A stretch of 64,000 bases of DNA, taken from an uncultured Lachnospiraceae bacterium (GTDB lineage Bacteria > Bacillota > Clostridia > Lachnospirales > Anaerotignaceae). Positions 1 through 64,000 of this stretch are shown here, one piece after another (the stretch's first letter is position 1; the number at the start of each line of letters is the position of its first letter). The position numbers and the translations under genes were made by a program. Below the pieces are notes generated by a model. The model saw only the letters and a list, made by a program, of their open reading frames with translations. It was not told the origin of the DNA and searched no databases. The stretch is from positions 74 to 64,073 of the forward strand of contig CALWHO010000181.1 of NCBI GenBank assembly GCA_944380405.1, given 5' to 3'.

Positions 1-3
1 CTA

Positions 4-26
4 CCCCCAGTTGAACTGGGGGTTTT
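4..26 (+). terminator. intrinsic terminator-like hairpin at the window edge
   Basis: The stem cccccag/ctggggg has loop ttgaa and is followed by TTTT. It presumably ends a + strand gene lying upstream of the window. Confidence 0.45.
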
Positions 27-85
27 GTCATACCTGTTCGGCGTACAATAAAAATAAAGCGGAACGAAGTGTTCCACTTTTATTT

Positions 86-382
86 TTATATAATTTCTTT
101 TACTGTATGCTCTGTAAGTTCAGAAAGTATTTTTATTTTTTCGTTTATCATTGTTCTAAAGCAGTTTGGAAGGTGTTCCTGATGTGCTCTGTGTATTGCC
201 ACGCATTCTTTGCAGTTGCCGTGGTATCGGCAGCTTTTTGTGCAGCTGCAGTGGTCTTTTTGTGCAAATTCTTTTCTAAATTCTGCCGCAAATTCTTCCT
301 GTAATATAAGTCCTTTTTCTCTGTTGCCCTTATGAAATTCTTTCATGGCAGCTTTTTCTTTTTCATTTCCATCAATAATCAT
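86..382 (-). CDS. small Cys/His-rich putative metal-binding protein (98 aa)
   Basis: I trimmed the ORF to the ATG at 382, which follows a GGAGG-type RBS (ggaggtatttttt ATG). The C-terminal half carries CSC..C..HGNCKECVAIH..H..H..C spacing. I could not assign a family. Confidence 0.55.
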   Translation of the reverse strand: MIIDGNEKEKAAMKEFHKGNREKGLILQEEFAAEFRKEFAQKDHCSCTKSCRYHGNCKECVAIHRAHQEHLPNCFRTMINEKIKILSELTEHTVKEII

Positions 383-484
383 AAAAAATACCTCCCAAAG
401 AACTATATCTATAAAACAACATAAATATAATATCATATCAGGAGGGGTTATATCAATCTATATAGATATAAAATTTACTTATGT

Positions 485-1207
485 TTATATAAGCTTCATT
501 AATTTTGCTGCATTATTATAGAAAACATCTTCCATAGCCTTTTCATCAAGACCGCTTGAAAGTACTTTCTGTGCTTCAACAGCAGCAGGGTGGAAAGGTG
601 CATCTGTGCCGAACATTATTCTGTCGTGACCTATTGTTTCGTAGGCTTCTTTAATTTTTGATGGCATAGGCATGCCTGACATTTCAAGATAAATATTAGG
701 GTATCTTTTAGCCATTTTTAATGCTGCATCAATATAAACACCATGACCATGACCCATGTGTATCATAACAAGATTTACTTTTGGGTACCTTTCGGCTAAA
801 AGTCCAATGCTCCAAGGCAATGAGTATGGTGCGTGACCACTATGCATGAAAACTGGAATATTAAGATCTTCTGCAGCTTTCATAATAGGGTCCATTACTT
901 CACTGTCGGCAACATAAGCATGGCGTAAAGGATTGCATTTTATGCCCTTAAAGCCTTTATTTTGAACATAATCGTAAATTTCGTCAACAGCCTTTTCACC
1001 GTCATAAGGGTTAGGATAAACAAGTCCTATTATTCTCTCTGGATATGCATCCCTTGTTTTAAGGCAAAGGTCGTTTGGCTGTGCGCAAAGTATTGTTTTT
1101 TCTATTTCAAAATCGTCCATTTGTTTTATAAGCTCTTCAGGAGTTATTGAAACATTTGCCCAGCCACCAAATTCTCCTACATGAGCATGAGCGTCTATTT
1201 TTTTCAT
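485..1207 (-). CDS. amidohydrolase-family metal-dependent hydrolase (TIM barrel)
   Basis: The protein starts MKKIDAHAHVGEF, an HxH metal motif, and has later H and D motifs (MHSGH, IHMGHGHG, FGTDAP). The ATG at 1207 is preceded by GGAG. Confidence 0.8.
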   Translation of the reverse strand: MKKIDAHAHVGEFGGWANVSITPEELIKQMDDFEIEKTILCAQPNDLCLKTRDAYPERIIGLVYPNPYDGEKAVDEIYDYVQNKGFKGIKCNPLRHAYVADSEVMDPIMKAAEDLNIPVFMHSGHAPYSLPWSIGLLAERYPKVNLVMIHMGHGHGVYIDAALKMAKRYPNIYLEMSGMPMPSKIKEAYETIGHDRIMFGTDAPFHPAAVEAQKVLSSGLDEKAMEDVFYNNAAKLMKLI

Positions 1208-1211
1208 ATTA

Positions 1212-1721
1212 TTACATCTCCTTAACAAATTTAAGCACTTTTGATTTATCAAGTACTCCTACAAGTATAACGGCTATAATAATGCCGCAAATTGTCTGAA
1301 TTGTAAGCCCTGGAAGTCTTACTATGGCATAAGAAATACCGAAAAGAGGTATTTTTACTAAAGTATAGAGAGCTATCTGTATAATGCCGCCTATAACTGA
1401 CCCTGCAATATATCCCCATGATGATGAAGAAAGTATTTTTTCAGTAAATAATCCCATAACATATGCCATTATAAACTTAATTATAAATGTAGGAAGTATC
1501 CAAACAGCATATCCTCCTGCAAAGTCTGCAAGAGCAGCACCTATACCGCCTGCAAAAGCACCTTTTTGTCTGCCTAAAACAAGTACAGCAATAAGTATAA
1601 AAGCGTCACCTAAATGAGTATATCCATTTGGAGAAGGTATTTTAAATGTGTATGTGAATATGAAAACAAGGGCAGCCATTAAACCGCATTTAGCTATTTC
1701 TTTTGTGTTTAAGTTATTCAT
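1212..1721 (-). CDS. ECF-transporter substrate-capture (S) component, substrate unknown
   Basis: This is a 169 aa polytopic membrane protein starting MNNLNTKEIAK. It is Gly-rich (GYTHLGDA, GGIGAALADFAGGY), typical of ECF S components. The ATG at 1721 follows AAAGGAGGAA. Confidence 0.7.
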   Translation of the reverse strand: MNNLNTKEIAKCGLMAALVFIFTYTFKIPSPNGYTHLGDAFILIAVLVLGRQKGAFAGGIGAALADFAGGYAVWILPTFIIKFIMAYVMGLFTEKILSSSSWGYIAGSVIGGIIQIALYTLVKIPLFGISYAIVRLPGLTIQTICGIIIAVILVGVLDKSKVLKFVKEM

Positions 1722-1844
1722 ATATATTCCTCCTTTATTTTTTATTATAAAACGATACCATACAATATATTTAATATCTATATAAGTGACAAAAAACAGA
1801 TGAGTTGTATGGGTACAATATTTAGAATTGTAATAATACAATTT

Positions 1845-2145
1845 CGTCAAAGGCTCATTTCATTCAAGCCTTTGACGAGAAGACAGAAGTATAAAGCACA
1901 TGGTCAGCACTTTTCTTCGAAAAGTCAGCTTCGCTGACCCGCACATCTTTGTGGGTGCCAAGTTCCATCGGCTAAAAAGCCTTGAAACTCACTGTCGGCA
2001 TTTTCCTTTGGAAAACGGCTTTGCCGTCTTAGTTCGTCAGGTGCTTTGCTTTTACTCGTCGGAAGTGAATTCCGCCTGCGGATTCCATTTGGGAAACTCT
2101 TCGTTTCCCAAACCTTTCCGCTAACTAAATGTGATAAAAAATATT
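1845..2145 (+). repeat. E-family structured intergenic repeat, copy E1
   Basis: E1 is homologous to 4316-4511 (+) and to 23429-23711 (-). The shared right module is ctcgtcggaagtgaattccgcctgcggatt...gggaaactcttcgtttccc...cctttccgc. The shared left hairpin is tcaaaggc-tcatttcattcaa-gcctttga. Confidence 0.8.
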
Positions 2146-2149
2146 TTAT

Positions 2150-2182
2150 GTACAATAAAAAAGAAGAACATTTCTGTTCTCC
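2150..2182 (-). terminator. intrinsic terminator of the flavin reductase-like gene
   Basis: On the minus strand the hairpin agaaca-gaaa-tgttct is followed by a T-rich run. Confidence 0.6.
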
Positions 2183-2192
2183 TTTTTGATTA

Positions 2193-2690
2193 TTATTTTT
2201 CTAAAACATCAATTATTTCTGCTACATACATCATGTGGTAGTCTTTATTTGGGTACCATTTATCTATAATTGATTTATCAATGAAGTTTTCTTCTTTAAT
2301 TTCCTGTGAATACATTTTTTTGCAAATAAGAACGAGTCTGCCTTCTTCAAAATAAGGTGTGTTTTCGTCATGGGCAACTGTAAGACCTGTTTTTGCTATT
2401 TTGTCCTCGTCACGACCTGAAACTGTACCAAAGTAAGACATAGTTTCTCTGTAGCTTTCAGGAAGTATTGTTATTGAAAATGTATCGCCATTATCAACAA
2501 ATTCCTTTGTGTATCTCTGTGGACGAATACCTACTACAACGGCATTTTTGCCCCACATAACACCGCCAAAGCCCCATGAAGCTGTCATGGCGTTAACTTT
2601 GCCGTCTTTTTGGGCTGCTACAAGCATCCAGTCTTTGCCTATAAGCTTAAAAATGTTGTCGTTAATGTTTTCTGGTAATATTTTTTTCAT
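2193..2690 (-). CDS. flavin reductase-like (FMN-binding split-barrel) domain protein
   Basis: The 165 aa protein reads MKKILPEN...NAMTASWGFGGVMWGKNAVVVGIRPQRYT, which is typical of the flavin reductase family. Confidence 0.8.
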   Translation of the reverse strand: MKKILPENINDNIFKLIGKDWMLVAAQKDGKVNAMTASWGFGGVMWGKNAVVVGIRPQRYTKEFVDNGDTFSITILPESYRETMSYFGTVSGRDEDKIAKTGLTVAHDENTPYFEEGRLVLICKKMYSQEIKEENFIDKSIIDKWYPNKDYHMMYVAEIIDVLEK

Positions 2691-2695
2691 GTCTA

Positions 2696-3553
2696 TCAGT
2701 TCCTTTCTTCTTTGATTTTTTCTAAAAAGCTGTATGGTATTTTTAAATTGCCTTTTCCTGTGCCAAGGAATATATCTTTTTTGTTAAGACCATGGAAGTC
2801 ACTGCCGCCACTAAACAAAAGTTCTTCTTCTGTGGCTATGCGGGTAATTTCTCTTTCCTGCTCGCTTTTGTATGTGGAATACATTACTTCCATACCCTTA
2901 AGACCAATTTCTTTAAGGTCTTTTACCATATTTCTTATGTTGTGGTAGTCCATACCATAAAGAGTAGGGTGAGCAAGTATTGCTACTCCGCCGCTTTTTG
3001 TAATAATATCTATTGCTTCTTTGGGCGAAATAAGGTTTCGTGGCACAAAGCCAGGCATGCCAGAAGATATATATTTTTCAAAGGCTTCCTTTATTGTGGA
3101 TATATAGCCTTTTTTAACCATAAGCCTTGCATAATGGGCTCTTGTTATGTTTCCATAGTGTGAAAACTCCCTAAGCTCATCAAGTGTCATAGGAAAGCCT
3201 ATTGATGTAAGCTTTTCAGCCATTTTTTCATTTCTTGAAAGTCTTTCTGCACTTATTTCTTTTGTTTTTTCTATAATATATGGATTTAAATGGTCAACAA
3301 AAAGACCTACAATATGGATTTCTTTTTTATTGCCTAAAAAGTTATAGTATGCTGCAAGTTCTATACCGCTTATGGCTTCTACGCCGTATTTTTCGCCGGC
3401 TTTTTTAAAGTCTTCTATGCCGCTAACTGTGTCGTGGTCTGTAAGGGCAACAGCTTTTAAATTTAAATTTGATGCTTCTGCCATTATTTCCTCAGGGGTA
3501 TATGTTCCATCGGAAAATGTGGAATGTGTATGAAGATCAATATATTTTTCCAT
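2696..3553 (-). CDS. PHP-domain phosphoesterase (TrpH/YciV-like)
   Basis: The protein starts MEKYIDLHTHSTFSDG and contains ALTDHD and GGSDFHG motifs. The ATG at 3553 follows AAAGAGGTGA. The upstream part of the listed ORF has no support. Confidence 0.8.
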   Translation of the reverse strand: MEKYIDLHTHSTFSDGTYTPEEIMAEASNLNLKAVALTDHDTVSGIEDFKKAGEKYGVEAISGIELAAYYNFLGNKKEIHIVGLFVDHLNPYIIEKTKEISAERLSRNEKMAEKLTSIGFPMTLDELREFSHYGNITRAHYARLMVKKGYISTIKEAFEKYISSGMPGFVPRNLISPKEAIDIITKSGGVAILAHPTLYGMDYHNIRNMVKDLKEIGLKGMEVMYSTYKSEQEREITRIATEEELLFSGGSDFHGLNKKDIFLGTGKGNLKIPYSFLEKIKEERN

Positions 3554-3655
3554 ATAAATCACCTCTTTTAATATTAGATTATAACACAAAAAACTTGACC
3601 ATGAATATTTTTGTAATTTTTGGAATAAAATTTTACAAAAGGGAGGCGTATATTT

Positions 3656-4045
3656 ATGGCTGAAAAAAACAAACAAATAAATGGCTCATTTAAAAACTAT
3701 ATTAAGGCTGCTTTAGCAGCATATATAATTACGGCAGTAGTGTTTATAGTGTCTGCAATTCTTCTTACATATGGCAAGGCAAATGAAGACACAATAAAAA
3801 TACTTTCTTTTGTATCAACATTTATAAGTGCCGCTGCTGCCGGATATATAACGGCATCAGGTATGGAAAAAAGAGGCATACTTTGGGGTGCATTAGGCGG
3901 ACTTATATATGCGGCAATACTTATGGCTATATTTTATATATTTGGCAAAAATACAGATTTTACTTCTGGTAAGGTTTTATGCCTTGTATTTTCACTTATA
4001 GGAGGAGCCTTAGGCGGTATTTTTGGAATTAACACCAAAAAATGA
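3656..4045 (+). CDS. small four-TM membrane protein (YrzE-like)
   Basis: The 129 aa protein has four hydrophobic segments and follows a GGGAGG RBS. It lies immediately upstream of the SCIFF pair. Confidence 0.65.
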   Translation: MAEKNKQINGSFKNYIKAALAAYIITAVVFIVSAILLTYGKANEDTIKILSFVSTFISAAAAGYITASGMEKRGILWGALGGLIYAAILMAIFYIFGKNTDFTSGKVLCLVFSLIGGALGGIFGINTKK

Positions 4046-4066
4046 CTTTTCAAAATCTTATATACA

Positions 4067-4075
4067 TGATATAAT
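4067..4075 (+). promoter_or_regulatory. candidate extended -10 (TGaTATAAT) upstream of scfA
   Basis: catGaTATAAT lies about 45 nt upstream of the scfA ATG. I saw no clear -35 box. Confidence 0.3.
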
Positions 4076-4117
4076 GCAGTAAGATATTTTTGATTATTTT
4101 AAAGGAGGACGATATAT

Positions 4118-4258
4118 ATGAAACATGTTAAAACATTAAATACATGCATGCTTAAAAATACAATCGCTAAAGGCGGCTGCGGCGAATGCCAGACATCATG
4201 TCAGTCAGCTTGCAAAACATCATGTACTGTAGCAAACCAGGCATGTGAAAACAGATAA
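4118..4258 (+). CDS. scfA: SCIFF (six cysteines in forty-five residues) ranthipeptide precursor, 46 aa
   Basis: This gene is not in the ORF track because it is under 60 aa. My hand translation is MKHVKTLNTCMLKNTIAKGGCGECQTSCQSACKTSCTVANQACENR. It has an AAAGGAGGA RBS, matches the GGCGECQTSCQSACKTSC signature, and sits upstream of the cognate radical SAM gene. Confidence 0.9.
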   Translation: MKHVKTLNTCMLKNTIAKGGCGECQTSCQSACKTSCTVANQACENR

Positions 4259-4290
4259 TTTCTGTTTAAGTGATTAAGCTTGTTTAAGAC

Positions 4291-4313
4291 GGGTGCAGAA
4301 AGCTTCTGCACCT
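4291..4313 (+). terminator. hairpin HP-L (ggtgcagaa-agc-ttctgcacc), proximal copy of a duplicated hairpin
   Basis: A perfect 9 bp stem lies 33 nt after the scfA stop and is followed only by tatttta. It is a near-duplicate of the hairpin at 4514-4533. Confidence 0.5.
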
Positions 4314-4315
4314 AT

Positions 4316-4511
4316 TTTAGGCAAAATCAGGATTTTGCCTAGGTTACTGGCGGTATAAAAAGAAAGTTCCTGCGGCAATATCTGCCTTGAAACTTTCTTT
4401 TTTCCTCGACGGAAGTCAATTCCGTCTGCGGATTACAATAAGGAACCTCTTTGGTTCCCTATACCTTCCAGCTGTTTTATTTTTTTAAAATTATATTTGT
4501 TTTGAAGGTAT
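4316..4511 (+). repeat. E-family structured intergenic repeat, copy E2 (short variant)
   Basis: E2 shares with E1 and E3 the motif ggtataaaa, the stem agaaagtt/aactttct, and the module cctcgacggaagtcaattccgtctgcggatt...ggaacc-tcttt-ggttcc...ccttcc. Confidence 0.75.
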
Positions 4512-4513
4512 GG

Positions 4514-4544
4514 GGTGCAGATGTATCTGCACCTGAATTTTTTT
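4514..4544 (+). terminator. hairpin HP-R (ggtgcagat-gt-atctgcacc) plus T-run; attenuator/terminator between scfA and scfB
   Basis: A perfect 9 bp stem is followed by tgaattttttt and lies 37 nt upstream of the scfB ATG. Confidence 0.55.
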
Positions 4545-4580
4545 GTAACGAAGTTTTTTTGATTTGGAAAGGAGAACATC

Positions 4581-5948
4581 ATGATCCATAAATTTAGTAT
4601 GAATGGCGTTAATGTTGTTATGGACGTAAATAGCGGTGCTGTTCATGTGGTGGATGATATTATATACGACCTTGCAGATGCATTTGAAAACATGAGCGAG
4701 GCAGAAATTATAAATAAATTTTCAGACAAGTATTCTGAAGAAGAAATAAAAGAAGCCGTTTCTGAAATGAAAGAGCTTAAAGATAATGGCATGCTTTTTA
4801 CAGAAGACGAGTATGAAAACGTACTTGATATGGTAGGCAAAAGACAGCCAGTTGTAAAGGCGCTTTGCCTTCATATTGCCCATGACTGTAACTTAAAATG
4901 CAGATACTGTTTTGCAGAAGAAGGCGAATACCATGGTCACAGAAGCCTTATGAGTGCCAAGGTAGGAAAGGCTGCCATAGATTTTATAATCAAAAACAGC
5001 GGCTCAAGAAGAAACCTTGAAGTTGACTTCTTTGGCGGTGAGCCTTTAATGAATTTTGAAGTAGTTAAGGAAATTGTGGAATACGCAAGAGAGGAAGAAG
5101 TTAAATACGGCAAAAACTTCCGTTTCACAATTACTACAAACGGTATACTCCTTGATGACGAAATTCAGGACTACATAAATAAAAACATGCACAACGTAGT
5201 TATAAGCCTTGACGGTAGAAAAGAAGTAAACGACAGAATGCGTCCAAGAGCTGGAGGACAGGGCAGCTATGACGTTATAGTGCCTAAGTTTATAAAGCTT
5301 GCTGAAAGCAGAAATCAGACAGACTATTACATAAGAGGAACATTTACAAGACATAACCTTGATTTTTCAAAAGACGTTCTTCATATGGCAGATTTAGGTT
5401 TTAAACAGATTTCAGTTGAGCCAGTTGTAGGCGAAGAAACAGAAGACTATACAATAAGAGAAGAAGATCTTCCAAAGGTTTACGAAGAATATGAAAAGCT
5501 TGCATGTGAGCTTTATGAAAGACATAAAGAAGGCGGTAAGAGAGATTTTAATTTCTTCCACTTTATGATTGACCTTTCAGGCGGTCCATGTGTGGCTAAA
5601 AGACTTGTAGGCTGTGGCAGTGGTACAGAATATCTTGCCGTAACTCCAGAAGGCGACCTTTATCCATGTCATCAGTTTGTAGGTCTTGATGACTTCAAAA
5701 TGGGTACAGTTTTTGACGGCGTAGAAAGAATGGATATACGTGAAGAATTTGAAAAATGCAACGTATATGCTAAAGAGGACTGCAAAAAATGCTGGTGCAG
5801 ATTCTACTGCAGTGGCGGCTGTGCAGCAAATGCATATCAGCTTAACGGCGATATATTAAAGCCTTATAAGCTTAGCTGTGATTTACAGAAAAAACGTGTT
5901 GAATGTGCAATTATGATTAAGGCAAAGGAATTTCAGGAGGAAAACTAA
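4581..5948 (+). CDS. scfB: SCIFF radical SAM maturase (thioether cross-link forming, SPASM domain)
   Basis: The 455 aa protein has the CNLKCRYC radical SAM motif and a C-terminal Cys-rich SPASM region (CGSG...CHQF...CKKCWCRFYCSGGC). It is adjacent to scfA. Confidence 0.9.
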   Translation: MIHKFSMNGVNVVMDVNSGAVHVVDDIIYDLADAFENMSEAEIINKFSDKYSEEEIKEAVSEMKELKDNGMLFTEDEYENVLDMVGKRQPVVKALCLHIAHDCNLKCRYCFAEEGEYHGHRSLMSAKVGKAAIDFIIKNSGSRRNLEVDFFGGEPLMNFEVVKEIVEYAREEEVKYGKNFRFTITTNGILLDDEIQDYINKNMHNVVISLDGRKEVNDRMRPRAGGQGSYDVIVPKFIKLAESRNQTDYYIRGTFTRHNLDFSKDVLHMADLGFKQISVEPVVGEETEDYTIREEDLPKVYEEYEKLACELYERHKEGGKRDFNFFHFMIDLSGGPCVAKRLVGCGSGTEYLAVTPEGDLYPCHQFVGLDDFKMGTVFDGVERMDIREEFEKCNVYAKEDCKKCWCRFYCSGGCAANAYQLNGDILKPYKLSCDLQKKRVECAIMIKAKEFQEEN

Positions 5949-8090
5949 ATGAACAGCAAAGGTAAAAGCCTTGTAGTTCTTGCGGTGCTTGTTATAGCAG
6001 CTGCTCTTTTCTCTGTTGCAGCTTTCTTCGGTGTTAACTCAAACGGTCTTTTAAGCATAAGAGATATTAAGCTTGGTCTTGACTTAAGCGGCGGTGTATC
6101 TATTGTTTATGAGGCTCAAAAGGAAGATGTAACAGACGATGAAATGGCAACAGCCGTAAGTCTTATACAAAGGCGTCTTGACAGAAAAGGTTGGTCTGAA
6201 GCAGAAGCCGCAAGACAGGGCACAAACAGAATCAGGGTTGAAATACCTGGTGTTGAAGATGCAGAAGAAGCTATAAACGAGCTTGGAAAAACTGCACAGC
6301 TCCAGTTTTTAACAGAAGATGGCACAGTTGTACTTACAGGTGCTGAGGTTGAAGATGCAAGAAAAGAAGTAGGTAAGGTAAGCAAAGACTCAGCTTCTGA
6401 GCCGTATGTATCATTAAAGTTTGATGCAGAAGGTACAGCAGCATTTGCAGAGGCTACTAAAAATAACATCGGTAAGCCAATATTAATAGTTATGGACGAA
6501 GATGTTATAAGCTCACCTGTTGTTCAAAATGAAATATCAACTGGTGAATGTATGATTACAGGCAGCTTCACAGGTGAAAGTGCTGAAGACCTTGCAAGCC
6601 TTATAAGAGAAGGCTCCATGCCTTTTAATCTTTCTGTAATAGAAATGAGCAACATCGGTGCAAGACTTGGCGCTAATGCCCTTGAAACAAGTACTGTTGC
6701 AGCTGCAATAGGTATAGGTCTTGTATTCCTCTTTATGCTCCTTGCATATAGACTTCTTGGCTTTGCAGCAGACTGGGCTCTTTGCATATATCTTGCTCTT
6801 GAAATAATTATAATAAGTGCTTTAAATATAACTCTTACACTTCCTGGCATTGCCGGTGTTATACTTTCTGTAGGTATGGCAGTAGATGCCAATGTAATTA
6901 TATTTGAAAGACTTAAAGAAGAAGTACTTTCCGGAAAGACATTAAGAGTAGCTGTTAAATCAGGCTTTTCAAGAGCTCTTCCTGCAATACTTGACGGAAA
7001 CATAACAACATTTATAGCTGCTCTTGTACTTTATTTTATGGGTACAGGTACAATAAGAGGCTTTGCATATACTCTTATGATTGGTATTGTTGTTTCTATG
7101 TTTACAGCAATTGTTGTTACAAGACTTATAATTAAAGGCTTTATTGGTCTTGGTTTAACATCAAATGCGCTTTATGGCATTAAAGAAAACAAAAAAGAAG
7201 CTGCAGAAAAGAAATTTAATGTTGTTAAACACAGAGCTAAATATTTTGCTCTTTCAATAGTTCTTATAGCTTGTGGTATTGTATCTATGGCAGTTAATGG
7301 TGTAGGTGGAAAAGGCATATTTAACTACGACATAGAATTTACAGGCGGTACAGCAATTACTGTTGATATGGGTAAGGAATTTAATAATGATGATGTGGCT
7401 GCTGTATGCGAAGAAGTAACAGGTCAGTCAAATCCTCAAATCCAGAAGATACTTGGCACAAACGAAGTTTCTATTAAGCTTCAAAATATCGACAGCGAAA
7501 CAAGAACAGCTCTTACAGAAGCTTTTATAAATGAATTTGGTATTACAAAGGACAATATTTTAAGTATTGAAGATATAAGTGCAACAGTAAGCGGTGAAAT
7601 GCAGCAAAAGGCACTTATAGCTGTTTTAATATCATGTGCAGCAATGCTTATATACATCACATTTAGATTTAGTGATTTTAAAATGGGCGTAAGCTCAATA
7701 CTTGCCCTTTGCCATGACGTGCTTATAATGCTTGCTTTTTATGCAGTGTTCAGAATACCTGTAAATAACTCATTTATAGCGGCAGTGCTTACAGTTCTTG
7801 GTTATTCAATAAATGCAACTATAGTTATATTTGACAGAGTACGTGAAAACAAAAATATGGGCGAAAGGCTTTCTAATGAAGACCTTGTGGACATAAGCGT
7901 AAAACAGACTCTTAGAAGAAGTGTTTATACATCTTTAACAACATTTCTTGCCATAGGTGCCGTTTATGTATGCGGAGTTAATTCCGTTAAGGAATTTGCC
8001 CTTCCAATAATGGTTGGTGTAATAAGCGGTATGTATTCTTCAATATTCCTTTCAGGCTCTATGTTGTACATGATTAAAAAAGATAAATAA
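5949..8090 (+). CDS. secDF: protein translocase subunit SecDF (fused)
   Basis: The 713 aa protein has two six-TM SecD/SecF modules and periplasmic domains. Its ATG overlaps the scfB stop (TAAATG). Confidence 0.9.
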   Translation: MNSKGKSLVVLAVLVIAAALFSVAAFFGVNSNGLLSIRDIKLGLDLSGGVSIVYEAQKEDVTDDEMATAVSLIQRRLDRKGWSEAEAARQGTNRIRVEIPGVEDAEEAINELGKTAQLQFLTEDGTVVLTGAEVEDARKEVGKVSKDSASEPYVSLKFDAEGTAAFAEATKNNIGKPILIVMDEDVISSPVVQNEISTGECMITGSFTGESAEDLASLIREGSMPFNLSVIEMSNIGARLGANALETSTVAAAIGIGLVFLFMLLAYRLLGFAADWALCIYLALEIIIISALNITLTLPGIAGVILSVGMAVDANVIIFERLKEEVLSGKTLRVAVKSGFSRALPAILDGNITTFIAALVLYFMGTGTIRGFAYTLMIGIVVSMFTAIVVTRLIIKGFIGLGLTSNALYGIKENKKEAAEKKFNVVKHRAKYFALSIVLIACGIVSMAVNGVGGKGIFNYDIEFTGGTAITVDMGKEFNNDDVAAVCEEVTGQSNPQIQKILGTNEVSIKLQNIDSETRTALTEAFINEFGITKDNILSIEDISATVSGEMQQKALIAVLISCAAMLIYITFRFSDFKMGVSSILALCHDVLIMLAFYAVFRIPVNNSFIAAVLTVLGYSINATIVIFDRVRENKNMGERLSNEDLVDISVKQTLRRSVYTSLTTFLAIGAVYVCGVNSVKEFALPIMVGVISGMYSSIFLSGSMLYMIKKDK

Positions 8091-8193
8091 TGAAATATAA
8101 GCCGTCTTTTAGGTGTTTGAAAAAAGAGCATTATTTTTAGATGCCTTAAAAAACAGCCTTAAAGGCGGTTTTTGTTTCGGAGGACAGAAAAAT

Positions 8194-9957
8194 ATGGCAA
8201 AATGGGTTCTTAAAAGAAATAAGGCATATACAGAAAAAATAGCTGAGGTGTTTTCAATTTCTCAGGTTACGGCTAATGTCCTTGCAAATAGAGGTCTTGG
8301 CACAAAAGAGACTATAGAAAAGTTTCTTTACTGCCCAATGGAGGATATGTATGACGGCTATTTAATGAAGGATATGAAAAAGGGCATTGATATAATTGAA
8401 AATGCCATAAAAAATAATAAAAAAATAGTTGTTTACGGCGATTACGACGTTGACGGTGTAACAAGCACAGTTATACTTTATAAAACTATACGCCATTTAA
8501 ATGGCAACGTAAGCTATTATCTTCCGCACAGACAAAAAGAAGGCTATGGCATGAATATAGATGCCATACACCACTTAAAGGAAGAAAATACAGATGTTAT
8601 ACTTTGTTGTGATAATGGTATAGCTGCATACGAAGAAATTAAAGAGGCAGTATTTCTTGGTATGGAAGTAGTTATACTTGACCACCACGAAGCGCCTTTT
8701 GAAACAGAGGAAAATGGAGTGAAGCACGATGTTTTGCCACCTGCTTCTGCCGTTATTGACAACAAAAGAAGCGACTGTAATTATCCATTTAAAAAGCTTT
8801 GTGCCGGAGGCATGAGCTATAAATTTTCAAAACTTCTTTTTGAAAAAATGAACAGAGAATTTGTGTTTGATGATGAGTTTTTGTCATTTGCAGCCATAGC
8901 CACAATTTGCGATATTGTAGACCTTATGGACGAAAACAGGATAATTGCCAAAAATGGTCTTTATAAAGCCGCTGATTGTAAAAATAAAGGTCTTAAAGCC
9001 CTTATGGCAGAGGCAGGAATAGAAGGCCCTTTAAGGGAATACCATGCAGGGTTTATAATAGGGCCATGTATAAATGCCACAGGCAGGCTTGAGGAGGCAA
9101 AAGAGGCTGTTGAGCTTTTTATAGAGGAAGACGGCAAAAAAGCCATGGATACGGCAGCGTACCTTGCAAGGCTTAATAACGAAAGAAAGGCTATGACAAC
9201 AAAGGCTGTTGAAGAGGCAGTTGAAAATGTTGAGAAAAATGGTCTTAATAAAGACAGCGTCCTTGTTATATACTGCCCTGATGTACACGAAAGCATAGCA
9301 GGTATTGTGGCAGGCAGGGTAAAAGAAATTTATTATAAGCCGGTTATACTTCTTACAAAGGGTGATAAAATGGCTAAAGGCTCTGCAAGAAGCATTGAAA
9401 GCTATAATATATTTGAGGAGCTTTCAAAATGCAAAGACCTTTTTTATAAGTTTGGCGGTCACCCTATGGCAGCAGGTCTTTCACTTGAAGAAAAAAATAT
9501 TGATGTTTTAAGGCAAAGGCTTAACGAAAATTCTCCTCTTACAGAAGATGACCTTACAGAAGTAACAAGAATAGAGCAAATACTTGATTTTAACCAGATT
9601 ACAATGGAGTGTGCTTATGAATTAGAGCGTCTTTCGCCTTTTGGCAAAGAAAATCCATCACCTGTGTTTGCTTCTGTTGGCGTAAAATGCATTAAAGTTA
9701 CTCTTATGGGCAAAAATAGGGATATGATGAAAATGCTTTTTAAGGACAAAAATGGCGATTATATGGAGGGCGTAAGCTTTAAGGGATACGATATGTTCTG
9801 CACAGAAATAGAAAAGCGTTTTACAAAAAATGAAGTAAAAAGGATTTTAAGCGGAGATAATATTGAAGTAGAAATGGATATCCTATATAATATTTCCGTA
9901 AACCGTTTTAATGGAATGGAAAATATTCAGCTTACCATAAAAGATATGCGTTTTTGA
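8194..9957 (+). CDS. recJ: single-stranded-DNA-specific exonuclease RecJ
   Basis: DHH (GDYDVDG, DNG, DHH) and DHHA1 (GGHPMAAG) motifs are present. I chose the ATG at 8194 after GGAGGA. The listed ORF start at 8113 is an alternative-codon extension. Confidence 0.85.
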   Translation: MAKWVLKRNKAYTEKIAEVFSISQVTANVLANRGLGTKETIEKFLYCPMEDMYDGYLMKDMKKGIDIIENAIKNNKKIVVYGDYDVDGVTSTVILYKTIRHLNGNVSYYLPHRQKEGYGMNIDAIHHLKEENTDVILCCDNGIAAYEEIKEAVFLGMEVVILDHHEAPFETEENGVKHDVLPPASAVIDNKRSDCNYPFKKLCAGGMSYKFSKLLFEKMNREFVFDDEFLSFAAIATICDIVDLMDENRIIAKNGLYKAADCKNKGLKALMAEAGIEGPLREYHAGFIIGPCINATGRLEEAKEAVELFIEEDGKKAMDTAAYLARLNNERKAMTTKAVEEAVENVEKNGLNKDSVLVIYCPDVHESIAGIVAGRVKEIYYKPVILLTKGDKMAKGSARSIESYNIFEELSKCKDLFYKFGGHPMAAGLSLEEKNIDVLRQRLNENSPLTEDDLTEVTRIEQILDFNQITMECAYELERLSPFGKENPSPVFASVGVKCIKVTLMGKNRDMMKMLFKDKNGDYMEGVSFKGYDMFCTEIEKRFTKNEVKRILSGDNIEVEMDILYNISVNRFNGMENIQLTIKDMRF

Positions 9958-9991
9958 TAAAATTTAAAATTACTGCGGAGGTAAAGGTTTT

Positions 9992-10504
9992 ATGGATTTA
10001 TCATCAAAAATAAGAGACATAAAGGATTTCCCTATGGAAGGAATTATATTTAGGGATATAACAACACTTCTTAAAGACCCTGAATATATGGTTGAAGCTA
10101 TAGACAGAATGGTTGAAAACTTAAAGAAGTTTGATTTTGATTATGTTATAGGTGCTGAAAGCCGTGGCTTTTTATTTGGCATGCCTGTAGCTTATGCCAT
10201 GAAAAAAGGCTTTATTCCTATTAGAAAAAAGGGCAAACTTCCAGCAGAAACAGTAAGCACAAAATACAGCCTTGAATATGGTGAGGCAGAAATCGAAATA
10301 CATAAGGATGCCATTAAAAAAGGCACAAAGGTAGTTATTATTGACGACCTTATTGCCACAGGCGGTACTGCAAAGGCAGCAGCAGAGCTTGTTGAAAGCC
10401 TTGGTGGTAAGGTTATGGCATTTGAATTTTTAATTGAGCTTGAAAATCTTAACGGCAGAGACCTTCTTGATGGATATGCTGTTGAGTCTATTATTAAATA
10501 TTAA
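9992..10504 (+). CDS. apt: adenine phosphoribosyltransferase
   Basis: The 170 aa protein has the PRPP-binding motif VVIIDDLIATGGT, and the recJ-apt synteny is typical. Confidence 0.9.
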   Translation: MDLSSKIRDIKDFPMEGIIFRDITTLLKDPEYMVEAIDRMVENLKKFDFDYVIGAESRGFLFGMPVAYAMKKGFIPIRKKGKLPAETVSTKYSLEYGEAEIEIHKDAIKKGTKVVIIDDLIATGGTAKAAAELVESLGGKVMAFEFLIELENLNGRDLLDGYAVESIIKY

Positions 10505-10533
10505 AAATAGGCTGTAATTAAATTAAAAAAGCC

Positions 10534-10562
10534 TTGCAAAAGTGGACTTTATGTGATAACAT
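10534..10562 (+). promoter_or_regulatory. candidate sigma-A promoter of rplS
   Basis: The -35 box is TTGCAA, followed by a 17 nt spacer and an extended -10 box, TGaTAACAT. Confidence 0.4.
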
Positions 10563-10647
10563 ATTTTCCGTATTGTATTAAGGACGGTCCGCTGTCATTG
10601 TATGGATATGGCAAGAACGTCTGTGTAGTTTTAGGAGGACGTTAAAA
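10563..10647 (+). promoter_or_regulatory. rplS 5' leader, possible L19 autoregulatory leader
   Basis: This is an 85 nt UTR in which aacgtc can pair with gacgtt immediately 3' of the GGAGG RBS. I did not verify the family assignment (Rfam L19_leader). Confidence 0.25.
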
Positions 10648-10998
10648 ATGGTTAACGAAGTAATTAAGAGCATTGAACAGGCTCAGCTTAAAAGCGAAAT
10701 CCCTGCATTTAATGTAGGTGACACAATCCGTGTTTACGCAAAGGTTGTAGAAGGTACAAGAGAAAGACTTCAGATGTTTGAAGGCGTTGTTATCAAAAGA
10801 CAGAACGGCGGCGTTAGAGAAACTTTCACAGTTAGAAGAATCGCTTCAGGCGTTGGTGTTGAAAGAACATGGCCACTTCACTCACCAAGAATTGACCGTA
10901 TCGAAGTTGTAAGACGCGGTATTGTTAGAAGAGCTAAACTTTACTACTTAAGAGACAGAGTTGGTAAAGCAGCTAAAGTTAAAGAAGTTATAAAATAA
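10648..10998 (+). CDS. rplS: 50S ribosomal protein L19
   Basis: The 116 aa protein is highly conserved (FNVGDTIRV...[15 protein letters not shown]). Confidence 0.95.
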
Positions 10999-11005
10999 TC
11001 CATTT

Positions 11006-11040
11006 AAAGCCTGACGCAGTAAGCGTCAGGCTTTATGTTT
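11006..11040 (+). terminator. intrinsic terminator after rplS
   Basis: The hairpin aaagcctgacgc-agtaa-gcgtcaggcttt is followed by a T-rich stretch. Confidence 0.7.
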
Positions 11041-11061
11041 AGAAGAAAGGTATTAACTGCT

Positions 11062-11616
11062 ATGAGTGAACTTCGTAAAAAACGCAAGGAAAAAGAGGTT
11101 AAAGAGTGGATAATTTCCATAGTTGTGGTAGTTATAATTGCTCTTATAGTAAGAAATTTTATAGTATGCCCTGTTATGGTTAAAGGCTCTTCTATGGAGC
11201 CAAACTTCCATCATGGTGATATTGTACTGGCAAACAGGTTTGAATATATTATTTCAGAGCCTGAAAGAGATGATATTGTAATTTGTGATTACTCAGCTTC
11301 AACTGGTGAAAAACATATTATAAAAAGAGTTATAGGCGTTGAGGGTGACACAATAGACTTCCAGTGGACAGACCATATGTATTATAAATTAGTGCTTAAC
11401 GGCGAAGTAATTGACGAAGACTATACAAAAGAAGACATGTATTTTATTGGAGATATGAGTTTTCCATATACGGTGCCTGAAGACTGCTATTTTGTAATGG
11501 GAGATAACAGAAACGACAGTAATGACAGCCGTTATGTGGCAGTTGGGGCAATTAAGAAAAGTGACATGATAGGAAAGGTTTTTGTAAGTGTAAAACCTTT
11601 TAGAGTTATAGATTAA
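11062..11616 (+). CDS. lepB: signal peptidase I (S26)
   Basis: The GSSMEP and GDNRNDSNDSR motifs are present. I prefer the ATG at 11062 because the ATG at 11035 lies inside the rplS terminator T-tract. Confidence 0.8.
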   Translation: MSELRKKRKEKEVKEWIISIVVVVIIALIVRNFIVCPVMVKGSSMEPNFHHGDIVLANRFEYIISEPERDDIVICDYSASTGEKHIIKRVIGVEGDTIDFQWTDHMYYKLVLNGEVIDEDYTKEDMYFIGDMSFPYTVPEDCYFVMGDNRNDSNDSRYVAVGAIKKSDMIGKVFVSVKPFRVID

Positions 11617-11627
11617 AGAGGTGTTTT

Positions 11628-12353
11628 ATGAATATACAGTGGTATCCGGGACACATGACAAAAACAAGGCGTATGATGGAAGAAAACATATCCCTTGTTG
11701 ATGTTGTAATTGAGCTTATAGACGCCAGAATACCTTACAGCAGCAAAAATCCTGAAATAGACGAACTGGCAAAAAATAAGTACAGAATTATAGTTATGAA
11801 TAAATCAGACCTTGCAGATGACAGGGCAACTGAAATCTGGACAAAATATTTTGAAGATAAGGGCTTTAAAGTGCTTCTTACAGATGCTAAAAGCGGTAAG
11901 GGCGTAAACTCCGTAACAAATATGGCAAAAGACCTTATGGCTGAAAAAATAGCCCGTCTGAAACAAAAGGGCAGAATATTTGTGCCTGTAAGAGCCATGA
12001 TAGTAGGTATACCTAACGTAGGCAAGTCAACATTTATAAACAAGTATGTGGGCAAAACTACTGCTAAAACTGGGGATAAACCTGGCGTAACAAGAGGCAA
12101 ACAGTGGATAAAAGTAAAGAAAGACTTTGAACTTCTTGATACTCCTGGTATACTTTGGCCTAAGTTTGAAGACCCTGAAGTTGGTCTTAAACTGGCATTT
12201 ACAGGAGCTATAAATGACGATATACTTGATATGGAAACAGCTGCCTATGAGTTTATAAACCTTATGGTTGCAACATATCCAGACAGGTTAAGAGAAAGAT
12301 ATAATGTTGAGTTTGATACAATAGAGCCTGTTCATGAGATATTTGAAAAATAG
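11628..12353 (+). CDS. rbgA: ribosome biogenesis GTPase A (RbgA/YlqF), N-terminal 241 aa as the frame stands
   Basis: The circularly permuted GTPase motifs NKSDL and GIPNVGKST...DTPG are present. The ORF stops at a TAG immediately after the A5 run at 12346-12350. Confidence 0.85.
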   Translation: MNIQWYPGHMTKTRRMMEENISLVDVVIELIDARIPYSSKNPEIDELAKNKYRIIVMNKSDLADDRATEIWTKYFEDKGFKVLLTDAKSGKGVNSVTNMAKDLMAEKIARLKQKGRIFVPVRAMIVGIPNVGKSTFINKYVGKTTAKTGDKPGVTRGKQWIKVKKDFELLDTPGILWPKFEDPEVGLKLAFTGAINDDILDMETAAYEFINLMVATYPDRLRERYNVEFDTIEPVHEIFEK

Positions 12354-12574
12354 GCAAAGCAAGAGGTTTTGTTGTTAAGGGCGGCGAAATAGATCGTGGT
12401 AGATGTGCCAAAATACTTATGGACGAATTTAGAGGCGGTAAGCTGGGTAAAATGACTCTTGAACTTCCTGAAGACATAAAGGATATGACAGAAGAAATTA
12501 AGAAAAGAGAGCAGGAAAAAAAGCAGCGTGACAGAGAAAGAAAAGCTGAGTACAGACGAAAAAATAATAAGTAA
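12350..12574 (+). pseudogene. rbgA: C-terminal 74 aa of RbgA encoded in the -1 frame
   Basis: Hand translation from 12350 gives IGKARGFVVKGGEIDRGRCAKILMDEFRGGKLGKMTLELPED..., the conserved RbgA C-terminal domain. A sixth A in the run would fuse it in frame to 11628..12350. Confidence 0.75.
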
Positions 12575-12619
12575 TATTTTCTTAATTTAACGTATTGTTT
12601 ATATAAAGGAGATATTGCC

Positions 12620-14191
12620 ATGGAAATATGCAAAGATAAAACAAAAGAAGCCTTAAAAAACAAGAAAAACTCCATAAAGCGCTTCCTTCTTGGAAGGGCT
12701 GGATTTATGCTGTTTCTTCTTTTGATGCAGATATTTATACTTCTTTGGGGTGTTGATGTTCTTGGGGATATGTTTTCATATCTTTGGGGAAGTTTTAATA
12801 TTATAAGTGCTCTTGTTGTTGTTTATATTATAAATAGAAATGATAACCCGGCATATAAGCTGGCATGGATGCTGCCTGTGCTTATATTTCCTGTTTTTGG
12901 CGGTCTTTTGTATCTTTTTGTAAGGCTTAATATTCCTGCTATTGCTGTAAAAAACAGAATTTGGAGTATAGAGCTTAAAACAAGACCTATTATTTACAGA
13001 GATGATGAGGTTATAGAGCATATAGAAAATGCACATCCGCACCTTTCAAGAATAAGCAGATATATCGACTCCATAACTGGAATGAAAGTATATAAAGGCA
13101 GTAATATAAAATACTTCCCTACAGGAGAGGACAAGTATAAAGAGCTTCTTATTGAGCTTGAAAAGGCTGAAAAGTTTATATTTTTGGAGTATTTCATAAT
13201 AGAAGAGGGCTGTATGTGGAATTCTGTTCTTGAGATACTTGAAAGAAAGGTTAAAGAAGGCGTAGAGGTACGAATAATGTATGACGGTCTTGGTACACTT
13301 ACAAAGCTTCCTCATAACTATGATAAGTATTTAAGAAGCAAGGATATAAAAACAAAGGTATTTCTTCCTGTAGCACCTGTTTTAAGTACTATACAAAATA
13401 ACCGTGACCACAGAAAAATATTTGTTATAGACGGTAAATGTGCCTTTAATGGCGGTGTTAACCTTGCTGATGAATATATAAACGAAAAAGAAGTTTTCGG
13501 TCATTGGAAAGATTCTGCTGTAATGGTTACAGGCGAAGCTGTTCAAAGCTATACGCTTATGTTTCTTCAGATGTGGAACATAGACGAAAAGCAGCCAGAA
13601 GACTATAAAAGATATTTAAGTGAAACAGTTGAAGAAGAAGGCGAAGGCTATATATGTGCCTTTTACGATAACCCGCTTATATTTGACAGGGTAGGCAAAA
13701 CAGTCTATATGGACATGCTTAATACGGCAAAGGAATATGTCCATATTACAACGCCGTACTTTTTGCCCGATAACGAGCTTTTAACTTCAATGATAACTGC
13801 TGCCAAAAGCGGCATTGATGTAAAAATGATAATACCTCATATTCCTGATAAAAAAATACCTTTTATAATGGCAAGAAGTTATTATCAGCTTCTTATTGAG
13901 TCAGGTGTAAGGGTATACGAATATACACCAGGGTTTATACATGCCAAAAACTTTGTAAGCGATAACAAGCGAGCAGTTGTTGGTACAATAAACCTTGATT
14001 TTAGAAGTTTGTATCTTCATTTTGAGTGTGCCACATATTTTGAAGGCTGCAAGGCTGTTGGTGATGTGGAAGAAGATTTCCAGAAAACACTTGAAAAGTG
14101 CATACCTGTAACGTATGAATATATAAGTAAAATTCCTTTCTGGGAAAAGACACTGGGCAGATTTTTAAGGATATTTGCTCCGCTTATGTAA
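12620..14191 (+). CDS. cls: cardiolipin synthase
   Basis: The 523 aa protein has N-terminal TM helices and two HKD motifs (HRKIFVIDG and HAKNFVSDN). Confidence 0.9.
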   Translation: MEICKDKTKEALKNKKNSIKRFLLGRAGFMLFLLLMQIFILLWGVDVLGDMFSYLWGSFNIISALVVVYIINRNDNPAYKLAWMLPVLIFPVFGGLLYLFVRLNIPAIAVKNRIWSIELKTRPIIYRDDEVIEHIENAHPHLSRISRYIDSITGMKVYKGSNIKYFPTGEDKYKELLIELEKAEKFIFLEYFIIEEGCMWNSVLEILERKVKEGVEVRIMYDGLGTLTKLPHNYDKYLRSKDIKTKVFLPVAPVLSTIQNNRDHRKIFVIDGKCAFNGGVNLADEYINEKEVFGHWKDSAVMVTGEAVQSYTLMFLQMWNIDEKQPEDYKRYLSETVEEEGEGYICAFYDNPLIFDRVGKTVYMDMLNTAKEYVHITTPYFLPDNELLTSMITAAKSGIDVKMIIPHIPDKKIPFIMARSYYQLLIESGVRVYEYTPGFIHAKNFVSDNKRAVVGTINLDFRSLYLHFECATYFEGCKAVGDVEEDFQKTLEKCIPVTYEYISKIPFWEKTLGRFLRIFAPLM

Positions 14192-14203
14192 AAAAGACAT
14201 GTA

Positions 14204-14243
14204 AAAAGCCATATTACAATTAGAATGTTGTAGTATGGCTTTA
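14204..14243. terminator. bidirectional terminator hairpin between cls and XRE paralogue 1
   Basis: gccatattacaa / ttgtagtatggc forms a 12 bp stem with one G-T pair. It is flanked by an A-run and a T-run. Confidence 0.6.
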
Positions 14244-14246
14244 AAT

Positions 14247-14591
14247 TTACTCTTCTTCTGATGAAATAGATATTATTTCAAGGCAGGAATGAATTATTTT
14301 TTCCAACTGCTGGTGATATTTTGGGTCAATGTTATAGAAATGTTCGTTAAGGTCTATTTTGTCGATATTTTTCCAAAGTATTTTATCGGAGGATATACCA
14401 AGAACTTCGCATATTTTCTTTAATGTTGTAAGAGAGATACCTGCATAGCCTCTTTCAACGTCATAAAGAAAATTAATGCTCACATCTATTAATTCTGAAA
14501 GCTGTTCTCTTGTGTAGCCATTTTTTTCTCTGTAAAATCGAATATTTTGACCAACAAGAACGTTGATTTCTTTTTTCTCTTTTGCTCGCAT
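14247..14591 (-). CDS. XRE-family HTH transcriptional regulator, paralogue 1 (114 aa)
   Basis: The N-terminal HTH_XRE region reads VGQNIRFYREKNGYTREQLSELIDVS...ISLTTLKKICEVLGIS. The start is an ATG after GAGG. Confidence 0.8.
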   Translation of the reverse strand: MRAKEKKEINVLVGQNIRFYREKNGYTREQLSELIDVSINFLYDVERGYAGISLTTLKKICEVLGISSDKILWKNIDKIDLNEHFYNIDPKYHQQLEKIIHSCLEIISISSEEE

Positions 14592-14626
14592 AAAAACCTC
14601 AAATTAAAAAATATTTATATATTTGA

Positions 14627-14995
14627 TTAATTTCTCGCTTTTTTGTTATAATCATTTTTAGATGCAAGGGATATTATTTCTAATTGTTTTTGTATAAGTT
14701 CGTCTATAACACCCATATACTCATCTGGCAAATGGGATAAACGCTCAGAAATATCAATTTTATTATCAGTGTTTTTCCAAAGTAAACGGTCAGCAGAAAT
14801 GCCTAAAACTTCACACAACTTTTTTAATGTAGTTATAGAAATTCCAGTGCTGCCTGTTTCTGCATCGTATAAAAAGCGAGGACTAACTTCAATTAATTCG
14901 GCTAATTTTTCTCTGCTATAGCCTAATTTATCCCTATGAAGTCTTATATTTTCACCAACAATAATGTTTATTTCCTTTTTTTCTTTTGATAGCAA
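14627..14995 (-). CDS. XRE-family HTH transcriptional regulator, paralogue 2 (122 aa)
   Basis: It has the same architecture and is visibly similar to paralogue 1 across the HTH and C-terminal region. The start codon is TTG, after GAAAGG. Confidence 0.75.
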   Translation of the reverse strand: MLSKEKKEINIIVGENIRLHRDKLGYSREKLAELIEVSPRFLYDAETGSTGISITTLKKLCEVLGISADRLLWKNTDNKIDISERLSHLPDEYMGVIDELIQKQLEIISLASKNDYNKKARN

Positions 14996-15017
14996 TAAAA
15001 TCTACCTTTCATTTAAT

Positions 15018-15368
15018 TTATAGTTTTTTATTTAATAAAAGTGAAATCATTTCAAGTTGAGTTGTTATAATTTTTTCTAAATATGGGTGGTATTTTGGGT
15101 CAATATGTGCAATCATATCTTGTAGAGTTGTTGGTTGGTTTTGGTTATTCCAAAGTATATTATCGGCAGAAACACCCAGAACTTCGCATATTTTCTTTAA
15201 TGTTGTAAGAGAAATACCAACAAAGCCTAATTCACAATCGGCTAAAAAACGAGGGCTTACACCTATTAATTCAGATAATTTTTCTCTATTTAAGCCTGCT
15301 TTTTCTCTATAAAATCTAATGTTTTGTCCTACTGTAATATTGATTTCTTTTTTATCTTTAGCTCTCAA
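15018..15368 (-). CDS. XRE-family HTH transcriptional regulator, paralogue 3 (116 aa)
   Basis: I trimmed the ORF to the TTG at 15368, eight nt after GGAGGTGG. This gives (M)RAKDKKEINITVG, colinear with paralogue 1 (MRAKEKKEINVLVG). Confidence 0.7.
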   Translation of the reverse strand: MRAKDKKEINITVGQNIRFYREKAGLNREKLSELIGVSPRFLADCELGFVGISLTTLKKICEVLGVSADNILWNNQNQPTTLQDMIAHIDPKYHPYLEKIITTQLEMISLLLNKKL

Positions 15369-15425
15369 TAATACCACCTCCACTATATTGTCGTTTACTA
15401 CTACAATTTTATGTGTGGGTAATAG

Positions 15426-15454
15426 TTGAAAAAATGGAGTTTTAACAGTATAAT
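15426..15454 (+). promoter_or_regulatory. sigma-A promoter of the SLOG/DUF1273 gene
   Basis: TTGAAA, a 17 nt spacer and TATAAT. The listed ORF start at 15426 is the TTG of the -35 box itself. Confidence 0.55.
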
Positions 15455-15497
15455 TAAACTTGTAATACACGAATTATTATATAAAGAAGGTGTTCTT

Positions 15498-15983
15498 TTG
15501 TATTCTAAAGAAAATACAGTTTGTTTTACAGGTCACAGAAAAATAAGAAAGTCCGACAAGGATTTATATACAAAAATTTATAATGTTGTTGAAAGTCTTA
15601 TATTACAGGGGTTTTTATGCTTTTGTGCAGGTGGTGCAAGAGGTTTTGACACTATGGCAGCAGAGGCAGTTTTAAGTCTTAGGGAAAAGTACGCTGATAT
15701 AAAATTAGTGCTGGTGCTGCCCTTTTTGGAGCAGTATAAAAAAGAAGAGTCTTGGACTGATGAAGAAATAGATAGATTTATTAATTTGACCAAAAAAGCA
15801 GACAGCGTTGTTTATTTGCAAAGAGATTATTCAAAAAGCTGTTATTATAAACGAAATCAGCTTCTTGTGGAGTATTCTTCCGTTTGTGTTTGCTACAAAA
15901 GCAGAAAAAGCGGGGGAACGGCATATACTGTGGAACTGGCTCAAAAAGAGGGATTAAAAATTATAAATTTAATAGAGAAGTAA
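15498..15983 (+). CDS. SLOG-superfamily DUF1273 (YpsA-like) protein
   Basis: The sequence VCFTGHRK...GGARGFDTMAAEAVL...GGTAYTV is characteristic of DUF1273. I prefer the TTG at 15498, which follows GAAGGTG and lies downstream of the promoter. Confidence 0.7.
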   Translation: MYSKENTVCFTGHRKIRKSDKDLYTKIYNVVESLILQGFLCFCAGGARGFDTMAAEAVLSLREKYADIKLVLVLPFLEQYKKEESWTDEEIDRFINLTKKADSVVYLQRDYSKSCYYKRNQLLVEYSSVCVCYKSRKSGGTAYTVELAQKEGLKIINLIEK

Positions 15984-16016
15984 AAAAGAGAGGGCATAAG
16001 TCCTCTTTTTTTTTAT
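15984..16016 (+). terminator. intrinsic terminator after the SLOG gene
   Basis: The stem agagg/cctct has G-U and A-U extensions and is followed by a T run of about 10. Confidence 0.6.
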
Positions 16017-16021
16017 TTCTT

Positions 16022-16226
16022 GGCAAGGATTATAAATACTTTATTTTAAAAAGTATTTGCGAGAGGGCCCATCTCAGAGTTGCGAAGCCCGAAGTGCCCT
16101 CTCGTGCTCTCCCATCTTGGGCGACGCTTTTCGTATGTGTACGGCTCTTGCCATTTACAAAATAATATTTAAATTCTTTTTTACAAAAAAATAAACCCAT
16201 CAGCCATGAACAACAAAAGGCGTGGC
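16022..16226. repeat. F2 structured repeat, unit A
   Basis: The unit reads ggcaagNaYtataaat...aaaagtatttgcgagagggccc...gccctctcg...cttgggcgacgcttttcgtatgtgtacggctcttgcc...cccatcagccatgaacaacaaaaggcgtggc. It is nearly identical to unit C. Confidence 0.85.
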
Positions 16227-16270
16227 TTACTTCTTTTCTCTCTTACCCTTGAAAAAAGTTCTTATTTCTC

Positions 16271-16600
16271 GGTAAGAACTATAAATTCTATATTTTACAA
16301 AAGTATTTGCGAGAGGGCCCATCAATGCACCCGACGAACAAGGGCGGCAAAGCCGGTTTGCGAAGCAAAATGCTGACAGGGAGCCCCGAAGCCCTGACCC
16401 CCTCTCGCGCTCTCCCATCTTGGGCGACGCTTTTCGTATGTGTACGGCTCTTGCCCTTTACAAAATAAATTCTTTTTAACTTTACTTTAAATAAAAAATA
16501 ACCCACTATCCACGAAATACAAAAGGCGTGGCCATAGGGTTGGGGTTCAAGGGGAAGGGACACGGCCTTCGCAACTACGAGTTCTCCCTTCCCCTTGGAG
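16271..16600. repeat. F2 structured repeat, unit B, with inserted sub-module M and a G-rich hairpin extension
   Basis: It has the same framework as units A and C. The apex of the first hairpin is replaced by cccgacgaacaagggcggcaaagccggtttgcgaagcaaaatgctgacaggg. It is followed by the 12 bp stem aaggggaaggga/tcccttcccctt (16549-16596). Confidence 0.85.
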
Positions 16601-16707
16601 AAAACTTTATTGCCATTTATAAAAGCCAACTTCTCGTCGGCTTCTTCCTAAAGGAAGAAGGTCGGCGACCGTAAGCCAAATCTCTCCAACAAAACTCTCC
16701 ACTCCTC

Positions 16708-16980
16708 GGCAAGTACTATAAATCCTCTGTTTTACAAAAGTATTTGCGAGAGGGCCCATCTCAGAGTTGCGAAGCCCGAAGTGCCCTCTCGCGCTCTCCC
16801 ATCTTGGGCGACGCTTTTCGTATGTGTACGGCTCTTGCCCTTTACAAAATAATATTTAAATTCTTGTTTACAAAAAAATAAACCCATCAGCCATGAACAA
16901 CAAAAGGCGTGGCAAACAGGTTGGGTTTTAAGGGGAAAGAGCACAGCCTTCGCATACTTCGAGCGTCCCTTCCCCTTGAA
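16708..16980. repeat. F2 structured repeat, unit C, with the G-rich hairpin extension
   Basis: 16729-16913 is nearly identical to unit A. The extension at 16930-16977 is homologous to 16549-16596. Confidence 0.85.
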
Positions 16981-17007
16981 ATAAACTCTTTTCAAATTTC
17001 CATTAAT

Positions 17008-17048
17008 AAAAACATATCCCACCAGCCATGAATAACAAAAGGCGTGGC
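17008..17048. repeat. F2 partial unit D (terminal hairpin only)
   Basis: cccaccagccatgaataacaaaaggcgtggc matches the 3' end of units A-C. Confidence 0.7.
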
Positions 17049-17051
17049 AAA

Positions 17052-17080
17052 TAAAAAGCTGCCCCTCTGGACAGCCTTTC
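17052..17080 (-). terminator. intrinsic terminator of the dnaI-like gene
   Basis: On the minus strand the hairpin gctgtcc-aga-gggcagc is followed by TTTTT. Confidence 0.55.
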
Positions 17081-17082
17081 TT

Positions 17083-18066
17083 TTATCCTCTGAATTTTTT
17101 AAGTATCCTTATGTCGCTTCCTACAAACTTAAGTATCCTGTACTCACCCATAATACGGCTTGATACTCTTTCGCCGTATTTTGCCGCCAAATCCTCCAGT
17201 GTAAAATTGGTGGATATTATAACAGGCTTTTTGTCTATGCTTCTTGTGTTAATGATGTTGAAAAGTGCAGAAACAGTAAATGAAGTTGAAAACTCTGTTC
17301 CAAGGTCGTCTATAATAAGTAAGTCAGCAGAAGCGATGTCCTCCATGCAGTCGGAAAACTCTTTTTCCTCATCACCGAAACGCTCTTTTTCTAATTCCTT
17401 AAAAAGCTGTGACGCTGTTACATACATAACAGTAAAGCCTTTTTTAACAACTTCTTTTGCTATGGCACCACAAAGATATGTCTTGCCAAGACCAGGGTTG
17501 CCGTAAAAAAGCAGATTGCCGCTGTCTTTGCCCATGTTTTGAGCAAACTTTAAGCATGTGTTATATATTTTTTCTATATTTTTTCTATATGACATGCCAA
17601 AATCATTTTTTTCGTCACTGTAGTAAGAAAAATCGAAATTTTCAAATGTTTCGTACTTTCTTCCTACACCTGACATGTTGTATGCCGTATCCATAAGAAG
17701 CTGTGCAAAGCAGCTGCACATTTTGCCGTTAACAAAGCCAGTATCAGAGCATTTTTCACATTCGTACTTAATTTTAAGTTCGTCTTCGTCAATGTTATTT
17801 TCTTTTAAAAGCTCTTTTTTCCTGTTAATAAGAATGTCTTTCTCCTGCTGAAACGCCTCATTAGCGTTTTGGCTGTTGTCAGGTGAAAGAGCAGCTTTTT
17901 TTGCAGCCTCTATGCCAAGTATGTTTATTTTTCTGTCTATGTCTTCAATTTCAGGCACTTTTTTATAAACCTCGTCACGCCTTTGGTGCATCTGCCTTTG
18001 GGCGTTCATTCTTTTCTGGTCCATAAGTGAAAGTATTTTTTTGTATATAGCCAAACGACTTTCCAT
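17083..18066 (-). CDS. DnaI/DnaC-type helicase-loader ATPase
   Basis: It has an N-terminal Zn-ribbon-like CEKCSDTGF..GKMCSC, Walker A (GNPGLGKT) and Walker B (LLIIDDLG). Its ATG overlaps the stop of the upstream DnaD-domain gene (TAATG). Confidence 0.8.
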   Translation of the reverse strand: MESRLAIYKKILSLMDQKRMNAQRQMHQRRDEVYKKVPEIEDIDRKINILGIEAAKKAALSPDNSQNANEAFQQEKDILINRKKELLKENNIDEDELKIKYECEKCSDTGFVNGKMCSCFAQLLMDTAYNMSGVGRKYETFENFDFSYYSDEKNDFGMSYRKNIEKIYNTCLKFAQNMGKDSGNLLFYGNPGLGKTYLCGAIAKEVVKKGFTVMYVTASQLFKELEKERFGDEEKEFSDCMEDIASADLLIIDDLGTEFSTSFTVSALFNIINTRSIDKKPVIISTNFTLEDLAAKYGERVSSRIMGEYRILKFVGSDIRILKKFRG

Positions 18067-19001
18067 TATTCATTTTCCTTTCTAAGGTTTTCCATTTCAA
18101 GCTTCTCTATAAGAGAAAAATCGTATATACTGCCTACATTATTTGTTTTAGGTGCAGAAGTTTTTGGAGCAGTATTTTCTGCCTTTTGGTATCTTTCCTT
18201 TGCAAACTTTTCCTCTTCTGCCTTAACGCCATCAAGGGTAGTTATACCGCTATTTTTCCAATTAGTAATAATTTTATCTGCATAGCCAAAAGATGCCTTA
18301 CCTGTATTCATAACAGTCTTTTCACAGGCAAGCTCTATAACGTCCATAGGCATTTTGTATTCCTCAACCCATTTTTTCATTATTTTTTCTTCTGTATCAA
18401 TAGGGTTTCGGCTGCTTTGACCCATAGCACGCATTATCTGCCTGAAATCGTTATTATAAAGGTGAATTCGCTCAATAGCCTTATCCTTTGTTGTTATGCC
18501 GTTTTCTGCCCAGTCTATGGCTACACGCTCAATATATCGCATATTACGGTGGCCTTTTGATGTGCAGTATTCAAGCAGCAAATCAACAGCATCGGCATCA
18601 AGACCAAGCCAGTGATGAAAGCCGAATACTGCCGAAAGGTCGCTATGGGTAAGGAGTCTTCCAAGGTGTTTTTGGGCAGAGTCGAACATCTGTCTTATAT
18701 ATGGGTTTTTATCGGCGTATATTTGAAGCTCCTGAGCGTAATATGTAGGTCTTTCGTCAAATGAGAGCTTTTTTGTCTTTTTCTCCTGAGAAATAATAAC
18801 GCCCTTTTCATTCCAGAACTCCAACGCCATAGAAACCTTTAAAATATCGGCAGAAAGTATTTTGCTTAAATATTCTGCATCTGATATTCCTGTGCTTTTG
18901 GCACATATATAAACAGAAATATAAATTTCAGGCACAGAGCCAATATATTTTTTTATAAAACTGCCGTCTATATAGACAGCGTTAAATGTTGTATCGCTCA
19001 T
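18066..19001 (-). CDS. DnaD-domain replication initiation protein (DnaB/DnaD-like)
   Basis: The DnaD-type repeat region (...AIDWAENGITT..., ...IITNWKNSGITT...) is present. The gene is translationally coupled to the loader gene. The ATG at 19001 lies nine nt after GGAG. Confidence 0.7.
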   Translation of the reverse strand: MSDTTFNAVYIDGSFIKKYIGSVPEIYISVYICAKSTGISDAEYLSKILSADILKVSMALEFWNEKGVIISQEKKTKKLSFDERPTYYAQELQIYADKNPYIRQMFDSAQKHLGRLLTHSDLSAVFGFHHWLGLDADAVDLLLEYCTSKGHRNMRYIERVAIDWAENGITTKDKAIERIHLYNNDFRQIMRAMGQSSRNPIDTEEKIMKKWVEEYKMPMDVIELACEKTVMNTGKASFGYADKIITNWKNSGITTLDGVKAEEEKFAKERYQKAENTAPKTSAPKTNNVGSIYDFSLIEKLEMENLRKENE

Positions 19002-19069
19002 AGGTTTTTGCTCCAAGTTAAAATTATAATTTCAATTAAGTATACCATAAAAGCTCCTCTTTTGGACAA

Positions 19070-19110
19070 CAAAAAAAGCGGTACTCCAAAAAAGAGTATC
19101 CGCTTTTATT
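19070..19110 (-). terminator. intrinsic (bidirectional) terminator after the GT4 transferase gene
   Basis: The hairpin agcggtactc...gagtatccgct is flanked by an A-run and a T-run. Confidence 0.6.
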
Positions 19111-19113
19111 TTT

Positions 19114-20163
19114 TTAATGCTCATCGTCCTGATGCTTTATTTTTCTTCTGTTATTGAAGAAATAAATCAAAAGACTAAGTACAAAAATAGTAAGTATAAT
19201 TACAACGGCTGTCTGTGCGTTCTTAAACATAATAAGTATTGCCATAAGACCGCAGAATATGCTTATGCCGTAAAGTATCATTACCGCCTGTTTCTGGCTA
19301 AAGCCTCTGTCTATAAGACGGTGGTGAAGGTGACCCCTGTCAGCCTGCATAATAGGCTGTTTTTTTGCCATACGTCTAACCATAGCAAACATTGTGTCAA
19401 ATATAGGAAGACCAAGGCAAAGCATAGAAACAACAAGGGCAAGTATGGCATAGCCTTTAAACACGCCAAGTATACTTGATACAGCAAGGGTATAGCCTAA
19501 AAATGTTGCGCCTGTATCACCCATAAATATCTGGGCAGGGTTAAAGTTTCTTGGTAAGAATCCAAGGCATGAGCCTGCAAGAGCTGCCGTAAGAAGTATG
19601 GCTGTTTCTTCGCCAGTAAGTATACAAAGCACCATAATGCAAAGTGCCGCTATTGACGAAACACCTGCTGCAAGACCATCAAGACCGTCTATAAGGTTAA
19701 CAGCATTAGTAACGCCAACTATCCAAATAAGTGTTATAGGGCCGCTTAAATAGTCAAGGGCATGTGTAACTGGCCACATAACAACATTAATCTTTATGCC
19801 AAACATCATAGGCACAAGAGCTGCCAAAATCTGTACAAAAAACTTAAGCCTTGCTCTAAGGTTGTATATGTCGTCAAACATACCAAGTACAACTATCATT
19901 GCTGCACCTATCATAAAACCTATTAATTTTTTTGTTTCGCTGAATTCCACAAACCTGTATAAAAGCAGTACCGTAAATACAAAGCCAATTACTATGGCAA
20001 TACCGCCCATTCTTGGCATAGGCTCTTTATGCATACCCCTTGCCTTTGGGTAGTCAATGGCACCAAGCTTTATGGATATTGTCTTTGCCAAAGGCGTAAA
20101 GACATTGGAAACAGCAAATGCAGTTGAAAACGCTGCAATATATAAAACCCAGTTATGATCCAC
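19114..20163 (-). CDS. MraY/WecA-family undecaprenyl-phosphate N-acetylhexosamine-1-phosphate transferase (TagO/WecA-like)
   Basis: The 349 aa polytopic protein carries the FDDIYNL, NLIDGLDGLA and MGDTGATFLG motifs of the glycosyltransferase 4 family. Confidence 0.85.
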   Translation of the reverse strand: MDHNWVLYIAAFSTAFAVSNVFTPLAKTISIKLGAIDYPKARGMHKEPMPRMGGIAIVIGFVFTVLLLYRFVEFSETKKLIGFMIGAAMIVVLGMFDDIYNLRARLKFFVQILAALVPMMFGIKINVVMWPVTHALDYLSGPITLIWIVGVTNAVNLIDGLDGLAAGVSSIAALCIMVLCILTGEETAILLTAALAGSCLGFLPRNFNPAQIFMGDTGATFLGYTLAVSSILGVFKGYAILALVVSMLCLGLPIFDTMFAMVRRMAKKQPIMQADRGHLHHRLIDRGFSQKQAVMILYGISIFCGLMAILIMFKNAQTAVVIILTIFVLSLLIYFFNNRRKIKHQDDEH

Positions 20164-20183
20164 TTGAAAATCTCTCCCGAAAA

Positions 20184-20810
20184 TTATTTGGTGCCGAAAA
20201 TTCTATCTCCAGCATCTCCAAGACCAGGAACAATGTATCCGTTTTCATCAACTTTTGTGTCGTATGCTGCTGCATAAATGTCTACATCTGTATGAATATC
20301 CTGTATACCTTTTACGCCTAAAGGTGAAGCAACAATACAGATCATGGTTATTTTTTTAGCGCCTTTTTCTTTAAGGAATGTAATAGCAGCTTCTGCACTG
20401 CCGCCTGTTGCAAGCATAGGGTCAACAACAAATACTTCGCTTTCTTCTATTGAAGAAGGCACTTTGCTGTAGTATTCAACAGGAACAAGAGACTCAGGAT
20501 CTCTGTAGATACCTATATGACCTATTCTTGCATTTGGAAGAAGTGTTGTCATACCGTCAACCATACCGATACCTGCTCTTAGTATAGGCACAATTACAAC
20601 ATCTTCTGCAAGCTTTTCGCAGTCAGCAACTGCCATAGGAGTTTCAACCTTAACTGCTGTAAGAGGAAGATCTCTTGTAGCTTCGTATGTAAGAAGCATT
20701 GTAATTTCGTTTACAAGTTCTTTAAATTCTTTTGTGCTTGTGTTTTTATCTCTTAAAAGAGCCATTTTGCTTTTAATAAGAGGGTGTTCAGAAATAAAAA
20801 GTTTTCCCAT
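20184..20810 (-). CDS. upp: uracil phosphoribosyltransferase
   Basis: The sequence [16 protein letters not shown]...[12 protein letters not shown] is conserved. The ATG at 20810 follows GGAGG. Confidence 0.9.
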
Positions 20811-20826
20811 AGTATCAAACCTCCAA

Positions 20827-21255
20827 TTAACCTTCAATCTGTTTAATACGTCTTACATGTCTTTCGTCATTTGAAAATTCTGTGCCAAGGAAGCACTTTA
20901 AAATTTCAATGGCAAGACCAGGACCTGTTACTCTTGCACCCATGGCAAGCATATTTGCATCATTATGCTCTCTTGTTGCTTTTGCTGAAAAACAGTCGCC
21001 ACAAAGAGCACATCTTATGCCCTTAACCTTGTTTGCAGTAATGGATATACCAATACCTGTACCACAAATTACAATACCTTTATCGCATTCACCGCTTGCT
21101 ACAGCTTCTGCTGCCTTTCTTCCAAACTCTGGATAATCGCAGCTTTCTTCAGAATATGTTCCGAAGTTCTTATATTCAATGCCTTCTTTTTCAAGGTATG
21201 CTATTACCTCTTTCATAAGGACATAACCGCCATGGTCGCAGCCTAAAGCTATCAT
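20827..21255 (-). CDS. rpiB: ribose-5-phosphate isomerase B
   Basis: The sequence [10 protein letters not shown]...[10 protein letters not shown] is typical of RpiB/LacAB. The ATG at 21255 follows GAGAGGAG. Confidence 0.9.
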
Positions 21256-21282
21256 AATATAATCTCCTCTCAAAAAAACTAA

Positions 21283-21720
21283 TTATCTCTCAATAATATC
21301 TGCTGCTTCTGTTATATACTCTTTAAGCATATCAAAGCATTTTTCATAAACCTCAAGGCTACCGCCATAAGGGTCTGAAATATCTTCACTATGACCTGTA
21401 AACTCTGCAAGAGTAAATACAGGTTTATTAAGCCTGTTGCACACAGATGCTATCATTTGTTTGTGAGCACCTGTCATAGTAAATATAACATCGCTTTCGT
21501 TTATATCTTCTTCTGTTATCTGCTTAGAAACATGGTCTTCAAGCGAAAGCCCGTTTAACTGGGCTGCCTTTCGTGCATTTTCACTTGCCGGTGAAGGCTC
21601 AAAAACACTTATGCCTCTTGAAATAACTTCATATTCATCTGAAGGTAAAATACTTTTGGCAATAGCCTCAGCCATAGGGCTTCTGCATGTGTTGCCTGTG
21701 CATACAAACATTATCTTCAT
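21283..21720 (-). CDS. low-molecular-weight protein phosphatase (YwlE-like arginine/tyrosine phosphatase)
   Basis: The CTGNTCRS P-loop lies at the N-terminus, a DPYG motif is present, and the gene has ywlC-ywlE-rpiB-upp synteny. Confidence 0.85.
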   Translation of the reverse strand: MKIMFVCTGNTCRSPMAEAIAKSILPSDEYEVISRGISVFEPSPASENARKAAQLNGLSLEDHVSKQITEEDINESDVIFTMTGAHKQMIASVCNRLNKPVFTLAEFTGHSEDISDPYGGSLEVYEKCFDMLKEYITEAADIIER

Positions 21721-22776
21721 TTATATCACCTCTATAAAAGTATTTCCTGCCGCTTTTTTAAGCCTGTTCATAATAGCGGCACCTTCTCCCTGTTCCTGAA
21801 AAACTTCAGAATATACTATATCTATACCAAGGAAATCAAACTTTCTTAATATCTTAAATAAATTAGAGCCTATTTCCTCCTGGTCATCATATTTTCCAAG
21901 AGAAAGCACTGCATCAGCAGTATAAAACATAGCATTTTCATCTGTTGTCATTACTCCAACCTTAAAGCCAGCTTTTTGCTTTTCACATACAAAGTTATTT
22001 ATGCTTTCAATAACATTGTCTTTGCTGCCCTTTACAAGTATAACCTTTGCATTTGGTGAGTAATGAGTGTATTTCATTCCAGGTGCTTTAGGTGCTGCAT
22101 CAGTATTGCCCATACCGGAAATAGCAGGGTCAACATCTACATTTCCAACAACCTCTTCAAGCATTTCCTTTGTAATAGCTCCTGGTCTAAGTATTGTAGG
22201 AACGCCTGTACTTACATCTATTATAGTAGATTCAAGGCCAAAATGTGCAGCCCCTCCATCTATAATCATGTCTATTTTGCCGTCCATATCAAAAAGCACA
22301 TGGCTAGCCCTTGTAGGGCTTGGCTTACCTGAAATGTTGGCACTTGGTGCAGCAACAGGCACACCAGCAGCATTTATAAGGCTTCTTGCAATTTTGTTTG
22401 AAGGAAACCTTACAGCTACAGTATTAAATTTTCCTGTTACAGAATCAGGCACAATACTTTTCTTTTTAAATATAATTGTTATAGGTCCAGGCCAAAAAGC
22501 ATCCATAATCTTTTGGGCAGACTCTGGGATTTCTTCAGCAATAATATTAAGCTGCTCTCTTTCGCCTATATGAAGTATAAGAGGATTATCCGAAGGACGA
22601 CCCTTTGCTTCATATATTTTTCTGCAAGCCTCACCGTCAAGACCATTTGCTCCAAGACCATAGACTGTTTCTGTAGGAAAAGCTACCAACCCTCCTTTTT
22701 TGAGTATGTCGGCAGCTTCCTCAATAATTTTCAGATCAATATTTTCACTGTCAATAGTTTTAAATTTGGTTATCAT
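21721..22776 (-). CDS. tsaC: L-threonylcarbamoyladenylate synthase (Sua5/YwlC-type TsaC)
   Basis: The 351 aa protein has a YrdC domain ([12 protein letters not shown]...KGRP.DNPLI) plus a Sua5 C-terminal domain. Confidence 0.85.
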
Positions 22777-23273
22777 AAATTAGCTCCGCAGCATTTCTTA
22801 TACTTCTTGCCGCTTCCGCATGGGCATGGATCGTTTCTGCCGATTTTTTCGCCTTTTACGATAGTACGGCTGTTTCTCTGTTCTTTGTAAAGTTTATCTC
22901 TTTCAGCTTTTGTAAATACGTTATCCCACTGTGGGAGGTTATAAAGGTGGTCGGCTTTGTATTCAACCATCTTTTTGTAAAGCTTATCAAAAGCTATTTC
23001 AAGGTTAACTTCTGTATCTTCCTCAAGGCTGTTTACATCGTAAGGTGTTGGAAGAACTTCGTTTATACCATCAATAAAAGCTACTGCATATTCAACAGTC
23101 ATGTTAAATCTTTCAGCTATTTCTTTAACTGTACCGCTGATATTAGTTACTTTTTCTTCAAGTATATATTCATAAATTTTCTGTTCTGCTGGAAGGTATA
23201 AATCCCAAACAGCATCAACACTTCTTCCTTCTTTAGTAAAAGCTTTTGTAAGCCACTGTTCATAAATGCTCAT
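22773..23273 (-). CDS. SEC-C motif (SecA-type zinc-binding tail) domain protein
   Basis: The 166 aa protein ends in [19 protein letters not shown]. Confidence 0.75.
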
Positions 23274-23395
23274 TATATTTACTCTCCTTACATTTTTTAA
23301 ATCATAAAAAAATTCATTTAATAAAGAAATAATAATATATTATAGGTTATTATGCAACAAAAAACTTTCTTAAGACAGTATTTGCCACATTCCTT

Positions 23396-23427
23396 AAAAA
23401 GAACCTCCACTTTTGGAGGTTCTTTTT
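23396..23427 (-). terminator. distal copy of the duplicated pyrG terminator hairpin, with full U-tract
   Basis: aaaaagaacctcc-actttt-ggaggttcttttt. On the minus strand the stem is followed by TTTTT. Confidence 0.65.
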
Positions 23428-23428
23428 A

Positions 23429-23711
23429 AAGCAGTAGAAAAAATAGTTTTCACACCATTTTACTAATGCGGAAAGGCTTGGGAAACGAAGAGTTTCCCAA
23501 ATTTAATCCGCAGTAAAGAACCCGACGAACAAGGGCAGCACAGCTGTTTTGCGTAAGCAAAATTCCGACGGAATTCACTTCCGACGAGGAAAAACGACAA
23601 GTTTCTAGGCATAAATGCCTATGAAACTTACGTTTTATACCTATGTCTCTCGGCAAAGACTTGAATGTAATGAGTCTTTGCCGAAGGGTAGTGGACATCG
23701 TCCACACCCTC
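23429..23711 (-). repeat. E-family structured intergenic repeat, copy E3 (carries sub-module M)
   Basis: The reverse complement aligns with E1 and E2 at three points: the hairpin gcaaagac-tcattacattcaa-gtctttgc, the motif ggtataaaa, and the module cctcgtcggaagtgaattccgtc[insert]tgcggatt...gggaaactcttcgtttccc..cctttccgc. Confidence 0.8.
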
Positions 23712-23739
23712 AAAGAACCTCCGCTTTGGGAGGTTCTTT
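23712..23739 (-). terminator. proximal copy of the duplicated pyrG terminator hairpin, with weak U-tract
   Basis: aaagaacctcc-gctttg-ggaggttcttt starts 2 nt after the pyrG stop. It is identical to 23398-23425 at 26 of 28 positions. Confidence 0.55.
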
Positions 23740-23741
23740 AA

Positions 23742-25424
<1,683 letters not shown>

Positions 25425-25626
25425 TCACATTAAAGACAAGTTTTTATCTTTTAAATCCGCTTAAGAACATACTACCTCAATAATATTATTGATATATAAT
25501 ACCATATATTTTTTGTTTCCTCAACAAAATAATTGGCAAAATTACAACCAAAAAAATCCAGAAACATATATTATGATACTGCATATTTTAACAAATAACA
25601 TAACTTGTGTAATACTATTTTGCCGC

Positions 25627-25661
25627 AAAAAACCGCCGTATTCTATTTACAGCGGTTTTTT
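25627..25661 (-). terminator. intrinsic terminator after the cyclophilin gene
   Basis: The stem aaccgc...gcggtt is flanked by an A-run and a T-run. Confidence 0.6.
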
Positions 25662-25669
25662 AATATAAA

Positions 25670-26518
25670 TTATTGGTAAGGCACTATTTCTATTGATTCA
25701 ATAATTACATCTTCAACTGGCTTGTCATTTTCGCCTGTTTCACAGGCAGCTATGCTGTCAAGAACATCAAAGCCATCTATAAGCTGACCAAATATTGTGT
25801 ATCCAAAATCAAGGTCAGGTGTGCCACCAAGCTCATTATAATGTTCTATAGCTTCCTGAGAATAGTTAGTTCTGAACATTTTTCCTGTCTGCGAATTATA
25901 GAGAATTTCATTTTCACCATACTCGTCTACAACCTGCTGAACATATTCAAAATATCCATCGTAAATGCTTGGATTTTGAACTATATAAAACTGGCTGCCG
26001 TTTGTATCATCACCACTATTAGCCATGCAAAGAGCACCTCTGAAGTGATACATGTCACCTGTAAATTCGTCCTCAAATTTGTCACCCCAAATACTTGCAC
26101 CTCCTGTGCCGTCACCGTTTGGGTCACCGCCCTGTATCATAAAGTTTTCAATAACTCTGTGGAAAGTAAGGTTGTCATAATATCCGTCTTTTGAATGAGT
26201 TACAAAGTTTTCAACAGCCTTTGGAGCTTGCTCTGGGCAAAGCTTAAACTTCATTTCACCGTAGTTTGTTTTGATTACGGCTATTTCTTCACCTGCTTCA
26301 GGCTCTTCAAGCTGTGGAAATGCTGTACCTTCTGTAAAAAGAACCTCTTTAAGTGCTGCTTCTTCTGCTGAAGCATCTGCACTTTCTTCATCCTGAGAAG
26401 AGCTTGCACTTTCCTGAGATGATGCTGCACTTGAGCTTTCTGAAGCACTTGTCTCTGATGATGAACAGCCTGCTAAAACCATAACAGAAGCTGTTAATAT
26501 TAATAATAATTTTTTCAT
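25670..26518 (-). CDS. cyclophilin-type peptidyl-prolyl isomerase lipoprotein
   Basis: It starts MKKLLLILTASVMVLAGCSS (lipobox), has a Ser/Glu-rich linker, and then a cyclophilin core (FHRVI.NFMIQGGDP). Confidence 0.85.
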   Translation of the reverse strand: MKKLLLILTASVMVLAGCSSSETSASESSSAASSQESASSSQDEESADASAEEAALKEVLFTEGTAFPQLEEPEAGEEIAVIKTNYGEMKFKLCPEQAPKAVENFVTHSKDGYYDNLTFHRVIENFMIQGGDPNGDGTGGASIWGDKFEDEFTGDMYHFRGALCMANSGDDTNGSQFYIVQNPSIYDGYFEYVQQVVDEYGENEILYNSQTGKMFRTNYSQEAIEHYNELGGTPDLDFGYTIFGQLIDGFDVLDSIAACETGENDKPVEDVIIESIEIVPYQ

Positions 26519-26626
26519 TAAACCTACTCCTATCATTTATAATATTTCTAAATTGTAGTTTCAAAATATAGTTTTGTCAAATAAAAATATCTTAAGCTTT
26601 AATAAATAATGTTAATATTTTGAAAA

Positions 26627-26664
26627 CAAAAAAAGCCTTGAAGCATAATGCCTCAAGGCTTTTA
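26627..26664 (-). terminator. intrinsic terminator after maf
   Basis: The stem gccttga...tcaaggc is followed by a T-run on the minus strand. Confidence 0.6.
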
Positions 26665-26668
26665 AATA

Positions 26669-27271
26669 TTATTCAGCCCAGAATGATGTTATGTCTATAC
26701 CGTGTTCTTTAAGGCTCTTGTAAAGAAGAGGTATAGGAAGACCAACTACGTTGTCGTAGTTTCCATGTATGCACTCAATAAATATAGAAGCCTTGCCCTG
26801 TATAGCATATCCGCCGGCTTTGTCGCTAAATTCAAAAGTATCAACATACTTTTCAATAAGACCATCAGAAATGTTTGTAAACTCAACATCTGTGCCATCT
26901 ACATAAGTTTCTGAAGTTGAATTTCCATTTTCGTCTTTATAAACAACAGTAAGACCAGTATAAACTGTGTGGTGCTTACCCTGTAAAATCTTAAGCATTT
27001 CAATAGCTTCTGCTCTGTTTGATGGCTTGTTAAGTATTCTGCCAAGGTATGTAACAACTGTGTCTGCACCTATAATAACAGCTTCGCCTTCTATATCTTT
27101 TGCAACTGCACTTGCTTTTAAGTATGAAAGTTCTTTAACTCTTTCGTATGGTGAGTTTTCAACAGCAATATCTTCGTCTACTTCGCTGCCTATTACCTCA
27201 AAAGGAATATTAAGTCTTTCCAAAAGTGCCTGACGTCTTGGTGATGTTGATGCAAGTATAATTCTTTTCAT
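26669..27271 (-). CDS. maf: Maf-family nucleoside triphosphate pyrophosphatase
   Basis: The sequence MKRIILASTSPRR...GGYAIQG is conserved. The ATG at 27271 follows AAAGGAG. Confidence 0.9.
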   Translation of the reverse strand: MKRIILASTSPRRQALLERLNIPFEVIGSEVDEDIAVENSPYERVKELSYLKASAVAKDIEGEAVIIGADTVVTYLGRILNKPSNRAEAIEMLKILQGKHHTVYTGLTVVYKDENGNSTSETYVDGTDVEFTNISDGLIEKYVDTFEFSDKAGGYAIQGKASIFIECIHGNYDNVVGLPIPLLYKSLKEHGIDITSFWAE

Positions 27272-27309
27272 AATACAATCCGCTCCTTTAAAATATAACT
27301 TCAATTAAG

Positions 27310-27567
27310 TCACATTTTTCTATAAATAAATATAGCAATTATTATGCCCAGTATGCCGCCTATTGTAAATTTTACGCTAAAGGCAAACTGCATAGTCAAT
27401 ACACCTAAGTCAAGCATAAATGGAGATGTTATTCCAAATGCACTGCCATATCCAAGCCATGAAGCACCAGGAACATTTCCCAAAATCTCACTTAAAAAGC
27501 CGCCTATAACTATACCTGCCAGTATAAGCACAATAAGCACAATATTGTTTTTGCTTCCCTTATACAT
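27310..27567 (-). CDS. DUF4321-type small membrane protein
   Basis: The 85 aa protein has two TM segments. The ATG at 27567 follows GAAGGAGG. Its position next to maf and the mre-type genes is typical. Confidence 0.6.
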   Translation of the reverse strand: MYKGSKNNIVLIVLILAGIVIGGFLSEILGNVPGASWLGYGSAFGITSPFMLDLGVLTMQFAFSVKFTIGGILGIIIAIFIYRKM

Positions 27568-27694
27568 ACTGACCTCCTTCATATATAAAAGCATAACAAG
27601 TTTATTTCTTAAAACATTTTACATACAATAATAAAAATATTCAATATTTAATACTTAAATTATTAAATTTTTTTCATCAACTAAAAATACGCAT

Positions 27695-27726
27695 AAAAAA
27701 AGACGGTATTAAAACCGTCTTTTTTA
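27695..27726 (-). terminator. intrinsic terminator of the rnf operon
   Basis: The hairpin aagacggt-attaaa-accgtctt is flanked by an A-run and a T-run. Confidence 0.7.
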
Positions 27727-27737
27727 CTGCAAAATAA

Positions 27738-28643
27738 TTATTCTGCTTTGTTTTCTTCTGAAGCTGGAGCTTCCTCACTCTTCTGAGCTTCAGAAGCCTT
27801 AGCTGCTGCTTCTTCCTGAGCTTTTTTAGCCTTCATAGCTTCAATTCTTGGGTTGTAGATTACGTTCTTTGGACACTTCATTGCACAAAGACCGCAGTCT
27901 TTACATTTGCTGTAATCGATAGTAGCGATGTTGTTTTCAACATGGATAGCATCGAAGTTACAAGCCTTTTCACATATCTTACAGCCAATACAGCCTACAG
28001 AGCAGTTAGCGATAACTGTCTTGCCCATATCTTTTGAGCTACAGTTAACAACTGTCTTTTTGCTTTCTGGTTTAAGAGTAATAAGGTGTTTTGGACAAAT
28101 GTTAACACATTTACCACAAGATACACACTTTTCTTCGTCTACAACAGCTATGCCATCAACAATGTGTAAAGCATCAAAAGCACAAACATTTACACAGCTG
28201 CCAAGACCAAGACAACCATATGAGCAGCTCTTTGAACCGCCACCAGCAAGCTGGCTAGCCATTACACAGTCGCTCATACCGAAATATTCATATTTAGATT
28301 TAGCGTTTGAACATGTACCATTACAGTTAACATGTGCAACCATTTTTTCTGTTTCGCCGGCAGCAACGCCCATAACCTCAGCAATAGCTGCTGCTGATTT
28401 AGCGCCACCTACAGGACAACCGTTAACAGGTGCTGTACCAGCAACGATAGCTGATGCAAGACCACCACAACCTGGGTAACCGCAGCCACCACAGTTTGCA
28501 CCTGGGAGACATTCGAGAACCTGACCGATTCTTGGATCTTCTTCAACTGCAAACACTTTTCCAGCATATCCAAGGCCCGCACCAAAAACAAGACCTAAGC
28601 CGCCGACACTAAGTACCGGATATAAAATACTTGTTATGTCCAT
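27738..28643 (-). CDS. rnfB: Rnf complex subunit B (polyferredoxin)
   Basis: It has an N-terminal TM helix, CGGCGYPGC, and several CxxCxxCxxxCP ferredoxin motifs. It is the last gene of the rnfCDGEAB operon. Confidence 0.9.
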   Translation of the reverse strand: MDITSILYPVLSVGGLGLVFGAGLGYAGKVFAVEEDPRIGQVLECLPGANCGGCGYPGCGGLASAIVAGTAPVNGCPVGGAKSAAAIAEVMGVAAGETEKMVAHVNCNGTCSNAKSKYEYFGMSDCVMASQLAGGGSKSCSYGCLGLGSCVNVCAFDALHIVDGIAVVDEEKCVSCGKCVNICPKHLITLKPESKKTVVNCSSKDMGKTVIANCSVGCIGCKICEKACNFDAIHVENNIATIDYSKCKDCGLCAMKCPKNVIYNPRIEAMKAKKAQEEAAAKASEAQKSEEAPASEENKAE

Positions 28644-28661
28644 TTTTTGTCCTCCTTGTTA

Positions 28662-29234
28662 TTATATTAATCCCTGGAAACCTAAGAATGCAATTGACAT
28701 TAAGCCTGCTGCAACAAGAGCTGTAGGGAATCCTTCAAATGCCTTTGGCATGTTGTTGTACTGAATTCTTTCACGAATACCTGCAAAAAGAACGATTGCT
28801 AAAGCAAAACCAACTGCACCACCAAAACCGTTTAATACAGACTGAAGGAAGTTGTAGTCTCTCTGCATGTTTGTAACAGCAACACCAAGAACAGCACAGT
28901 TTGTTGTAATAAGTGGAAGGTAAACACCAAGTGCCTGATAAAGAGATGGTGAGCTCTTTTTAAGGAACATTTCAACAAGCTGAACGAGAGCTGCTATAAC
29001 AAGAATGAAAGCAATGTTGTAAAGGTATTCAATACCTAAGTTAACTAATATAAGGTTGTAAACAAAATATGTTACGGCAGAAGCAAGAGTCATAACGAAA
29101 ATAACCGCTGCACCCATACCTGCTGCTGTTTCAACTTTCTTTGATACACCAAGGAAAGGGCAGATACCTAAGAACTGTGATAATACATAGTTGTTTACGA
29201 AAATCGCTGCTAAAACTAATAACACGTAACTCAT
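28662..29234 (-). CDS. rnfA: Rnf complex subunit A
   Basis: The 190 aa polytopic protein is an RnfA/NqrE-type paralogue of the adjacent RnfE. Confidence 0.9.
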   Translation of the reverse strand: MSYVLLVLAAIFVNNYVLSQFLGICPFLGVSKKVETAAGMGAAVIFVMTLASAVTYFVYNLILVNLGIEYLYNIAFILVIAALVQLVEMFLKKSSPSLYQALGVYLPLITTNCAVLGVAVTNMQRDYNFLQSVLNGFGGAVGFALAIVLFAGIRERIQYNNMPKAFEGFPTALVAAGLMSIAFLGFQGLI

Positions 29235-29250
29235 TTATTTTCCCCCTCCT

Positions 29251-29850
29251 TTACGCTTTTTTATTTCTGAAGTAATTGAAAAGTGCCATAAGCATACCAA
29301 GAGCGAAGAACGCACCTGGAGCCATTATAAGTATAAGTGTCTGTGGGAATGTTTCAGGAAGTATCTGTACACCAAATGCTGTACCAGCACCAATAAATTC
29401 ACGAACAAGACCAAGTACACAAAGGGCGATAGTGAAACCAAGACCCTGACCAACACCATCAAAGAATGATGCTACTGCACCGTTTTTAGAAGCGAAAGCT
29501 TCAGCGCGGCCAAGAATAATACAGTTAACAACGATAAGTGGTATGTAAAGACCAAGAGCGTTGTAAAGGCTTGATGGAGCATATGCCTGAAGTATAAAGT
29601 CAACTATTGTAACGAAGCTGGCAATAACTACAACGAATGCAGGAATTCTAACCTTATCAGGAATGAAGTTTCTGATAAGAGAGATAACTACGTTAGCACA
29701 GATAAGAACTGCTGCTGTTGAAACACCCATACCAAGACCGTTAATAGCACTACTTGTTACGGCAAGTGTAGGACACATACCGATAACCTGTACGAATGTT
29801 GGGTTTTCATCTATAATACCATTTTTAATTATTTTAAGTGGATTTGCCAT
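29251..29850 (-). CDS. rnfE: Rnf complex subunit E
   Basis: It starts MANPLKIIKNGIIDENP. The ATG at 29850 follows GGAGGTG and overlaps the rnfG stop. Confidence 0.9.
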   Translation of the reverse strand: MANPLKIIKNGIIDENPTFVQVIGMCPTLAVTSSAINGLGMGVSTAAVLICANVVISLIRNFIPDKVRIPAFVVVIASFVTIVDFILQAYAPSSLYNALGLYIPLIVVNCIILGRAEAFASKNGAVASFFDGVGQGLGFTIALCVLGLVREFIGAGTAFGVQILPETFPQTLILIMAPGAFFALGMLMALFNYFRNKKA

Positions 29851-30398
29851 TAATTCGCACCTCCGTTTTCTGCAACCCAAGTAAGAGCTTCATTTACACC
29901 GTCTGTTACGGCTCTTGAAGTAATTGTTGAGCTTGTGATTGCTTTAATCTGACCGCCGTCTTTATCAACAGCAAGAGTTCCGCTTAAACCTTTAAACTGG
30001 TCTGTAAATGCAGGCTCTGTTGCTTTAGCACCAAGACCTGGTGTTTCTGAAAGGCTAAGGATTGTAATACCTGTAACTGTACCGTCAGCAGTTGCACCAA
30101 CCATAGTTGATACAGCACCACCGAAACCACTTGGGTTAACAGTAATTACATAACCTATTGTATTACCGCTAGCATCTTTAGCTTCTGATACAGCTGTAAT
30201 TGTGCCTGTAAATTCAGCACCTTCAACAGCTGCAAATTCTGTTGCATCTGGATAAACCTGAAGCATAGCTGCAGCTTCTGTTTCAGCTGCCTTTGTTGCT
30301 ATAGGACCTGCTGTTATACTCTGTATTACGCCAAGGAGAGCGGCAGCAATAGCTGTGATAATAAGCAGAATAATAGCTGGTTTAGTTATTTCTTTCAT
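29850..30398 (-). CDS. rnfG: Rnf complex subunit G (FMN-binding)
   Basis: It has an N-terminal TM helix and an FMN_bind region (...SGFGG..., TGITIL.. ETPGLG, SSTITSRAV). Confidence 0.9.
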   Translation of the reverse strand: MKEITKPAIILLIITAIAAALLGVIQSITAGPIATKAAETEAAAMLQVYPDATEFAAVEGAEFTGTITAVSEAKDASGNTIGYVITVNPSGFGGAVSTMVGATADGTVTGITILSLSETPGLGAKATEPAFTDQFKGLSGTLAVDKDGGQIKAITSSTITSRAVTDGVNEALTWVAENGGAN

Positions 30399-31351
30399 GC
30401 TTTTTTCGCCTCCTTTGGTAATGCGCCGAATATTGTTGGCTTAGTATATCTTTCAATAAGTGGTACACAGAGGTTCATAATAAGAATTGAGTATGAAACG
30501 CCTTCTGGGTAACCGCCAAAAATTCTGATAAGAGTTGTAAGAAGACCGCAACCCACAGCCATAATAATCTGACCTTTTGCAGTTACAGGGCTTGTAGCAT
30601 AGTCTGTAGCCATGAAGAAAGCACCAAGCATAAGACCACCTGTGCAAAGTTCATAAATAGGCATACGAACACCATTTCTGCCAATAAGAGCTGTAAGCAC
30701 AAATACTGTTACTATGTAGATTACAGGAATTCTCCAGCTGATAACGCCTCTCCAAATGAGGTAGATACCACCGATGATAAGTGCAAGAGCACATGTTTCA
30801 CCAATTGTACCGCCGATGTTTCCAAGGAAAGCATCTGTAAGAGATGGAAGCTGGTCAAAAGAACCTGCTTTTAAAAGTGCAAGTGGTGTAGCTGTTGAAA
30901 CAGCGTCAGCACCTGGTGTTACCCAGCTTGTCATAATAGTTGGGTATGAAGCAAGAAGGAACGCACGACCTGCAAGAGCAGGGTTTACGAAGTTCTGACC
31001 AAGACCACCAAAAAGCTGTTTAGCAATAACGATTGCAAAAACACTACCTACAATTGGCACCCACCAAGGAGCTGATGAAGGAATGTTCATTGCAAGAAGA
31101 AGACCTGTTACTACTGCACTAAGGTCTGAAATTGTAACTTTCTGTTTTGTGCCCTTCTGATAAAGAGCTTCAGCGATAACTGCTGCTGCAATAGAAATCA
31201 CAATAAGCAGCAACGCCTGTAAACGGAAATAAACTATACCCATCACAGTTGCAGGCAAAAGAGCTATTATAACATCACGCATAATGCTCTGTATAGATTC
31301 GCCAGAACGTATATGAGGGGTAGAGGAAATTGTTATATTAGTGTTATCCAT
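30395..31351 (-). CDS. rnfD: Rnf complex subunit D
   Basis: The 318 aa polytopic NqrB/RnfD-family protein has the SGGLMLGAFFMATD-type motif. Confidence 0.9.
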   Translation of the reverse strand: MDNTNITISSTPHIRSGESIQSIMRDVIIALLPATVMGIVYFRLQALLLIVISIAAAVIAEALYQKGTKQKVTISDLSAVVTGLLLAMNIPSSAPWWVPIVGSVFAIVIAKQLFGGLGQNFVNPALAGRAFLLASYPTIMTSWVTPGADAVSTATPLALLKAGSFDQLPSLTDAFLGNIGGTIGETCALALIIGGIYLIWRGVISWRIPVIYIVTVFVLTALIGRNGVRMPIYELCTGGLMLGAFFMATDYATSPVTAKGQIIMAVGCGLLTTLIRIFGGYPEGVSYSILIMNLCVPLIERYTKPTIFGALPKEAKKA

Positions 31352-31370
31352 TTTAAGTTGTCCCCCTTAA

Positions 31371-32756
31371 TTATTTTGCTGCTTCGGCAGCTTTCTTTTC
31401 TGCTTCTGCTTTAGCTCTTGCAGCTGCTGCAGCTGCTGCTTTCTTTCCTGCTTCAATTTTCTTAGTTGCTCTTATAGACTGAGCAAGCTGTCTCTTTGCA
31501 GGACAGATGTATGAACAGCTTCCGCATTCAATACAGTCAAGACCGTGGTTTTTAACAAAACCTTCGCCGTCTCCTCTAAGAATAAGTGCATTAAGCTCAA
31601 GAGGCATAAGACCCATTGGACAGTGGTCAACACATTTACCGCAACGGATACAGTTGCTTTCTTCTGGGATGTATGCTTCTTCTGGAGTTAAGCAAAGAAG
31701 GGCTGAACTTGTTTTAACAGTTGCCACATCTGTTGTATACATTGTAGGACCCATCATAGGACCGCCGGCAATCATTTTTGCAGGAGCAACCTTGAAGCCG
31801 CCAATCTGTTCCATAAGGTCTTTAAATGTCATACCGATACGAATCTGGTAGTTGCCTGGGTTAGCAGGAGCGCCGCCTGTAACTGTAACAACTCTTCTCA
31901 TAATTGGTCTGCCTAAAGCTACTGCGTTGTAGATGCTGATGATAGTGTCAACGTTGTCTACTATGCAGCCTGCTGATGCAGGAAGAGCACCTGAAAGTAC
32001 TTCTCTGCCAGTAATAGCTTTAATAAGATGTTTTTCTGAACCCTGTGGGAATTTAGCCTTAAGAGTAGCTACTTCGATATTAGGAATATCTTTGCAGGCT
32101 TCTTTAAGTTTAGCAATAGCCTCAGGTTTGTTGTCTTCAATACCGATTACGCCTTTTGCTTCTGGGTGAAGTTTAAGAACAATCTGAAGACCTTTTACAA
32201 GCTTATCTGTTTCTTCAAGCATAAGTCTGTAGTCGCATGTAAGATAAGGCTCACATTCTGCTGCATTAACAAGAACGTGGTCAATCTTTGTTCCTGGAGG
32301 TGGAGCAAGCTTAACCTGTGTTGGGAATCCGGCACCGCCAAGACCTACAACACCGCCTTCTTTAATTGCAGCTAAAATTTCTTCGTTTGTCATTGTAGTA
32401 TAGTCTCTTTGGGCCATACCTTCGTATTCTGTCATAAGTCCATCGTTTTTAATAACGATAGATGGGCTCATAGCACCGCCAGGTGTAAGAACAGGTCTGC
32501 CAACTTCCACAACTTCGCCTGAAATACTAGCGAAAATAGGAGAGCTTACAAAGCCGCCCGCTTCAGCTATCTTCTGTCCCACCTTAACATGGTCACCAAC
32601 CTGCACTATAGGCTGAGCTGGAGCACCTATGTGCTGTGACATTGGGAAAAACAGTTCTGAGTTTTCCTTTGGGAGTATCACTTTAATAGGTATATCTTTT
32701 GTTAAAGCTTTTCCATCTGGTGGATGAACTCCCCTTTTGAACGTTAAAGTTTCCAT
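31371..32756 (-). CDS. rnfC: Rnf complex subunit C
   Basis: The 461 aa protein has GLGGAGFPT and two CxxCGxCxxxCP clusters, plus an Ala/Lys-rich tail. Confidence 0.9.
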   Translation of the reverse strand: METLTFKRGVHPPDGKALTKDIPIKVILPKENSELFFPMSQHIGAPAQPIVQVGDHVKVGQKIAEAGGFVSSPIFASISGEVVEVGRPVLTPGGAMSPSIVIKNDGLMTEYEGMAQRDYTTMTNEEILAAIKEGGVVGLGGAGFPTQVKLAPPPGTKIDHVLVNAAECEPYLTCDYRLMLEETDKLVKGLQIVLKLHPEAKGVIGIEDNKPEAIAKLKEACKDIPNIEVATLKAKFPQGSEKHLIKAITGREVLSGALPASAGCIVDNVDTIISIYNAVALGRPIMRRVVTVTGGAPANPGNYQIRIGMTFKDLMEQIGGFKVAPAKMIAGGPMMGPTMYTTDVATVKTSSALLCLTPEEAYIPEESNCIRCGKCVDHCPMGLMPLELNALILRGDGEGFVKNHGLDCIECGSCSYICPAKRQLAQSIRATKKIEAGKKAAAAAAARAKAEAEKKAAEAAK

Positions 32757-33179
32757 AGTATCCCCCTCTGTTTTTTAGATTTTTGCATATGTCTTTGCAT
32801 ATACAAATTATATAGGTTTAAGTTAATAAATGAGTAATATAACTGCATAAACCGACTACTATTTTCACGTTCACCCAATAGACGCCAGTTTAAAATTAAC
32901 ATTACTTATTTTAATACAAAATAAAATATATAACAACACTTTTTATTATTTTTTGATAAAAAAATACTTTTTCTAAATAAGCGTCAAGTAAATCACCCTT
33001 TTACATAATTTTTAATATGCAATTTTCATATCTTTTATGTCTTACTTGTACCCCTTTTCACAATAAAAGTTTACTACTTTTATATAAAAGTGTAAACTTG
33101 AAATATTATTCACTTATTGAATTTTATGTAATTTAACACACTGCAATTTGGTAATAATATCAAATAAAGTAATAAAATA

Positions 33180-33208
33180 TTTAAATATATGTAAAAATGT
33201 AGTATAAT
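33180..33208 (+). promoter_or_regulatory. candidate sigma-A promoter of rpoN
   Basis: TTTAAA, a 17 nt spacer and TATAAT, about 35 nt upstream of the rpoN ATG. Confidence 0.3.
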
Positions 33209-33242
33209 TGTATTTGTTGGTAAAAAATAGGGAGGTGAAAAC

Positions 33243-34601
33243 ATGGATTTATCACTTAGCACCAGTCAAAAACTGCTTTTGTCCCAAAAAATGCTTCAGT
33301 CCACAGAAATACTGCAAATGAGCTCTGCAGAGCTTTTAGACTATGTAAAAGAAGCCTCTGTTGAAAATCCTGTTATGGAGCTGGAAGATAAGCATGACGA
33401 TAACGAAAAGTTTGACTTGCTTAAACGCAAAATAGACTACATAGAAGCCAGTGATGAGCAAAACAGAACATTCTACACCCAGGAAAAAGACGATGAAGAC
33501 GAAAATGATGACTGGAAATTTAAGCAAAATCCTGGACAAACCCTTGAGGAATACCTCTCCGAACAGCTGGAAGTTCTTCCTCTTGATAAAAAAAGCATGT
33601 CTATAGGTCATTATATAATAGGCTGTATAAACGGCAACGGATACCTTGATGTCAGTGCCGAAGAGATAGCTAAAAGCCTTAAAACAGACATTTCACAAAT
33701 CCAAAGAGTACTTGATATTATTAAAAAGTTTGAGCCAACAGGGGTAGGTGCTTCAAACTTAAAAGAATGTCTTAATATGCAGCTTGATAAAATAGGCTGT
33801 ACAAACGAAACAACACGTGCAATTATAAACGATTATCTTGAGCTTCTTGGCAAAAACCAGATACATATTATCGCAAAAAAACTCAAAAAAACTACAGAAG
33901 AAGTTATAGACGCTGCCTGTATTATTAAAAACTTAAATCCAAAACCAGGCAATAGCTTCGATAGCGGCAAAAGCCTTGATTATATAGTGCCTGATGCCCT
34001 TGTAGTTGAAAAAGACGGAAATTTTGAAATTATATTAAACGATTCATATCTTCCTAATATTTCAATCAATAGTTTCTATAAATCAATAATAAAAACAAGT
34101 AATGATACAGAAGCAAAGGAATATGTTTCACAAAAAATTCAGCAGGCTGAATGGATTATGAAATGTATATCTAAAAGAAGCTCCACATTAAGAAATACAC
34201 TTGAAGTAATAGTTGACTTCCAAAAGGACTTCTTTTCAAAAGGCAACGGAAATCTTAAACCTATGTGCCTTAATGACGCAGCATCTATACTTGGCGTACA
34301 TGAATCAACAATAAGCCGTGCCGTAAAGGATAAATACCTTCAGTGCAGACATGGTATATTCCCTCTTAACTATTTCTTTAAGGCGGCAGTGCCTACAAGC
34401 ACATCTTCTGAAGGCGTAACATCAGAAAAAATAAAACTGATGATTAAAGAAATAATTGAAAATGAAGATAAATCATCACCTTTAAGCGATAGAGCAATAA
34501 CAGAAAAGCTTAACGAAGAAGGCGTTGATATTTCAAGAAGAACAGTTGCAAAATATAGAGAAAGTATGGGAATACTTGGCACAAGCGGCAGAAAGAATTA
34601 A
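33243..34601 (+). CDS. rpoN: RNA polymerase sigma-54 factor
   Basis: The 452 aa protein has an N-terminal Gln/Leu-rich region, a core-binding domain, and a C-terminal HTH with an RpoN-box-like region (HESTISRAV...ARRTVAKYR-type). Confidence 0.9.
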   Translation: MDLSLSTSQKLLLSQKMLQSTEILQMSSAELLDYVKEASVENPVMELEDKHDDNEKFDLLKRKIDYIEASDEQNRTFYTQEKDDEDENDDWKFKQNPGQTLEEYLSEQLEVLPLDKKSMSIGHYIIGCINGNGYLDVSAEEIAKSLKTDISQIQRVLDIIKKFEPTGVGASNLKECLNMQLDKIGCTNETTRAIINDYLELLGKNQIHIIAKKLKKTTEEVIDAACIIKNLNPKPGNSFDSGKSLDYIVPDALVVEKDGNFEIILNDSYLPNISINSFYKSIIKTSNDTEAKEYVSQKIQQAEWIMKCISKRSSTLRNTLEVIVDFQKDFFSKGNGNLKPMCLNDAASILGVHESTISRAVKDKYLQCRHGIFPLNYFFKAAVPTSTSSEGVTSEKIKLMIKEIIENEDKSSPLSDRAITEKLNEEGVDISRRTVAKYRESMGILGTSGRKN

Positions 34602-34632
34602 AAAAACACGATTAAAAAATCGTGTTTTTTGT
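34602..34632. terminator. bidirectional terminator between rpoN and recO
   Basis: aaaaaacacgatt-aaaa-aatcgtgtttttt. Confidence 0.7.
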
Positions 34633-34634
34633 TT

Positions 34635-35387
34635 TTATAATATACTTTCGCATTTTTTAACGAAATCAAGTGTTTTTAAGTTGTCGCACATATGTATTTT
34701 TATAAAAATTTCAAATATATCAAAAAGCTCTTTTCTTACACTTTCAGAAATCTCAAAATTAAACATTTTTCTTCCAAAATTTCCTATTATATATTCAATG
34801 GCTTTTTTGGCTCCTGATGAAAGCCTTTTGCTGTCAAAAATATTATCTTTGCAGTTTTTGCATATAAATCCGCCGCTTTTACAGCTGAAATAATCCATGT
34901 TTTCGTTATATTCTCCACAGCTTGTACATACATTATCAATATCAAGTAAACCTGAAAGCTGTAAAAACTTAACCTGAAATATAATAGCTGCCGTACTGCT
35001 TTTAATTCTGCCCTTTGCCATAGCCTCCAAAGTCATGTATATAAGCCTTAAAACATCGTTTTCCTCCATGGCTTCCGGTATTGTTTTTTCTACCAGCTCC
35101 AATATATATGACCCGTAAGCAAGCTTTGTAAGGTCTGTTCGTATTTCGTAAAAGCTTTCTACTGCTTCGCCTTGAGATACTGTGTAAAAGTCTCCGCCTT
35201 TAAAAAGAACGTAATTACCATATGTAAAAAGCTGGCATGGGGCTAAGAGCTTGCTTTTTGTATTTTTAGCCCCTTTAGCAAATACATTTATAATGCCCTT
35301 TTCCATGCAAAACAGCTTCAGCCTTAAATTACTCTCTCCTGCATCAACTGTCTTTATTACCATTGCCGAAACTTTTTCCTGTGCCAT
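34635..35387 (-). CDS. recO: DNA repair protein RecO
   Basis: The 250 aa protein has an OB-fold N-terminus, a CxxC...CxxC zinc motif (CTSCGE...CKNC), and era-yqzL-recO synteny. The start is uncertain (35387 or 35363). Confidence 0.8.
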   Translation of the reverse strand: MAQEKVSAMVIKTVDAGESNLRLKLFCMEKGIINVFAKGAKNTKSKLLAPCQLFTYGNYVLFKGGDFYTVSQGEAVESFYEIRTDLTKLAYGSYILELVEKTIPEAMEENDVLRLIYMTLEAMAKGRIKSSTAAIIFQVKFLQLSGLLDIDNVCTSCGEYNENMDYFSCKSGGFICKNCKDNIFDSKRLSSGAKKAIEYIIGNFGRKMFNFEISESVRKELFDIFEIFIKIHMCDNLKTLDFVKKCESIL

Positions 35388-35496
35388 ATTTAAACTCCCT
35401 GCCCTCTTTTGTTTTTTCTTCCTCAAGGGCTTTTTTATATTTTAAATAACTTCTCACATCACCGCTTTTTATAAACTCATTCCAAAAACTGTCCAT
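35344..35496 (-). CDS. yqzL: YqzL-family small protein (50 aa)
   Basis: This gene is not in the ORF track. My hand translation is MDSFWNEFIKSGDVRSYLKYKKALEEEKTKEGREFKYGTGKSFGNGNKDS. It occupies the position between era and recO, as in Bacillus. It has a weak GGTGA RBS, and its 3' end overlaps the annotated recO start. Confidence 0.55.
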   Translation of the reverse strand: MDSFWNEFIKSGDVRSYLKYKKALEEEKTKEGREFKYGTGKSFGNGNKDS

Positions 35497-35577
35497 AATA
35501 ATCACCATTTATTTAAAATTAGTTATTATTATGTTTGTCAGTTGAAAAATTAAAATACTCCTAAAATCTTTCCATAT

Positions 35578-36483
35578 TTAAATCTTTTTGATGTCGTAAC
35601 CAAAATTTTTCAAAAGAAAATCGCTGTCACGCCAGTCTTTTTTAACCTTAACCCAAAGCTGAAGATTTATAGGTGAACCTAAAAGAGCCTCTATGTCGCT
35701 TCTTGCAGCAGCTCCTATTTTTTTAAGCATAGCACCCTGCTTGCCTATTATAATGCCCTTGTGGCTGTCTCTTTCGCAAAATATAGTTGCTTCCACATCA
35801 ACAAGGTCCCTGTTTTCTCTTTTTTTCATGCCCATTATTTCAACTGCTATACCATGAGGTATTTCGTCCTGTAAAAATCTAAGGGCTTTTTCTCTTATAA
35901 TTTCAGAAGCTATCTGTCTTTCAGGCTGGTCTGTAACCATGTCTTCCGGGAAATACTGTGGTCCTTCCGGAAGGTATTTTTTAATAACTTCAAGGAGCCT
36001 GTCTGTATTTTCACCGTTTAAAGCTGATACAGGCACTATTTCCTTAAAGTCATAAAGCTTTCTGTACATGTCTGTTACTTCAAGTATTCTGTCTTTGCCA
36101 ACTGTGTCAACCTTGTTAATAATAAGTATTACAGGTGTTTTTGTGCCTTTAAGCATTTCTATTATGTTTTCGTCTGCTGGAAGTACCTTTGGTGCTGGCT
36201 CAATAAGCATAAGTATTGAGTCTACTTCGCCAAATGTAGTCTGAGCAGCCTTAACCATATAGTTGCCAAGCTTGTGCTTTGGCTTATGTATACCAGGTGT
36301 ATCAATAAATACTACCTGAAAATCGTCTTTAGTAAGTATAGACTGTATTTTGTTTCGTGTTGTCTGTGGCTTTGGTGACATAATAGCTATTTTTTCGCCT
36401 ATAAGACAGTTCATAAGTGTAGATTTTCCAACATTAGGTCTGCCTATTAATGAAACAAAACCAGAATAAAATTTATTTGCCAA
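35578..36483 (-). CDS. era: GTPase Era
   Basis: The G1-G4 motifs GRPNVGKST, DTPG and NKVD are present, with a C-terminal KH domain. Confidence 0.95.
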   Translation of the reverse strand: MANKFYSGFVSLIGRPNVGKSTLMNCLIGEKIAIMSPKPQTTRNKIQSILTKDDFQVVFIDTPGIHKPKHKLGNYMVKAAQTTFGEVDSILMLIEPAPKVLPADENIIEMLKGTKTPVILIINKVDTVGKDRILEVTDMYRKLYDFKEIVPVSALNGENTDRLLEVIKKYLPEGPQYFPEDMVTDQPERQIASEIIREKALRFLQDEIPHGIAVEIMGMKKRENRDLVDVEATIFCERDSHKGIIIGKQGAMLKKIGAAARSDIEALLGSPINLQLWVKVKKDWRDSDFLLKNFGYDIKKI

Positions 36484-36503
36484 ACTCTGTTCCTCCTAAA
36501 AAA

Positions 36504-37064
36504 TCATAAATTATTCATTTCCAAATATTTATCTCGTATTTTTTTCAAATCTTCCCAAGCATGATATTTTTTGCTTGGGTCACGTAAAAGTGCTGACGGA
36601 TGATATGTAGCAATAAAATAATAGCCCTTTTTCTCATACCATATACCGTGCTGAGATGTAATTTTAAAATCAGGGCTTATAATAGCCTTTGCTGCAATTC
36701 TTCCAAGGCAAACTATTATTTTAGGCTCTATAAGTTTAAGCTGATACCTTAAATAATTCATGCATGCACTTTGCTCTTCTTCTTTTGGGTCACGGTTATA
36801 TGGCGGACGGCACTTAACAATGTTTGTTATGTATACATCTTCTCTTTTCATGTCTATGGCTCCAAGCATTTTATCCAGAAGTTTTCCAGCAGGACCAACA
36901 AAAGGCTGACCCTGCAAATCTTCCTGTTCTCCTGGCCCTTCGCCAACAAACATTATTTTTGAATTTTTATTGCCTGTCCCTACAACAACATTTGTCCTTG
37001 TTTCCCAAAGAGGGCATTTTTTGCATGATAAACAGGCACCTTCAAGTATTTCCCATGTTTTCAT
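36504..37064 (-). CDS. family 4 uracil-DNA glycosylase (4Fe-4S)
   Basis: The sequence CxxCxLW...VGEGPGEQED...GPAG is typical of the family. Confidence 0.85.
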   Translation of the reverse strand: MKTWEILEGACLSCKKCPLWETRTNVVVGTGNKNSKIMFVGEGPGEQEDLQGQPFVGPAGKLLDKMLGAIDMKREDVYITNIVKCRPPYNRDPKEEEQSACMNYLRYQLKLIEPKIIVCLGRIAAKAIISPDFKITSQHGIWYEKKGYYFIATYHPSALLRDPSKKYHAWEDLKKIRDKYLEMNNL

Positions 37065-37078
37065 ATTCCATCATCACC

Positions 37079-37459
37079 TTAAAGCTTAAATCCGTGAGGT
37101 ATAAGGTCTTTTATATCCACTTCAAATATTTTTCCGTTGTCGTCTTCAAGAACAACTTTCTTGTCTGCCATAAATTCAAATAAAGCCTGTCTGCACATAC
37201 CGCATGGATATGTGGCTTCACCTGATGATGAAACTATGGCTATTTTCTCAAAATCACGCCTGCCTTCGCTTACAGCCTTAAAAAGAGCCGTTCTTTCAGC
37301 GCATATTGTAACAGGGTATGAGCTGTTTTCTATGTTGCAGCCTGTGTATACGCTGCCATCACTTAAACAAATAGCTGCTCCCACATTAAAATTTGAATAA
37401 GGGGCATAAGAATTTTCCATAGCTTTTTTTGCAATAGCTATAAGCTCTTCGTTTGTCAT
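37079..37459 (-). CDS. cdd: cytidine deaminase
   Basis: The 126 aa protein has the zinc motifs CAER and PCGMCRQ. Confidence 0.9.
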   Translation of the reverse strand: MTNEELIAIAKKAMENSYAPYSNFNVGAAICLSDGSVYTGCNIENSSYPVTICAERTALFKAVSEGRRDFEKIAIVSSSGEATYPCGMCRQALFEFMADKKVVLEDDNGKIFEVDIKDLIPHGFKL

Positions 37460-37486
37460 AACCTCTGCCTCCTTTTTTAAAAAAAC

Positions 37487-37954
37487 TTACCTGCTTATTC
37501 CAAGATTTTCAAGTATGTCTTTTTGTCTTTTAAACATGTCCTTTTCTTCTTCAGGTGTCATGTGGTCATAACCCATAAGATGAAGCATACTGTGAGCTGT
37601 AAGAAAAGCCATTTCTCTTTCAAAACTATGACCATACTCTTTGCTCTGCTCCAAAGCCTTTTCTACTGAAATAATAATATCCCCAAGTATTATTTCACCC
37701 TCTTCGTTTCGGCTTATTTCTTCGTTTTCTTCAAATGTGAGCTGTGGAAAGCTTAAAACATCTGTTTCCCTATCTATATTTCTAAAATGCTTGTTTATGG
37801 TGTGTATCTCATCATTTGTAACAAATGATACACTTACTTCGCAGTTTAAATCAAAATCTTCATATCTAAGGCTTTCTTCAGCCACAGAATTTATAATCTC
37901 CATTATTTTTGGATTTATATCTTCATCAGTTCTGTTGTCAATTAGCACTGTCAT
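37487..37954 (-). CDS. ybeY: rRNA maturation endoribonuclease YbeY
   Basis: It has the HSMLHLMGYDH metal motif. The ATG at 37954 (MTVLIDN) overlaps the end of the upstream gene by 17 nt. Confidence 0.9.
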   Translation of the reverse strand: MTVLIDNRTDEDINPKIMEIINSVAEESLRYEDFDLNCEVSVSFVTNDEIHTINKHFRNIDRETDVLSFPQLTFEENEEISRNEEGEIILGDIIISVEKALEQSKEYGHSFEREMAFLTAHSMLHLMGYDHMTPEEEKDMFKRQKDILENLGISR

Positions 37955-40088
37955 TTTTATGCTCTGCCTCCCTTGCTTTTTCCGCCTGCTGTGCTTTTTT
38001 AATTTCTTCTGCCTTTGGATAAGCAACTCTTTCGTGATACATGCCCTTAAACATTTTCAAAAATGCCTTTTTAATAATGGCTATTTCTTTAAGGTCAAGC
38101 CTGCAATCGTTAAGCTGACCATCATCAAGCTTGTCCTGAACAAGAACATCGATGAGCTTTTCAACATCTTCTATTGTCTTACCTGCTGACATTGTGCTTC
38201 TTACAGCTGCCTCAACAGTATCTGCCAGCATAACAATAGCCGACTCCTTAGTCTGAGGTATAGGTCCTGGATAACGGAAATCCTCTTCCTTTGTTGTTTC
38301 GCAAGGCTTTTCTTTTGTGCTTTTCATGTAAAAATACTTAACAAGAGTTGTGCCGTGATGCTCTGCTATAATATCTTTTATGGCTTTAGGCAGTCTGTGC
38401 TTTTCAGCCAGTTCAAGACCATTTGAAACATGGTCTATAATCATTTTTGCACTTATGTAAGGATCAAGATCGTCATGGGCGTTTTTATCTATCTGGTTTT
38501 CACTGAAATATAACGGCTTAACAAGTTTTCCTATGTCGTGGTAATATGCACCTGCTCTTGCCAAAGACTCGTTGGCGTATATGTCATAAGCCGCAGTTTC
38601 TGCAAGGTTTGCAACAATAAGGCTGTGATGATATGTTCCAGGAGTTTCAATCATAAGCCTTCGCATAAGCTCATTATTAGGGTTTGTAAGCTCTGCAAGT
38701 CTGTATTTTGAGTTAACTCCAAACATGTTTTCCCAAATAGGTAAGCTTCCAACAGTTATTATAACAAGTACAACGCCCATTACACCTGCAAGAAGACTTT
38801 GATAAAATACACTCCAAGTAAGGCTCTTTGCCAAAAATACCTGTGATGCCATGTATGAAACAATGTTAACTGCTCCAACTGCTAATGACACAGGGAATAT
38901 AAGGGCTCTTCTTTGAGTATATTGAACAAGCACAACAGCAAATGTGCCTGACAAAAGAGCGTATATAAGAAAGTCAACACTGCCTCTGAATATTACAGTG
39001 CCTATTATAGACACAAAAAGATTAAGTGTTATGGCAGTCTTTGGCTTAATAAGCACCGTTGAAAGCATTGCAAAAAGGCTTACAGGCACAAGGGCAAAAC
39101 TTTCCATGTTGGCAGTAAGAGCAAGACCCAGTGCCTCAAAAATATAAATTGCAAAAAGAATTACAAATACATTTCCGCTTTCAAACATTTTCTTTTGCAT
39201 AGAATTAATGTAAAGATAAAATGCTCCAAATGTAAGAAGTATAATAACAACATTTGTGCAGAAAAGTATTATGTTTCCTGTAACCTTTGAATCTGTGTAT
39301 CCAAGAGCACTTAATATATCATAAGCCTCTTTTGTAATTATTTCGCCTTCATCAACTATTTTCTGGTCCTTAAGTATCATTACAGGCTGAACTTCTGCCA
39401 TTTTCTTCTGTCTTGCAGCCTCTATAGCCTCTTTATCCAATATAAGGTTAGGCTCAATAGCAGCCCTTGATACGGCTTTAGCCATATTTTTAAGACCTGT
39501 ATCCCAAGAAAGAGTATCTATAAATCCATCTGATATTTCATAAGACTTATCAAGGGTGTCTTCTGTTATGCCCTGCTCAAAAGCAGCAGCGGCAGCATTT
39601 TTAACATCCTGCTCAAATATTTCTTTTCCTTCTGATGTAAGCTCGTTATATGCCCTGTACTGGTCTGTGCTTACAACTACAGGAAGGCTTAAAGAAGTAG
39701 ATGGCTTGTAGTCACTGAAATCATCAGAGTTTATGTCATAAAGCCTATTTATTATTTCAAGTTCGTTGTTTACTTCGTCAAAATACTTTCCTATGGTAGC
39801 AATAGCTTCCTGGTCTACTTTATCATCATGCTCATAAAGAGGTCCAACAGTTGCCGCTGCTTCCTTCCTTAATTTTTCTGTAGCAACAGTATTTTCAACA
39901 GTTCTTTCTGCCACATATCTTTTAGGCGAAACAGATCCAACCTTTATAGGGTCTGTGCTAAATACAACGCTGTTTGTCAAAAGAAAACAAATTGTAATAA
40001 CACATGACAAAACAAACATAAATATGTTTCCAAATCTTTTTTTCTTTTTGGTACTATCTTTTTTATTTTTACTCATTTGTAATATCAC
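37938..40088 (-). CDS. 7TM-receptor/HD-domain membrane phosphohydrolase (YqfF/PgpH-like)
   Basis: It has an extracellular N-terminal domain, seven TM helices, and an HD domain (HSLIVANL...YHDIGK). The gene has phoH-yqfF-ybeY synteny. The start is either the GTG at 40088 or the ATG at 40076. Confidence 0.85.
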   Translation of the reverse strand: MILQMSKNKKDSTKKKKRFGNIFMFVLSCVITICFLLTNSVVFSTDPIKVGSVSPKRYVAERTVENTVATEKLRKEAAATVGPLYEHDDKVDQEAIATIGKYFDEVNNELEIINRLYDINSDDFSDYKPSTSLSLPVVVSTDQYRAYNELTSEGKEIFEQDVKNAAAAAFEQGITEDTLDKSYEISDGFIDTLSWDTGLKNMAKAVSRAAIEPNLILDKEAIEAARQKKMAEVQPVMILKDQKIVDEGEIITKEAYDILSALGYTDSKVTGNIILFCTNVVIILLTFGAFYLYINSMQKKMFESGNVFVILFAIYIFEALGLALTANMESFALVPVSLFAMLSTVLIKPKTAITLNLFVSIIGTVIFRGSVDFLIYALLSGTFAVVLVQYTQRRALIFPVSLAVGAVNIVSYMASQVFLAKSLTWSVFYQSLLAGVMGVVLVIITVGSLPIWENMFGVNSKYRLAELTNPNNELMRRLMIETPGTYHHSLIVANLAETAAYDIYANESLARAGAYYHDIGKLVKPLYFSENQIDKNAHDDLDPYISAKMIIDHVSNGLELAEKHRLPKAIKDIIAEHHGTTLVKYFYMKSTKEKPCETTKEEDFRYPGPIPQTKESAIVMLADTVEAAVRSTMSAGKTIEDVEKLIDVLVQDKLDDGQLNDCRLDLKEIAIIKKAFLKMFKGMYHERVAYPKAEEIKKAQQAEKAREAEHKNDSAN

Positions 40089-40113
40089 ATCCCATTTGTA
40101 TGGCAGATTTTTA

Positions 40114-41136
40114 CTATCTTCTTCTAAATACGCTTCTTGATGCCTTTTCTTCTATCTTTTCTCGTCTTGCCTGTTTTTTTGCATCTGCCTTTTCGTAGGC
40201 ATTTATAATTTTCTGTACAAGAGGGTGACGCACAACGTCTTTGTTTGTAAGATTCATAATGCCTATGCCCTCTATGTTTTTAACTATGTTTACGGCATCT
40301 GTAAGACCGCTTCTTTTGCCTTCTCCCAGGTCTATCTGTGTTATGTCACCTGTTATTACAGCCTTAGAACCGTAGCCAATTCTTGTAAGGAACATTTTCA
40401 TCTGTTCAGGAGTTGTGTTTTGGGCTTCGTCAAGTACAATAAATGCATTATCAAGTGTACGACCTCTCATGTATGCCAAAGGTGCCACCTCTATAAGACC
40501 TTTTTCCATGTTTTTCATAAACTGGTCAGCACCCATAATTTCATAAAGTGCGTCATAAAGAGGTCTTAAATATGGGTCAACCTTCTGCTGAAGGTCACCA
40601 GGAAGAAAGCCCAGCTTTTCACCTGCTTCTATGGCAGGTCTTGTAAGTATAATTCTGTTTACTTCGTTGTTTTTAAATGCAGTAATTGCCATAGCCATAG
40701 CAAGGTATGTCTTTCCTGTACCTGCCGGACCTATACCAAAAACAATGGTGTTGTTTTTAATCATGTCAGTGTATGCTTTCTGACCAACAGTTTTTGGTTT
40801 GAGAGGTTTGCCATTAACAGTCAGACAAATTAAATCATCATGAAGTTTGTCAATTCCCTCTTCATATTCGCTTTTTTCTTTAACTGCATCAATTGTGTAT
40901 ATTAAAGACTGCTCTGTTATTTCCTCGTTTTTTTCTGCCGCTGTTTTAAGATGCATCAAAACCTGAGCTGCCTTTTCTATGTCAGTGCCTTTTCCAACAA
41001 TCTTTATGCCTTCGTCCCTGTTTACAATACGGACGTTAAATTCCTTTTCTATTTTCTTTATGTTGCTGTCATACTGACCAAATATTGCTGCTATTTTTCC
41101 GCTTTCAACGGCTATTAATATCTCCTTTTGTTCCAT
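40114..41136 (-). CDS. phoH: PhoH-family ATPase
   Basis: It has Walker A (GPAGTGKTY) with an N-terminal KH-like domain. I prefer the ATG at 41136, which follows GAGGTGA. Confidence 0.9.
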   Translation of the reverse strand: MEQKEILIAVESGKIAAIFGQYDSNIKKIEKEFNVRIVNRDEGIKIVGKGTDIEKAAQVLMHLKTAAEKNEEITEQSLIYTIDAVKEKSEYEEGIDKLHDDLICLTVNGKPLKPKTVGQKAYTDMIKNNTIVFGIGPAGTGKTYLAMAMAITAFKNNEVNRIILTRPAIEAGEKLGFLPGDLQQKVDPYLRPLYDALYEIMGADQFMKNMEKGLIEVAPLAYMRGRTLDNAFIVLDEAQNTTPEQMKMFLTRIGYGSKAVITGDITQIDLGEGKRSGLTDAVNIVKNIEGIGIMNLTNKDVVRHPLVQKIINAYEKADAKKQARREKIEEKASRSVFRRR

Positions 41137-42346
41137 CTGTAACCATGTCACCTCGTATGTTATTTGTTGTCACTTCTTCCCCAATATTTTCTATAAGGGA
41201 TATGTATGTATGTATTATTACCTCATCATCAGTTTCATAAATCTCGTCTTTCTGGTCTGTTATAAAAGCATTTGAGTTTAAAAGCTCTTCTTTTTTGCTT
41301 TCTATAATGCTATAACATTCATTAAGAGCCTCTTCAGATGTAAGGCTTTTTTCTTTTTCCTCATAAAAAGATGTATTTATAATTTCTATATCAAAAGGTA
41401 TTTTAAAATCCCCAATAGAAGGACTTATAACCCTTGCTGTTGTTTCGTTATAAAGCTTATTTTCATCAGGCTTAAAAAGAGTCAAAACAGCTTCGCCTAA
41501 AGTAACTTTGTAATACTTGCCTGTTTCGCCTGTAAGCACGTTTTCTGCTTTGTTTTTATTGACCCTTGTTTCAAACTCAACAGCAGTCTTTGCCATTACA
41601 GTACCCTGGGCTTTTTCGTATTTTCTGCCTGTCTCAACTTCGCCGTCTTTTAATATCACCTGACCTTCTATAAGAACGTCACCTTTTTCAACAACATCTC
41701 CTGCTTTAACAACAGCCGTACCTTTTTCGGTCATAATGCTTTCTATAATGCCGTCTTTTTTTGCTATTATGTCCGAAGCATAGTCACCAGGCTCTATAAT
41801 ATCCATTTGCGGCAGTTTTTCCGAAACAGAAACTATAACCTTTGTGCCTTTTATGTTTACAGCTGCCCAGTTTACTGAGTCAAACTCAATTATAATGTCC
41901 TGACCCAGCTTTCTAAAATCGGCTCTATTAATAATACTTCCCGGATATACGCCGTTTTCTTTGCAAAATTCAAGTATTTCACTGTCTGTTACGCTTTTGT
42001 TGCCTTCCACTTCCACAATCCATACAAACCTTGTAAGTATAAATATGGCAAGTGCAAAAATAATAACTCCAACAGAAAAAACTCTCTTTTTGCCTGCTTT
42101 TTTAGCTTTAAAAGGCAAGCCATAGCTTTCCATAACTTCAACACTACATCCGCATTTTTTAGCTGTTTCAAAAATATTTTCAATATCTTTGTAACTAGCT
42201 TTCATCATACGGTCTCTGCCAAAGCTTTTAATGTCCCAAATTATATATCCCTTTAAAGCAGAAAGATTTATAAACCTTTCCACAGAAAAACCAGACACTT
42301 TAATAATAACATATCCCTTTAAATAATTCCACAACCACCAAAACAT
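41105..42346 (-). CDS. yqfD: sporulation protein YqfD
   Basis: The 413 aa protein starts WNYLKGYVIIKVSGFSVERFIN, has one central TM helix, and sits in yqfC-yqfD-phoH synteny. Confidence 0.85.
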   Translation of the reverse strand: MFWWLWNYLKGYVIIKVSGFSVERFINLSALKGYIIWDIKSFGRDRMMKASYKDIENIFETAKKCGCSVEVMESYGLPFKAKKAGKKRVFSVGVIIFALAIFILTRFVWIVEVEGNKSVTDSEILEFCKENGVYPGSIINRADFRKLGQDIIIEFDSVNWAAVNIKGTKVIVSVSEKLPQMDIIEPGDYASDIIAKKDGIIESIMTEKGTAVVKAGDVVEKGDVLIEGQVILKDGEVETGRKYEKAQGTVMAKTAVEFETRVNKNKAENVLTGETGKYYKVTLGEAVLTLFKPDENKLYNETTARVISPSIGDFKIPFDIEIINTSFYEEKEKSLTSEEALNECYSIIESKKEELLNSNAFITDQKDEIYETDDEVIIHTYISLIENIGEEVTTNNIRGDMVTDGTKGDINSR

Positions 42347-42363
42347 ATTCTGCTCCTTAAAAG

Positions 42364-42627
42364 CTATATAAATCTAAAACTTTCTATAATGCCTTCTGCA
42401 ATTATGCATTCTGGGCCCATTGTTTTAAGAACAATATTTTTTCCTGTTACTTCTGCAATGCCTATTGAAGTATTAACCCTTAAAATATCGCTTTCGTATT
42501 TTGCTATGCCTTTTGAGTTTTCAATTATAATTTTATCTTTTCCGGCAATTGTAATCAGGGGACAGCTGCCCACAGTTTCTGACGGTATTTCAATTACTTC
42601 CGAAATTATTTTTCTGACACCTTTCAT
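42364..42627 (-). CDS. yqfC: sporulation protein YqfC
   Basis: The 87 aa protein is YabP/YqfC-like and lies directly upstream of yqfD. Confidence 0.8.
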   Translation of the reverse strand: MKGVRKIISEVIEIPSETVGSCPLITIAGKDKIIIENSKGIAKYESDILRVNTSIGIAEVTGKNIVLKTMGPECIIAEGIIESFRFI

Positions 42628-42971
42628 ATATATCCCCCATATAATCTGTCTTTTATAAATATGATTTTATAAGTCAAAAAATACTTGTAAAAAAATTAAA
42701 GCTGTAATAAACTCTATTTTCAGCAAATTAATGAAATTTAATGTTTTTATTGGTCAATAATACTTAAAGAGCTTGAATTTCAATACTTTTTTCAGCTTAA
42801 TATTAACATTTTATTAATTGAAAAACTGTATAAACTGTTGTATTATATTTAATATGGATTTTTAGGCATATATTAAAGTATGTTTTTTTAATTTATACAT
42901 CTAAACTGTTTTTCCAATAAAAAAACAGTTTTTTATAGTTTATTTAATTTAATTTTCGGAGGTTATATAGT

Positions 42972-44000
42972 ATGTTTTCAAGAGATATGGGTATCGACTT
43001 AGGTACAGCAAATACCCTTGTGTATTTAAAAGGTAAAGGAATAGTTGTTAATGAGCCTTCTGTTGTGGCTGTTAACACACTTACAAAAGAAGTTCTTGCA
43101 GTAGGCAACGAAGCAAAAGAAATGATTGGTCGTACACCTGGAAATATTGTTGCTATACGTCCTATGAAAGATGGCGTTATTGCAGACTTTGATATAACAC
43201 AGGCTATGCTTAAATACTTCATAGGTAAGGCTTATACACGTTCACTTTTTGGTCCAAAGCCAAGAGTTGTTGTGTGTGTTCCTTCTGGCGTTACAGAAGT
43301 TGAAAAACGTGCTGTTATGGAAGCTACAATTGCAGCAGGTGCAAAAAGTAACGATGCATACCTTATAGAAGAACCTATGGCAGCATCTATTGGTGCAGGT
43401 CTTCCTGTAGAAGAACCAGCAGGCAGCATGGTAGTAGATATCGGCGGCGGTACAAGCGAAGTTGCTGTTATATCCCTTGGCGGTATAGTTACAAGCACTT
43501 CTCTTCGTGTTGCAGGTGATGAAATAGATTCTTACATAGTTGGCTATGTAAAAAAAGAATATAACCTTGCTATTGGTGACCGTACAGCAGAAGAAATCAA
43601 AATTTCAATTGGCTGTGCATACCCAAAAGAAACAGAAGAATCTCTTGATATAAGAGGCCGTGACCTTATAAGCGGTCTTCCAAAAACAATTACTATTACA
43701 TCAACAGAAATACTTGAGGCTATTGCAGAACCTATATCAGCTATTATCGACAGCATTAAACAGACTCTTGAATCAACACCACCAGAACTTGCTGCCGACA
43801 TTATGGAATACGGCATAACTCTTACAGGCGGCGGTGCCCTTCTTTCAGGTCTTGATAAGCTTATAACACAGGAAACAGGCATGCCTGTAAATATAGCAAA
43901 CGAGCCTCTTAACTGCGTTGCATTAGGTACAGGTATGGTTCTTGAACATATAGAAACACTTAAAACAGTTCTTCTTTCACCAAGAAAATTAAGAATGTAA
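42972..44000 (+). CDS. mreB: rod shape-determining protein MreB
   Basis: The actin-fold motifs DLGTANT and DIGGGT are present in the 342 aa protein. Confidence 0.95.
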
Positions 44001-44019
44001 TCACAAGGAGCGTTATAAA

Positions 44020-44865
44020 TTGAACTTTTTTAATGATTACAAAAAACAGATATTTACCATAGTGGCTGTTATTCTTGCAATAACAGCTGTTATATCTGTG
44101 GGCAAAAAGACAAACGCAACAATTATTGATAATGCCCTTGGCCTTGTGATCACACCTGTTCAAAGCATTACAACAACTGTTGGCGGATGGTTCAGCGAAA
44201 AAATAGGCAATATAAAAGGCGAAAACTCACTTGCAGCAGAAAACGAAGAGCTTCGTGCTCAGGTTGAGCTTTTGGAAACGGAAAATAAACGCCTTTCTCT
44301 TTATGAAGAAGAAAATAAGCGTCTTTCAGAGCTTCTTGAAATCTCACAAAAATACGCTGAATATGAAACAACAGGCGCTGATATCATAGCTAAAGACCCA
44401 AGCAACTGGTACTATACATTTGTAATTAATAAAGGCACAAAAGACTCTCTTGACTCTGAAATGGTACTTATTTCATCAGGTGGTCTTGTTGGCAAAATAA
44501 CAGAAACAGGCTATAACTACTCAAAATGCCAGTCAATACTTGACAGCCGTAGCTCAGTTTCTGCCATGAGCCTTAGAACAGGTGACTTAGGCGTTGTAAA
44601 GGGCGACTACTCACTTATGGATGACGGTCTTTGCAAAATGGAATATATAGACGCTGAAAGCGAAATAATGAAAGGTGACGAAATAGTTACATCAAACTTA
44701 AGCGAAATTTACCCTGCCGGAATTACAATAGGCTATGTTAAGGAAGTTGTTACAGATAACAACGGACTTACAAAATACGCCATTATAGAACCGGAGGTAG
44801 ACTTTAAGCATCTTTCAACACTTCTTGTTGTTATGGACAAAAAAGAAGAGGTGGAAATTAAGTGA
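44020..44865 (+). CDS. mreC: rod shape-determining protein MreC
   Basis: It has a TTG start after AAGGAG, an N-terminal TM helix, a coiled coil (ENEELRAQVELLETENKRL), and a beta-barrel C-terminus. Confidence 0.85.
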   Translation: MNFFNDYKKQIFTIVAVILAITAVISVGKKTNATIIDNALGLVITPVQSITTTVGGWFSEKIGNIKGENSLAAENEELRAQVELLETENKRLSLYEEENKRLSELLEISQKYAEYETTGADIIAKDPSNWYYTFVINKGTKDSLDSEMVLISSGGLVGKITETGYNYSKCQSILDSRSSVSAMSLRTGDLGVVKGDYSLMDDGLCKMEYIDAESEIMKGDEIVTSNLSEIYPAGITIGYVKEVVTDNNGLTKYAIIEPEVDFKHLSTLLVVMDKKEEVEIK

Positions 44866-45386
44866 GAAGAGTTTTAATTATATTTTTAATACTTGTAATA
44901 AATCTTATTTTCCAAACTTCTGTGCTTCCTGCATTTGCTATAAGAGGCATAGTTCCAAACACAGCCCTTATAATAATAATATCATTCTCACTTTTAAGAG
45001 GCAGCTTTGAAGGCTGTCTTGTGGGCTTTTTTGCAGGACTTTTGCAGGACATATTTTTCGGTGATACACTTTGCACATACGCCCTTTTGGGTACAGTGAC
45101 AGGCTTTTTTGCAGGTAAATTTAACCACGGTTTCTTTCGTGAAAACTATGCAACTCCTGTAATTATAAGCATGGCGTCAGCCGTAATATATGAAACTGCA
45201 GTATATGTAATAGGTTTTCTTTTTAAAGGAAACCTCCACTATTTTTATTTTGTAATAACAATTATAGTGCCAGAGGCTGTTTATACGGCTTTATGCACAT
45301 TTATAATCTACAGAATACTCTTTTCTGTAAATGACTATATTGAAAACAAAGAAAAACATAAACGTAAACTTTTCAGCATTAAATAA
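44862..45386 (+). CDS. mreD: rod shape-determining protein MreD
   Basis: The 174 aa polytopic protein has a GTG start that overlaps the mreC stop. Confidence 0.8.
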   Translation: MRRVLIIFLILVINLIFQTSVLPAFAIRGIVPNTALIIIISFSLLRGSFEGCLVGFFAGLLQDIFFGDTLCTYALLGTVTGFFAGKFNHGFFRENYATPVIISMASAVIYETAVYVIGFLFKGNLHYFYFVITIIVPEAVYTALCTFIIYRILFSVNDYIENKEKHKRKLFSIK

Positions 45387-45403
45387 ATGACTTTGGAGGA
45401 AAA

Positions 45404-48208
45404 ATGAGGAATTTATTAAATCGTATGCTGGAATTAGCCAAAAACAGACTGTTTGTTATGCTGGGAGGCATATTGGTAATGTTTCTCATAATCTCCCTTA
45501 GGCTTTTTTATTTGCAGGTAATAAATGGCGAAAGCTATCTGCAAAAATCAACAGCCAGTATTATGCAGACACTTTCAATACCCGCTTCCAGAGGCGTAAT
45601 TTATGACAGATACGGAAGACCATTAGCCACAAATCAGGTGGCTTTTTCCGTAAAGTTTGACGACAGCATTAAAATATCTCTTTCAAATAAAAATTCACAG
45701 CTCTCTGACGCAGTGCTTAAATACGAAGGTACAGAAAATGCAGTAAAAGATACTCTTCCAATAACAAATACTACTCCTCGGTCATTTACATTTACTACCG
45801 AAGAGGAAGAACAGCTTTGGAAAGAATCAATAGGTCTTAGCGGCAGAAATTTAAAAATGACAGCAGATGAGGTATATGATTATCTTTTGGAAAAATTCCA
45901 AATAGATGAAAGCCTTTCAGAAGATGTTAAAAGAAAAATAATGTCTCTTGGCATAAGTACAGATGAAAAAAATCTTCTTATACTTTCACTTATACAGCTT
46001 CTTGATGAAAACGGCGAAACAATATCAGATGAACTGCCTATTTCACAAACACAGCCTTATGAGTTCCTTTTTGACGGTAACGCCACAAAAGAAAACTCAT
46101 GGAAAAAAGAAGTTTCTATGGAAGATGAAGAGCTTAACTACTCTGCTGATGAAACAATAGAATATCTTGTGGACTTTTTTGATGTTCCTCAGTGCTTAAG
46201 CGACAGCACAAAACGCAAAATGCTCTCTATAAGATACTCTCTTTATCTTAAGCGATATAAAAAATATCAGCCTATAACAATAGCACTTAATATAAACACA
46301 AAAACAGTTGCAGCTATTGAAGAAAGAAGTGATATGTTCCCAGGGGTATATATCGACACAGAATCTTTAAGATATTATAATATGGGAGAGTATTTTTCAC
46401 ACATACTTGGATATATAGGCAAAATATCCGATGCCGAATACGAAGAATATAAAGATTATGGCTACTCAACAGACGAAATAATAGGTAAAAGCGGTGTTGA
46501 AAGCCTTTATGAGCTTCAGCTTAACGGTGTTGATGGCGAAATGGTTGTAGAAGTTGACGCATCAGGTCGAAGAATAAGCACACTTGAAACAAAAGAACCT
46601 GTTTCAGGTGACAACGTATTCCTTACTCTTGACTCAAAACTTCAAAAAGTAGCATTTGACAGCCTTGAAACACACCTTGCAGAAACACTTATTTATAAAC
46701 TTACATCTTCAAGGTCTTCAGATATGCCTATATCACTTAAAGAGCTTTTTGTATCAATGGTAAACGGAAATACAGTTTCTATGAAAGGCATATATAATTC
46801 AACAGAACCTGTTTCTTCTACAATACGCTCTATGATACTTGCTGAAATACCAGCATTTGACTATAATAACGAAGAACATGTTGAGCAGGCAAAAAATATT
46901 GTAATTACGGCAATAGAAAATAATACTCTTTCTTACCGTAACCTTACACTTCTTCTTATAGAGCAAGGCATAATTACGGCAGATGCAGAGTATAAAGCCT
47001 CAATAGAAAACGGCACACTCTCTCCTCTTTCTGTAATAATAGAAAAACTTCGTTCAAAGGACCTTCGTCCTTCTGAAACTCAACTGGACCCATGTACAGG
47101 CTCCGTTGTTGTAACAAATGTAAACACTGGCGAAGTTCTTGCCCTTGTAACATACCCTTCATACGACAACAATAAATTTGTAAATACATTTGATTCAGAG
47201 TATTACTCAAAGATATTACAAGACCCTACAACACCTCTTGTAAACAGACCTTTGTCACAGAAAAAGGCTCCTGGTTCAACATTTAAAATGATAACAGCAA
47301 TTGCAGGTCTTGAAACAGGTGCGATTACACCTTCAACACTTATTCAGGATACAGGAACATTTACAAAAGCAGGTACACCTTATGCCAGATGCTGGACAGT
47401 AACAGGCGGCAGTGCAAGCCATGGCTTTATTAATGTTTCAAAAGCCCTTGAAGTATCATGTAACTACTTCTTCTATGAAACATCATACCGTATGGGCAAC
47501 AGCGAAAACGGTACCACAGCAGAAGGTATAGCCGCTATTGCTGAATATGCAGAAGCCTTTGGTCTTGGCGACTACACAGGTATAGAAATAGGCGAAACAT
47601 CACCTAATATAGCTACTCCTGAATATAAAGAAGAAATAACAAAACGCCAGAACCCAGACGCTACATCAAGCCAGACAAGATGGACAGATGGCGATACAAT
47701 ACGTGCTGCCATAGGTCAGTCAGTTAATAACTACGCACCTGTGCATATGGCTAAATATATTGCAACACTTGCTAACGGTGGTACAAGATATACAATGCAC
47801 CTTATAGATAAGGTTGAAACATCAGATGGTACAATAGTAGAACAAAAAACACCTAATGTAGAATATCAGGTAGAAGTATCACCAGAAAACCTTGAAGCAG
47901 TGCATTCTGGTATGCTTGCCGTTACACAGGGCGTAAAAGGTACTCTTAGAACAAAGTTTACAGATTTTCCTATTGATGTAGCTGCAAAAAGCGGTACAGC
48001 ACAGGAAAACTTAAACCGTAGCTCACATACATGGTTTGTGGGTTATGCACCTTATGAAGATCCGCAACTTTCAATTGCCATTATGATTCCATTTGGAGAA
48101 AGCAGCTACTCACCTGCTGCTCTTGTGGCAAAAGATATTATTGCAGAATATATGGGCCTTAACTATGAGGCTGAAAACAATTATATGGATAATGTGCTTG
48201 CATATTAA
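45404..48208 (+). CDS. mrdA: penicillin-binding protein 2 (class B transpeptidase) with an extended N-terminal insertion
   Basis: The 934 aa protein has the SxxK (STFK), SxN (SCN) and KSG(T) motifs in its C-terminal half, and sits in mreBCD-pbp2-minCDE-rodA synteny. Confidence 0.9.
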   Translation: MRNLLNRMLELAKNRLFVMLGGILVMFLIISLRLFYLQVINGESYLQKSTASIMQTLSIPASRGVIYDRYGRPLATNQVAFSVKFDDSIKISLSNKNSQLSDAVLKYEGTENAVKDTLPITNTTPRSFTFTTEEEEQLWKESIGLSGRNLKMTADEVYDYLLEKFQIDESLSEDVKRKIMSLGISTDEKNLLILSLIQLLDENGETISDELPISQTQPYEFLFDGNATKENSWKKEVSMEDEELNYSADETIEYLVDFFDVPQCLSDSTKRKMLSIRYSLYLKRYKKYQPITIALNINTKTVAAIEERSDMFPGVYIDTESLRYYNMGEYFSHILGYIGKISDAEYEEYKDYGYSTDEIIGKSGVESLYELQLNGVDGEMVVEVDASGRRISTLETKEPVSGDNVFLTLDSKLQKVAFDSLETHLAETLIYKLTSSRSSDMPISLKELFVSMVNGNTVSMKGIYNSTEPVSSTIRSMILAEIPAFDYNNEEHVEQAKNIVITAIENNTLSYRNLTLLLIEQGIITADAEYKASIENGTLSPLSVIIEKLRSKDLRPSETQLDPCTGSVVVTNVNTGEVLALVTYPSYDNNKFVNTFDSEYYSKILQDPTTPLVNRPLSQKKAPGSTFKMITAIAGLETGAITPSTLIQDTGTFTKAGTPYARCWTVTGGSASHGFINVSKALEVSCNYFFYETSYRMGNSENGTTAEGIAAIAEYAEAFGLGDYTGIEIGETSPNIATPEYKEEITKRQNPDATSSQTRWTDGDTIRAAIGQSVNNYAPVHMAKYIATLANGGTRYTMHLIDKVETSDGTIVEQKTPNVEYQVEVSPENLEAVHSGMLAVTQGVKGTLRTKFTDFPIDVAAKSGTAQENLNRSSHTWFVGYAPYEDPQLSIAIMIPFGESSYSPAALVAKDIIAEYMGLNYEAENNYMDNVLAY

Positions 48209-48228
48209 AAATAATGGAGGTATTATTG

Positions 48229-48750
48229 ATGATTACTTTTGAAAATGATAATCAGGAAAAAAAATCATTAAAAGACGAAGGCGACTTTGAAATAGAAGTA
48301 GGCGTTGCAGAGTCTGGAGTTCCTGTTGGGGAAATAGTTGAAGCTGCTGATGAGGCTGCAAAAGAAGACACTTCAAAAAAAGAGGAAATCCGTGAAGAAA
48401 TAGAAAATGTATTTTCAATGGACGAAAATGTAACTCTTTTTCATAAAGGCAATTTAAGAAACGGTACATCTTTGGAATATGACGGAAGTGTTGTGCTTCT
48501 TGGGGATGTAAACCCAGGGGCACAGATTAAAGCAAGAGGCAATATACTTGTACTTGGTGCAATAAAAGGCACTGTACATGCTGGCTGCCTCGGTGACAGA
48601 GACGCTTTTGTTTTTGCCTTAAACATGAAGCCAGTTCAGCTTAGAATTGGGGATATTATAACTCGTTTTCCAGAAGAAGTTCTTAAAGGCGAAATTTTCC
48701 CTGAATATGCTTACATAGAAGACGGCAGAATTTACGTTTCAGAATTTTAA
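48229..48750 (+). CDS. minC: septum site-determining protein MinC
   Basis: The C-terminal beta-helix reads GDVNPGAQIKARGNILVLGAIKGTVHAG. The ATG at 48229 lies eight nt after GGAGG. Confidence 0.85.
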   Translation: MITFENDNQEKKSLKDEGDFEIEVGVAESGVPVGEIVEAADEAAKEDTSKKEEIREEIENVFSMDENVTLFHKGNLRNGTSLEYDGSVVLLGDVNPGAQIKARGNILVLGAIKGTVHAGCLGDRDAFVFALNMKPVQLRIGDIITRFPEEVLKGEIFPEYAYIEDGRIYVSEF

Positions 48751-48896
48751 TTGTACTTTTTGTCGAATTTTTTTAGTATTTGCTAAAAAAAAATGGTGCA
48801 AAATAGTAATATTTTTGCTAATATATATTTGTATAGCAATAAACTGACAATAAAGTTTTTTTACTTTTATTTTCATTAGTGGGAGGATTATAACAC

Positions 48897-49691
48897 ATGA
48901 GTGAAGTAATAGTTATAACAAGCGGCAAAGGCGGTGTTGGTAAAACAACAACAACTGCTAATATAGGCTGCGGTCTTGCAATGTCCGGCAAGAAAGTTGC
49001 CCTCGTAGATGCAGATATCGGACTTAGAAATCTTGACGTAGTTATGGGTCTTGAAAACAGAATAGTATATGACCTTGTAGACGTTGTTGAAGGCAACTGC
49101 AAGCTTAAGCAGGCACTTATAAAGGATAAAAGATATTCAGGTCTTTACCTTCTTCCAGCAGCTCAGACAAGAGATAAAGATGCTGTTTCTCCAGAGCAGA
49201 TGCAAAAACTTTGCGAAAACCTTAAAGAAGAAGAATTTGACTACATAATAATCGACTGCCCTGCTGGTATAGAACAAGGCTTTAAAAACGCTATTGCAGG
49301 TGCAGACCGTGCCCTTGTTGTTACAACACCAGAGGTTTCAGCAGTAAGAGATGCCGACAGAATTATCGGTCTTCTTGAAGCAAATGAGCTTAATAACCCA
49401 AGTCTTATACTTAACCGTCTTAGAATAGACATGGTTGAAAAAGGCGAAATGATGTCTATAGATGACGTAACAGAAATACTTGCTGTTGACATTATAGGCG
49501 TTGTTCCAGATGATGAAGCAATTGTTATTCAGACAAATAAAGGTGAACCAGCCGTAACAGTTGAAACATCAAAAGCTGGCCAGGCATACAGAAACATAAC
49601 AAGACGTATACTTGGTGAAGATGTTCCTCTTATGGAGCTTAAGAACGAAGAAACATTTATAGACAAGCTTAAAAAACTTTTTCACCGCTGA
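48897..49691 (+). CDS. minD: septum site-determining ATPase MinD
   Basis: It has the deviant Walker A motif SGKGGVGKTT and a C-terminal amphipathic helix. Confidence 0.95.
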   Translation: MSEVIVITSGKGGVGKTTTTANIGCGLAMSGKKVALVDADIGLRNLDVVMGLENRIVYDLVDVVEGNCKLKQALIKDKRYSGLYLLPAAQTRDKDAVSPEQMQKLCENLKEEEFDYIIIDCPAGIEQGFKNAIAGADRALVVTTPEVSAVRDADRIIGLLEANELNNPSLILNRLRIDMVEKGEMMSIDDVTEILAVDIIGVVPDDEAIVIQTNKGEPAVTVETSKAGQAYRNITRRILGEDVPLMELKNEETFIDKLKKLFHR

Positions 49692-49712
49692 TAATCGAAG
49701 GAGTTGAATAAA

Positions 49713-50009
49713 ATGGATCTTTTTGATTTTTTAGGTTTCTTTAAAAAGAAAGAGCCTGCATCTGGCTCTGTGGCAAAAGACAGACTTAAGCTTGTTCTTG
49801 TGCACGATCGTACTAATTGCTCAACACAAGTGCTGGAAATGCTTAAAGGTGATATTATAAAAGTTATTTCCAACTATATGGAAATCGACGAAGACGAACT
49901 TGACATCAACATCACAGAAACAAAATCTGAAGATAATTCAGGTACTGTACCTGTTCTTTACGCAAACATACCTATCAAGAGTATGCGTAGAAATTCAGGC
50001 GGCAATTGA
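49713..50009 (+). CDS. minE: cell division topological specificity factor MinE
   Basis: The protein reads MDLFDFLGFFKKK...AKDRLKLVLVHDR. The ATG lies nine nt after GAAGGAG. Confidence 0.9.
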   Translation: MDLFDFLGFFKKKEPASGSVAKDRLKLVLVHDRTNCSTQVLEMLKGDIIKVISNYMEIDEDELDINITETKSEDNSGTVPVLYANIPIKSMRRNSGGN

Positions 50010-50013
50010 TTAT

Positions 50014-50050
50014 AAACAGGTTCCTTTTTTCTATTGGAACCTGTTTTTTT
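50014..50050 (+). terminator. intrinsic terminator after minE
   Basis: The stem aacaggttcc...ggaacctgtt is followed by TTTTT. Confidence 0.7.
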
Positions 50051-50109
50051 AAACTTTGATTAAACTTGATAAATAAAGGAGATACTTTTTATATAAGGAA
50101 GAATTTTCA

Positions 50110-51252
50110 ATGAATATAAAACGTTCTTTGCGCTACTTTGACTGGTATCTTATAGTTGCCGTATGTATACTTTCAATATTTGGCATAGTATGTATAGGCT
50201 CTGCAACACATATAAACCTTGGGGAAAGTACATCAAACTACTATTCACAAATGGTGTGGTTTGCAGTAGGGCTTGGGATAATGGTATTTGTTTCACAGCT
50301 TAACTTGGAGCATATATCACAGTATTATCTGCCACTTTATGCCTTTAATATACTTTTGCTTGTAGCCGTACTTCTATTCGGTAGAAATGTAAACGGTGCT
50401 ACAAGATGGATATACTTTGGTCCTATAGGTATACAGCCGTCAGAGTTTACAAAAATTATAATGATTATATGCCTGTCAAAACTAATTGACAAAAATCGTG
50501 ATAGGATAAATAATATAAGTATATTGGCAGCAATAGGAATTTTTGTATTAATCCCTGTATTTCTAATACAAAGACAGCCTTCCCTTTCTGCAAGCCTTGT
50601 GCTTCTGGCTGTGCTTGTTGTGGAATTTTTTGTTGCTGGTATTGACTCCAAGTATATAATACGAGTTCTTGTTGTGGCTCTTCCAATAGTTGTATTCATA
50701 CTTTGGGATGTACAAAATGAGAATCCTATTATTGTTGACAAAATATTTCAGCCTCACCAGATTTCAAGACTTCTGTCATTTGTAAATCCTGTTGAGGGTT
50801 CTGATGCCTATTATCAGACAATGAAGTCCATAAATGCCATTGGATCAGGACAGGTTATGGGTAAAGGAATATATGAAGGCACATTAAATCAGCTTAGCTA
50901 TCTTCCAGAGCCACAAAATGACTTTATATTCTCTGTTATAGGAGAAGAGTTTGGCTTTATAGGCTGTATAGGTGTTTTGGTGTTACAGTTTTTTGTAATA
51001 CTAAGATGTATGCTTGTTTCATTAAACAGCCCAAATAACTTCTACCGTCTTGTAGCTGCCGGTATAGCAGGAATGCTTGCTTTTCAGGTATTTGTAAATA
51101 CAGGCGTTGCAACAGGAATACTGCCAAATACAGGTATGTCGCTTCCTTTTGTAAGCTATGGCGGAAGCTCTATGTGGACAAATATGGCATCAATAGGCGT
51201 AATATTAAATATAGACCTGAAAAGGTCAAGATCACTGTTTGAGGGGGTATAG
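50110..51252 (+). CDS. rodA: SEDS-family peptidoglycan polymerase RodA (FtsW/RodA/SpoVE family)
   Basis: The 380 aa polytopic protein has the motifs PSEF.K, DFIFSVIGEE and LPFVSYGGSS. Confidence 0.85.
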   Translation: MNIKRSLRYFDWYLIVAVCILSIFGIVCIGSATHINLGESTSNYYSQMVWFAVGLGIMVFVSQLNLEHISQYYLPLYAFNILLLVAVLLFGRNVNGATRWIYFGPIGIQPSEFTKIIMIICLSKLIDKNRDRINNISILAAIGIFVLIPVFLIQRQPSLSASLVLLAVLVVEFFVAGIDSKYIIRVLVVALPIVVFILWDVQNENPIIVDKIFQPHQISRLLSFVNPVEGSDAYYQTMKSINAIGSGQVMGKGIYEGTLNQLSYLPEPQNDFIFSVIGEEFGFIGCIGVLVLQFFVILRCMLVSLNSPNNFYRLVAAGIAGMLAFQVFVNTGVATGILPNTGMSLPFVSYGGSSMWTNMASIGVILNIDLKRSRSLFEGV

Positions 51253-51256
51253 ATAA

Positions 51257-51652
51257 GTGAATATAGCGTTAATAGCACATGATAATAAAAAGAAATTAAT
51301 GGAAAATCTCTGCATTGCATACAGACATATTTTAACTAAACATACATTATATGCAACTGGAACAACAGGTCGTCTTGTTGAAGAAGCCGCTAACCTTTCC
51401 GTTCATAAATATCTTGCAGGCCACCTTGGCGGTGAACAGCAGCTTGGCAGTCAGGTAGCAAATAACGATATTGACCTTGTTATTTTCCTTCGTGACCCTG
51501 TTGCACCAAAAAATTATGAGCCTAATATCAATAGCATACTTCGCCTTTGCGACCTTCATAATATTCCTCTTGCAAGTAACCTTGCTACAGCCGAAATACT
51601 TCTTTTGGCTCTTGATAGAGGTGACCTTGACTGGAGAAATGTGGTGAAATAA
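51257..51652 (+). CDS. mgsA: methylglyoxal synthase
   Basis: It has a GTG start and the sequence IALIAHDNKK...LYATGTTG. Confidence 0.9.
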   Translation: MNIALIAHDNKKKLMENLCIAYRHILTKHTLYATGTTGRLVEEAANLSVHKYLAGHLGGEQQLGSQVANNDIDLVIFLRDPVAPKNYEPNINSILRLCDLHNIPLASNLATAEILLLALDRGDLDWRNVVK

Positions 51653-51655
51653 AAG

Positions 51656-51925
51656 GTGCCTATATTACTTATATATTATCTGGCAATAAATATAATACTA
51701 TTTGCTGCCATGGGCATAGATAAGCGTCTTGCCATTAAAAATAAACGCCGCATACCAGAAGCTAACCTTTTTATAATGTCGCTTTTAGGCGGTGCCATTG
51801 GCGGACTTATAGCAATGAATGTTTTTCATCATAAAACTAAAAAAGTACAGTTTTATATAATATTCATTGTTTCACTTTTGCTTCATGGAGCACTTATTTA
51901 TACTATTGCCACAAAACTTGCTTAA
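51656..51925 (+). CDS. DUF1294 small membrane protein
   Basis: The 89 aa protein reads GIDKRLAIKNKRRIPE...GGAIGGLIAMNVFHHKTKK. Confidence 0.7.
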   Translation: MPILLIYYLAINIILFAAMGIDKRLAIKNKRRIPEANLFIMSLLGGAIGGLIAMNVFHHKTKKVQFYIIFIVSLLLHGALIYTIATKLA

Positions 51926-51982
51926 AACTCTAAATGCAGAATACAAACTTAGTTGTATTCTGCTTTTTTTATAGGTGATGAA

Positions 51983-52417
51983 ATGATTAATATAGAAAAG
52001 TTACAAAAATCAAATTTAGATACTGTAATGGCAATATGGCTTAATACAAATATAAACGCCCATAGCTTTATACCCAAAACTTACTGGGAAAGTAAATTTA
52101 ATATGGTAAAGGAACTTATACCAAAATCTGACGTATATTTATTACAATATAATAATAGCATAGCTGCCTTTATAGGCGTTTTAGATGGGTATATAGCAGG
52201 GTTATTTGTAAAGAGTAATTACCAATCAAAAGGCTTTGGAAAAGCTCTCTTAGACCATGTAAAAGCCATATATCCACGCCTTACACTTGATGTCTATGAA
52301 AAAAATAAAATAGCAGTTTTATTTTATAAAAGAGAGGGCTTTATAATAACAGAAAAATTTATTGATACAGCCGTAAATGAATATTCATATAAAATGGAGT
52401 GGTCAAAATCACTTTAA
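51983..52417 (+). CDS. GNAT-family N-acetyltransferase
   Basis: The acetyl-CoA-binding motif Q.KGFGKALL is present. The ATG at 51983 follows AGGTGA. Confidence 0.75.
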   Translation: MINIEKLQKSNLDTVMAIWLNTNINAHSFIPKTYWESKFNMVKELIPKSDVYLLQYNNSIAAFIGVLDGYIAGLFVKSNYQSKGFGKALLDHVKAIYPRLTLDVYEKNKIAVLFYKREGFIITEKFIDTAVNEYSYKMEWSKSL

Positions 52418-52432
52418 AAAGGAGTGATATAA

Positions 52433-53296
52433 ATGAAAAAAACACTTATTATTTTGTTGGTATTTTTATGCTCTGTTTCTTTATGCTCATGCCAAAATAA
52501 CGATGTAAATGAATCCTCTCTTTCTGACGCTAAAAGTTCGTACAATATTTCAGATGGCATAACAGCTTACTTGGAATTTGATAACTACCCAAAAGATGTA
52601 AAAAATTTAAAAGTATACTTAGAAAATAAATCAGACAATATTATTCTCTATGGAAATGGGTGGAGCTTTGAAAAATATACTGATGGTAAATGGGAAAGCC
52701 TTGAAACAAAGGAAAACTACGGCTTTACAGATGAGGGCTATACCCTTTACGAATATGACAAAAATGAGGTTATAATACCCCTTTCACACCTAAAAAAGTC
52801 CCTTTCAGAAGGTCTTTACAGGGTTACTGGCTCAAATATAAGCATAGGCAAAAATAATGAAGATATGTCTTCTTATAAAGATATTTCAGGGTATGTTTTG
52901 GAATTTAAAATTGAAAAAAGCTCATCTTCTCCGCCATATTCTGAAATAAGTGAGGACACAACAAAAGAGGACTGGCAGTATTATACTCCTTATGATGTTG
53001 AAAAAATATATACTGACAATGGATTATCTGTCTGGCGGTATATTAATTCCGGCAGTAGATATATAGCTTTGCTTTACAGAGAAAATACCCCTGAAAATGA
53101 ATATCTTAACGAAGGCGACAAACTTCTTCTTGATATATTTGACAGAAATACAGGCAAAATATATACAGTTTATTCCAAACCAGAAGTTTTAATAAACTCT
53201 GTAACTGCCGAAAATAACGGCTTTAATATTGAAAATAATGGAAATATATATTTTGCATTTATAGAAAACGATACACTTAATATATCTGAGAAATGA
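52433..53296 (+). CDS. hypothetical secreted lipoprotein
   Basis: It has a signal peptide with a lipobox-like VSLCSC. I recognise no family. Confidence 0.6.
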   Translation: MKKTLIILLVFLCSVSLCSCQNNDVNESSLSDAKSSYNISDGITAYLEFDNYPKDVKNLKVYLENKSDNIILYGNGWSFEKYTDGKWESLETKENYGFTDEGYTLYEYDKNEVIIPLSHLKKSLSEGLYRVTGSNISIGKNNEDMSSYKDISGYVLEFKIEKSSSSPPYSEISEDTTKEDWQYYTPYDVEKIYTDNGLSVWRYINSGSRYIALLYRENTPENEYLNEGDKLLLDIFDRNTGKIYTVYSKPEVLINSVTAENNGFNIENNGNIYFAFIENDTLNISEK

Positions 53297-53305
53297 GGAA
53301 TTAAA

Positions 53306-53653
53306 ATGGAAAACAAAAAAGTCTATTCAATGAAGCTTTCAAAAATATCCCCTCTTCTTGTTGCAAAAGCAGAAAAAAAGAACCGAACAAAATATGAAGT
53401 AAACAAAATTATATTTAATTTAACAGGCTATGATGATACTTCTCTTGAAAACCAGCTAAAAAAAGATGTGGACTACGAAACATTTTTTAATGAAGCCCCT
53501 CAATTTAATCCCAACTGGGAAAACATAAAAGGCACTATATGTGGCTGCCGTATAGAAGAAATAGAAGACCCACTTATGCGTAAAATACGCTGCCTTGATA
53601 AAATGGTTGATATGCTTGCAAAAGGCAAAGATATTGAAAAAATACTTATATAA
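53306..53653 (+). CDS. DUF2200 domain protein
   Basis: The sequence ...LTGYD...FFNEAP.FNPN...I.G.ICG.RIEEIEDPLMR..R.LDK.VD.LAKGK matches DUF2200 proteins as I recall them. Confidence 0.7.
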   Translation: MENKKVYSMKLSKISPLLVAKAEKKNRTKYEVNKIIFNLTGYDDTSLENQLKKDVDYETFFNEAPQFNPNWENIKGTICGCRIEEIEDPLMRKIRCLDKMVDMLAKGKDIEKILI

Positions 53654-53656
53654 ATA

Positions 53657-53694
53657 AAATGGCATAAAGACGTAAGCCTTTATGCCATTTTTTA
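53657..53694. terminator. bidirectional terminator between the DUF2200 gene and eno
   Basis: atggcataaag-acgtaagc-ctttatgccat forms an 11 bp stem with a T-run. Confidence 0.7.
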
Positions 53695-53704
53695 ATACTT
53701 TTAA

Positions 53705-55042
<1,338 letters not shown>

Positions 55043-55101
55043 TTATATATCTTAATAAAACATCTGTTTTAATAAAACCTGATTTTATTTTACTTTATTT
55101 T

Positions 55102-56643
55102 TTATTTACTTACAAGAAGTGATGTGCCTGTCATTTCTTCAGGAACAGGAATATCCATCATTTCAAGAAGTGTAGGTGCTATATCGGCAAGCTTACCGCC
55201 TTCTCTAAGACCAATACCATCTGTGTAATTTACAAGTATAAATGGCACAGGGTTTGTTGTATGAGCAGTAAAGGCTTCACCTGTTTCAGGGTCAACCATT
55301 TTTTTTTTTTTTTTTTGTTCAGCACATATAAACATTCTGCCGTTTACCTTCATAAGTGCTTCGTATGCTCTGCCTACGCACTCATCAACTGCTTCAACAG
55401 CCCTTTCAGCAGCTTCAAATACGCCTGTGTGACCTACCATGTCGCTGTTTGCATAGTTTACAACAATAAGGTCGTATTTTTCAGCAAGTATGTTTTCAAC
55501 AAGGGCATCTGTAACTTCGTAAGCACTCATTTCCGGCTTAAGGTCGTATGTGGCAACCTTTGGTGACGGAATAAGTATTCTGTCCTCGTTTTTGTTAGGC
55601 GCTTCAACACCGCCGTTAAAGAAAAATGTAACGTGAGCGTATTTTTCAGTTTCAGCAAGTCTAAGCTGTTTTAAGCCCTTTGATGCTATATATTCACCAA
55701 GGGTATTTTTAAGTGACTGTGGCTTAAATGCCACAATTTTATTTTCAATAGTTTTGTCGTATTCTGTAAAGCATACATAAGTAATGCCTGTAAGAACCTT
55801 TTCTCTTTCAAAGCCTTTAAAATCAACATCACAGAAGCAACGAGTAATTTCTCTTGCTCTGTCAGGTCTGAAATTAAAGAATATAATGGAGTCCTCTTTT
55901 TCAGCAACAGCTAAAGGCTTGCCGCTTTCGTCTGTAATTACGGAAGGCACTACAAACTCATCTGTAACGCCATTTTCGTAGCTTTTTTCAATACAGTCAA
56001 CAGCTGAAGTAAACTTATCGCCTTTGCCCATGGCAATGGCATTATAAGCCTTTTCAACTCTGTCCCAACGGTTATCTCTGTCCATGGCATAGTATCTGCC
56101 CATTACAGAAGCAATTTTGCCTGTGCCTATTTCCCTCATCTGCTCCTCAAGGGCTTCAATATAGCCTTTTCCACTTGTAGGAGCAGTATCTCTGCCGTCA
56201 AGGAATGCATGAACATATACCTTTTCAAGTCCATAGATTTTTGCAAGTTTCAAAAGTGCATAAAGATGGCTGTTGTGGCTGTGAACACCACCGTCTGAAA
56301 GAAGACCGTATATATGAAGACTGCTGCCCATATTTTTGCAGTTTTCAACAGCCTTTAAGAAACTTTCGTTTTCAAAAAAGTCACCGTCTTTAATGCTTTT
56401 TGTAATTCTTGTAAGCTCCTGATATACAACTCTTCCTGCGCCTATGTTAAGATGTCCAACTTCTGAGTTACCCATCTGACCTTCAGGAAGACCAACATCA
56501 AGACCGCTGGCATAACCCTTTACACATGGATATTTTTCCATAAGCATATCCATGTTAGGTGTTTTAGCCTGAGAAATAGCATTACCTTCTTTATTCTGGT
56601 TCATGCCATATCCGTCAAGTATCATTAATACTGTAGTTTTCAT
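55102..56643 (-). CDS. gpmI: 2,3-bisphosphoglycerate-independent phosphoglycerate mutase, with the ADHGN metal motif replaced by a poly-Lys run encoded by A18
   Basis: The 513 aa protein retains LDGYG, GNSEVGH, SDMVGHTG and TAHT. Where homologues have ITADHGNAEQM it reads ICAEQKKKKKM, encoded across the T18 run at 55299-55316 on the + strand. Confidence 0.85.
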   Translation of the reverse strand: MKTTVLMILDGYGMNQNKEGNAISQAKTPNMDMLMEKYPCVKGYASGLDVGLPEGQMGNSEVGHLNIGAGRVVYQELTRITKSIKDGDFFENESFLKAVENCKNMGSSLHIYGLLSDGGVHSHNSHLYALLKLAKIYGLEKVYVHAFLDGRDTAPTSGKGYIEALEEQMREIGTGKIASVMGRYYAMDRDNRWDRVEKAYNAIAMGKGDKFTSAVDCIEKSYENGVTDEFVVPSVITDESGKPLAVAEKEDSIIFFNFRPDRAREITRCFCDVDFKGFEREKVLTGITYVCFTEYDKTIENKIVAFKPQSLKNTLGEYIASKGLKQLRLAETEKYAHVTFFFNGGVEAPNKNEDRILIPSPKVATYDLKPEMSAYEVTDALVENILAEKYDLIVVNYANSDMVGHTGVFEAAERAVEAVDECVGRAYEALMKVNGRMFICAEQKKKKKMVDPETGEAFTAHTTNPVPFILVNYTDGIGLREGGKLADIAPTLLEMMDIPVPEEMTGTSLLVSK

Positions 56644-56660
56644 ATTTTAATCACCCTAAA

Positions 56661-57404
56661 TTAATAATTAACAATCTGAGCAAATTCTTCTTTAAGGCTT
56701 GCACCGCCAACAAGACCGCCGTCAATGTTTTCCATAGCGAAAAGCTCAGCTGCGTTTTTGCCATTTACACTTCCGCCATACTGTATTCTGATAACTTCTG
56801 CTGTCTTGTCGCCGTAAAGCTCTTTAATAACCTGTCTTATGGCTGCACAAATTTCTTCTGCCTGCTGGCTTGTAGCTGTTTTGCCTGTACCTATAGCCCA
56901 AATTGGTTCATAAGCTATAACTACCTTTTGGGCTTCTTCTGCACTTAAGCCTGCAAGACCGCATTTAACCTGTGTACGTATAAATTCTATTTCAATACCA
57001 AGCTCTCTCTGTTCAAGAGTTTCACCACAGCACATAATAGGTGTCATGTTATGCTCAAGTATTTTCTTTACCTTTTTGTTTACTGTTTCATCTGTTTCAG
57101 CAAAATATTCTCTTCTTTCGCTGTGACCTACAACAACGTATTTAACCCCTGCTTCTTCAAGCATAGCTGGTGAAATTTCGCCTGTGTAAGCACCGCTTTC
57201 TTCAAAATATACGTTCTGAGCGCCTACTGCAATATTTGTGCCTTTAAGTGCATCAACAACAGGAAGTATATTTATTGCAGGAACACAGAAAACAACATCA
57301 ACATTGTCTGTATCTACCTTGTCTTTAAGCATTGCTACAAGCTCCATAGCTTCCTTAGGAGTCTTGTTCATTTTCCAGTTACCTGCAACTATTTTCTTTC
57401 TCAT
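56661..57404 (-). CDS. tpiA: triose-phosphate isomerase
   Basis: The 247 aa protein has the NWKMN, GHSERR and [11 protein letters not shown] motifs. Confidence 0.95.
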
Positions 57405-57493
57405 TTTAAAATTCCTCCAAATTAAAAATTATATCCATATACCGTTCTTAAGCCCTGCACCAAAATTTAGTACAAGGCTTAAATTAACTGATT

Positions 57494-58687
57494 TTATTTA
57501 TCGTCTACTGCCGCAACACCAGGAAGTTCTTTGCCTTCAAGGAACTCAAGTGAAGCGCCGCCGCCTGTTGAAATATGGCTCATTTTGTCGCCAAATCCAA
57601 GCTGGTTTACAGCTGCCGCTGAGTCACCGCCACCAATAATTGTTGTTGCATCAATGTTTGCAAGAGCCTGAGCAACGGCTATTGTACCTTTTGCAAAGTT
57701 AGGCATTTCAAATACGCCCATAGGTCCGTTCCATACAACTGTTTTTGCATCTTTAAGAGTATCTGCAAAAAGCTTTCTTGTTTCAGGTCCAATATCAAGA
57801 CCTTCCCAATCTGCTGGTATTTCGCTTGCTTTAACAATCTTGCTTTCAGCGTCATTTTTAAATTCCTGAGCTATAACAACGTCAACAGGAAGAAGGAATT
57901 TAACATTCTTTTCATCTGCTTTTTTCATCATGTCTTTAGCAAAGTCAATGCTTTCTTCATCAAGAAGTGAAAGACCTATTTCATATCCCTTAGCTTTAAG
58001 GAATGTATAAGCCATACCACCACCAATTATAAGTATGTCAACCTTTTCAAGAAGGTTATTTATAACATTAATTTTGTCCTTTACCTTAGCACCGCCAAGT
58101 ATAGCAGCAAATGGTCTTACAGGGTTATTAACTGCATTACCAAGGTATTCGATTTCTTTTTCCATAAGATAGCCAACAGCTGATTCTTTTACAAACTTTG
58201 TAACACCTTCTGTTGAGCAGTGAGCTCTGTGGCTTGAGCCAAAAGCATCATCAACATATACATCTGCAAGAGAAGCAAGCTCTTTGCTGAAGTTTTCTTC
58301 GTTCTTTGTTTCTTCTTTTCTGAAACGTGTGTTTTCAAGAAGAATAACATCGCCGTCATTCATTTTTTCTACAGCAGCCTTTGCGTTTTCGCCAACAACT
58401 GTGTCATCTGCTGCAAATACAACTTCTTTGCCTAAAAGCTCTGAAAGTCTTGCAGCAACTGGTGCAAGAGAAAGTTCTTTTTTAACTTCGCCCTTTGGCT
58501 TACCCATGTGTGAGCAAAGTATAACCTTTCCTCCGTCATTAATAAGCTTTTTAATTGTAGGAAGAGCAGCTGTTATTCTGTTTTCGTCTGTAATTACGCC
58601 ATCTTTAAGGGGCACGTTAAAGTCACATCTTACAAGAACTTTTTTACCCTTTACATTAAGGTCATCAACGCTTTTTTTGTTAAGCAT
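57494..58687 (-). CDS. pgk: phosphoglycerate kinase
   Basis: The sequence RCDFNVP...GGGDS is conserved. The ATG at 58687 follows GAGGAGG. Confidence 0.95.
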
Positions 58688-58908
58688 AGTAAATTTACCT
58701 CCTCTAATATAAACCAAAACTTCAATTATAGTTTTAAAATTCCCAATATAAATAAAAATACTCTTTTACTTTTCAATAAGAAATATTTTTACGTTCATAT
58801 TATACTCCATAATTTACTAATATTCAAGCAATCCCTTGTAAATGTATGGATATATAATGCACAAATTTATAGAAAAAAATAATTGCTTATATACAAATTA
58901 TTATAACC

Positions 58909-59397
58909 TTAAAAAATACTTTTTATTTCTGTAACTGGCCATAACTTAATTATAGCCCTTGCTTTAATGTCTTCTTTTAAAATTTCGCCAAATTCTCGGC
59001 TGTCTGTGCTTTCGTCTGGGTTATCACCAAGGACAAAAACATAGCCCTCATCTATAGTAAATGAAAAATCATTTTTGCATAAATAGCCCTCTTGCTCTTC
59101 ACCATTTATATATAGTAAGCCATTTTCAGCCTCAACTTTATCACCCTCAACTGCAGCTATTCTTTTTATAACATTTATTTCTTTTTTCCCGTCTTCATAT
59201 TCAAACACAACTATGTCACCTTTGTCATATATGCCAGCAAAAGCCATAGCCCTGCTCATCATTATAATATCTCCATGTGATAATGTGTCTTCCATTGAAT
59301 TTCCTTCAACCTGTGCAGGATAAAAAAATATAAAAAGTGCCAAAAATATTAAAACAGCCTCCAAAATTTCGCTGCCGTATTTCTTCAAAAAAGTCAT
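58909..59397 (-). CDS. signal peptidase I (second S26 paralogue)
   Basis: The GNSMEDTL and GDNPDESTDSREFG motifs are present with an N-terminal TM helix. Confidence 0.8.
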   Translation of the reverse strand: MTFLKKYGSEILEAVLIFLALFIFFYPAQVEGNSMEDTLSHGDIIMMSRAMAFAGIYDKGDIVVFEYEDGKKEINVIKRIAAVEGDKVEAENGLLYINGEEQEGYLCKNDFSFTIDEGYVFVLGDNPDESTDSREFGEILKEDIKARAIIKLWPVTEIKSIF

Positions 59398-59572
59398 ATT
59401 GCTTATGCCTCCGCAAACATTCGTTTAAATAAGTATAGACAAAAAAAAGACTTATTTCAACAAGTTACCATAATAAAATATCAATGTATTTTTAAACCAT
59501 ATAACAAAATTTAATTTGCTAAAAAAATAACCGTTAATTATAATATAAATTGTTTTTTAGGAGGGATTTAAA

Positions 59573-60118
59573 TTGAAAGAGCTTATTTATCTTTTTATAA
59601 CATTTGCCAAAATAGGCAGTGTAACATTTGGCGGAGGCTATGCCATGCTGCCACTGCTTACAAGAGAATTTGTTGAAAAAAGAGGCTGGGTTACAGACAG
59701 CGAGCTTACAGATTACTTCGCCATAGGTCAGTGTACTCCCGGCATAATAGCCGTTAACGTGTCCACATTTATAGGCAATAAACGAAAAGGTCTTATAGGC
59801 GGCATTGTGGCAACAGTTGGCTTTGTTTCAATTCCAATTGTTATAATAACCGTTATTGCGGCATTTCTTACAAACTTTGCCGAATACGAAATAGTAAAAA
59901 ATGCATTTGCAGGTGTAAGAGCATGTGTGTGCGTGCTTATTATAAACGCTGTTTTAAGACTTTGGAAATCTTCCATAGTAGACAAAAAAACACTTCTTAT
60001 ATTTATTGCCGTGGCAGCAATATCTGTACTGCCAATAGATGTATCTCCTGCAATACTTGTTATACTTTCTGCTGTAGCAGGACTTCTTATTAAGTCAGTA
60101 GGAGGTAAAGAAAAATGA
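59573..60118 (+). CDS. chromate transporter family protein (ChrA half-size, N-type)
   Basis: The sequence FGGGYAMLPLL...GQCTPG is present. The gene overlaps its partner by 4 nt. Confidence 0.8.
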   Translation: MKELIYLFITFAKIGSVTFGGGYAMLPLLTREFVEKRGWVTDSELTDYFAIGQCTPGIIAVNVSTFIGNKRKGLIGGIVATVGFVSIPIVIITVIAAFLTNFAEYEIVKNAFAGVRACVCVLIINAVLRLWKSSIVDKKTLLIFIAVAAISVLPIDVSPAILVILSAVAGLLIKSVGGKEK

Positions 60119-60687
60119 TACTTCTTCAGCTTTATATTGAATTTGCAAAAATAGGTCTTTTTTCCATAGGAGGAGGTCTTGCAACACTGCCTTTCCTTTA
60201 CGATATTTCTGATAGAACAATGTGGTTTTCTCATGCAGATATAGTTAATATGATAGCTATATCAGAGTCTACACCAGGCGCCATAGGCATAAACATGGCA
60301 ACATACGCAGGCTACACAACAGCAGGCATAATAGGCGGTATAGTTGCTACACTTGGTCTTATAACGCCAGCCATAATTGTTATATACATAATAGCCAGAA
60401 TACTTAATATATTCATGGGCAATAAATACGTTGAAAATGCATTTTATGGACTTAGACCTGCTTCAATAGCACTTATAGCAGCAGCAGGCATAAGCGTTAT
60501 GAAAGTTTCAATGCTTAACCTTGATAAATATGCTCGGACAAATAATGCTTTGGATATATTCTCTTTTAAAGCAATAATACTTGTAATTGTGCTTTATGTT
60601 CTTCAAAAGAAATTTAATAAAGTACACCCTGTAGCATTTATAGCACTTTCTGCCGTAGTTGGTATTGTGTTTAACTTTGCAGCATAA
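60115..60687 (+). CDS. chromate transporter family protein (ChrA half-size, C-type)
   Basis: The sequence IGGGLATLPFL...ESTPGA marks a paired half-transporter. Confidence 0.8.
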   Translation: MILLQLYIEFAKIGLFSIGGGLATLPFLYDISDRTMWFSHADIVNMIAISESTPGAIGINMATYAGYTTAGIIGGIVATLGLITPAIIVIYIIARILNIFMGNKYVENAFYGLRPASIALIAAAGISVMKVSMLNLDKYARTNNALDIFSFKAIILVIVLYVLQKKFNKVHPVAFIALSAVVGIVFNFAA

Positions 60688-60725
60688 AAAAAGGTTTCGG
60701 AATTAATTTTCCGAAACCTTTTTTA
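60688..60725. terminator. bidirectional terminator
   Basis: aaggtttcgg-aattaatttt-ccgaaacctt forms a 10 bp stem flanked by an A-run and a T-run. Confidence 0.7.
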
Positions 60726-61463
60726 TTATTCTCCTCCAAAAAGCTCGCAAACTTCTTTGTAGCTCTTTGGTGTGCCTATGTCATAACATTCTTCGTTAAA
60801 CTTAAATGCATATACGTCCTTTTTGCTGCAAAGCCACTGAGCAAAATATCCAGGTGCATCTGGCTTATTGCCCTCTTCAATATATTCCTTAAACATAGGA
60901 ATAGTGTCCTTTTTGTACATGTATGCAGCATATACAACCATGTTGCTTTTTGGATTTTCAGGTTTTTCCTCTATTTCTATAACCTTGCCGTCATCTTCCA
61001 AAAGAGCTATACCAAATGACTTAAGAAGCTCTTCGTCGAAAAATGGCTTTACACAAACACAGTCACAGTCTTTTTCTTTGTAGAACTTATAATATTCCTC
61101 AAGAGAATATGTAAAGAAGTTATCTCCTGCCACAACAAATATTTCATCATCAATATTCATCTCATCTATTGTGTATAAAATATCGCCAATAGCACCTCTT
61201 CTTGTTTCTTCTGTTGTTGTGCCGTCATCAATAACCTTTATAGCTTTAGAGCATTTGTAGTCCTTTGCCCAATCTTCAAATTGCTGTGCAAACTTATGGT
61301 TAGAAACCATATAAATTTCGTCTACAGCATCAATTTTGTCTATTTCATCAATTATATACCCTGCAATGGCTTTTCCCTTAATAGGCAAAAGTGCTTTAGG
61401 TCTGTCTAAAGTAAGAGGATACAGTCTTGTTGCATATCCAGCAACCAAAATTATAGCTTTCAT
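60726..61463 (-). CDS. sugar-phosphate nucleotidyltransferase family protein
   Basis: The protein starts MKAIILVAGYATRLYPLTLDRPKALLPI, the G-x-G-T-R-L signature. The ATG at 61463 follows AAGGATGTGG. Confidence 0.8.
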   Translation of the reverse strand: MKAIILVAGYATRLYPLTLDRPKALLPIKGKAIAGYIIDEIDKIDAVDEIYMVSNHKFAQQFEDWAKDYKCSKAIKVIDDGTTTEETRRGAIGDILYTIDEMNIDDEIFVVAGDNFFTYSLEEYYKFYKEKDCDCVCVKPFFDEELLKSFGIALLEDDGKVIEIEEKPENPKSNMVVYAAYMYKKDTIPMFKEYIEEGNKPDAPGYFAQWLCSKKDVYAFKFNEECYDIGTPKSYKEVCELFGGE

Positions 61464-61482
61464 TATTCCACATCCTTGTCTT

Positions 61483-62454
61483 TTAAGCGCCAAAATAATC
61501 TCGTTTAATATTTTCTAAATAATCAGGCAAATCCGCCTTAAATTCCTTGCCGTAAAGATAGCCTAAAGGGCCTTCTTTCTCCTGCCATACAACCTTGTAA
61601 GCAAAAAGATACTGGTTATTAAGACCGTATTTGTCTTTAAACCTTCTGTTTATTCTTTCCTCACCGTATTTTCTGTCGCCTATTACAGGATAGTCCATTG
61701 ACTTAAGGTGTGCTCTAATCTGATGTGACTTACCTGTTATAAGGTCTATTTCAAGAAGTGAGTAGTTGTCCTTTACGCATAAAGGCAGAACCTTTGTAAA
61801 TATTTTTTTGGCACCAGGTGTTTCTTTTTTAAGCACCTTAACTTTGTTTGTAAACTCGTCTTTAATATGATATCCGTAAAGCTCCTTTTCCTCTTCAAAA
61901 GTGCCTCTTACCATTGTAATATAGTATTTCTTCACTTTTCTTTCGGCTATAGCCTTGTTGACTGCCTGAACAGCCTTTATGTTTTTACCAGCTATAACTA
62001 TACCGCCTGTGTTTCTGTCAAGCCTATTGCATACGGCAGGGGTAAAGGAACTATCCTTTGATGGCACGTACTGCCCTTTTTCATAAAGATAGTACAAAAT
62101 CTGGTCGATAAGGGTATTTTTATCATCGCTTTTTTCAGGATGTACCAAAAGCCCAGCAGGCTTTGAAACAATGAGTATATTATCATCTTCATAAACTATA
62201 CCAAAATGCCTTTCAGCCTTTGGCACAGCTTTTTCCTCCATAAAGCTATCCATTGTTTCCTCTGCAAGGTACATCTGCAAAGTATCGCCCTTTTTAATTA
62301 ATTCGCTGCCTTCTGCCTTTTTGCCGTTGTACTTAATACGCTTTTTTCTAAGCATTTTGTAAACGAAAGACTTTGGGGCAGTATTAAAATACTTGAAAAG
62401 GAATTTATCAAGTCTTTGATTTTCTTCCATTTCAGTAATGTTTAACTGTTTCAT
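61483..62454 (-). CDS. RluA/RluD-family 23S rRNA pseudouridine synthase
   Basis: It has an S4-like N-terminus, an HRLD-type catalytic motif (CNRLDRNTGG), and GKSHQIRAH. Confidence 0.85.
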   Translation of the reverse strand: MKQLNITEMEENQRLDKFLFKYFNTAPKSFVYKMLRKKRIKYNGKKAEGSELIKKGDTLQMYLAEETMDSFMEEKAVPKAERHFGIVYEDDNILIVSKPAGLLVHPEKSDDKNTLIDQILYYLYEKGQYVPSKDSSFTPAVCNRLDRNTGGIVIAGKNIKAVQAVNKAIAERKVKKYYITMVRGTFEEEKELYGYHIKDEFTNKVKVLKKETPGAKKIFTKVLPLCVKDNYSLLEIDLITGKSHQIRAHLKSMDYPVIGDRKYGEERINRRFKDKYGLNNQYLFAYKVVWQEKEGPLGYLYGKEFKADLPDYLENIKRDYFGA

Positions 62455-62471
62455 TACCCTTATCTCCTGTA

Positions 62472-63576
62472 TTATCCATGTATCCAGCTTAAGTAAGCAT
62501 TAATAAAGCTGTCTATGTTACCGTCCATAACTGACTGAATATTACCTGTTTCTTCACCTGTTCTAACGTCTTTAACCATTGTATAAGGCATAAATACATA
62601 GCTTCGTATCTGGCTGCCCCAAGCATTAATCTTAACATCGCCTCTGATTTCAGCAAGCTTAGCCATCTGTTCTTCAATCTTAAGCTCAAGAAGCTTTGAT
62701 TTAAGCATTTTCATAGCCATGTCTTTGTTGCTGTGCTGGCTTCTTTCGTTCTGACACTGAACAACAATACCTGTTGGGAAGTGTGTGATACGAATAGCTG
62801 AAGATGTTTTGTTAACGTGCTGACCGCCGGCACCGCTGGCACGGTATGTATCAACACGAATGTCATCAGGGTTTACCTGTATTTCTATATCGTCATCAAT
62901 TTCAGGCATTACGTCAGCAGAAGCAAATGATGTATGTCTTCTTCCTGAAGAGTCGAAAGGTGAAACTCTTACAAGACGGTGAACGCCTTTTTCGCTTTTA
63001 AGATAACCATAAGCATTCATACCTGAAACCTGGAATGTAACAGATTTTATACCAGCTTCATCGCCTTCAAGGTAGTCGAGAGTTTCAACAGAGAAGCCTC
63101 TTTTTTCTGCCCATCTTGTGTACATTCTAAAAAGCATGCTTACCCAGTCACAAGCCTCTGTACCGCCTTCACCTGCATGAAGTGTAACAATGGCATTTTC
63201 CTTGTCATATTCTCCATCAAGAAGTGTTGAAACTTTAAGCTCGTCATATTCCTGAAGGAATTCAGTTTTTAATGTCTTGGCTTCTTCAAGAAGTTCTTCG
63301 TCTGCTTCTTCTCTGCCCATTTCTATAATTGTGTTAATTTCTTCGTATTTTGCTACAAGGTCATCATAGCCCTGTACCTTTGATTTAAGAGCAGCTGTCT
63401 GCTGGAGTATTTTTTTACTCTTTTCCATATCGTTCCAGAAATCTGGATCGGCTGCTATTTCTTCAAGCTCACTTATCTTGTCACGGCATTGAGCGACGTC
63501 AAAGTAAAGCCCCCATTTCCTCTAATTTTTCGTCATAAGAGCTAAGCTCCTGAGCTATCTGTTCAAGCTCGAACAT
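62472..63576 (-). CDS. prfB: peptide chain release factor 2, requiring a programmed +1 frameshift
   Basis: ORF0 ([25 protein letters not shown]) ends at an in-frame TGA within CTT TGA C (63504-63498), preceded by the SD-like GGGGG. The body (62472-63428 plus upstream) contains the SPF and GGQ motifs. Confidence 0.9.
63498..63514 (-). promoter_or_regulatory. prfB +1 frameshift site (SD-like GGGGG plus CUU UGA C)
   Basis: The minus-strand sequence is atGGGGGctttaCTTTGAC. Confidence 0.85.
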
Positions 63577-63692
63577 AAATTATCAACTCCTTAAAAAACT
63601 AATTTTTTTCATATAGTGACAATAAATAATTATATATATTTAAATTACAGCCTGCAATAACTATTTTATCACAGGCTGTCTTTTAACGGTTT

Positions 63693-64000
63693 TTATTCAT
63701 TTCTTCCGCAGCAGTTTTTGTATTTTAATCCGCTTCCGCATGGACAAGGATCGTTTCTTCCAACCTTCTGTTCAGCTCTTTTTTTAGGAGCCTTTGCTAA
63801 TGAGTCGTCTTTATTTGTAAACATAGGCTGAGCTACTTCTTCTCTCTTTGGCTCTTCCTGTTTAACTATTCTTACATGGAAAAGACCTCTTACAGTTTCT
63901 TTCTGTATGTTGTAGCTAAGTTCGTTAAACATGTCATAACTTGCGTATTTGTACTCAATAAGAGGGTCTCTCTGGGCATAAGCATGAAGACCGATACCCT
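63693..64000 (-). CDS. secA: preprotein translocase ATPase SecA, C-terminal end (truncated by the window edge)
   Basis: The C-terminal tail ...[30 protein letters not shown] is the SecA zinc-binding motif. The frame stays open to 64000, and secA-prfB synteny is present. Confidence 0.85.

Follow-up and report, generated by a model that had tools for sequence, protein, structure and literature searches.

We analysed a stretch of 64,000 nucleotides from an uncultured Lachnospiraceae bacterium of the Anaerotignaceae, referred to at its full length as the window. At positions 1842-2160 it contains a 319-bp intergenic element, E1, which lies between two minus-strand genes. One encodes a flavin-reductase-like protein and the other an ECF-type S-component. 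The S-component is of the riboflavin-transporter type, and the two genes are neighbours (window 1212-2690); upstream of the S-component gene, Rfam detected no FMN riboswitch. The features of the locus, and two related elements elsewhere in the window, are as follows.

1721-1723, minus strand: ATG of the ECF-type S-component gene (PF07155)
1842-1898, plus strand: module A, the first module in E1, a 12-bp hairpin CGTCAAAGGC...GCCTTTGACG with the conserved loop TCATTTCATTCAA
1899-1960, plus strand: module B, 62 nt with three small hairpins, optional and always directly after A
1961-1992, plus strand: module C, the central hairpin, GGCT/AGCC
1993-2049, plus strand: module D, an optional 57-nt block
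2050-2075, plus strand: module E, hairpin CGGAAGTGAATTCCG
2076-2121, plus strand: module F, outer stem GCGGA/TCCGC and inner hairpin TTTGGGAAAC/GTTTCCCAAA
2122-2160, plus strand: 39-nt AT-rich tail with a decayed right inverted repeat at its end
2161-2184, minus strand: host hairpin AAGAAGAACA-TTTC-TGTTCTCCTT, followed by a T-run on the minus strand
2193-2690, minus strand: flavin-reductase-like gene (PF01613)
4313-4511, plus strand: E2, a diverged copy of the same family
23425-23712, minus strand: E3, a full copy with Z hairpin, left repeat and tail

The initial annotation placed E1 at 1845-2145. The core of that interval was correct and its ends were not: the element runs from 1842 to 2160 and includes the AT-rich tail. 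The right repeat at the end of this tail (2145-2160) reads TTTTATGTACAATAAA in E1 versus TTTTTTGACAGTCTGA in the family consensus, and the tail length of 39 nt fits the 39-41 nt of copies that have clear target duplications. The closing stem of module C is AAAGCAGGAG/CTCCTGCTTT in the canonical element of the family and AAAGCAC/GTGCTTT in E1, where it spans B, C and D. Module D of E1 is homologous to a block that E3 carries after E. Only about 118 nt separate E1 from the start of the ECF S-component gene, and the predicted promoter of this gene (TTGTCA-17-TATATT, 1792-1764) falls outside the element. On the other side, the tail abuts the hairpin at 2161-2184, which looks like the terminator of the flavin-reductase gene; this hairpin was not listed by a simple terminator scan, and the terminator reading is taken from its sequence.

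E1 had been described as one of three homologous elements in the window, and our analysis bears this out. The sequences quoted for E1, E2 and E3 are present, align with one another and match each other by BLASTN and nhmmer. The compensatory differences that had been noted between their stems are also real: the left hairpin (module A) is CGTCAAAGGC/GCCTTTGACG in E1 and CGGCAAAGAC/GTCTTTGCCG in E3, and the terminal hairpin (module F) is GGGAAAC/GTTTCCC in E1 and E3 and GGAACC/GGTTCC in E2. An extra block previously placed at 1896-1960 corresponds to module B (1899-1960), which is absent from E3; the family is modular, as proposed, and B was found in 16 copies of the E1 genome and also in another genus (G011). 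Copies of the hairpin GGGTGCAGA...TCTGCACC border E2 on either side (4291-4312 and 4512-4533), and E3 has the 28-bp hairpin AAAGAACCTCC....GGAGGTTCTTT on both of its sides (23397-23424 and 23713-23740). One further stretch of the window (16323-16383, minus strand) shares 82-86% identity with module D of E1 and with its counterpart in E3; it sits within an unrelated tandem repeat cluster at approximately 16.0-17.0 kb.

The predicted fold of E1 is far more stable than those of shuffled sequences on both strands (z = -6.3 and -6.4), and the canonical 231-bp element folds as five consecutive hairpins (z = -11.7). Consistent with the earlier view that the copies are not coding, the two open reading frames that cross E1 (74 and 76 amino acids) have no Pfam match, and copies without module B lack both of them because their starts lie in this optional block. 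Stable folds whose stems covary strongly might be expected of a structured RNA with a host function, for example a 3' UTR stabiliser, a terminator module or a small RNA, in which the stems covary for the sake of an RNA fold. A discrete structured RNA, or else an element of no known family, was implied by the initial annotation, which could place it in no RNA or MITE family. The RNA half of that statement stands, as searches of the entire window against Rfam at gathering score matched no family, and a search of 1700-4700 at E <= 10 gave chance-level matches only (E >= 2.6); the MITE half does not stand, given the terminal repeats, target duplications and copy number described below.

BLASTN and profile searches located about 86 loci of the family on 56 of the 209 contigs of the E1 genome (2.03 Mb, 35% G+C), 19 of them at contig ends. 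The family is patchily distributed: among 39 genera in the same taxonomic family, 13 have it, a spread that does not favour a host RNA; several other genera carry tens of copies. A pattern scan of named genomes recovered it in Anaerotignum lactatifermentans DSM 14214 and other Anaerotignum genomes, in "Clostridia bacterium UC5.1-1D10" and in uncultured Lachnospiraceae.

Expressed in the modules of E1, copies are most often built as A-C-E-F, and B and D are optional. The canonical element measures 231 bp and comprises the hairpins Z-A-C-E-F and a tail of about 40 nt, rich in A and T, after F. Hairpin Z (GGGTGTCGA-AAAAG-TCGACACCC) precedes A in most copies and has the 16-bp left inverted repeat, TSAGGGTGTCGAAAAA, embedded in it; the left-end consensus is T(G/C)AGGGTGTCGAAAAA. 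The right inverted repeat, also 16 bp, lies at the end of the tail as TTTTTTGACAGTCTGA (reverse complement TCAGACTGTCAAAAAA). The two consensus ends match at 12-13 of 16 positions (TGAGGGTGTCGAAAAAG versus TCAGACTGTCAAAAAA), and the repeat starts are 214-216 bp apart, which gives the 231-bp element. Z is absent from approximately 14 of the 51 A modules of the E1 genome, and many of these copies start at the same base after an A-rich stretch, so that Z-less copies could reflect a second way of spreading.

Optional hairpin blocks, including B and D, are placed at the junctions and in the loops of the other modules, and we conclude that the family grows by additions at hairpin loops. At least six copies contain a three-hairpin block of about 70 nt, TTAGTACCGCCAAGATGGGCGGACAGCCACTTGTGGCTGGAGTTTGCTTTAGCAAACTTACTGAC, within the loop of hairpin F (C140:4661-5079, C133:1250-1460, C58, C147:10714-11145, C135:3271-3431 and C149), and another block, GAGAACCCGACGAAAAAGGGCGAATGGGG..., occupies the loop of hairpin C on contigs C26, C140 and C176. 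The starts of several modules resemble the core of the terminal repeat (Z TGTCGAAAAA, A CGTCAAAGG, D CTGTCGGCA and E CGTCGGAAG; for example, window 1842-1855, 1994-2003 and 2054-2062). Such resemblances hint that the interior of the family was built by repeated copying of its end; the optional blocks could derive from repeated copying of the end hairpin, and several modules start with an end-like GTCG/GTCA motif.

Full copies of the family bear the footprint of transposition. In 26 of 60 full copies, a direct repeat of the flanks scored above the 95th percentile of mismatched-flank controls. What is duplicated is an entire hairpin, 18-32 bp long, which varies by locus and is usually a terminator. 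Its left copy lies 0-3 nt from the left repeat, and its right copy begins about 40 nt after F, directly past the right repeat. The right hairpin copy retains a T-run, and many targets also have an upstream A-run, so that many of them look like bidirectional terminators. The context seen most often is a convergent gene pair (23 of 56). The T-run on the right copy had suggested a fixed orientation relative to transcription; this idea was rejected, as tandem contexts were divided between 10 co-directional and 13 opposite insertions. Two loci of Anaerotignum sp. MAG093 are of interest with regard to target choice. At L131:1560-1900 a copy is inserted at a duplicated hairpin, TAAGGGTGTCGGTTTTTGACACCCTT, that resembles its own Z hairpin, and at L123:3150-3600 two tandem copies have one common target hairpin. 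Hairpins resembling the end of the element itself may be preferred targets.

These footprints bear directly on the possibility of a host RNA. Most copies adjoin terminators, and many would therefore be co-transcribed with a neighbouring gene, which speaks for such an RNA; against this, there is no orientation bias with respect to the flanking genes, and terminal repeats together with target duplications mark a transposon.

We searched for insertion sequences with the same ends by way of IS1182-type transposase domains, which led to locus L199, from another family of the same order. The insertion sequence at L199 contains a gene for a 475-amino-acid transposase between the ends TCAGTCTGTCAATAAAC and TCAGTCTGTCAAAAAAG. 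The transposase scores 417 bits against NF033551 (IS1182 family; cut-off 270) and has the domains DUF772, DDE_Tnp_1 and DDE_Tnp_1_6. A 23-bp hairpin, CCGCCGCATTATAAATGCGGCGG, stands on both sides of this insertion sequence; its second copy is followed at once by a member of the MITE family and then by a third copy of the hairpin. Homologues of the L199 transposase were found in 19 of 301 genomes of the order. The related insertion sequences end in TCAGACTGTCAAAAAA (L211, L218, L228, L237 and other loci), identical at 16 of 16 positions to the MITE right-repeat consensus. Nearly all insertion sequence ends at the homologue loci directly abut a hairpin. Each of the four genomes that carry the closest insertion sequences (G036, G123, G191 and G297) has 45-81 MITE matches, and no match was obtained in three genomes with transposases of about 50% identity.

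The partner was not found in every genome that carries the family. In the E1 genome, a tblastn search with the partner transposase returned just a 26% identical stretch on contig C107, and no insertion sequence with MITE-type ends was found there. The copy-rich Anaerotignaceae genomes G010, G011, G020 and G021 yielded no partner insertion sequence, and one Anaerotignaceae genome has a transposase fragment. Beyond the 16-bp repeats, the subterminal regions of insertion sequence and MITE are no more similar than shuffled controls, and for this reason we rejected the idea that the MITE arose from the insertion sequence by internal deletion. A search for an autonomous copy by pairing of ends across 600 kb of loci and the E1 genome gave left and right repeats 214-457 bp apart, with one exception of 5.9 kb; a pattern scan of five copy-rich genomes found no end pairs 1-2 kb apart.

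Other mobile elements were encountered during these searches. An abundant insertion sequence at contig ends (subterminal TCATACTGTCTAACAA) was considered as a partner and rejected because its ends differ (GAACTGCACCCC...). A second multi-copy element, ending in ...TCATACTGTCTAACAAATGGGGTGCAGTTC, breaks the assembly at a minimum of eight contig ends (near C1:101, C26:39499, C64:93, C133:3923, C139:4974, C145:5565, C197:22936 and C207:20776), and a version of it of about 60 bp, seemingly the two ends alone, is present at C204:130-195. At 220-2100 on contig C107, immediately downstream of a P-type ATPase gene, lies an IS1182-like insertion sequence with a 538-amino-acid open reading frame (PF13751, E = 4e-36). 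The hairpins on its two sides have the same stem, CTGTTGCAAAAT/ATTTTGCAACAG, and different loops; they may be its own ends or an old target duplication.

A different kind of transposase might have produced the same footprint. IS1630 of Mycoplasma fermentans, a member of the IS30 family, targets and duplicates inverted repeats of variable length, and its variable-length duplication over a terminator-like inverted repeat is shared with the E1 family. An IS30-family enzyme such as that of IS1630, or another transposase outside the IS1182 family, would also accommodate the lack of an IS1182-type partner in the copy-rich Anaerotignaceae genomes. We nevertheless consider it improbable that such an enzyme moves the MITE. 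The identity of the right repeat with the ends of IS1182-family insertion sequences extends over several genomes, insertion sequence and MITE lie side by side on one triplicated hairpin at L199, and the two kinds of element co-occur among genomes. IS1630 is autonomous and has an rve/IS30 transposase, in contrast to the DUF772 and DDE_Tnp_1_6 domains of the IS1182-type partner of the E1 family, and among the elements encountered none was of IS30 type with TCAGRSTGTCRAAAAA ends.

Arrays of hairpins in intergenic DNA also recall REP, BIME or REPIN units, which are clustered, palindromic intergenic repeats with conserved stems and which could have been spread as single-stranded DNA hairpins by a Y1 transposase of the RAYT or IS200 type. 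Genes for Y1 transposases are present in G000, G010, G011 and G020. However, no PF01797 match was obtained in G021 or G016, which both have the elements, and the ends of the MITE match those of a DDE insertion sequence. To our knowledge, Y1 transposition makes neither terminal inverted repeats nor long target duplications, and the E1 family has both. REPs are units of 20-40 nt without terminal inverted repeats or target duplications. REP elements are linked to RAYT transposases (PMC3333891), whereas the E1 family does not track the presence of a Y1 transposase. We regard a REP-like origin as the least probable of the alternatives, and very unlikely. The evidence instead favours a MITE whose ends are recognised by an IS1182-type transposase.

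Covariation was quantified with the consensus stems of 54 full copies (42 pairs), using as controls shuffles within columns and partners slid out of register. The comparisons were as follows.

Stem cells in a standard pair: observed 97.3%; column shuffles 90.2% mean and 91.5% maximum; slid partners 27-56%
Pairs (of 42) changed on both sides: observed 20; column shuffles 9.9 mean and 15 maximum; slid partners 3-7

The stems are thus kept by compensatory change to an extent not seen in shuffles, and the earlier proposal that the fold is under selection is upheld. Hairpin Z also covaries; one arm reads, for example, GGGTGTCGA, ATTGTCGAC, GTGTGTTGAC or GGAAGTCGA, and in each of these the partner arm matches. 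It is between sub-lineages that the signal lies. Variants found in a single copy occur at 0.50 per column in stems and 0.49 per column in loops, with the pair broken in 19 of 36 cells, whereas shared variants kept the pair 139 times versus 41. Such a pattern would be expected were the fold required for multiplication of the element, with neutral decay of copies once they are inserted. Because copy-private mutations strike stems and loops equally, the data do not fit a host function of the fold at each site. Judged from these alignments, selection acts on propagating lineages and not on each inserted copy, and the fold would serve propagation. Templated self-correction of palindromes could add to the covariation signal. 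With private mutations equal in stems and loops and pairs broken about half the time, a structured RNA with a host function becomes as improbable, in our estimate, as mobilisation by an IS30-type enzyme; the discrete RNA implied at the outset gives way to an element that has the marks of a MITE and an end sequence identical to that of IS1182-family insertion sequences.

E1 itself lacks several of these marks. It has neither hairpin Z nor a left inverted repeat, and module A is preceded by unrelated AT-rich sequence. No left copy of a target hairpin was found at E1, where the best direct-repeat score of the flanks (12) is below the control threshold of 14. Small AT hairpins of the form TTGTA..TACAA (about 1806-1819 and 1830-1843), which resemble the GTACAAT of the tail, were tried as the left duplication and rejected, as the flank alignment is below threshold. 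The hairpin at 2161-2184 occupies the place that the right copy of the target hairpin has in intact elements. An empty site for E1 was sought in three ways: exact look-ups of both flanking proteins returned only contigs with the same gene spacing; the corresponding region of the same-genus genome G001 is not syntenic, with a different neighbour downstream of the flavin-reductase gene; and one metagenome scan gave nothing above 64% identity.

The closest relatives of E1 are 93-96% identical to it over A-B-C-D-E. Z is present in two of these relatives (C135 3431-3663 and C147 10714-10945) and absent from a third (C147 5223-5456). Since the former two have Z, its loss from E1 appears to be a simpler reading than that it was never present. 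Loss of the left repeat and absence of the duplication also account for the MITE nature of the element being hidden in E1. As the left repeat and the flanking duplication are missing and the tail abuts the flavin-reductase terminator, E1 is probably immobile. Most likely it is a decayed, one-ended MITE copy, left as a relic between the flavin-reductase terminator and the promoter of the ECF gene.

Taken as a whole, we propose, with a probability of roughly 80%, that E1 derives from a non-autonomous DNA transposon (MITE) moved by an IS1182-type transposase, of which it is a decayed copy with one end left. In this model, a DDE transposase of the IS1182 family would move the MITE in trans, a step that we infer because insertion sequences of this family carry the same 16-bp ends. 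The transposase would choose DNA stem-loops as targets, mostly intrinsic terminators, and would join the ends of the element at the feet of the stem-loop, so that repair would duplicate the whole hairpin on both sides. The internal hairpins would probably be needed in cis for mobility, as DNA structure, because they are kept in the lineages that go on multiplying, and individual inserted copies would then decay neutrally. As no such insertion sequence was found in the E1 genome or the copy-rich Anaerotignaceae genomes, and homology is limited to the repeats, mobilisation in trans is put forward here as an inference; the family may be a fossil in the E1 genome, its mobilisation a thing of the past. 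A bolder extension, which we think possible but doubtful, is that the chain of internal stem-loops is a working part of a structure-guided transposition pathway and provides recognition or assembly sites.

The E1 family can be compared with several known systems. Pneumococcal BOX elements, among the modular hairpin repeats of Firmicutes, and the classical MITEs RUP, Correia and bcr1 are highly repeated intergenic elements, and by description they resemble the E1 family in their intergenic location, hairpin modules, optional or repeated middles and frequent co-transcription with neighbours. RUP and Correia elements duplicate TA, and BOX is not known to have defined repeats, a duplication or a partner insertion sequence. 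The systems nearest to our model lie within the IS1182 family itself. Members of this family target stem-loops, and a study of IS1272 models the duplication of a whole stem-loop (PMC5678879). IS1272 shares with the E1 family a transposase of the same family and a DNA stem-loop target of variable sequence, often just downstream of a gene (PMC5678879). It was reported to replace its target stem-loop and to leave no duplication (PMC5678879), whereas the E1 family duplicates it in about 40% of full copies, and the E1 family, unlike IS1272, carries no transposase gene. A MITE derived from the IS1182 family has been described as MITEPye1 of Paracoccus yeei (PMC11578231). Like the E1 family, it is small, non-coding and intergenic, has repeats that match IS1182-family insertion sequences and predicted stem-loops, and is presumed to have been moved in trans. 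The direct repeats of MITEPye1 are 4 bp long, and a chromosome carries 1-3 copies of it (PMC11578231); the E1 family, in contrast, duplicates whole hairpins of 18-32 bp, occupies about 86 loci in 2 Mb, has a modular build in which some hairpin blocks are optional, and has only the 16-bp repeats in common with its insertion sequence.

We conclude that the E1 family belongs to an ordinary class of mobile DNA and does not represent a new RNA gene. A candidate RNA is thereby removed: the folds and their covariation are genuine, but what carries them is a transposon lineage. Its abundance also explains why the assembly is fragmented, with 19 of the 86 loci at contig ends, and it amounts to about 14 kb of intergenic DNA to be masked before regulatory RNAs are searched for in the Anaerotignaceae and related Lachnospirales. 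The family supplies many natural insertion footprints, including duplications of whole terminators, for the poorly studied targeting of stem-loops by the IS1182 family, and the presence of the element in A. lactatifermentans DSM 14214, a cultured type strain, makes bench testing possible. If the internal stem-loop chain does take part in transposition, the family would be a natural covariation data set on a DDE transposase that reads DNA shape rather than sequence.

Follow-up and report, generated by a model that had tools for sequence, protein, structure and literature searches.

In the 64-kb window (the whole stretch of DNA that was analyzed), the genes for a SCIFF precursor peptide (scfA) and for the SCIFF radical-SAM maturase (scfB) are separated by a spacer in which two nearly identical hairpins bracket a 199-nt insert, here called E2. 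This arrangement raises the question of where the two hairpins come from: they could belong to the insert, form part of a regulatory RNA together with it, or be copies of one host hairpin made when the insert arrived. Based on the comparisons described below, we favor the last answer and assign a probability of roughly 70% to the reading that E2 is the relic of a small, non-coding, multi-copy mobile DNA element that inserted in a single host hairpin and duplicated it.

The scfA-scfB spacer and its counterparts in relatives

Re-reading of the coordinates confirmed the 322-nt spacer (4259-4580) and its two perfect 9-bp hairpins, HP-L at 4292-4312 (ggtgcagaa-agc-ttctgcacc) and HP-R at 4514-4533 (ggtgcagat-gt-atctgcacc), with the insert lying between them as originally proposed. 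The locus comprises the following features:

4118..4258, + strand: scfA, the upstream host gene for the 46-aa SCIFF precursor peptide (from the ORF list)
4291..4313, + strand: left copy of the host hairpin, with HP-L, GGGTGCAGA-AAGCT-TCTGCACCT, read directly
4314..4512, + strand: body of E2, 199 nt, a decayed class A element
4319..4340, + strand: P1 hairpin of E2, AGGCAAAATC-AG-GATTTTGCCT
4357..4403, + strand: P2, the long helix of E2 (helix 1), AAAAAGAAAGTTCC...GAAACTTTCTTTTT
4405..4426, + strand: invariant core hairpin, CTCGACGGAAGTCAATTCCGTC
4427..4472, + strand: P4 domain of E2, TGCGGATT...hairpin GGAACC/GGTTCC...CCTTCCAGC, with helices 3 and 4
4497..4512, + strand: degenerate 3' terminal inverted repeat of E2, TTTGTTTTGAAGGTATG (consensus TTTTTGAC(A/G)GTCTG)
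4513..4534, + strand: right copy of the host hairpin, with HP-R, GGGTGCAGA-TGTA-TCTGCACCT, read directly
4535..4545, + strand: T-run of the original attenuator/terminator, GAATTTTTTTG
4581..5948, + strand: scfB, the downstream host gene for the 455-aa SCIFF radical-SAM maturase

Pfam SCIFF is annotated on the identical scfA gene in two metagenome contigs of the same species (L117 and L118), which also carry the identical, filled 322-nt spacer. A promoter-like site lies ahead of scfA at 4047-4075, and the sequence scan of the locus found no promoter in the scfA-scfB spacer.

The original prediction had given the two hairpins a common stem core, GGTGCAGA/TCTGCACC. This sharing holds, but its extent had been set too short: the repeat is one base longer on each side and amounts to G+GGTGCAGA...TCTGCACC+T, 23 nt on the left (4291-4313) and 22 nt on the right (4513-4534). 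The ninth base pair had been taken for a compensated change and is better read as divergence of the loop regions (AAGCT in HP-L, TGTA in HP-R); the position is unpaired in relatives with an empty site. Only the distal hairpin carries a long T-run, again as predicted: HP-R is followed by GAATTTTTTT and HP-L by TATTTTA. HP-R is the sole terminator-like site in the spacer by score, and the host hairpin in the form of HP-R plus GAATTTTTTT meets the sequence criterion for an intrinsic terminator, a predicted function that was not measured. The left copy has retained the upstream host flank and shows TATTTTA in place of the vanished T-run, and the right copy has retained the downstream host flank, which matches the TCTGCACCC-AA(A/C)TTTTTGTG of relatives.

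The expectation that close relatives would show an empty site with one hairpin was met. In the closest relatives (L119 and L120-L123, scfB 87-88% identical), the spacer measures 127-135 nt, the insert is absent, and a single hairpin of identical stem is followed by a T-run. The empty site reads ...AGG GGTGCAGA TTAAG TCTGCACC CAAATTTTTGTG in L119 and ...AGG GGTGCAGA TGGTATG TCTGCACC CAACTTTTTGTG in L122. L260 (80% identity) likewise has one hairpin and a T-run, but with another stem. Two hairpins without the element were found in none of the relatives' orthologous scfA-scfB spacers. Immediately 3' of the stem, both copies in the window show a derived T (CACC-T) in place of the C of the relatives; it follows that HP-L and HP-R descend from one hairpin in this lineage. 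The stem is the same in all four hairpins compared (HP-L, HP-R, L119, L122), and all four loops differ; a constrained stem with a free loop would thus account for left and right copies with identical stems yet different loops. Judged by this alignment, HP-L and HP-R are derived from the host and not from the element, in agreement with the original prediction.

The window contains two further copies of the element:

~1843..2125, + strand: E1, the third copy, with two nested ~60-nt modules and without the 5' terminal module
23399..23740, - strand: pyrG copy, the second bracketed copy, downstream of pyrG

When the 64-kb window was scanned for all perfect hairpins with stems of 7 bp or more, 110 were called, among which only two pairs share a stem at a distance of 80-500 nt, one around E2 and one around the pyrG copy. 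The claim that the architecture recurs after pyrG with a different hairpin is upheld. The pair at pyrG consists of a proximal hairpin (23713-23740) and a distal one with A/T runs (23399-23428), and reads AAAGAACCTCC-loop-GGAGGTTCTTT on the minus strand, with loops that differ between the two copies. Flank-to-flank alignment gave a score of 23 for pyrG and of 12 for E2, where the loops differ as well; the shuffled maximum was 11.5 in both cases. The body of the pyrG copy (23429-23712) has the 5' hairpin module and a nested insertion of ~55 nt. Relatives with 93% and 88% identical pyrG genes lack the element, and the insertion appears to be lineage-specific; their terminators are absent or different, and a single ancestral hairpin is not shown there. 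The pyrG of the window is 85% identical to that of Anaerotignum faecicola. E1 has a hairpin on its right side only (2158-2187), and synteny with the relatives L120/L121 breaks on the far side.

E2 was aligned with 13 copies from other genomes and is 79% identical to the L101 and L004 copies over 4322-4469. The counterpart of P1 lies at the same position in other copies and reads TCGTCAAAATCAGGATTTTGACGA, with both arms changed, and in P2 10 of the 17 pairs show changes on both sides. The invariant core also occurs in E1, in the pyrG copy and in a GC-rich sister class, with three matches in the window versus none expected. Open reading frames inside E1 and E2 are only short, unconserved and broken by indels. 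E2 is without the 5' terminal hairpin module of full-length copies and has kept only the degenerate 3' repeat, located at +86 from the core, which is the same distance as for the 3' terminus of full-length copies. E2 is not intact, its 5' terminus having been lost, and we infer from this loss that it is probably fixed and immobile. Since the duplication is intact despite the missing terminus, a later 27-nt deletion that removed the terminal hairpin has to be assumed.

Termini and footprint of the element family

The invariant core (CTCGNCGGAAGTNAATTCCGNC) was found at no fewer than 116 loci in species-representative genomes, which do not include the window's own genome, and the 5' module at 120 or more metagenome loci. 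Among the matches listed, the core-bearing genomes belong to Anaerotignum, uncultured Clostridia and many Oscillospiraceae. The elements are 148-306 nt long, have no coding capacity and share the termini 5' CAGGGTGTCGAAAAAG and 3' TTTTTGAC(A/G)GTCTG, which can also be written CAGGGTGTCGAAAAAG ... CTTTTTGAC(A/G)GTCTG. Full-length class A copies start with (T)CAGGGTGTCGA-AAAAG-TCGACACCCTG, in which the terminal repeat folds back into a hairpin, and finish with TTTTTGAC(A/G)GTCTG(A). The terminal inverted repeats become apparent when the 5' end, (T)CAGGGTGTCGAAAAA, is compared with the reverse complement of the 3' end, (T)CAGACCGTC-AAAAAA (CAGGGTGTCAAAAA in L101).

According to the original prediction, a terminator or attenuator hairpin of the host had been duplicated in full as an unusually long target repeat, and other copies might be flanked by duplicated hairpins specific to their sites. 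The empty sites and the other copies support this. Bracketing by a duplicated, site-specific hairpin was also seen in L008, L017, L031, L094 and L101. Among the matches listed, 39/110 testable copies have a direct repeat that begins 0-3 nt from the 3' terminus, and many of the remaining copies are the same element on the other strand and are bracketed too (e.g. L164, L236). After addition of the reverse-oriented copies and removal of duplicates, 31 independent sites with duplicated, site-specific hairpins were obtained from public genomes and metagenomes, among the matches listed. At these listed sites the flanking direct repeats measure 20-34 nt, and each is predicted to form one complete stem-loop without exception (about -2 to -20 kcal/mol, most below -10). 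Many repeat pairs are 100% identical, and most duplications start with A and end with T. The target hairpins are mostly A-rich upstream and T-rich downstream, like bidirectional terminators; the orientation of the T-run was uninformative, as most targets are A/T-flanked on both sides.

At the level of sequence, these comparisons establish that the element has terminal inverted repeats, that it inserted where a hairpin already existed and that this hairpin was duplicated in full, irrespective of its sequence and length. The class to which E2 belongs is a non-autonomous element with terminal inverted repeats and a target duplication that tracks hairpin size, and what is seen at scfA-scfB applies to a family that is large and partly active. 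No fewer than four unrelated interiors occur with the common termini (a 150-nt type, class A of 210-293 nt, the L171 type and the L109 type). As termini and footprint remain the same with unrelated interiors, the footprint goes with the termini and not with the interior. Some class A copies have extra ~60-nt modules nested in loops.

About two thirds of the 5'-module copies among the matches listed gave no clean duplication in the scan; some of these are reverse-oriented, some truncated, some solo modules, and some have chimeric flanks. In L004, the element lies inside the hairpin loop and only ~4 nt are duplicated.

With respect to genes, 25 copies are co-directional and 21 opposite, 17 lie between convergent and 10 between divergent genes. 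The orientation relative to genes is random, which is expected of a DNA transposon on a near-palindromic target. The co-orientation with the operon noted earlier is true of E2 (+ strand) but is not a rule of the family. An orientation bias as a sign of RNA function was rejected, as no bias was seen.

The interior helices were compared across 14 class A copies, in which 94.9% of the cells of 37 predicted pairs are paired. Changes on both sides affect 15/37 pairs and are seen in 42 cells; in the controls, shuffles gave 7.6 +/- 1.5 pairs, 0/500 reached 15, and slid controls collapsed. The helices are almost purely Watson-Crick with very few G-U pairs, and they appear to fit DNA hairpins at least as well as RNA. 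Because G-U pairs are rare, the orientation is random and the footprint follows the termini rather than the interior, we read these helices as DNA-level or element-level features and not as host regulatory RNA. The strong conservation of the interior is left unexplained by a purely selfish DNA model.

Other explanations and a possible route of insertion

The family could also be a SINE-like retroelement, in which a structured RNA is reverse-transcribed into nicked DNA and a variable second nick leads to variable duplications and to 5' truncation. Such an origin would suit a duplication length that varies, from 20-34 nt for class A to 39-130 nt for the sister class, the 5' truncation of E1 and E2 with the duplication of E2 intact, and the conserved, folded interior. 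We nevertheless consider it unlikely: the copies have terminal inverted repeats, the ends of the duplications sit at the hairpin feet instead of being scattered, an A-tail is absent, and no reverse transcriptase is among the nearby genes. Moreover, the orientation is random with regard to transcription, and the helices are without the G-U pairs typical of RNA-selected structure.

It might further be assumed that E2 and its hairpins form a cis-regulatory RNA of the host, an attenuator or riboswitch-like leader of scfB in which a signal would be sensed by the structured core and the 3' arm of HP-L and the 5' arm of HP-R would act as antiterminator. The 261-nt RNA from HP-L to HP-R folds far beyond its shuffles (z = -9), and in its minimum-energy fold the arms of HP-L are paired with those of HP-R; in addition, the core helices covary, and the spacer is without a promoter, so that scfB relies on read-through. 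However, the long-range pairing is no evidence of design, since any directly duplicated palindrome can form it. Sister species have the same operon and hairpin without the insert, the element occurs at unrelated loci and in both orientations, and unrelated interiors show the same termini and footprint, all of which renders a host RNA distinctly improbable. A secondary co-option of E2 at scfA-scfB is not excluded. A known RNA family was rejected, as Rfam holds nothing for the window or the spacer: Rfam 15 at gathering thresholds gave 0 matches in the whole 64-kb window, and at an E-value of up to 10 the region 4200-4650 gave only noise (best 21 bits versus a gathering score of 105).

Recombination between a circular element and the host hairpin by a site-specific recombinase, with the repeats as att-like or integron-attC-like sites, appears very unlikely. 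The repeats are indeed hairpins, as attC sites are, and those of the GC-rich sister class rebuild gene ends like phage att sites. However, the hairpin differs from site to site, so that an element arriving there would have to bring a different, fitting site on every occasion; the host hairpin is complete on both sides and not a hybrid, and no recombinase gene associated with the copies was found. Although tandem terminators occur in bacteria, an independent duplication of the hairpin by local slippage, with later landing of the element between the copies, is effectively refuted by the empty sites, none with two hairpins, by the 31 further sites among the matches listed, where the repeats abut the termini within 0-3 nt, and by the restriction of hairpin pairs in the window to element copies.

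For the insertion of a mobile DNA element into a host hairpin, a route can be outlined that remains inferred throughout. The hairpin may form a cruciform by extrusion, or fold while the DNA is transiently single-stranded, and two strand transfers on opposite strands might then take place at its two feet, which is pure inference. Gap repair would copy the entire stem-loop, and attack at the feet followed by such repair would make the length of the duplication track the hairpin instead of a fixed number of base pairs. The enzyme would act in trans and is unidentified; a DDE/RNase-H-fold transposase is only a guess. Palindromes of terminator size extrude poorly in duplex DNA, which counts against the cruciform-foot mechanism. 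The 5' end of the element itself forms a similar hairpin with a CAGG...CCTG foot, and many targets have an AG...CT foot; this likeness hints that the enzyme reads ends and targets alike.

In the proposed outcome, A- and T-tracts stay only on the outer hairpin arms, and transcription from either side would read past the hairpin that it meets first, traverse the element and end at the other hairpin. With the outer tracts kept, both neighbors would keep their terminator and the element would ride in the 3' UTR, an outcome that would make terminators safe landing sites. At scfA-scfB, HP-R with its T-run may be a working attenuator, and HP-L, followed by UAUUUUA, would be weak at most. Whether all this amounts to an undescribed mode of transposition, which targets DNA secondary structure, attacks the feet and spares terminators, and of which the sister class is a second output, by the same or related machinery and involving templated synthesis, we regard as possible but doubtful.

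If the footprint is true, there is a class of mobile DNA that recognizes hairpins by their shape and duplicates them. This would explain a repeat family that saturates the terminators of gut Clostridia (Anaerotignum relatives, Oscillospiraceae) with transcription units unbroken, and would be one natural way for tandem terminators and new 3'-UTR cargo to arise. A duplication as long as the stem-loop would also offer a handle on how a transposase reads DNA structure. In practice, the elements split and rejoin contigs (chimeric flanks were seen), inflate intergenic spacers and can pass for regulatory RNAs. E2 itself puts 200 nt and a second hairpin between the precursor and maturase genes and may change their expression ratio, an effect that is untested.

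Known elements and the GC-rich sister class

A parent element was not identified. In the fetched loci (~2 Mb, not whole genomes), no pair of termini lies more than 310 nt apart as would mark an autonomous copy, and clustering of the neighboring ORFs gave only housekeeping genes, with no transposase and no protein family recurring beside the copies. Searches of plasmids and phages by blastn gave no match for the full element and only random hits for the terminus alone, and the 5' module is absent from viral contigs; a plasmid or phage origin was rejected on these grounds. With its short length without coding capacity, terminal inverted repeats, a target-site duplication with empty sites and many dispersed copies (three in the window), the element meets all structural criteria of a MITE save an identified parent. 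The duplications of described MITEs are short and fixed in length (2-9 bp), whereas the duplication here comprises 20-34 nt, a whole target stem-loop, and no parent insertion sequence was identified.

Several known systems share traits with the family. IS1397 and ISKpn1 insert into the loops of REP (palindromic unit) hairpins with a duplication of 3-4 bp. They likewise choose extragenic hairpins by structure, whereas here both feet are used and the whole hairpin is duplicated, and L004 alone looks loop-inserted. Class C group II introns home to intrinsic terminators, are at least 600 nt long with a ribozyme and a reverse transcriptase, and insert after the hairpin without duplication. The likeness to them suggested by the original prediction extends to the choice of target and to nothing else, as the present elements are 150-310 nt long, have terminal inverted repeats, make a duplication and have no intron match in Rfam. 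A group II intron relic was also rejected for E2, which has no ribozyme domains. The Cas1-Cas2 and casposon integrases act on a partly palindromic unit, attacking one strand at one border and the opposite strand at the other, and the unit is thereby duplicated as a whole; the target there is one specific leader-proximal repeat, of 14-15 bp in the case of casposons. Duplication of a unit is common to both, but any terminator-like hairpin serves here, and there is no evidence for Cas1. IS1634 and IS1549 are autonomous, 1.5-2 kb long, and make long duplications of variable length. Variable, very long duplications are a likeness especially to the sister class (39-130 nt); to our knowledge, no relation of the IS1634/IS1549 duplication ends to hairpins or gene ends is known.

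Among small repeats, the Correia elements, RUP and bcr1 are known comparators (PMC10969869). They resemble the present family in being small, non-coding, multi-copy, intergenic and highly folded, and also in their terminal inverted repeats, flanking direct repeats and nested insertions. The IS1202 group (IS1202, ISSeq2 and others, with some members in Firmicutes) makes target duplications of 16-28 bp, given as one value per IS, with no target recognized; its ends are 5'-TGT...ACA-3', there is an internal second transposase-binding site (PMC10132070), and the transposase of that family is of the TnsB-like DDE type. Long duplications are thus common to both, but a hairpin target is unreported for that group, and membership was rejected because the ends here are CAG...CTG as opposed to TGT/ACA. 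The original prediction knew of no described element with such a footprint, and our literature search likewise found no insertion sequence or MITE described as duplicating a terminator or a target the size of a hairpin; its coverage was incomplete, which makes this a weak negative.

The GC-rich sister class has only the core hairpin in common with class A. Its flanking direct repeats (39-130 nt) include a gene terminus, and the duplications end near, often exactly at, a start or stop codon; the repeat copy abutting the intact gene often begins exactly at the stop codon. In about half of the 55 sister-class copies analyzed, the 3' end of the element bears an anti-target segment, 10-21 nt long, which is the reverse complement of the uninterrupted target sequence spanning the point of insertion. 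Such a pattern is not accounted for by a simple staggered cut. Alleles of lepA that encode an identical LepA protein were found both empty (L252) and filled (L251, L253). A pre-existing inverted repeat as the source of the anti-target segment was rejected, as the empty allele is without the segment. At this locus, the core and the anti-target segment came with the insertion, as did a new ribosome-binding site and a 64-nt duplicate of the ORF start.

The region upstream of lepA with and without the element

Genomes whose LepA proteins are identical have either an empty allele upstream of lepA (L252:1140-1300) or a filled one (L251/L253:930-1300). Besides the core of the element, the filled allele gains an anti-target segment (GGCGTGGATTTACC) and a new ribosome-binding site (TAAGGAGG), and it has the first 64 nt of the ORF twice; the anti-target segment is absent from the empty allele of L252. 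In the filled allele, the upstream copy of the ORF start forms a 27-codon mini-ORF that terminates within the element.

Flanking repeats and gene ends in the GC-rich sister class

The GC-rich Oscillospiraceae loci among L001-L116, the core-motif loci of species-representative genomes, contain a sister class that has only the 22-nt core hairpin in common with class A (the E2-like small mobile elements). Near-identical direct repeats of 39-130 nt lie on both sides of these elements, and each repeat includes a gene end, either a stop codon with the last 40-100 nt or an ATG with ~22 codons, so that the adjoining gene remains intact. The stop codon is often the exact start of the gene-side repeat. 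Of the 55 copies analysed, about half carry, at the 3' end of the element, 10-21 nt that are the reverse complement of the intact target sequence spanning the point of insertion. Examples of the sister class are:

Sister-class elements
L029:2531-2898
L056:5548-5917
L073:6190-6470
L071 3740-4030, minus strand

Close to sister-class elements of Oscillospiraceae, a further short repeat, ...TGTCATTGCGA(A/G)G...(hairpin)...GTGGCAATCCGT..., is recurrent:

Short repeat
L071 3640-3700, minus strand
L073:6105-6150
L252:1095-1145

Separately, in an Acidobacteriota MAG (L041:5879-7082), five copies of the core motif form a tandem array of very high GC content, with four of the intervals measuring 323 nt. 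This array lies far outside Clostridia, to which all other core-motif matches belong among the matches listed.

The scfA-scfB stem and exceptional class A copies

The stem of the hairpin flanking E2 in the scfA-scfB spacer (GGTGCAGA/TCTGCACC; window 4291-4313/4513-4534) is identical in L119 and L122, where scfB is 12-13% different, whereas divergence has affected the loop and the flanks. This suggests that the stem sequence itself is under constraint. The stem differs in a relative at 80% identity.

The direct repeats that flank class A elements are as a rule 20-34 nt long, each a complete target stem-loop. The copy at L004:4838-5100 (also L163 and L206) is an exception to this rule: the element lies within the loop of a hairpin (AAAAGGCACAGAA ... 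TTCTGTGCCTTTT) and only ~4 nt (GAAT) are duplicated. The 5' terminal hairpin module of full-length copies was also found alone, at L143:8450-8500 and L145 ~530-570 (minus strand). These modules, in L143 AAGGGTGTCGAAAAAGTCGACACCCTG followed by TTTTT, resemble an ordinary terminator and may be either solo remnants or footprints left by excision. Finally, L139 and L146 have the left flank and the element in common with L131, whereas the right flanks differ between the contigs, and that of L146 is the right flank of L004. Such mixed flanks reflect either recombination between copies or chimeric metagenome assembly at the element repeat.

Nested modules and a repeat array in the window

Some class A copies carry modules of ~55-65 nt (for instance ...TCAGCACTTTGCTTCGCAAAG...CCCCGTTTCTTCGGGG... 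and ...CACCGCAAGAGATGCGG...GCATTTGCGGAGCAAATG...) inserted in helix loops, and others lack them. The modules give the impression of tiny mobile units that form a second layer, and are located as follows:

Nested modules
Window 1895-1955 and 1990-2045, in E1
Window 23505-23560, in the pyrG copy
Other loci: L027, L035, L050, L106, L136, L152, L176, L196, L215

The non-coding stretch at window 16000-17100 is dense in direct repeats, which measure 55-230 nt and fall into several families. One unit, at 16324-16362, shows 85% identity to the extra module nested in the pyrG copy (23515-23553), and the stretch may represent an array of the small nested modules.

Follow-up and report, generated by a model that had tools for sequence, protein, structure and literature searches.

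Most documented cases of mosaic, recombination-prone clusters of intergenic repeats come from Proteobacteria and a few pathogens, and REP/RAYT systems have been described mainly in Proteobacteria. The modular BOX elements of the pneumococcus (boxA-boxB(n)-boxC) and the STAR repeats of Staphylococcus aureus occupy about 100 or more dispersed loci per genome and are built from modules of 45-60 nt. Tandem arrays are also known from multi-copy small-RNA loci, such as LhrC1-4 of Listeria and OmrA/OmrB of E. coli, and from the tandem type I toxin-antitoxin repeats LDR and SIB/QUAD. Among very small mobile elements, the IS200/IS605-derived miniature elements known as PATEs are taken here to be the closest analogue of an element, called M, that is nested in the array analyzed below. 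The REP/BIME clusters and REPINs of Proteobacteria are mobilised by RAYT transposases, and movement of the Y1-transposase type is expected to produce no target duplication (PMC3116915, PMC3337134).

The present work concerns an array at positions 16018-17048 of the window (the whole 64,000-nt stretch of DNA that was analyzed), which lies between a SLOG/YpsA gene and dnaI, two converging housekeeping genes. The gap that contains the array is interpreted, with about an even chance of being right, as a mosaic cluster of non-coding repeats, restricted to the lineage and of the REP/BIME or BOX kind, produced by unequal recombination and nested miniature insertion, in which some modules are terminators. 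Although undescribed, the cluster is a fairly ordinary example of the intergenic repeat clusters of bacteria, and recombination among its own sub-repeats makes the locus hypervariable in near-identical strains.

Setting and architecture of the array

The gap between the SLOG gene and dnaI measures 1099 bp in the window. The left border of the array is the bidirectional intrinsic terminator of the SLOG/YpsA gene (gene 15426-15983; terminator 15982-16013, detected on both strands by a terminator scan), and the right border is the dnaI terminator hairpin (17055-17082, minus strand, recognized from the sequence; dnaI itself occupies 17083-18066 on the minus strand), which is kept in five related contigs (L001, L006, L007, L022 and L023). 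A first-pass annotation had described a GC-rich array amid AT-rich DNA, and the composition is indeed atypical for intergenic DNA: the GC fraction of the gap is 0.434, with a 60-nt peak of 0.70, compared to 0.365 for the whole window and 0.19-0.25 for repeat-free intergenic gaps. The repeat units were located at the coordinates that had been claimed for them, with units A, B and C arranged head-to-tail and followed by a partial fourth unit, D (about 3.5 units). A replication terminus was considered, because the GC skew changes sign at the array, and rejected, because the skew tracks gene orientation across the window and no dif-like site is present.

Units A, B and C share one common architecture, S-H1-K-L-T-H2, of about 330 nt, and unit start-to-start spacings are 250, 303, 384, 437 and 687 nt. 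A 37-nt block, CTTGGGCGACGCTTTTCGTATGTGTACGGCTCTTGCC, occurs in three exact copies (at 16116, 16419 and 16803) and has no match in shuffled sequences, AAAGTATTTGCGAGAGGGCCCATC is present three times, and units A and C are 97% identical across 183 nt. The terminal hairpin CCAYGAAYAACAAAAGGCGTGG was counted four times, one copy being that at 17026-17047 in unit D, and both of the claimed stems, GCGAGAGGGC/GCCCTCTCG and AAGGGGAAGGGA/TCCCTTCCCCTT, were found. Other details of the first-pass description required revision. The G-rich stem assigned to units B and C is present, but it is imperfect in unit C (AAGGGGAAAGAG), and the CCACG/CGTGG pairing of unit B, which had been called compensated, results from a one-sided T-to-C change that converts a G-T pair into a G-C pair, not from a double change. 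Unit A too ends in a remnant of the 3' arm of the G-rich hairpin, and the excess in H1 of unit B is a separate element, M.

In unit A, module S (16018-16058, plus strand) folds with GGCAAGG at 16022-16028 as the 5' arm of stem P1, followed by TATAAAT at 16031-16037 and an AT hairpin, P2. TATAAAT is invariant in units A, B and C and in contig L015, with varying neighbours, and the sole change in module S of L025 lies in the P2 loop. Hairpin H1 (16059-16105, plus strand) combines a 10-bp stem, GCGAGAGGGC/GCCCTCTCG(T), with a 27-nt loop that contains GCGAAGC and CCGAAG; it is identical in L015, L025 and L001, and the GGGGG/CCCCC variant found in L006 represents one double-sided change. Module K (16106-16152, plus strand) consists of P4 (16106-16127, followed by TTTT), P5 (CGTATGTGTACG, 16132-16143) and CTTGCC at 16147-16152, the 3' arm of P1. 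P4 is weak and bulged in the window, with only four U, and in L023 and L012 it is swapped for another perfect hairpin, GCGTTAATCC-TGTA-GGGGTAACGC, with A5/T5 flanks. The AT-rich linker L and hairpin T follow (16153-16226, minus strand), T being GCCATG-12 nt-CGTGGC at 16203-16226, after which TTTATTTTTTT comes next on the minus strand. T is a predicted intrinsic terminator on the minus strand; in L015 it has a 15-bp perfect stem and a U-run (-26.7 kcal/mol, z -6.2), and it is degraded in the window. The segment 16227-16267 contains a remnant of the 3' arm of H2 (CTTACCCTTGAAAAAAG), identified by comparison with the H2 ends of units B and C and of L011, together with the junction to unit B; a terminator-like GTTCTTA-8 nt-TAAGAAC followed by T6 lies on its minus strand.

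Modules S-H1-K of unit B (16268-16455, plus strand) include an H1 (16309-16408) that is enlarged by the nested M. The linker L', the extended hairpin T' (inner stem 16510-16531) and the G-rich H2 (16549-16596) make up 16456-16596, which is 87% identical to the L015 unit, and the H2 loop of unit B is the reverse complement of the H1 loop at 16 of 19 positions. The spacer between units B and C (16597-16704), no copy of which was found elsewhere in the window or the extra lineage DNA, carries a TTCTTCC-TAAA-GGAAGAA hairpin and, on the minus strand, GCCGAC-GAGAA-GTTGGC followed by TTTTAT. Unit C (16705-16977, plus strand) comprises S-H1-K-L-T-H2, with TATAAAT at 16717-16723, H1 at 16746-16792, K at 16793-16839, T at 16890-16913 and an imperfect H2 at 16930-16977. 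Partial unit D (16978-17048, minus strand) consists of linker L2 and hairpin T (17025-17048) and is a paralogue of the L-T of unit C at a 135-nt offset (72% identical); L006 has a single fused L-T and no separate copy of unit D.

The S-H1-K core has a predicted multi-branch fold on either strand (z -2.7 and -3.0), closed by GGCAAG/CTTGCC, and these 6 bp, which are broken in L015, are the only terminal complementarity of the unit. Across the window, hairpins capped by GAA (C-GAA-G, stem of at least 5 bp) number nine compared to about three expected, only three of them within repeats, and GCGAAGC occurs eight times compared to 3.5 expected, with four of the eight in repeats, which is a hint and not proof.

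Searches of RNA-family, plasmid, phage, viral, genome and metagenome collections returned no genuine match to the array. An Rfam search, which the first-pass annotation had proposed, gave no match at gathering thresholds in the whole window (Rfam 15); the best sub-threshold score at 15900-17150 was 29 bits against a threshold of 80, on terminators, and E-value searches of 15900-17150, 1650-2200 and 23280-23760 produced chance or terminator-type matches only. BLAST searches of plasmids and phages in distant mode, with queries from the array and from a second repeat family, F1, yielded nothing or 23-nt chance matches in Caulobacter phages. A pattern for the K core had no occurrence in viral contigs or JGI metagenomes and only two chance matches in GTDB genomes (an alphaproteobacterium and a planctomycete), although the pattern was too strict for the L006 and L011 variants. 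No copy of the repeat unit, F2, was found outside the locus in the window and about 13 kb of additional lineage DNA (about 77 kb in total; nhmmer --max), and in a related genus, whose DnaI is 55% identical, the corresponding gap is 139 bp long and contains no array.

Strain alleles and the nested element M

The array alleles differ among eleven contigs of the same lineage. In L001 and L002, which encode DnaI and SLOG proteins identical to those of the window, the gap is 412 bp long compared to 1099 bp, and it holds a single unit whose left part resembles A and whose right part resembles C, with the crossover within a 48-nt stretch that is identical in A and C. L015, L013 and L011 have one unit, with a left part like A and a right part like B; there is one H2 copy in L013 and two in L011, and L006 is without the 135-bp H2-L2-T sub-repeat. 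Larger differences are also present. In L012/L021 and L023, K'-L-T-M-H2 lies beside dnaI and Cu_amine_oxidN1 genes stand in place of SLOG, the unit beside dnaI in L012 and L023 being without any S-H1; L015, which comes from the same sample as L012/L021, has the order SLOG-unit-rubrerythrin. Synteny breaks exactly at the array in sample ERZ27251022, where one contig has the order dnaI-unit-three Cu_amine_oxidN1 genes and another SLOG-unit-rubrerythrin, and the DNA inserted in L021 consists of ordinary surface-protein genes, with no mobile-element genes. H2 is inverted and directly follows SLOG in L026, and in the L011 lineage H2 and T lie directly 3' of the dnaI stop codon. Metagenomic assemblies break at this locus: eight short related contigs terminate within the array. 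For typing strains of this uncultured gut organism, the array would be a sensitive marker.

The S-H1 core shows one difference in 86 nt between lineages, compared to divergences of 8-18% at four-fold sites and 17-22% in other intergenic DNA. The conservation of this sequence hints at function rather than junk, but it could alternatively have been caused by a recombination tract, because the last 190 nt of SLOG are also unusually similar.

Unit B differs from units A and C by the 54-nt element M, which lies in the loop of its H1 (16324-16377, plus strand) and consists of AATGCACCCGACGAACAAGGGC, hairpin 1, hairpin 2 (TTTGC-GAA-GCAAA) and ATGCTGAC. Further copies are present in the window at 23520-23575 (plus strand) and 2044-1992 (minus strand), and the length of M ranges from 54 to 75 nt. 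L013 is empty at two sites that are filled (72 and 75 nt) in L012, L023 and L007, with no duplicated flank, and the F1 copy at 23513-23570 is filled with M, those at 2076-2050 and 4400-4434 being empty. No target-site duplication was found around the units, nor around M at four filled/empty site pairs; the left flanks of M are CCATC (twice), TGACC, CGCAG and others. Unrelated metagenomic contigs (L017-L019) also carry M, beside or inside IS genes: it splits an IS110-family transposase ORF in L019, and in L017 it has a tyrosine recombinase on one side and an IS91-type gene on the other. It is common to Lachnospirales chromosomes, IS110-/IS91-type loci and a phage-like contig from other gut metagenomes, and IS- and phage-associated DNA elsewhere has M and F1 elements in common with this genome. 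No TnpA gene for M was seen in the DNA examined, and the 64-kb window has no transposase or recombinase gene.

M contains an invariant hairpin, ACCCGACGAACAAGGG, with a 3-bp stem and the nine-base loop GACGAACAA, as well as two freely covarying hairpins, a closing GMA/UKC pairing and a YCGAC tail; hairpins 1 and 2, which covary, appear in the minimum-free-energy folds of most copies. Because single-stranded bases are invariant and stems are variable yet always paired, it is possible, if rather unlikely, that M is a functional folded nucleic acid (the substrate of an unknown HUH-type enzyme or a small ribozyme-like RNA) and not a decaying transposon. The CYGACGA of M is similar to a hammerhead core, but a hammerhead-like core was rejected, as no GAAA follows stem II and no Rfam ribozyme matches. 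A literature search for the sequence of M turned up only an unrelated primer. Together, M and the F1 family show that this genome hosts active miniature hairpin elements with an unusual conservation logic.

Evaluation of the competing explanations

As for the mosaic repeat cluster interpretation, the alleles show that units, L-T sub-units and H2 copies are gained and lost by unequal homologous recombination and gene conversion between sub-repeats, that M inserts into or beside the H1 and H2 hairpins without target-site duplication, and that larger rearrangements take place, the array being a synteny breakpoint in one strain and inverted in another. Such elements would be tolerated and accumulate here because the space between converging terminators is a safe one, and the hairpins may have been secondarily put to use by the dnaD-dnaI operon, for termination or as 3'-UTR structures. 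Several sequence features suggest that the hairpin elements may spread through a single-stranded DNA intermediate, as in REP/RAYT or IS200/IS605: target duplication is lacking, the ends are conserved, the stems covary, and GCGAAGC/CCGAAGG form mini-hairpin caps. The first-pass annotation had left open whether the array was a cluster of MITE-like insertions, a set of ncRNA genes or a group of att-like sites. Independent MITE insertions do not fit the whole unit, because it is absent elsewhere in the approximately 77 kb of lineage DNA, and the combination of terminal inverted repeats and target-site duplication that marks classical MITEs is found in neither the unit nor M; local tandem duplication plus a small mobile invader fits better. 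A rather unlikely extension is that the array is the footprint of an undescribed system of ultra-small mobile elements, in which M inserts into or beside other hairpins without target duplication and H1 and H2 are landing pads or older relatives.

The main rival interpretation, which is rather unlikely, is that the array is a tandem set of paralogous sRNA genes, with one structured sRNA per unit and a copy number that varies among strains like that of other multi-copy sRNAs, M insertions marking degenerating copies. The near-invariance of S-H1 in lineages whose neutral sites differ by 8-22%, the constancy of TATAAAT amid varying flanks, the multi-branch core fold, the double-sided change of H1 in L006 and the replacement of P4 by another perfect hairpin in L023 all favour this interpretation, as do the restriction of the unit to this locus in the DNA examined and the one-sided stem changes, which are mostly plus-strand C-to-T changes that keep a G-U pair (in the H1 pair, P4, P5, P1 and T, with one opposite case). 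A plus-strand transcript would run from TATAAAT through H1 to P4 and its U-tract (about 95 nt, or about 165 nt in unit B), and a minus-strand transcript would start at an AT-rich promoter in L, cross K-H1-S and stop at the next terminator, with the T modules, as predicted minus-strand terminators, insulating the units; that these models are equally plausible on both strands shows the weakness of such reasoning. Upstream of TATAAAT, however, there is no acceptable -35 box and no extended -10 TG, promoter-like sites are not above chance (6 compared to 4.0 expected from shuffles), and P4 with its four U is weak and bulged in the window. A sigma-54 promoter at TTGGCA...TATAAAT, considered because rpoN is encoded in the window, was rejected on inspection because it does not have the GG-N10-GC spacing. 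The interpretation is further opposed by the insertions of 54-72 nt in the H1 and H2 loops, the parts that an sRNA should use, by the absence of S-H1 from the dnaI-side unit of L012 and L023, by the inversion of the unit in L026, by the lack of any Rfam match and by the lack of a homologue outside the species group in the K-core scans of GTDB (with a pattern too strict for variants) and JGI metagenomes. No ORF of at least 12 aa preceded by a Shine-Dalgarno (SD) sequence is conserved across the three units; the only SD-preceded pair, in units B and C, is 22 aa long, not hydrophobic and has a weak SD, and the small hydrophobic ORF with a ribosome-binding site in each unit that would indicate a type I toxin-antitoxin system is lacking. 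A non-coding RNA role of the S-H1 core is possible, judged from sequence, and if the core were transcribed it would represent a new family of sRNAs, with a gene copy number that differs among strains.

The split and inverted alleles would be accounted for if the locus were a recombination or attachment hot spot, in which T and H2 are recombinase sites, att-like scars or the borders of invertible or shufflon-like segments. This is improbable, even though synteny breaks exactly at the array in ERZ27251022, H2 has the opposite orientation directly after SLOG in L026, the H1 and H2 loops are mutually inverted repeats and many contigs break at the array. Neither the window nor the 10-kb flanks of the split allele contain a gene for an integrase, invertase or transposase, searches for tRNA and tmRNA genes and for dif-like sites found none, the L021 insert brings surface-protein genes and no mobile-element genes, and the simple length variants all have their junctions in long shared segments, the mark of homologous rather than site-specific recombination. 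The idea of a degraded protein-coding gene or CRISPR-like array is effectively refuted. The gap does contain ORFs of 113, 96 and 93 aa, but the first-pass annotation had already dismissed them as translations of the repeat with no credible gene among them, and the results agree: KGKSRTHTKSVAQDGRAREG recurs in both long minus-strand ORFs, none of the eight ORFs has a Pfam match at E<=1, a search of 5.8 billion proteins, also meant to catch dispersed copies called as genes, found no homologue of the 113-aa ORF, and gene callers place no gene in the array region of any related contig. The exclusion of a CRISPR array at first pass holds equally, as the units are 250-440 nt long, compared to CRISPR repeats of about 24-48 nt, and have no short periodicity of alternating repeats and spacers.

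Comparison with described repeat systems

The mosaic cluster resembles REP/BIME clusters in its GC-rich imperfect palindromes, which are extragenic and placed after gene 3' ends or between convergent genes, in its strain-variable mosaics of alternating orientation with linker motifs, and in the possible role of its modules as terminators or mRNA stabilisers (PMC3116915, PMC3337134). The inverted palindromes at gene 3' ends that characterize such clusters are present here, in the form of H1 and H2 loops that match at 16 of 19 positions between convergent terminators. The F2 unit differs from REP in being about ten times longer and in having no GTAG-type head, and no RAYT is known in this organism; the 64-kb window has no transposase gene. 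REPIN-RAYT systems scatter one short palindrome in many extragenic copies over the genome and have a single-copy RAYT (Y1 HUH transposase) gene between REPs. The dispersal typical of REP, BOX or MITE families was not seen for F2, whose modules occur at this locus only in the window plus about 13 kb of additional lineage DNA.

Tandem sRNA, LDR and SIB loci share with the array the head-to-tail arrangement of intergenic units of a few hundred nt, with hairpins, a terminator and a strain-variable copy number; they differ from it in that the array has no convincing promoter and no conserved small ORF, and its loops are interrupted by insertions. Element M resembles PATEs in its very small size, its two internal hairpins, its conserved ends without terminal inverted repeats and its occurrence in either orientation in several unrelated genomes, and its insertion polymorphism without target-site duplication is that of an IS200/IS605-type element. 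It differs from PATEs in that no conserved 4-5-nt target is established beside one end (CCATC is found twice and other flanks differ), in that the sequence of hairpin 1 is free to vary, and in that no TnpA gene is identified.

The likeness to BOX and STAR lies in an intergenic, non-coding and strongly structured Firmicute repeat that is GC-richer than its AT-rich host and varies among strains in module number, although the module sequences of F2 are different and the F2 unit appears to be locus-specific. REP/RAYT systems are mainly proteobacterial; the present array, from the Lachnospirales, adds a Firmicute example to the mosaic, recombination-prone intergenic repeat clusters.

Organization of the F2 array

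The convergent gap between the stop codons of a SLOG/YpsA-family gene (15426-15983, plus strand; Pfam YpsA and DNA_processg_A) and the DnaI/DnaC-type helicase-loader gene dnaI (17083-18066, minus strand) is 1,099 bp long and houses the F2 array (16018-17048), in which a 37-nt block, CTTGGGCGACGCTTTTCGTATGTGTACGGCTCTTGCC, occurs in three exact copies (shuffled sequences gave no matches), the head AAAGTATTTGCGAGAGGGCCCATC in three and the hairpin CCAYGAAYAACAAAAGGCGTGG in four, with units A and C 97% identical over 183 nt. GC content is 43% in this gap, with peaks of 70%, compared to 36.5% for the whole window and 19-25% for its repeat-free intergenic gaps. The repeats and the GC richness reported by the first-pass annotation are therefore present as described, as is the peptide common to both long ORFs. 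The G-rich stem that it assigned to units B and C exists, although it is imperfect in C and a remnant of its 3' arm is also kept in A, while the supposedly compensated hairpin of unit B proves to carry a one-sided T-to-C change.

All F2 units follow a single plan, S-H1-K-L-T-H2. In the AT-rich module S, GGYAAG is accompanied by TATAAAT, which never varies. The GC stem of H1 (GCGAGAGGGC/GCCCTCTCGC) is 10 bp long, and its 27-nt loop includes GCGAAGC and CCGAAG. In K, the bulged hairpin P4 and a TTTT tract precede the small hairpin P5 (CGTA-TGTG-TACG), after which comes CTTGCC; pairing of CTTGCC with GGCAAG of S can close a multi-branch fold, whichever strand is considered (z -2.7 and -3.0). After the AT-rich linker L comes T, a hairpin with a conserved A-rich 12-nt loop, followed on the minus strand by a U-run; the T copy of the related contig L015 has a perfect 15-bp stem (-26.7 kcal/mol, z -6.2), and is thus a canonical intrinsic terminator in the same direction as dnaI. 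The H2 hairpin (AAGGGGAAGGGA/TCCCTTCCCCTT) has a loop that matches the H1 loop in reverse complement at 16 of 19 positions. Partial unit D repeats L-T once more, at an offset of 135 nt from the previous copy, with which it has 72% identity.

The view that the gap holds no credible gene is supported: eight ORFs drawn through the array had no Pfam match at E<=1, the longest had no homologue among 5.8 billion predicted proteins, no small ORF with an upstream ribosome-binding site was found to be common to A, B and C, and none of the related contigs had a called gene in the corresponding gap. The earlier exclusion of a CRISPR array also stands, because of the period and the absence of spacers; both a decayed gene and a CRISPR-like array can be regarded as practically ruled out. 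The Rfam scan that the first-pass annotation had proposed, run on the whole window, returned no family at threshold, the sub-threshold matches in the array falling on terminators, and no tRNA or tmRNA was found. Nothing similar to the array was present in PLSDB plasmids, INPHARED phages or IMG/VR; the K core had no match in JGI metagenomes and two chance matches only in GTDB representative genomes, where the pattern used would miss variants found later. Neither F2 nor the other two repeats described below, F1 and M, matched any described family in the resources searched.

Alleles and divergence in related strains

DnaI homologues place the organism in Lachnospirales near Anaerotignaceae, Tyzzerella and Epulopiscium-like bacteria. 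Its DnaI belongs to a small species group with 96-100% identity, the next relatives having only 55%, and in the genus of those relatives dnaI is followed by a 139-bp gap and a different neighbour, with the array absent.

Comparison contigs with identical or near-identical DnaI or SLOG proteins were taken from ENA, NCBI and Logan assemblies. In L001 and L002, whose proteins are identical to those of the window, the gap measures 412 bp, which is less than in the window by exactly 687 bp, and contains one unit plus D (allele a); this unit is A-like to 16104 and C-like from 16153, which implies a crossover within the 48 nt exactly common to A and C. Since the junction is shorter than the usual final k-mer sizes of these assemblers and recurs in two independent samples, we take the single-unit allele as probably genuine. 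Contigs of a sister lineage with 93-95% nucleotide identity (L013, L015, L016 and L011/L020; allele b) carry one unit resembling A in its left part and B in its right part, with H2 single in L013 and in tandem double form in L011. L006 (allele c) lacks the 135-bp H2-L2-T sub-repeat and has an H1 variant, GGGGG/CCCCC. In L012/L021 and L023 (allele d) the unit adjoining dnaI is without S and H1, its P4 is a different perfect hairpin, and three Cu_amine_oxidN1 genes replace SLOG beyond the unit, while L015, from the same sample as L012/L021 (ERZ27251022), has SLOG, one unit and then a rubrerythrin gene. In L026 (799-910; allele e) a different terminator follows SLOG, and the H2 beyond it is inverted, which suggests that the whole intergenic segment may be invertible; this is a Logan contig, and its SLOG protein is identical to that of L025. 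Finally, the ends of eight short contigs fall inside the array (allele f). Taken together, these alleles show an array that grows, shrinks and rearranges as its own sub-repeats recombine with one another, and that also acts as a breakpoint for larger rearrangements.

Between the window lineage and that of L015/L021, four-fold degenerate sites differ by 8-18% and other intergenic positions by 17-22%; S-H1 differs at 1 in 86 nt and K at 4 in 49, and L025 differs there only in a loop base. This low divergence of S-H1 and K points to probable constraint or recent homogenisation, a recombination tract being an alternative because similarity is also unusually high in the final 190 nt of the SLOG gene.

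Several features of the surroundings were also recorded. Three tandem paralogous XRE-family HTH genes (114, 122 and 150 aa; 14247-15470, minus strand), 68-76% identical in DNA over 231 nt, lie directly upstream of the SLOG gene, and the sister lineage L011/L020 has just two, shorter copies. The two sides of the array are on separate contigs in sample ERZ27251022 (SLOG side, L015 3559-6558; dnaI side, L021 10985-20984), and the dnaI side runs on into the three Cu_amine_oxidN1 genes, which encode large surface proteins, and a gene for an ECF-type sigma factor. An RbgA/YlqF-type GTPase ORF (11628-12353, 241 aa) is followed by a 266-bp gap (12354-12619), and for its orthologue in L001 and L020 the called length is 315 aa; the window copy may contain a frameshift or sequencing error. 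Over window positions 1-64000, GC skew flips from positive to negative exactly at the array (near 16000). A replication-terminus location is possible but unsupported, since the skew tracks gene orientation across the whole window and no dif-like site was found.

The nested element M and the F1 family

The main difference between unit B and units A and C is a 54-nt insert in the H1 loop, M (16324-16377, plus strand), which recurs in the window at 23520-23575 (plus) and 2044-1992 (minus). In related contigs it is reversed in orientation and lies between T and H2 (L012, about 4070-4150), inside the H2 loop (L007, 1780-1842), or, as two copies, at both positions (L023, about 3160-3330). L013 is empty at both, its flanks showing no duplication, and M at 23513-23570 interrupts F1, which is uninterrupted at 2076-2050 and 4400-4434. 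Filled and empty sites without duplicated flanks identify M as a miniature mobile element whose insertion causes no target duplication; M is also without terminal inverted repeats.

A pattern search of JGI metagenomes located M on three contigs of other organisms: L017 (387-445), L018 (6091-6153) and L019 (2020-2080). In L017 it lies between a putative tyrosine recombinase gene and a putative IS91-type gene, the N-terminus of which we read as that of a zinc-binding IS91-type transposase, and in L019 it splits, in antisense orientation, an ORF whose translation we read as a putative IS110-family transposase; all three identifications come from reading translations rather than from a Pfam scan. 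One IMG/VR viral (phage-like) contig, which from its accession numbers we take to derive from the metagenome of L018, also carries M.

Copies of M range from 54 to 75 nt and have the tail YCGAC. Across nine copies the ACCCGACGAACAAGGG hairpin is essentially invariant, and the two hairpins that follow vary freely in sequence with pairing kept. The triplet pair GMA...UKC covaries in 9/9 copies, but as these form only two sequence subfamilies the covariation may represent a single evolutionary event. M is absent from Rfam and from the searched literature. That it represents a new class of mobile elements, ultra-small and structured, in which a folded core is conserved, is in our judgement unlikely, but if true would merit more attention.

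F1 is built from GCGGAAAGG, an inner hairpin that covaries, AATCCGC and CGGAATTCACTTCCGACGAG, in this order, followed by further sequence. It occurs at 1830-2130 (minus), 4383-4470 (minus) and 23465-23741 (plus; absent in strain L021 and the related genus L008), and in L021 at 20435-20505. It is insertion-polymorphic: the pyrG/SEC-C gap, which is 468 bp long in the window, measures 152 bp in L021 and 129 bp in L008. One copy fills the 5' leader of the gene (1212-1721) for an ECF riboflavin-transporter S-component; no FMN riboswitch was detected in this leader, although one might be expected there. F1 has also inserted between two neighbouring reading frames: the upstream one (4120-4258, plus) encodes a cysteine-rich peptide of 45 aa, MKHVKTLNTCMLKNTIAKGGCGECQTSCQSACKTSCTVANQACENR, that looks like a SCIFF-type ranthipeptide precursor, and the downstream one (4581-5948, plus) a radical-SAM enzyme. 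The otherwise very AT-rich intergenic DNA of this genome thus carries several GC-rich hairpin-repeat families. F1 and M are dispersed; for F2, BLAST-short and nhmmer --max searches with its modules found no further copy in the window or in about 13 kb of additional lineage DNA.

Interpretation of the locus

The main rival explanation, that the array is a set of tandem sRNA genes centred on the conserved S-H1 core, would be in keeping with the invariant TATAAAT and with a suggestive plus-strand bias in one-sided stem changes, which keep G-U pairs on that strand in five or six cases versus one, a difference that is not significant. TATAAAT is without a -35 partner, promoter-like sites in the array are no more frequent than chance, and plausible transcript models can be drawn on both strands; we regard this explanation as doubtful. 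A site-specific recombination or att-like hot spot, with which an invertible segment might be compatible, seems distinctly improbable: no mobile-element genes were seen at the L021/L015 junctions, all checked window genes are housekeeping genes, and the cognate recombinase or transposase that the first-pass annotation wished to look for elsewhere in the genome was sought among these, where no transposase, integrase or invertase was found.

The cluster is made of hairpin and terminator modules, is kept and reshuffled by unequal homologous recombination and gene conversion, and has been repeatedly invaded by M. The gap between converging terminators may act as a safe harbour in which repeats are tolerated, and the cluster may have been partly co-opted as terminator and 3'-UTR structure, as the position of H2 and T directly after dnaI in the L011 lineage suggests. 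The small elements could move via single-stranded DNA, given the absence of target duplication and of terminal repeats, the hairpins, and the GCGAAGC/CCGAAGG caps, which form exceptionally stable DNA mini-hairpins and are present in single-strand initiation signals (PMC13037366). The repeats are enriched in GCGAAGC; the broader idea of GAA-capped hairpins is statistically weak. We give roughly even chances to the locus being a mosaic repeat cluster, restricted to this lineage, of the REP/BIME or BOX kind; the kind of feature, intergenic mosaic hairpin repeats with nested miniature elements, is a familiar one.

Follow-up and report, generated by a model that had tools for sequence, protein, structure and literature searches.

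This locus raises the question of how one small folded block of sequence comes to lie inside two different families of larger repeats. In a 64-kb stretch of DNA from an uncultured Lachnospiraceae bacterium (the window), an earlier note had described a two-hairpin module of roughly 50 nt, nested in unit B of the repeat F2 and again in the repeat E3, and had proposed that it is either an autonomous mini-insertion or, within a modular RNA family, a stem that can be swapped. Both copies were found, the second exactly at 23521 and the first at 16330 rather than 16331, an offset of 1 nt. Global alignment of the two quoted 50-mers gave 43 matches in 51 columns, in agreement with the count made by eye. 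The shared 16-nt seed, CCCGACGAACAAGGGC, occurs on the plus strand at window positions 16330 and 23521; shuffled sequences are expected to contain it 0.06 times, and none of 100 shuffles contained it twice or more. The G-C to A-T compensation in hairpin 1 (CGGC/GCCG versus CAGC/GCTG) and the GAA and GTAA loops of hairpin 2 were likewise as described.

The module, hereafter M, is real, and turns out to be a single copy of a longer DNA insertion, a "cloverleaf" of four stems and 54 bases. Comparison of E copies with and without the module, together with the places where the seed occurs in the genome, gave a unit of 53–54 nt, which grows to 57–97 nt where helix P2 or P3 is expanded. M starts 6 nt upstream of the seed (5'-AATGCAC or AAAGAAC), its right end is GAAAATTCCGA, and its ends are fixed as 5'-(A)AAG[C/A/T]AC...AAAAT[G/T/A]C[C/T]GA-3'. 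The two hairpins of the earlier note are both present, as P2 and P3, but are accompanied by two further helices, P0 and P1. P0 is a 3-bp closing stem that joins both ends of M and holds a second compensated pair, GCA/TGC in the F2 copy versus GAA/TTC in the E3 copy; P1 (CCC/GGG) encloses a conserved, purine-rich 9-nt loop, GACGAACAA. The left end formed by P0 and P1 (AAAGAACCCGACGAACAAGGG, 21 nt) is letter-for-letter the same in genomes whose composition extends from 35% GC to GC-rich. The helices P2 and P3 vary, track the local GC content and are capped mostly by C(GNA)G triloops. No terminal inverted repeats are present, since AAAG[C/A]ACCCGACG.. and ..AAAAT[G/T]CCGA are not inverted copies of each other. 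All GNA loops lie on the strand bearing the GACGAACAA loop, so one strand of M can be regarded as the 'sense' strand.

The window contains four M-family modules, not two. The copy in F2 unit B (16324–16376, plus strand; 72.7 bits with the covariance model R1) reads AATGCAC-CCGACGAACAAGGG-C-GGCAAAGCC-G-GTTTGCGAAGCAAA-ATGCTGA and is flanked by CCCATC on one side and by the apical mini-hairpin of the F2 head stem on the other. The head hairpin that hosts it (16309–16408, plus strand) has the arms GCGAGAGGGCCCATC (16309–16323) and CCCTCTCGC (16400–16408), and its apex is composed of M and a diverged apical hairpin; in unit C the arms are only 17 nt apart. F2 units A and C lack M at the equivalent point, as had been noted, and so do the F2 copies on contigs C4, C121 and C57. 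In E3 (23468–23711, plus strand), an element of the short-P1 type, M fills slot A (23515–23568, plus strand; 81.8 bits), while slots B, C and D are empty. There it follows the end of E domain 1 (..AATCCGCAGT) and precedes the hairpin CGGAATTCACTTCCG. A position at the apex of a host stem, claimed for both copies, therefore applies to F2 unit B; in E3, M lies at a junction of two host stems. The E1 element had been listed as lacking the module. Its equivalent slot is indeed empty, but two M-family modules occupy other slots of E1, both on the minus strand. In slot B (1995–2047; 65.9 bits), a variant with CCTGACGAACTAAG.. / GGCAAAGCC / TTTTCCAAAGGAAAA is flanked by GACGAGTAAAAGC and CAGTGAGTTTCAAGG. 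In slot D (1904–1961; 30.2 bits, E = 8e-7), the variant TTGGCAC-CCACAAAGATGTGCGGG-TCAGCGAAGCTGA-CTTTTCGAAGAAAAG-TGCTGA has a cloverleaf as its DNA fold and shares the architecture of the modules of genus g9.

Covariation was examined in two sets of aligned copies, with controls in which the pairing partners were slid by 1–3 columns. For 26 hand-picked copies, 95.4% of cells were paired and double changes were observed at 9 of the 16 pairs, against 29–47% for the slid controls. The second set comprised 50 copies (46 distinct) collected by R1 from the window and from 33 loci of many genomes; in the distinct copies 98.2% of cells were paired, with double changes at 12 of 16 pairs (108 cells) and 34–63% for the slid controls. 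The structure was derived from the same sequences, and the second alignment was fitted to the model, which inflates its percentage of paired cells. Compensatory changes were seen in all four helices: P0 occurs as GCA/TGC, GAA/TTC, GTA/TAC and CAA/TTG, P1 as CCC/GGG and CCT/AGG, and both P2 and P3 show many pair types, those of P3 including TTTTGC/GCAAAA, TTTTCC/GGAAAA, TTTTCGC/GCGAAAA and TTTTCAC/GTGAAAA. The covariation is strong, and the copies are far more than the two first described. With DNA parameters, the minimum-energy fold of the F2 unit B copy is the full four-helix cloverleaf. Folding z-scores were unremarkable (−0.07 to −0.9 as RNA, −0.9 to −2.4 as DNA), and by itself such an energy supports the structure weakly; the support comes from covariation.

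A set of four covarying helices with a highly conserved loop could also belong to a functional RNA domain, for example a protein-binding or stabilizing cloverleaf, carried by non-coding RNAs from E and F2 and by the 5'-leader of some mRNAs. Promoter-like TATAAAT boxes precede the F2 units, the GTAA loops are of the GNRA type, and a ribosome-binding site follows closely after several solo copies (L010, before a spoVG-like gene, L013 and L073). Such a role is nevertheless very unlikely in view of the loops, the pairs and the orientations. Among the predicted apical loops of P2 and P3 in the 46 distinct copies, 34 were C(GAA)G, 9 C(AAA)G, 5 C(GTA)G and 3 C(GCA)G; 42 of these are GNA triloops, and the 9 C(AAA)G loops keep the C-G closing pair without being GNA. 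C-G-closed triloops outnumber tetraloops. G·T pairs account for 7 of 719 paired cells, about 1%, and A·C pairs for 3. This G·T share is far below that usual for structured RNAs. M also occurs inverted within the same host element, antisense to neighboring genes, and inside open reading frames (ORFs), where it is read through in frame. A search of the window against Rfam release 15 gave no match at gathering score, and nothing over M at E values up to 10 in either host region. Both orientations in the same host, any orientation relative to genes, C(GNA)G loops, rare G·T pairs and the lack of an Rfam match together speak for folding as DNA, and the earlier idea of a swappable RNA stem becomes the less likely of the two that had been offered. 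ARAGORN found no tRNA or tmRNA gene in the window. Hammerhead, twister and other small ribozymes, considered for the three-helix shape and the tandem arrays described below, were dismissed, as no core motif was seen by eye and no Rfam match was obtained. A K-turn or K-loop in P1 would be non-canonical, because the 3' strand carries AA, not GA, before the stem.

In most copies, the apical part of P2 and P3 reads GCGAAGC, GCGTAGC, GCGCAGC or CCGAAGG. GCGNAGC and CCGAAGG are 'mini-hairpin DNA' motifs, to which a 2026 review ascribes extraordinary stability in DNA form and a much lower one as RNA (PMC13037366); they are poorly bound by SSB, are found at single-strand initiation sites, and have been reported at the G4 origin, ssiA and N4 promoters (PMC13037366). 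By analogy, M might be a single-stranded-DNA signal useful to the repeats that carry it, such as a priming or single-strand-initiation site or an SSB-excluding cluster of hairpins, and might for that reason have been captured by unrelated elements. The motif types of P2 and P3, and the presence of M in phages and in at least four repeat families unrelated to one another, are consistent with such a signal. We give it little credence, as the comparison is one of analogy and M is not linked to genes for replication or transfer, M is absent altogether from at least 12 of 36 complete E copies, and for solo copies in ORFs there is no evident host element that could profit.

The distribution of M was then considered across the genome from which the window derives, a 2.03-Mb draft of 209 contigs with 35% GC. 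A loose form of the seed pattern was found at 38 places, and R1 (E < 0.01) returned 72 copies of M, small, non-coding and dispersed. Seventy of these lie in the E repeat, in four different slots of which one is inverted; one lies in F2 unit B and one in a prophage. Slot A holds about 36 forward copies, 24 of the type described in the earlier note and 12 of a variant with P1 as CAGCA-AAGAAG-TGCTG, the two sometimes in tandem. Slot B holds about 22 forward copies, which follow GACGAGGAAAAG, and slot C about 14 inverted copies with a long P2, within the E hairpin GGAGTTTCAAGGC..GATGGAACTCC; the variant in slot D is more distant. The single F2 copy is forward, at the apex of the head stem, and the prophage copy lies on contig C8, where it separates terL from the stop codon of a terS-like gene. 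At least 17 slot architectures, defined by a short or long domain 1 and by slots A–D, were counted in the 36 complete E copies. For every pair of slots, all four combinations of presence and absence were observed, which indicates that the slots change independently, by repeated gain and loss or by recombination. Pneumococcal BOX elements (boxA-boxB(n)-boxC) and the BIMEs of Escherichia coli are modular mosaic repeats, and the host E is one as well, with optional sub-modules in variable number and combination. E shares with BOX and BIMEs these optional sub-modules of variable number and the stable hairpins; M itself differs from them in occurring in unrelated repeats, ORFs and phages, in both orientations, and is not confined to one host family.

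Most copies of M in this genome could have multiplied passively with E, in which case the shuffling of slots would reflect recombination between E copies. A broader form of this explanation is that M is not mobile at all, but is a hairpin block copied by template switching, gene conversion or unequal crossing-over and then spread passively with its hosts. Several features would fit. Each E slot has its own M subfamily (Ma, N, Mb, Mc and Md), as expected if E amplifies together with its cargo; violations of the four-gamete test are expected from recombination among about 50 E copies; the spacerless head-to-tail arrays fit slippage; and M shows no target duplication, terminal repeat or associated enzyme. 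On the side of mobility, M copies are 93–96% identical to one another, and the 24 nt of E that border them on each side 80–91%, although this higher conservation could reflect function rather than youth.

The insertion junctions are defined, as E copies that carry M and those that lack it are continuous there down to the single base. At slot A, the empty site ..AATCCGCAGT|CGGAATTC.. becomes ..AATCCGCAGT|M|CGGAATTC.. when filled, with no duplicated base (GCAGT|CGGAAT). E copies of this genome that lack M run contiguously over the slot A gap on contigs C96, C143, C15, C193, C204 and C91, and E elements in other genera align with query positions 5–54 and then 109–250, without a gap in the subject. 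Target duplication is absent at slot A, and slot B is ambiguous by 1–2 nt. At the prophage site, the closest relative in IMG/VR (70% terL identity, with a homologous upstream gene) has 4 nt between the terS-like gene and terL, versus 71 nt including M here; none of 80 related phage loci carried M at this junction. No common target word was found at the left flanks, among which ..CAGT, ..CAGG, ..AAGC, ..CATC, ..CATT, ..TTGT, ..CACT and ..CCGA were seen.

M-family modules were detected by R1 in 54 of 113 genomes of the family, in 12 of its 23 genera (E <= 1e-3), and in 24 of 201 genomes of the order, in about ten families (E <= 1e-4). A phylum-wide search of 400 genomes, of lower sensitivity with 14 candidates scored per genome, found none outside genome G000 at E <= 1e-6. 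An exact-pattern scan of 185,579 species genomes returned two loci, with a pattern that was too strict in demanding TTTGC..GCAAA in P3. The contexts are varied. In G188, from another family, at least 28 near-identical copies lie inside an unrelated repeat of ~250 nt with terminal inverted repeats GGCAACGTTGCAAAAT / ATTTTGCAATGAAGCC. In the GC-rich genome G135, M is found solo and in head-to-tail arrays of 2 × 59 and 3 × 69 nt, some copies just upstream of a ribosome-binding site and others antisense to neighboring genes. In genus g9, slot A of E is filled by an inverted M-family module; M is nested in M in G120 and at locus L001; and in G112 and G001 a further hairpin repeat has arrays of M at its apex. 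M was also seen within an IS5-type transposase ORF of G038 and G188, one copy being 57 nt long, in frame and free of stop codons; all five copies of this ORF carry M, and the genomes searched therefore offer no empty site for it. A full M that includes the exact 20-mer is present on three viral contigs, and on one of these it is read through in frame in a lipoprotein-like ORF. For six copies in one complete genome, no clear pattern of replication-strand bias was seen.

M does not, then, always occur with the same flanks, and the same exact ends recur in at least eight unrelated contexts. This bears on passive copying of a hairpin block, which is hard to reconcile with a common 21-nt left end in unrelated hosts, in families of very different GC content and in viral contigs, with copies in ORFs and at a phage gene junction whose flanks show no homology to E, or with ends that are identical everywhere, since illegitimate recombination would give ragged ones. 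On balance, we regard purely passive copying as doubtful. M is probably a discrete mini-insertion, palindromic, non-coding and non-autonomous, which folds as DNA. The core of the mini-insertion originally suggested is supported by the exact ends in unrelated contexts, the empty sites, both orientations, the copies in ORFs and phage DNA, and the tandem arrays; 'autonomous' had to be dropped, because M has no coding content and must rely on an activity supplied by the host or in trans.

A mini-insertion of this kind would be moved or copied at the DNA level. The folded species would be single-stranded or cruciform DNA of one defined strand, and the conserved P0/P1 end may be the recognition site of a trans-acting enzyme. 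M lands or survives in loops and junctions of hairpin-rich repeats, namely E, F2, the repeat with terminal inverted repeats and other copies of M. As M would close on itself and leave the fold of the host repeat undisturbed, it may accumulate at such sites because its self-closing fold is harmless to the host. A more specific proposal, which we put forward tentatively and consider rather unlikely, is that M is the substrate of a new, structure-reading DNA-inserting activity that would bind the folded single-stranded cloverleaf, with its ends held by P0 beside the invariant P1, and splice it into exposed hairpin loops without target duplication. M would then be a 54-nt 'parasite of parasites', spreading horizontally among Clostridia and phages, and none of the transposase families considered below would be needed.

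Candidate mobilizers were examined in the same genomes. The Y1 transposases (PF01797, IS200/RAYT) were rejected, as they show no similarity at their flanks and, although present in 68 of 113 genomes, do not track M; the M-carrying genomes G053, G056, G001 and G002 have no PF01797 match, and the three Y1 loci of the present genome look like IS200 units without M. An IS1182-type DDE transposase (PF13751) was rejected because it occurs in 12 of 113 genomes, versus 54 with M. No similarity was seen between the ends of M and those of this genome's Y1 or IS1182-type elements. The left-end hairpin of the IS1182-type element, ACGGGTTC-CGAA-GAACCCGT, vaguely recalls the 3'/5' junction of M, a resemblance that is unsubstantiated. 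A REP/REPIN-RAYT system was set aside for want of a cognate Y1 gene flanked by M and co-distributed with it. M is small, non-coding and present in many copies, but is not a classical miniature inverted-repeat transposable element (MITE), as it has neither IS-matching terminal inverted repeats nor target duplication. Insertion 3' of a fixed tetra- or pentanucleotide, as in an IS200/IS605-type element, was not observed. Of the integron attC consensus (RYYYAAC ... GTTRRRY), only the AAC of AAAGAAC fits, and the 3' end of M is ..AAAATTCCGA.

To our knowledge, among the very small palindromic repeats (REPs, Rickettsia palindromic elements and GC clusters), only REPs have a known mobilizing enzyme. 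The Rickettsia palindromic elements, reportedly described by Ogata et al. in 2000, are larger than M. By analogy, M would work like the very small palindromic repeats as a group: REP/REPIN, Rickettsia palindromic elements, mitochondrial GC clusters and double-hairpin elements. REP/REPIN sequences with RAYT (PMC2817692, PMC3116915, PMC3337134) are likewise short, palindromic, non-coding, high-copy and mostly extragenic; they share with M the lack of classical terminal inverted repeats and target duplication, the occurrence as solo copies, arrays and mosaics, and a conserved tag beside a variable hairpin. M differs from them in its four-helix cloverleaf, where they have a single hairpin or an inverted pair, in having no RAYT, and in occurring in Clostridia, whereas REP/REPIN hosts are mostly Proteobacteria. 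Rickettsia palindromic elements and yeast mitochondrial GC clusters (PMC5558958, PMC5726470) resemble M as small, GC-richer palindromic insertions in AT-rich genomes that lie in intergenic DNA, in loops of structural RNAs or repeats, or in frame in protein genes. They are of unrelated sequence and in other hosts, and M has a closing stem with three hairpins and a conserved 21-nt end. The palindrome-associated elements of IS200/IS605 (PMC6006769) also lack terminal inverted repeats and target duplication and have structured ends with strand-specific hairpins, but M has no conserved left tetra- or pentanucleotide, its end hairpins are dissimilar, and it is not associated with TnpA. The d(GCGNAGC) mini-hairpins (PMC13037366) are a physical motif, whereas M is an element that strings together two such hairpins with a conserved third and a closing stem.

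A literature search with the sequence word of M returned only an unrelated primer, and no description of M was found. Nothing so far makes M a new principle. It is, however, a well-defined and unusually clean case, with exact ends, a strictly conserved, recognition-like end of 21 nt, four covarying helices, DNA-type loops and insertion into loops of other mobile repeats in both orientations, present across an order of Clostridia, most of them uncultured, and in their phages, and it provides a concrete sequence handle for an enzyme search. M also explains much of the length variation of E and of the breakage of assemblies, many copies lying at contig ends. For annotators it carries the warning that 'covarying stem-loops' in such repeats need not be RNA.

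The surroundings of the E repeat itself offered some further observations. E3 is bracketed by two terminator-like hairpins, at 23398–23425 and 23712–23739, which are 93% identical over 28 nt; the downstream one is the terminator of a CTP synthase gene. This genome contains one intact IS1182-type element, also between two related terminator-like hairpins. IS1272, which belongs to the same family as IS1182, is reported to target inverted repeats without target duplication (PMC5678879). Such insertion resembles that of M in its hairpin-forming targets and lack of target duplication, and M shares no clear terminal repeats with the local element. By analogy, the position of the IS1182-type element between hairpins and the targeting by IS1272 constitute a lead for E, and not evidence for M. 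Duplicated hairpins specific to each locus were seen around many E copies, and an exact-protein look-up of the neighboring CTP synthase returned one 2-kb contig.

M, a 53–54-nt four-helix cloverleaf insertion, and E, the hairpin-rich repeat that can host it, form the termini of many contigs in the 2.03-Mb draft genome (C14:34, C55:6, C170:35, C38:22, C201:8 and C81:53). Because so many contigs end inside M or E copies, much of the fragmentation of this assembly can be put down to the two repeats, which are among its main causes. Their real copy numbers are probably higher than those counted.

Among E copies genome-wide, domain 1 was found in two forms, as a comparison of C68:6313–6593 with C204:1068–1229 illustrates. 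The short form is capped by an apical GGGAAAC-GAAG-CGTTTCCC, and the long form carries a 64-nt three-hairpin expansion, ..GTAAGTTTGCTAAAGCAAACT..GGCTGTCCGCC.ATCTTGGCGG.., a further optional E module that assorts independently of M. The orientation of E across the 52 genome-wide loci is non-random; its 3' side faced a gene of opposite orientation in 38 of the 46 cases that could be scored, and 20 E copies were flanked by convergent genes.

Two E copies are truncated, at differing points, by the same additional repeat (C17:6922 onward and C21:6284 onward). This repeat, GGCTTTATAACTTT..TTTAA.CTCGAAAAAGTCCAAATGGACTTTTTCGA, is another insertion element of the genome. The genome also holds a single intact IS1182-type transposase gene (537 aa), which lies outside the window on contig C107. 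A terminator-like hairpin stands on either side of it, GGCTGTTGCAAAATAG.. on one and the related GGCTGCCGCAAAACGAATGA.. on the other, a bracket that was also seen around E copies. The left end of the C107 element carries a hairpin, ACGGGTTC-CGAA-GAACCCGT.

Heads of the F2 type, another repeat family of the window, read GCGAGAGGG..CTC[GA]GAGTTGCGAAGCCCGA..CCCTCTCGC, then ..TTGGGCGACGC, both in the window (16022–17048) and at locus L038 (contig C113 of genome G004), and they are multi-copy in genomes of genus g3 as well. As judged by eye, the F2 tail resembles the head in inverted and diverged form, and F2 may accordingly be a repeat in its own right, bounded by long inverted ends. A SLOG/DUF1273-type gene adjoins an F2-like unit both in the window (gene at 15426–15983) and at L038.

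In G188, an M-carrying genome from another family of the same order, M lies near the right end of a repeat of ~250 nt (loci L057–L068; at least 28 copies) that has terminal inverted repeats GGCAACGTTGCAAAAT / ATTTTGCAATGAAGCC and an optional internal module of its own, GACAAACGCCTGAAATGGCAAAAAGACGCCATTTCCACAGTTTT. An IS5-type transposase gene contained M in all five copies (loci L075, L078 and L080; genomes G038 and G188), placed between ..GLIHS and VKFTA.NVHD; in the copy on G188 contig C197, the inserted 57 nt are open and in frame.
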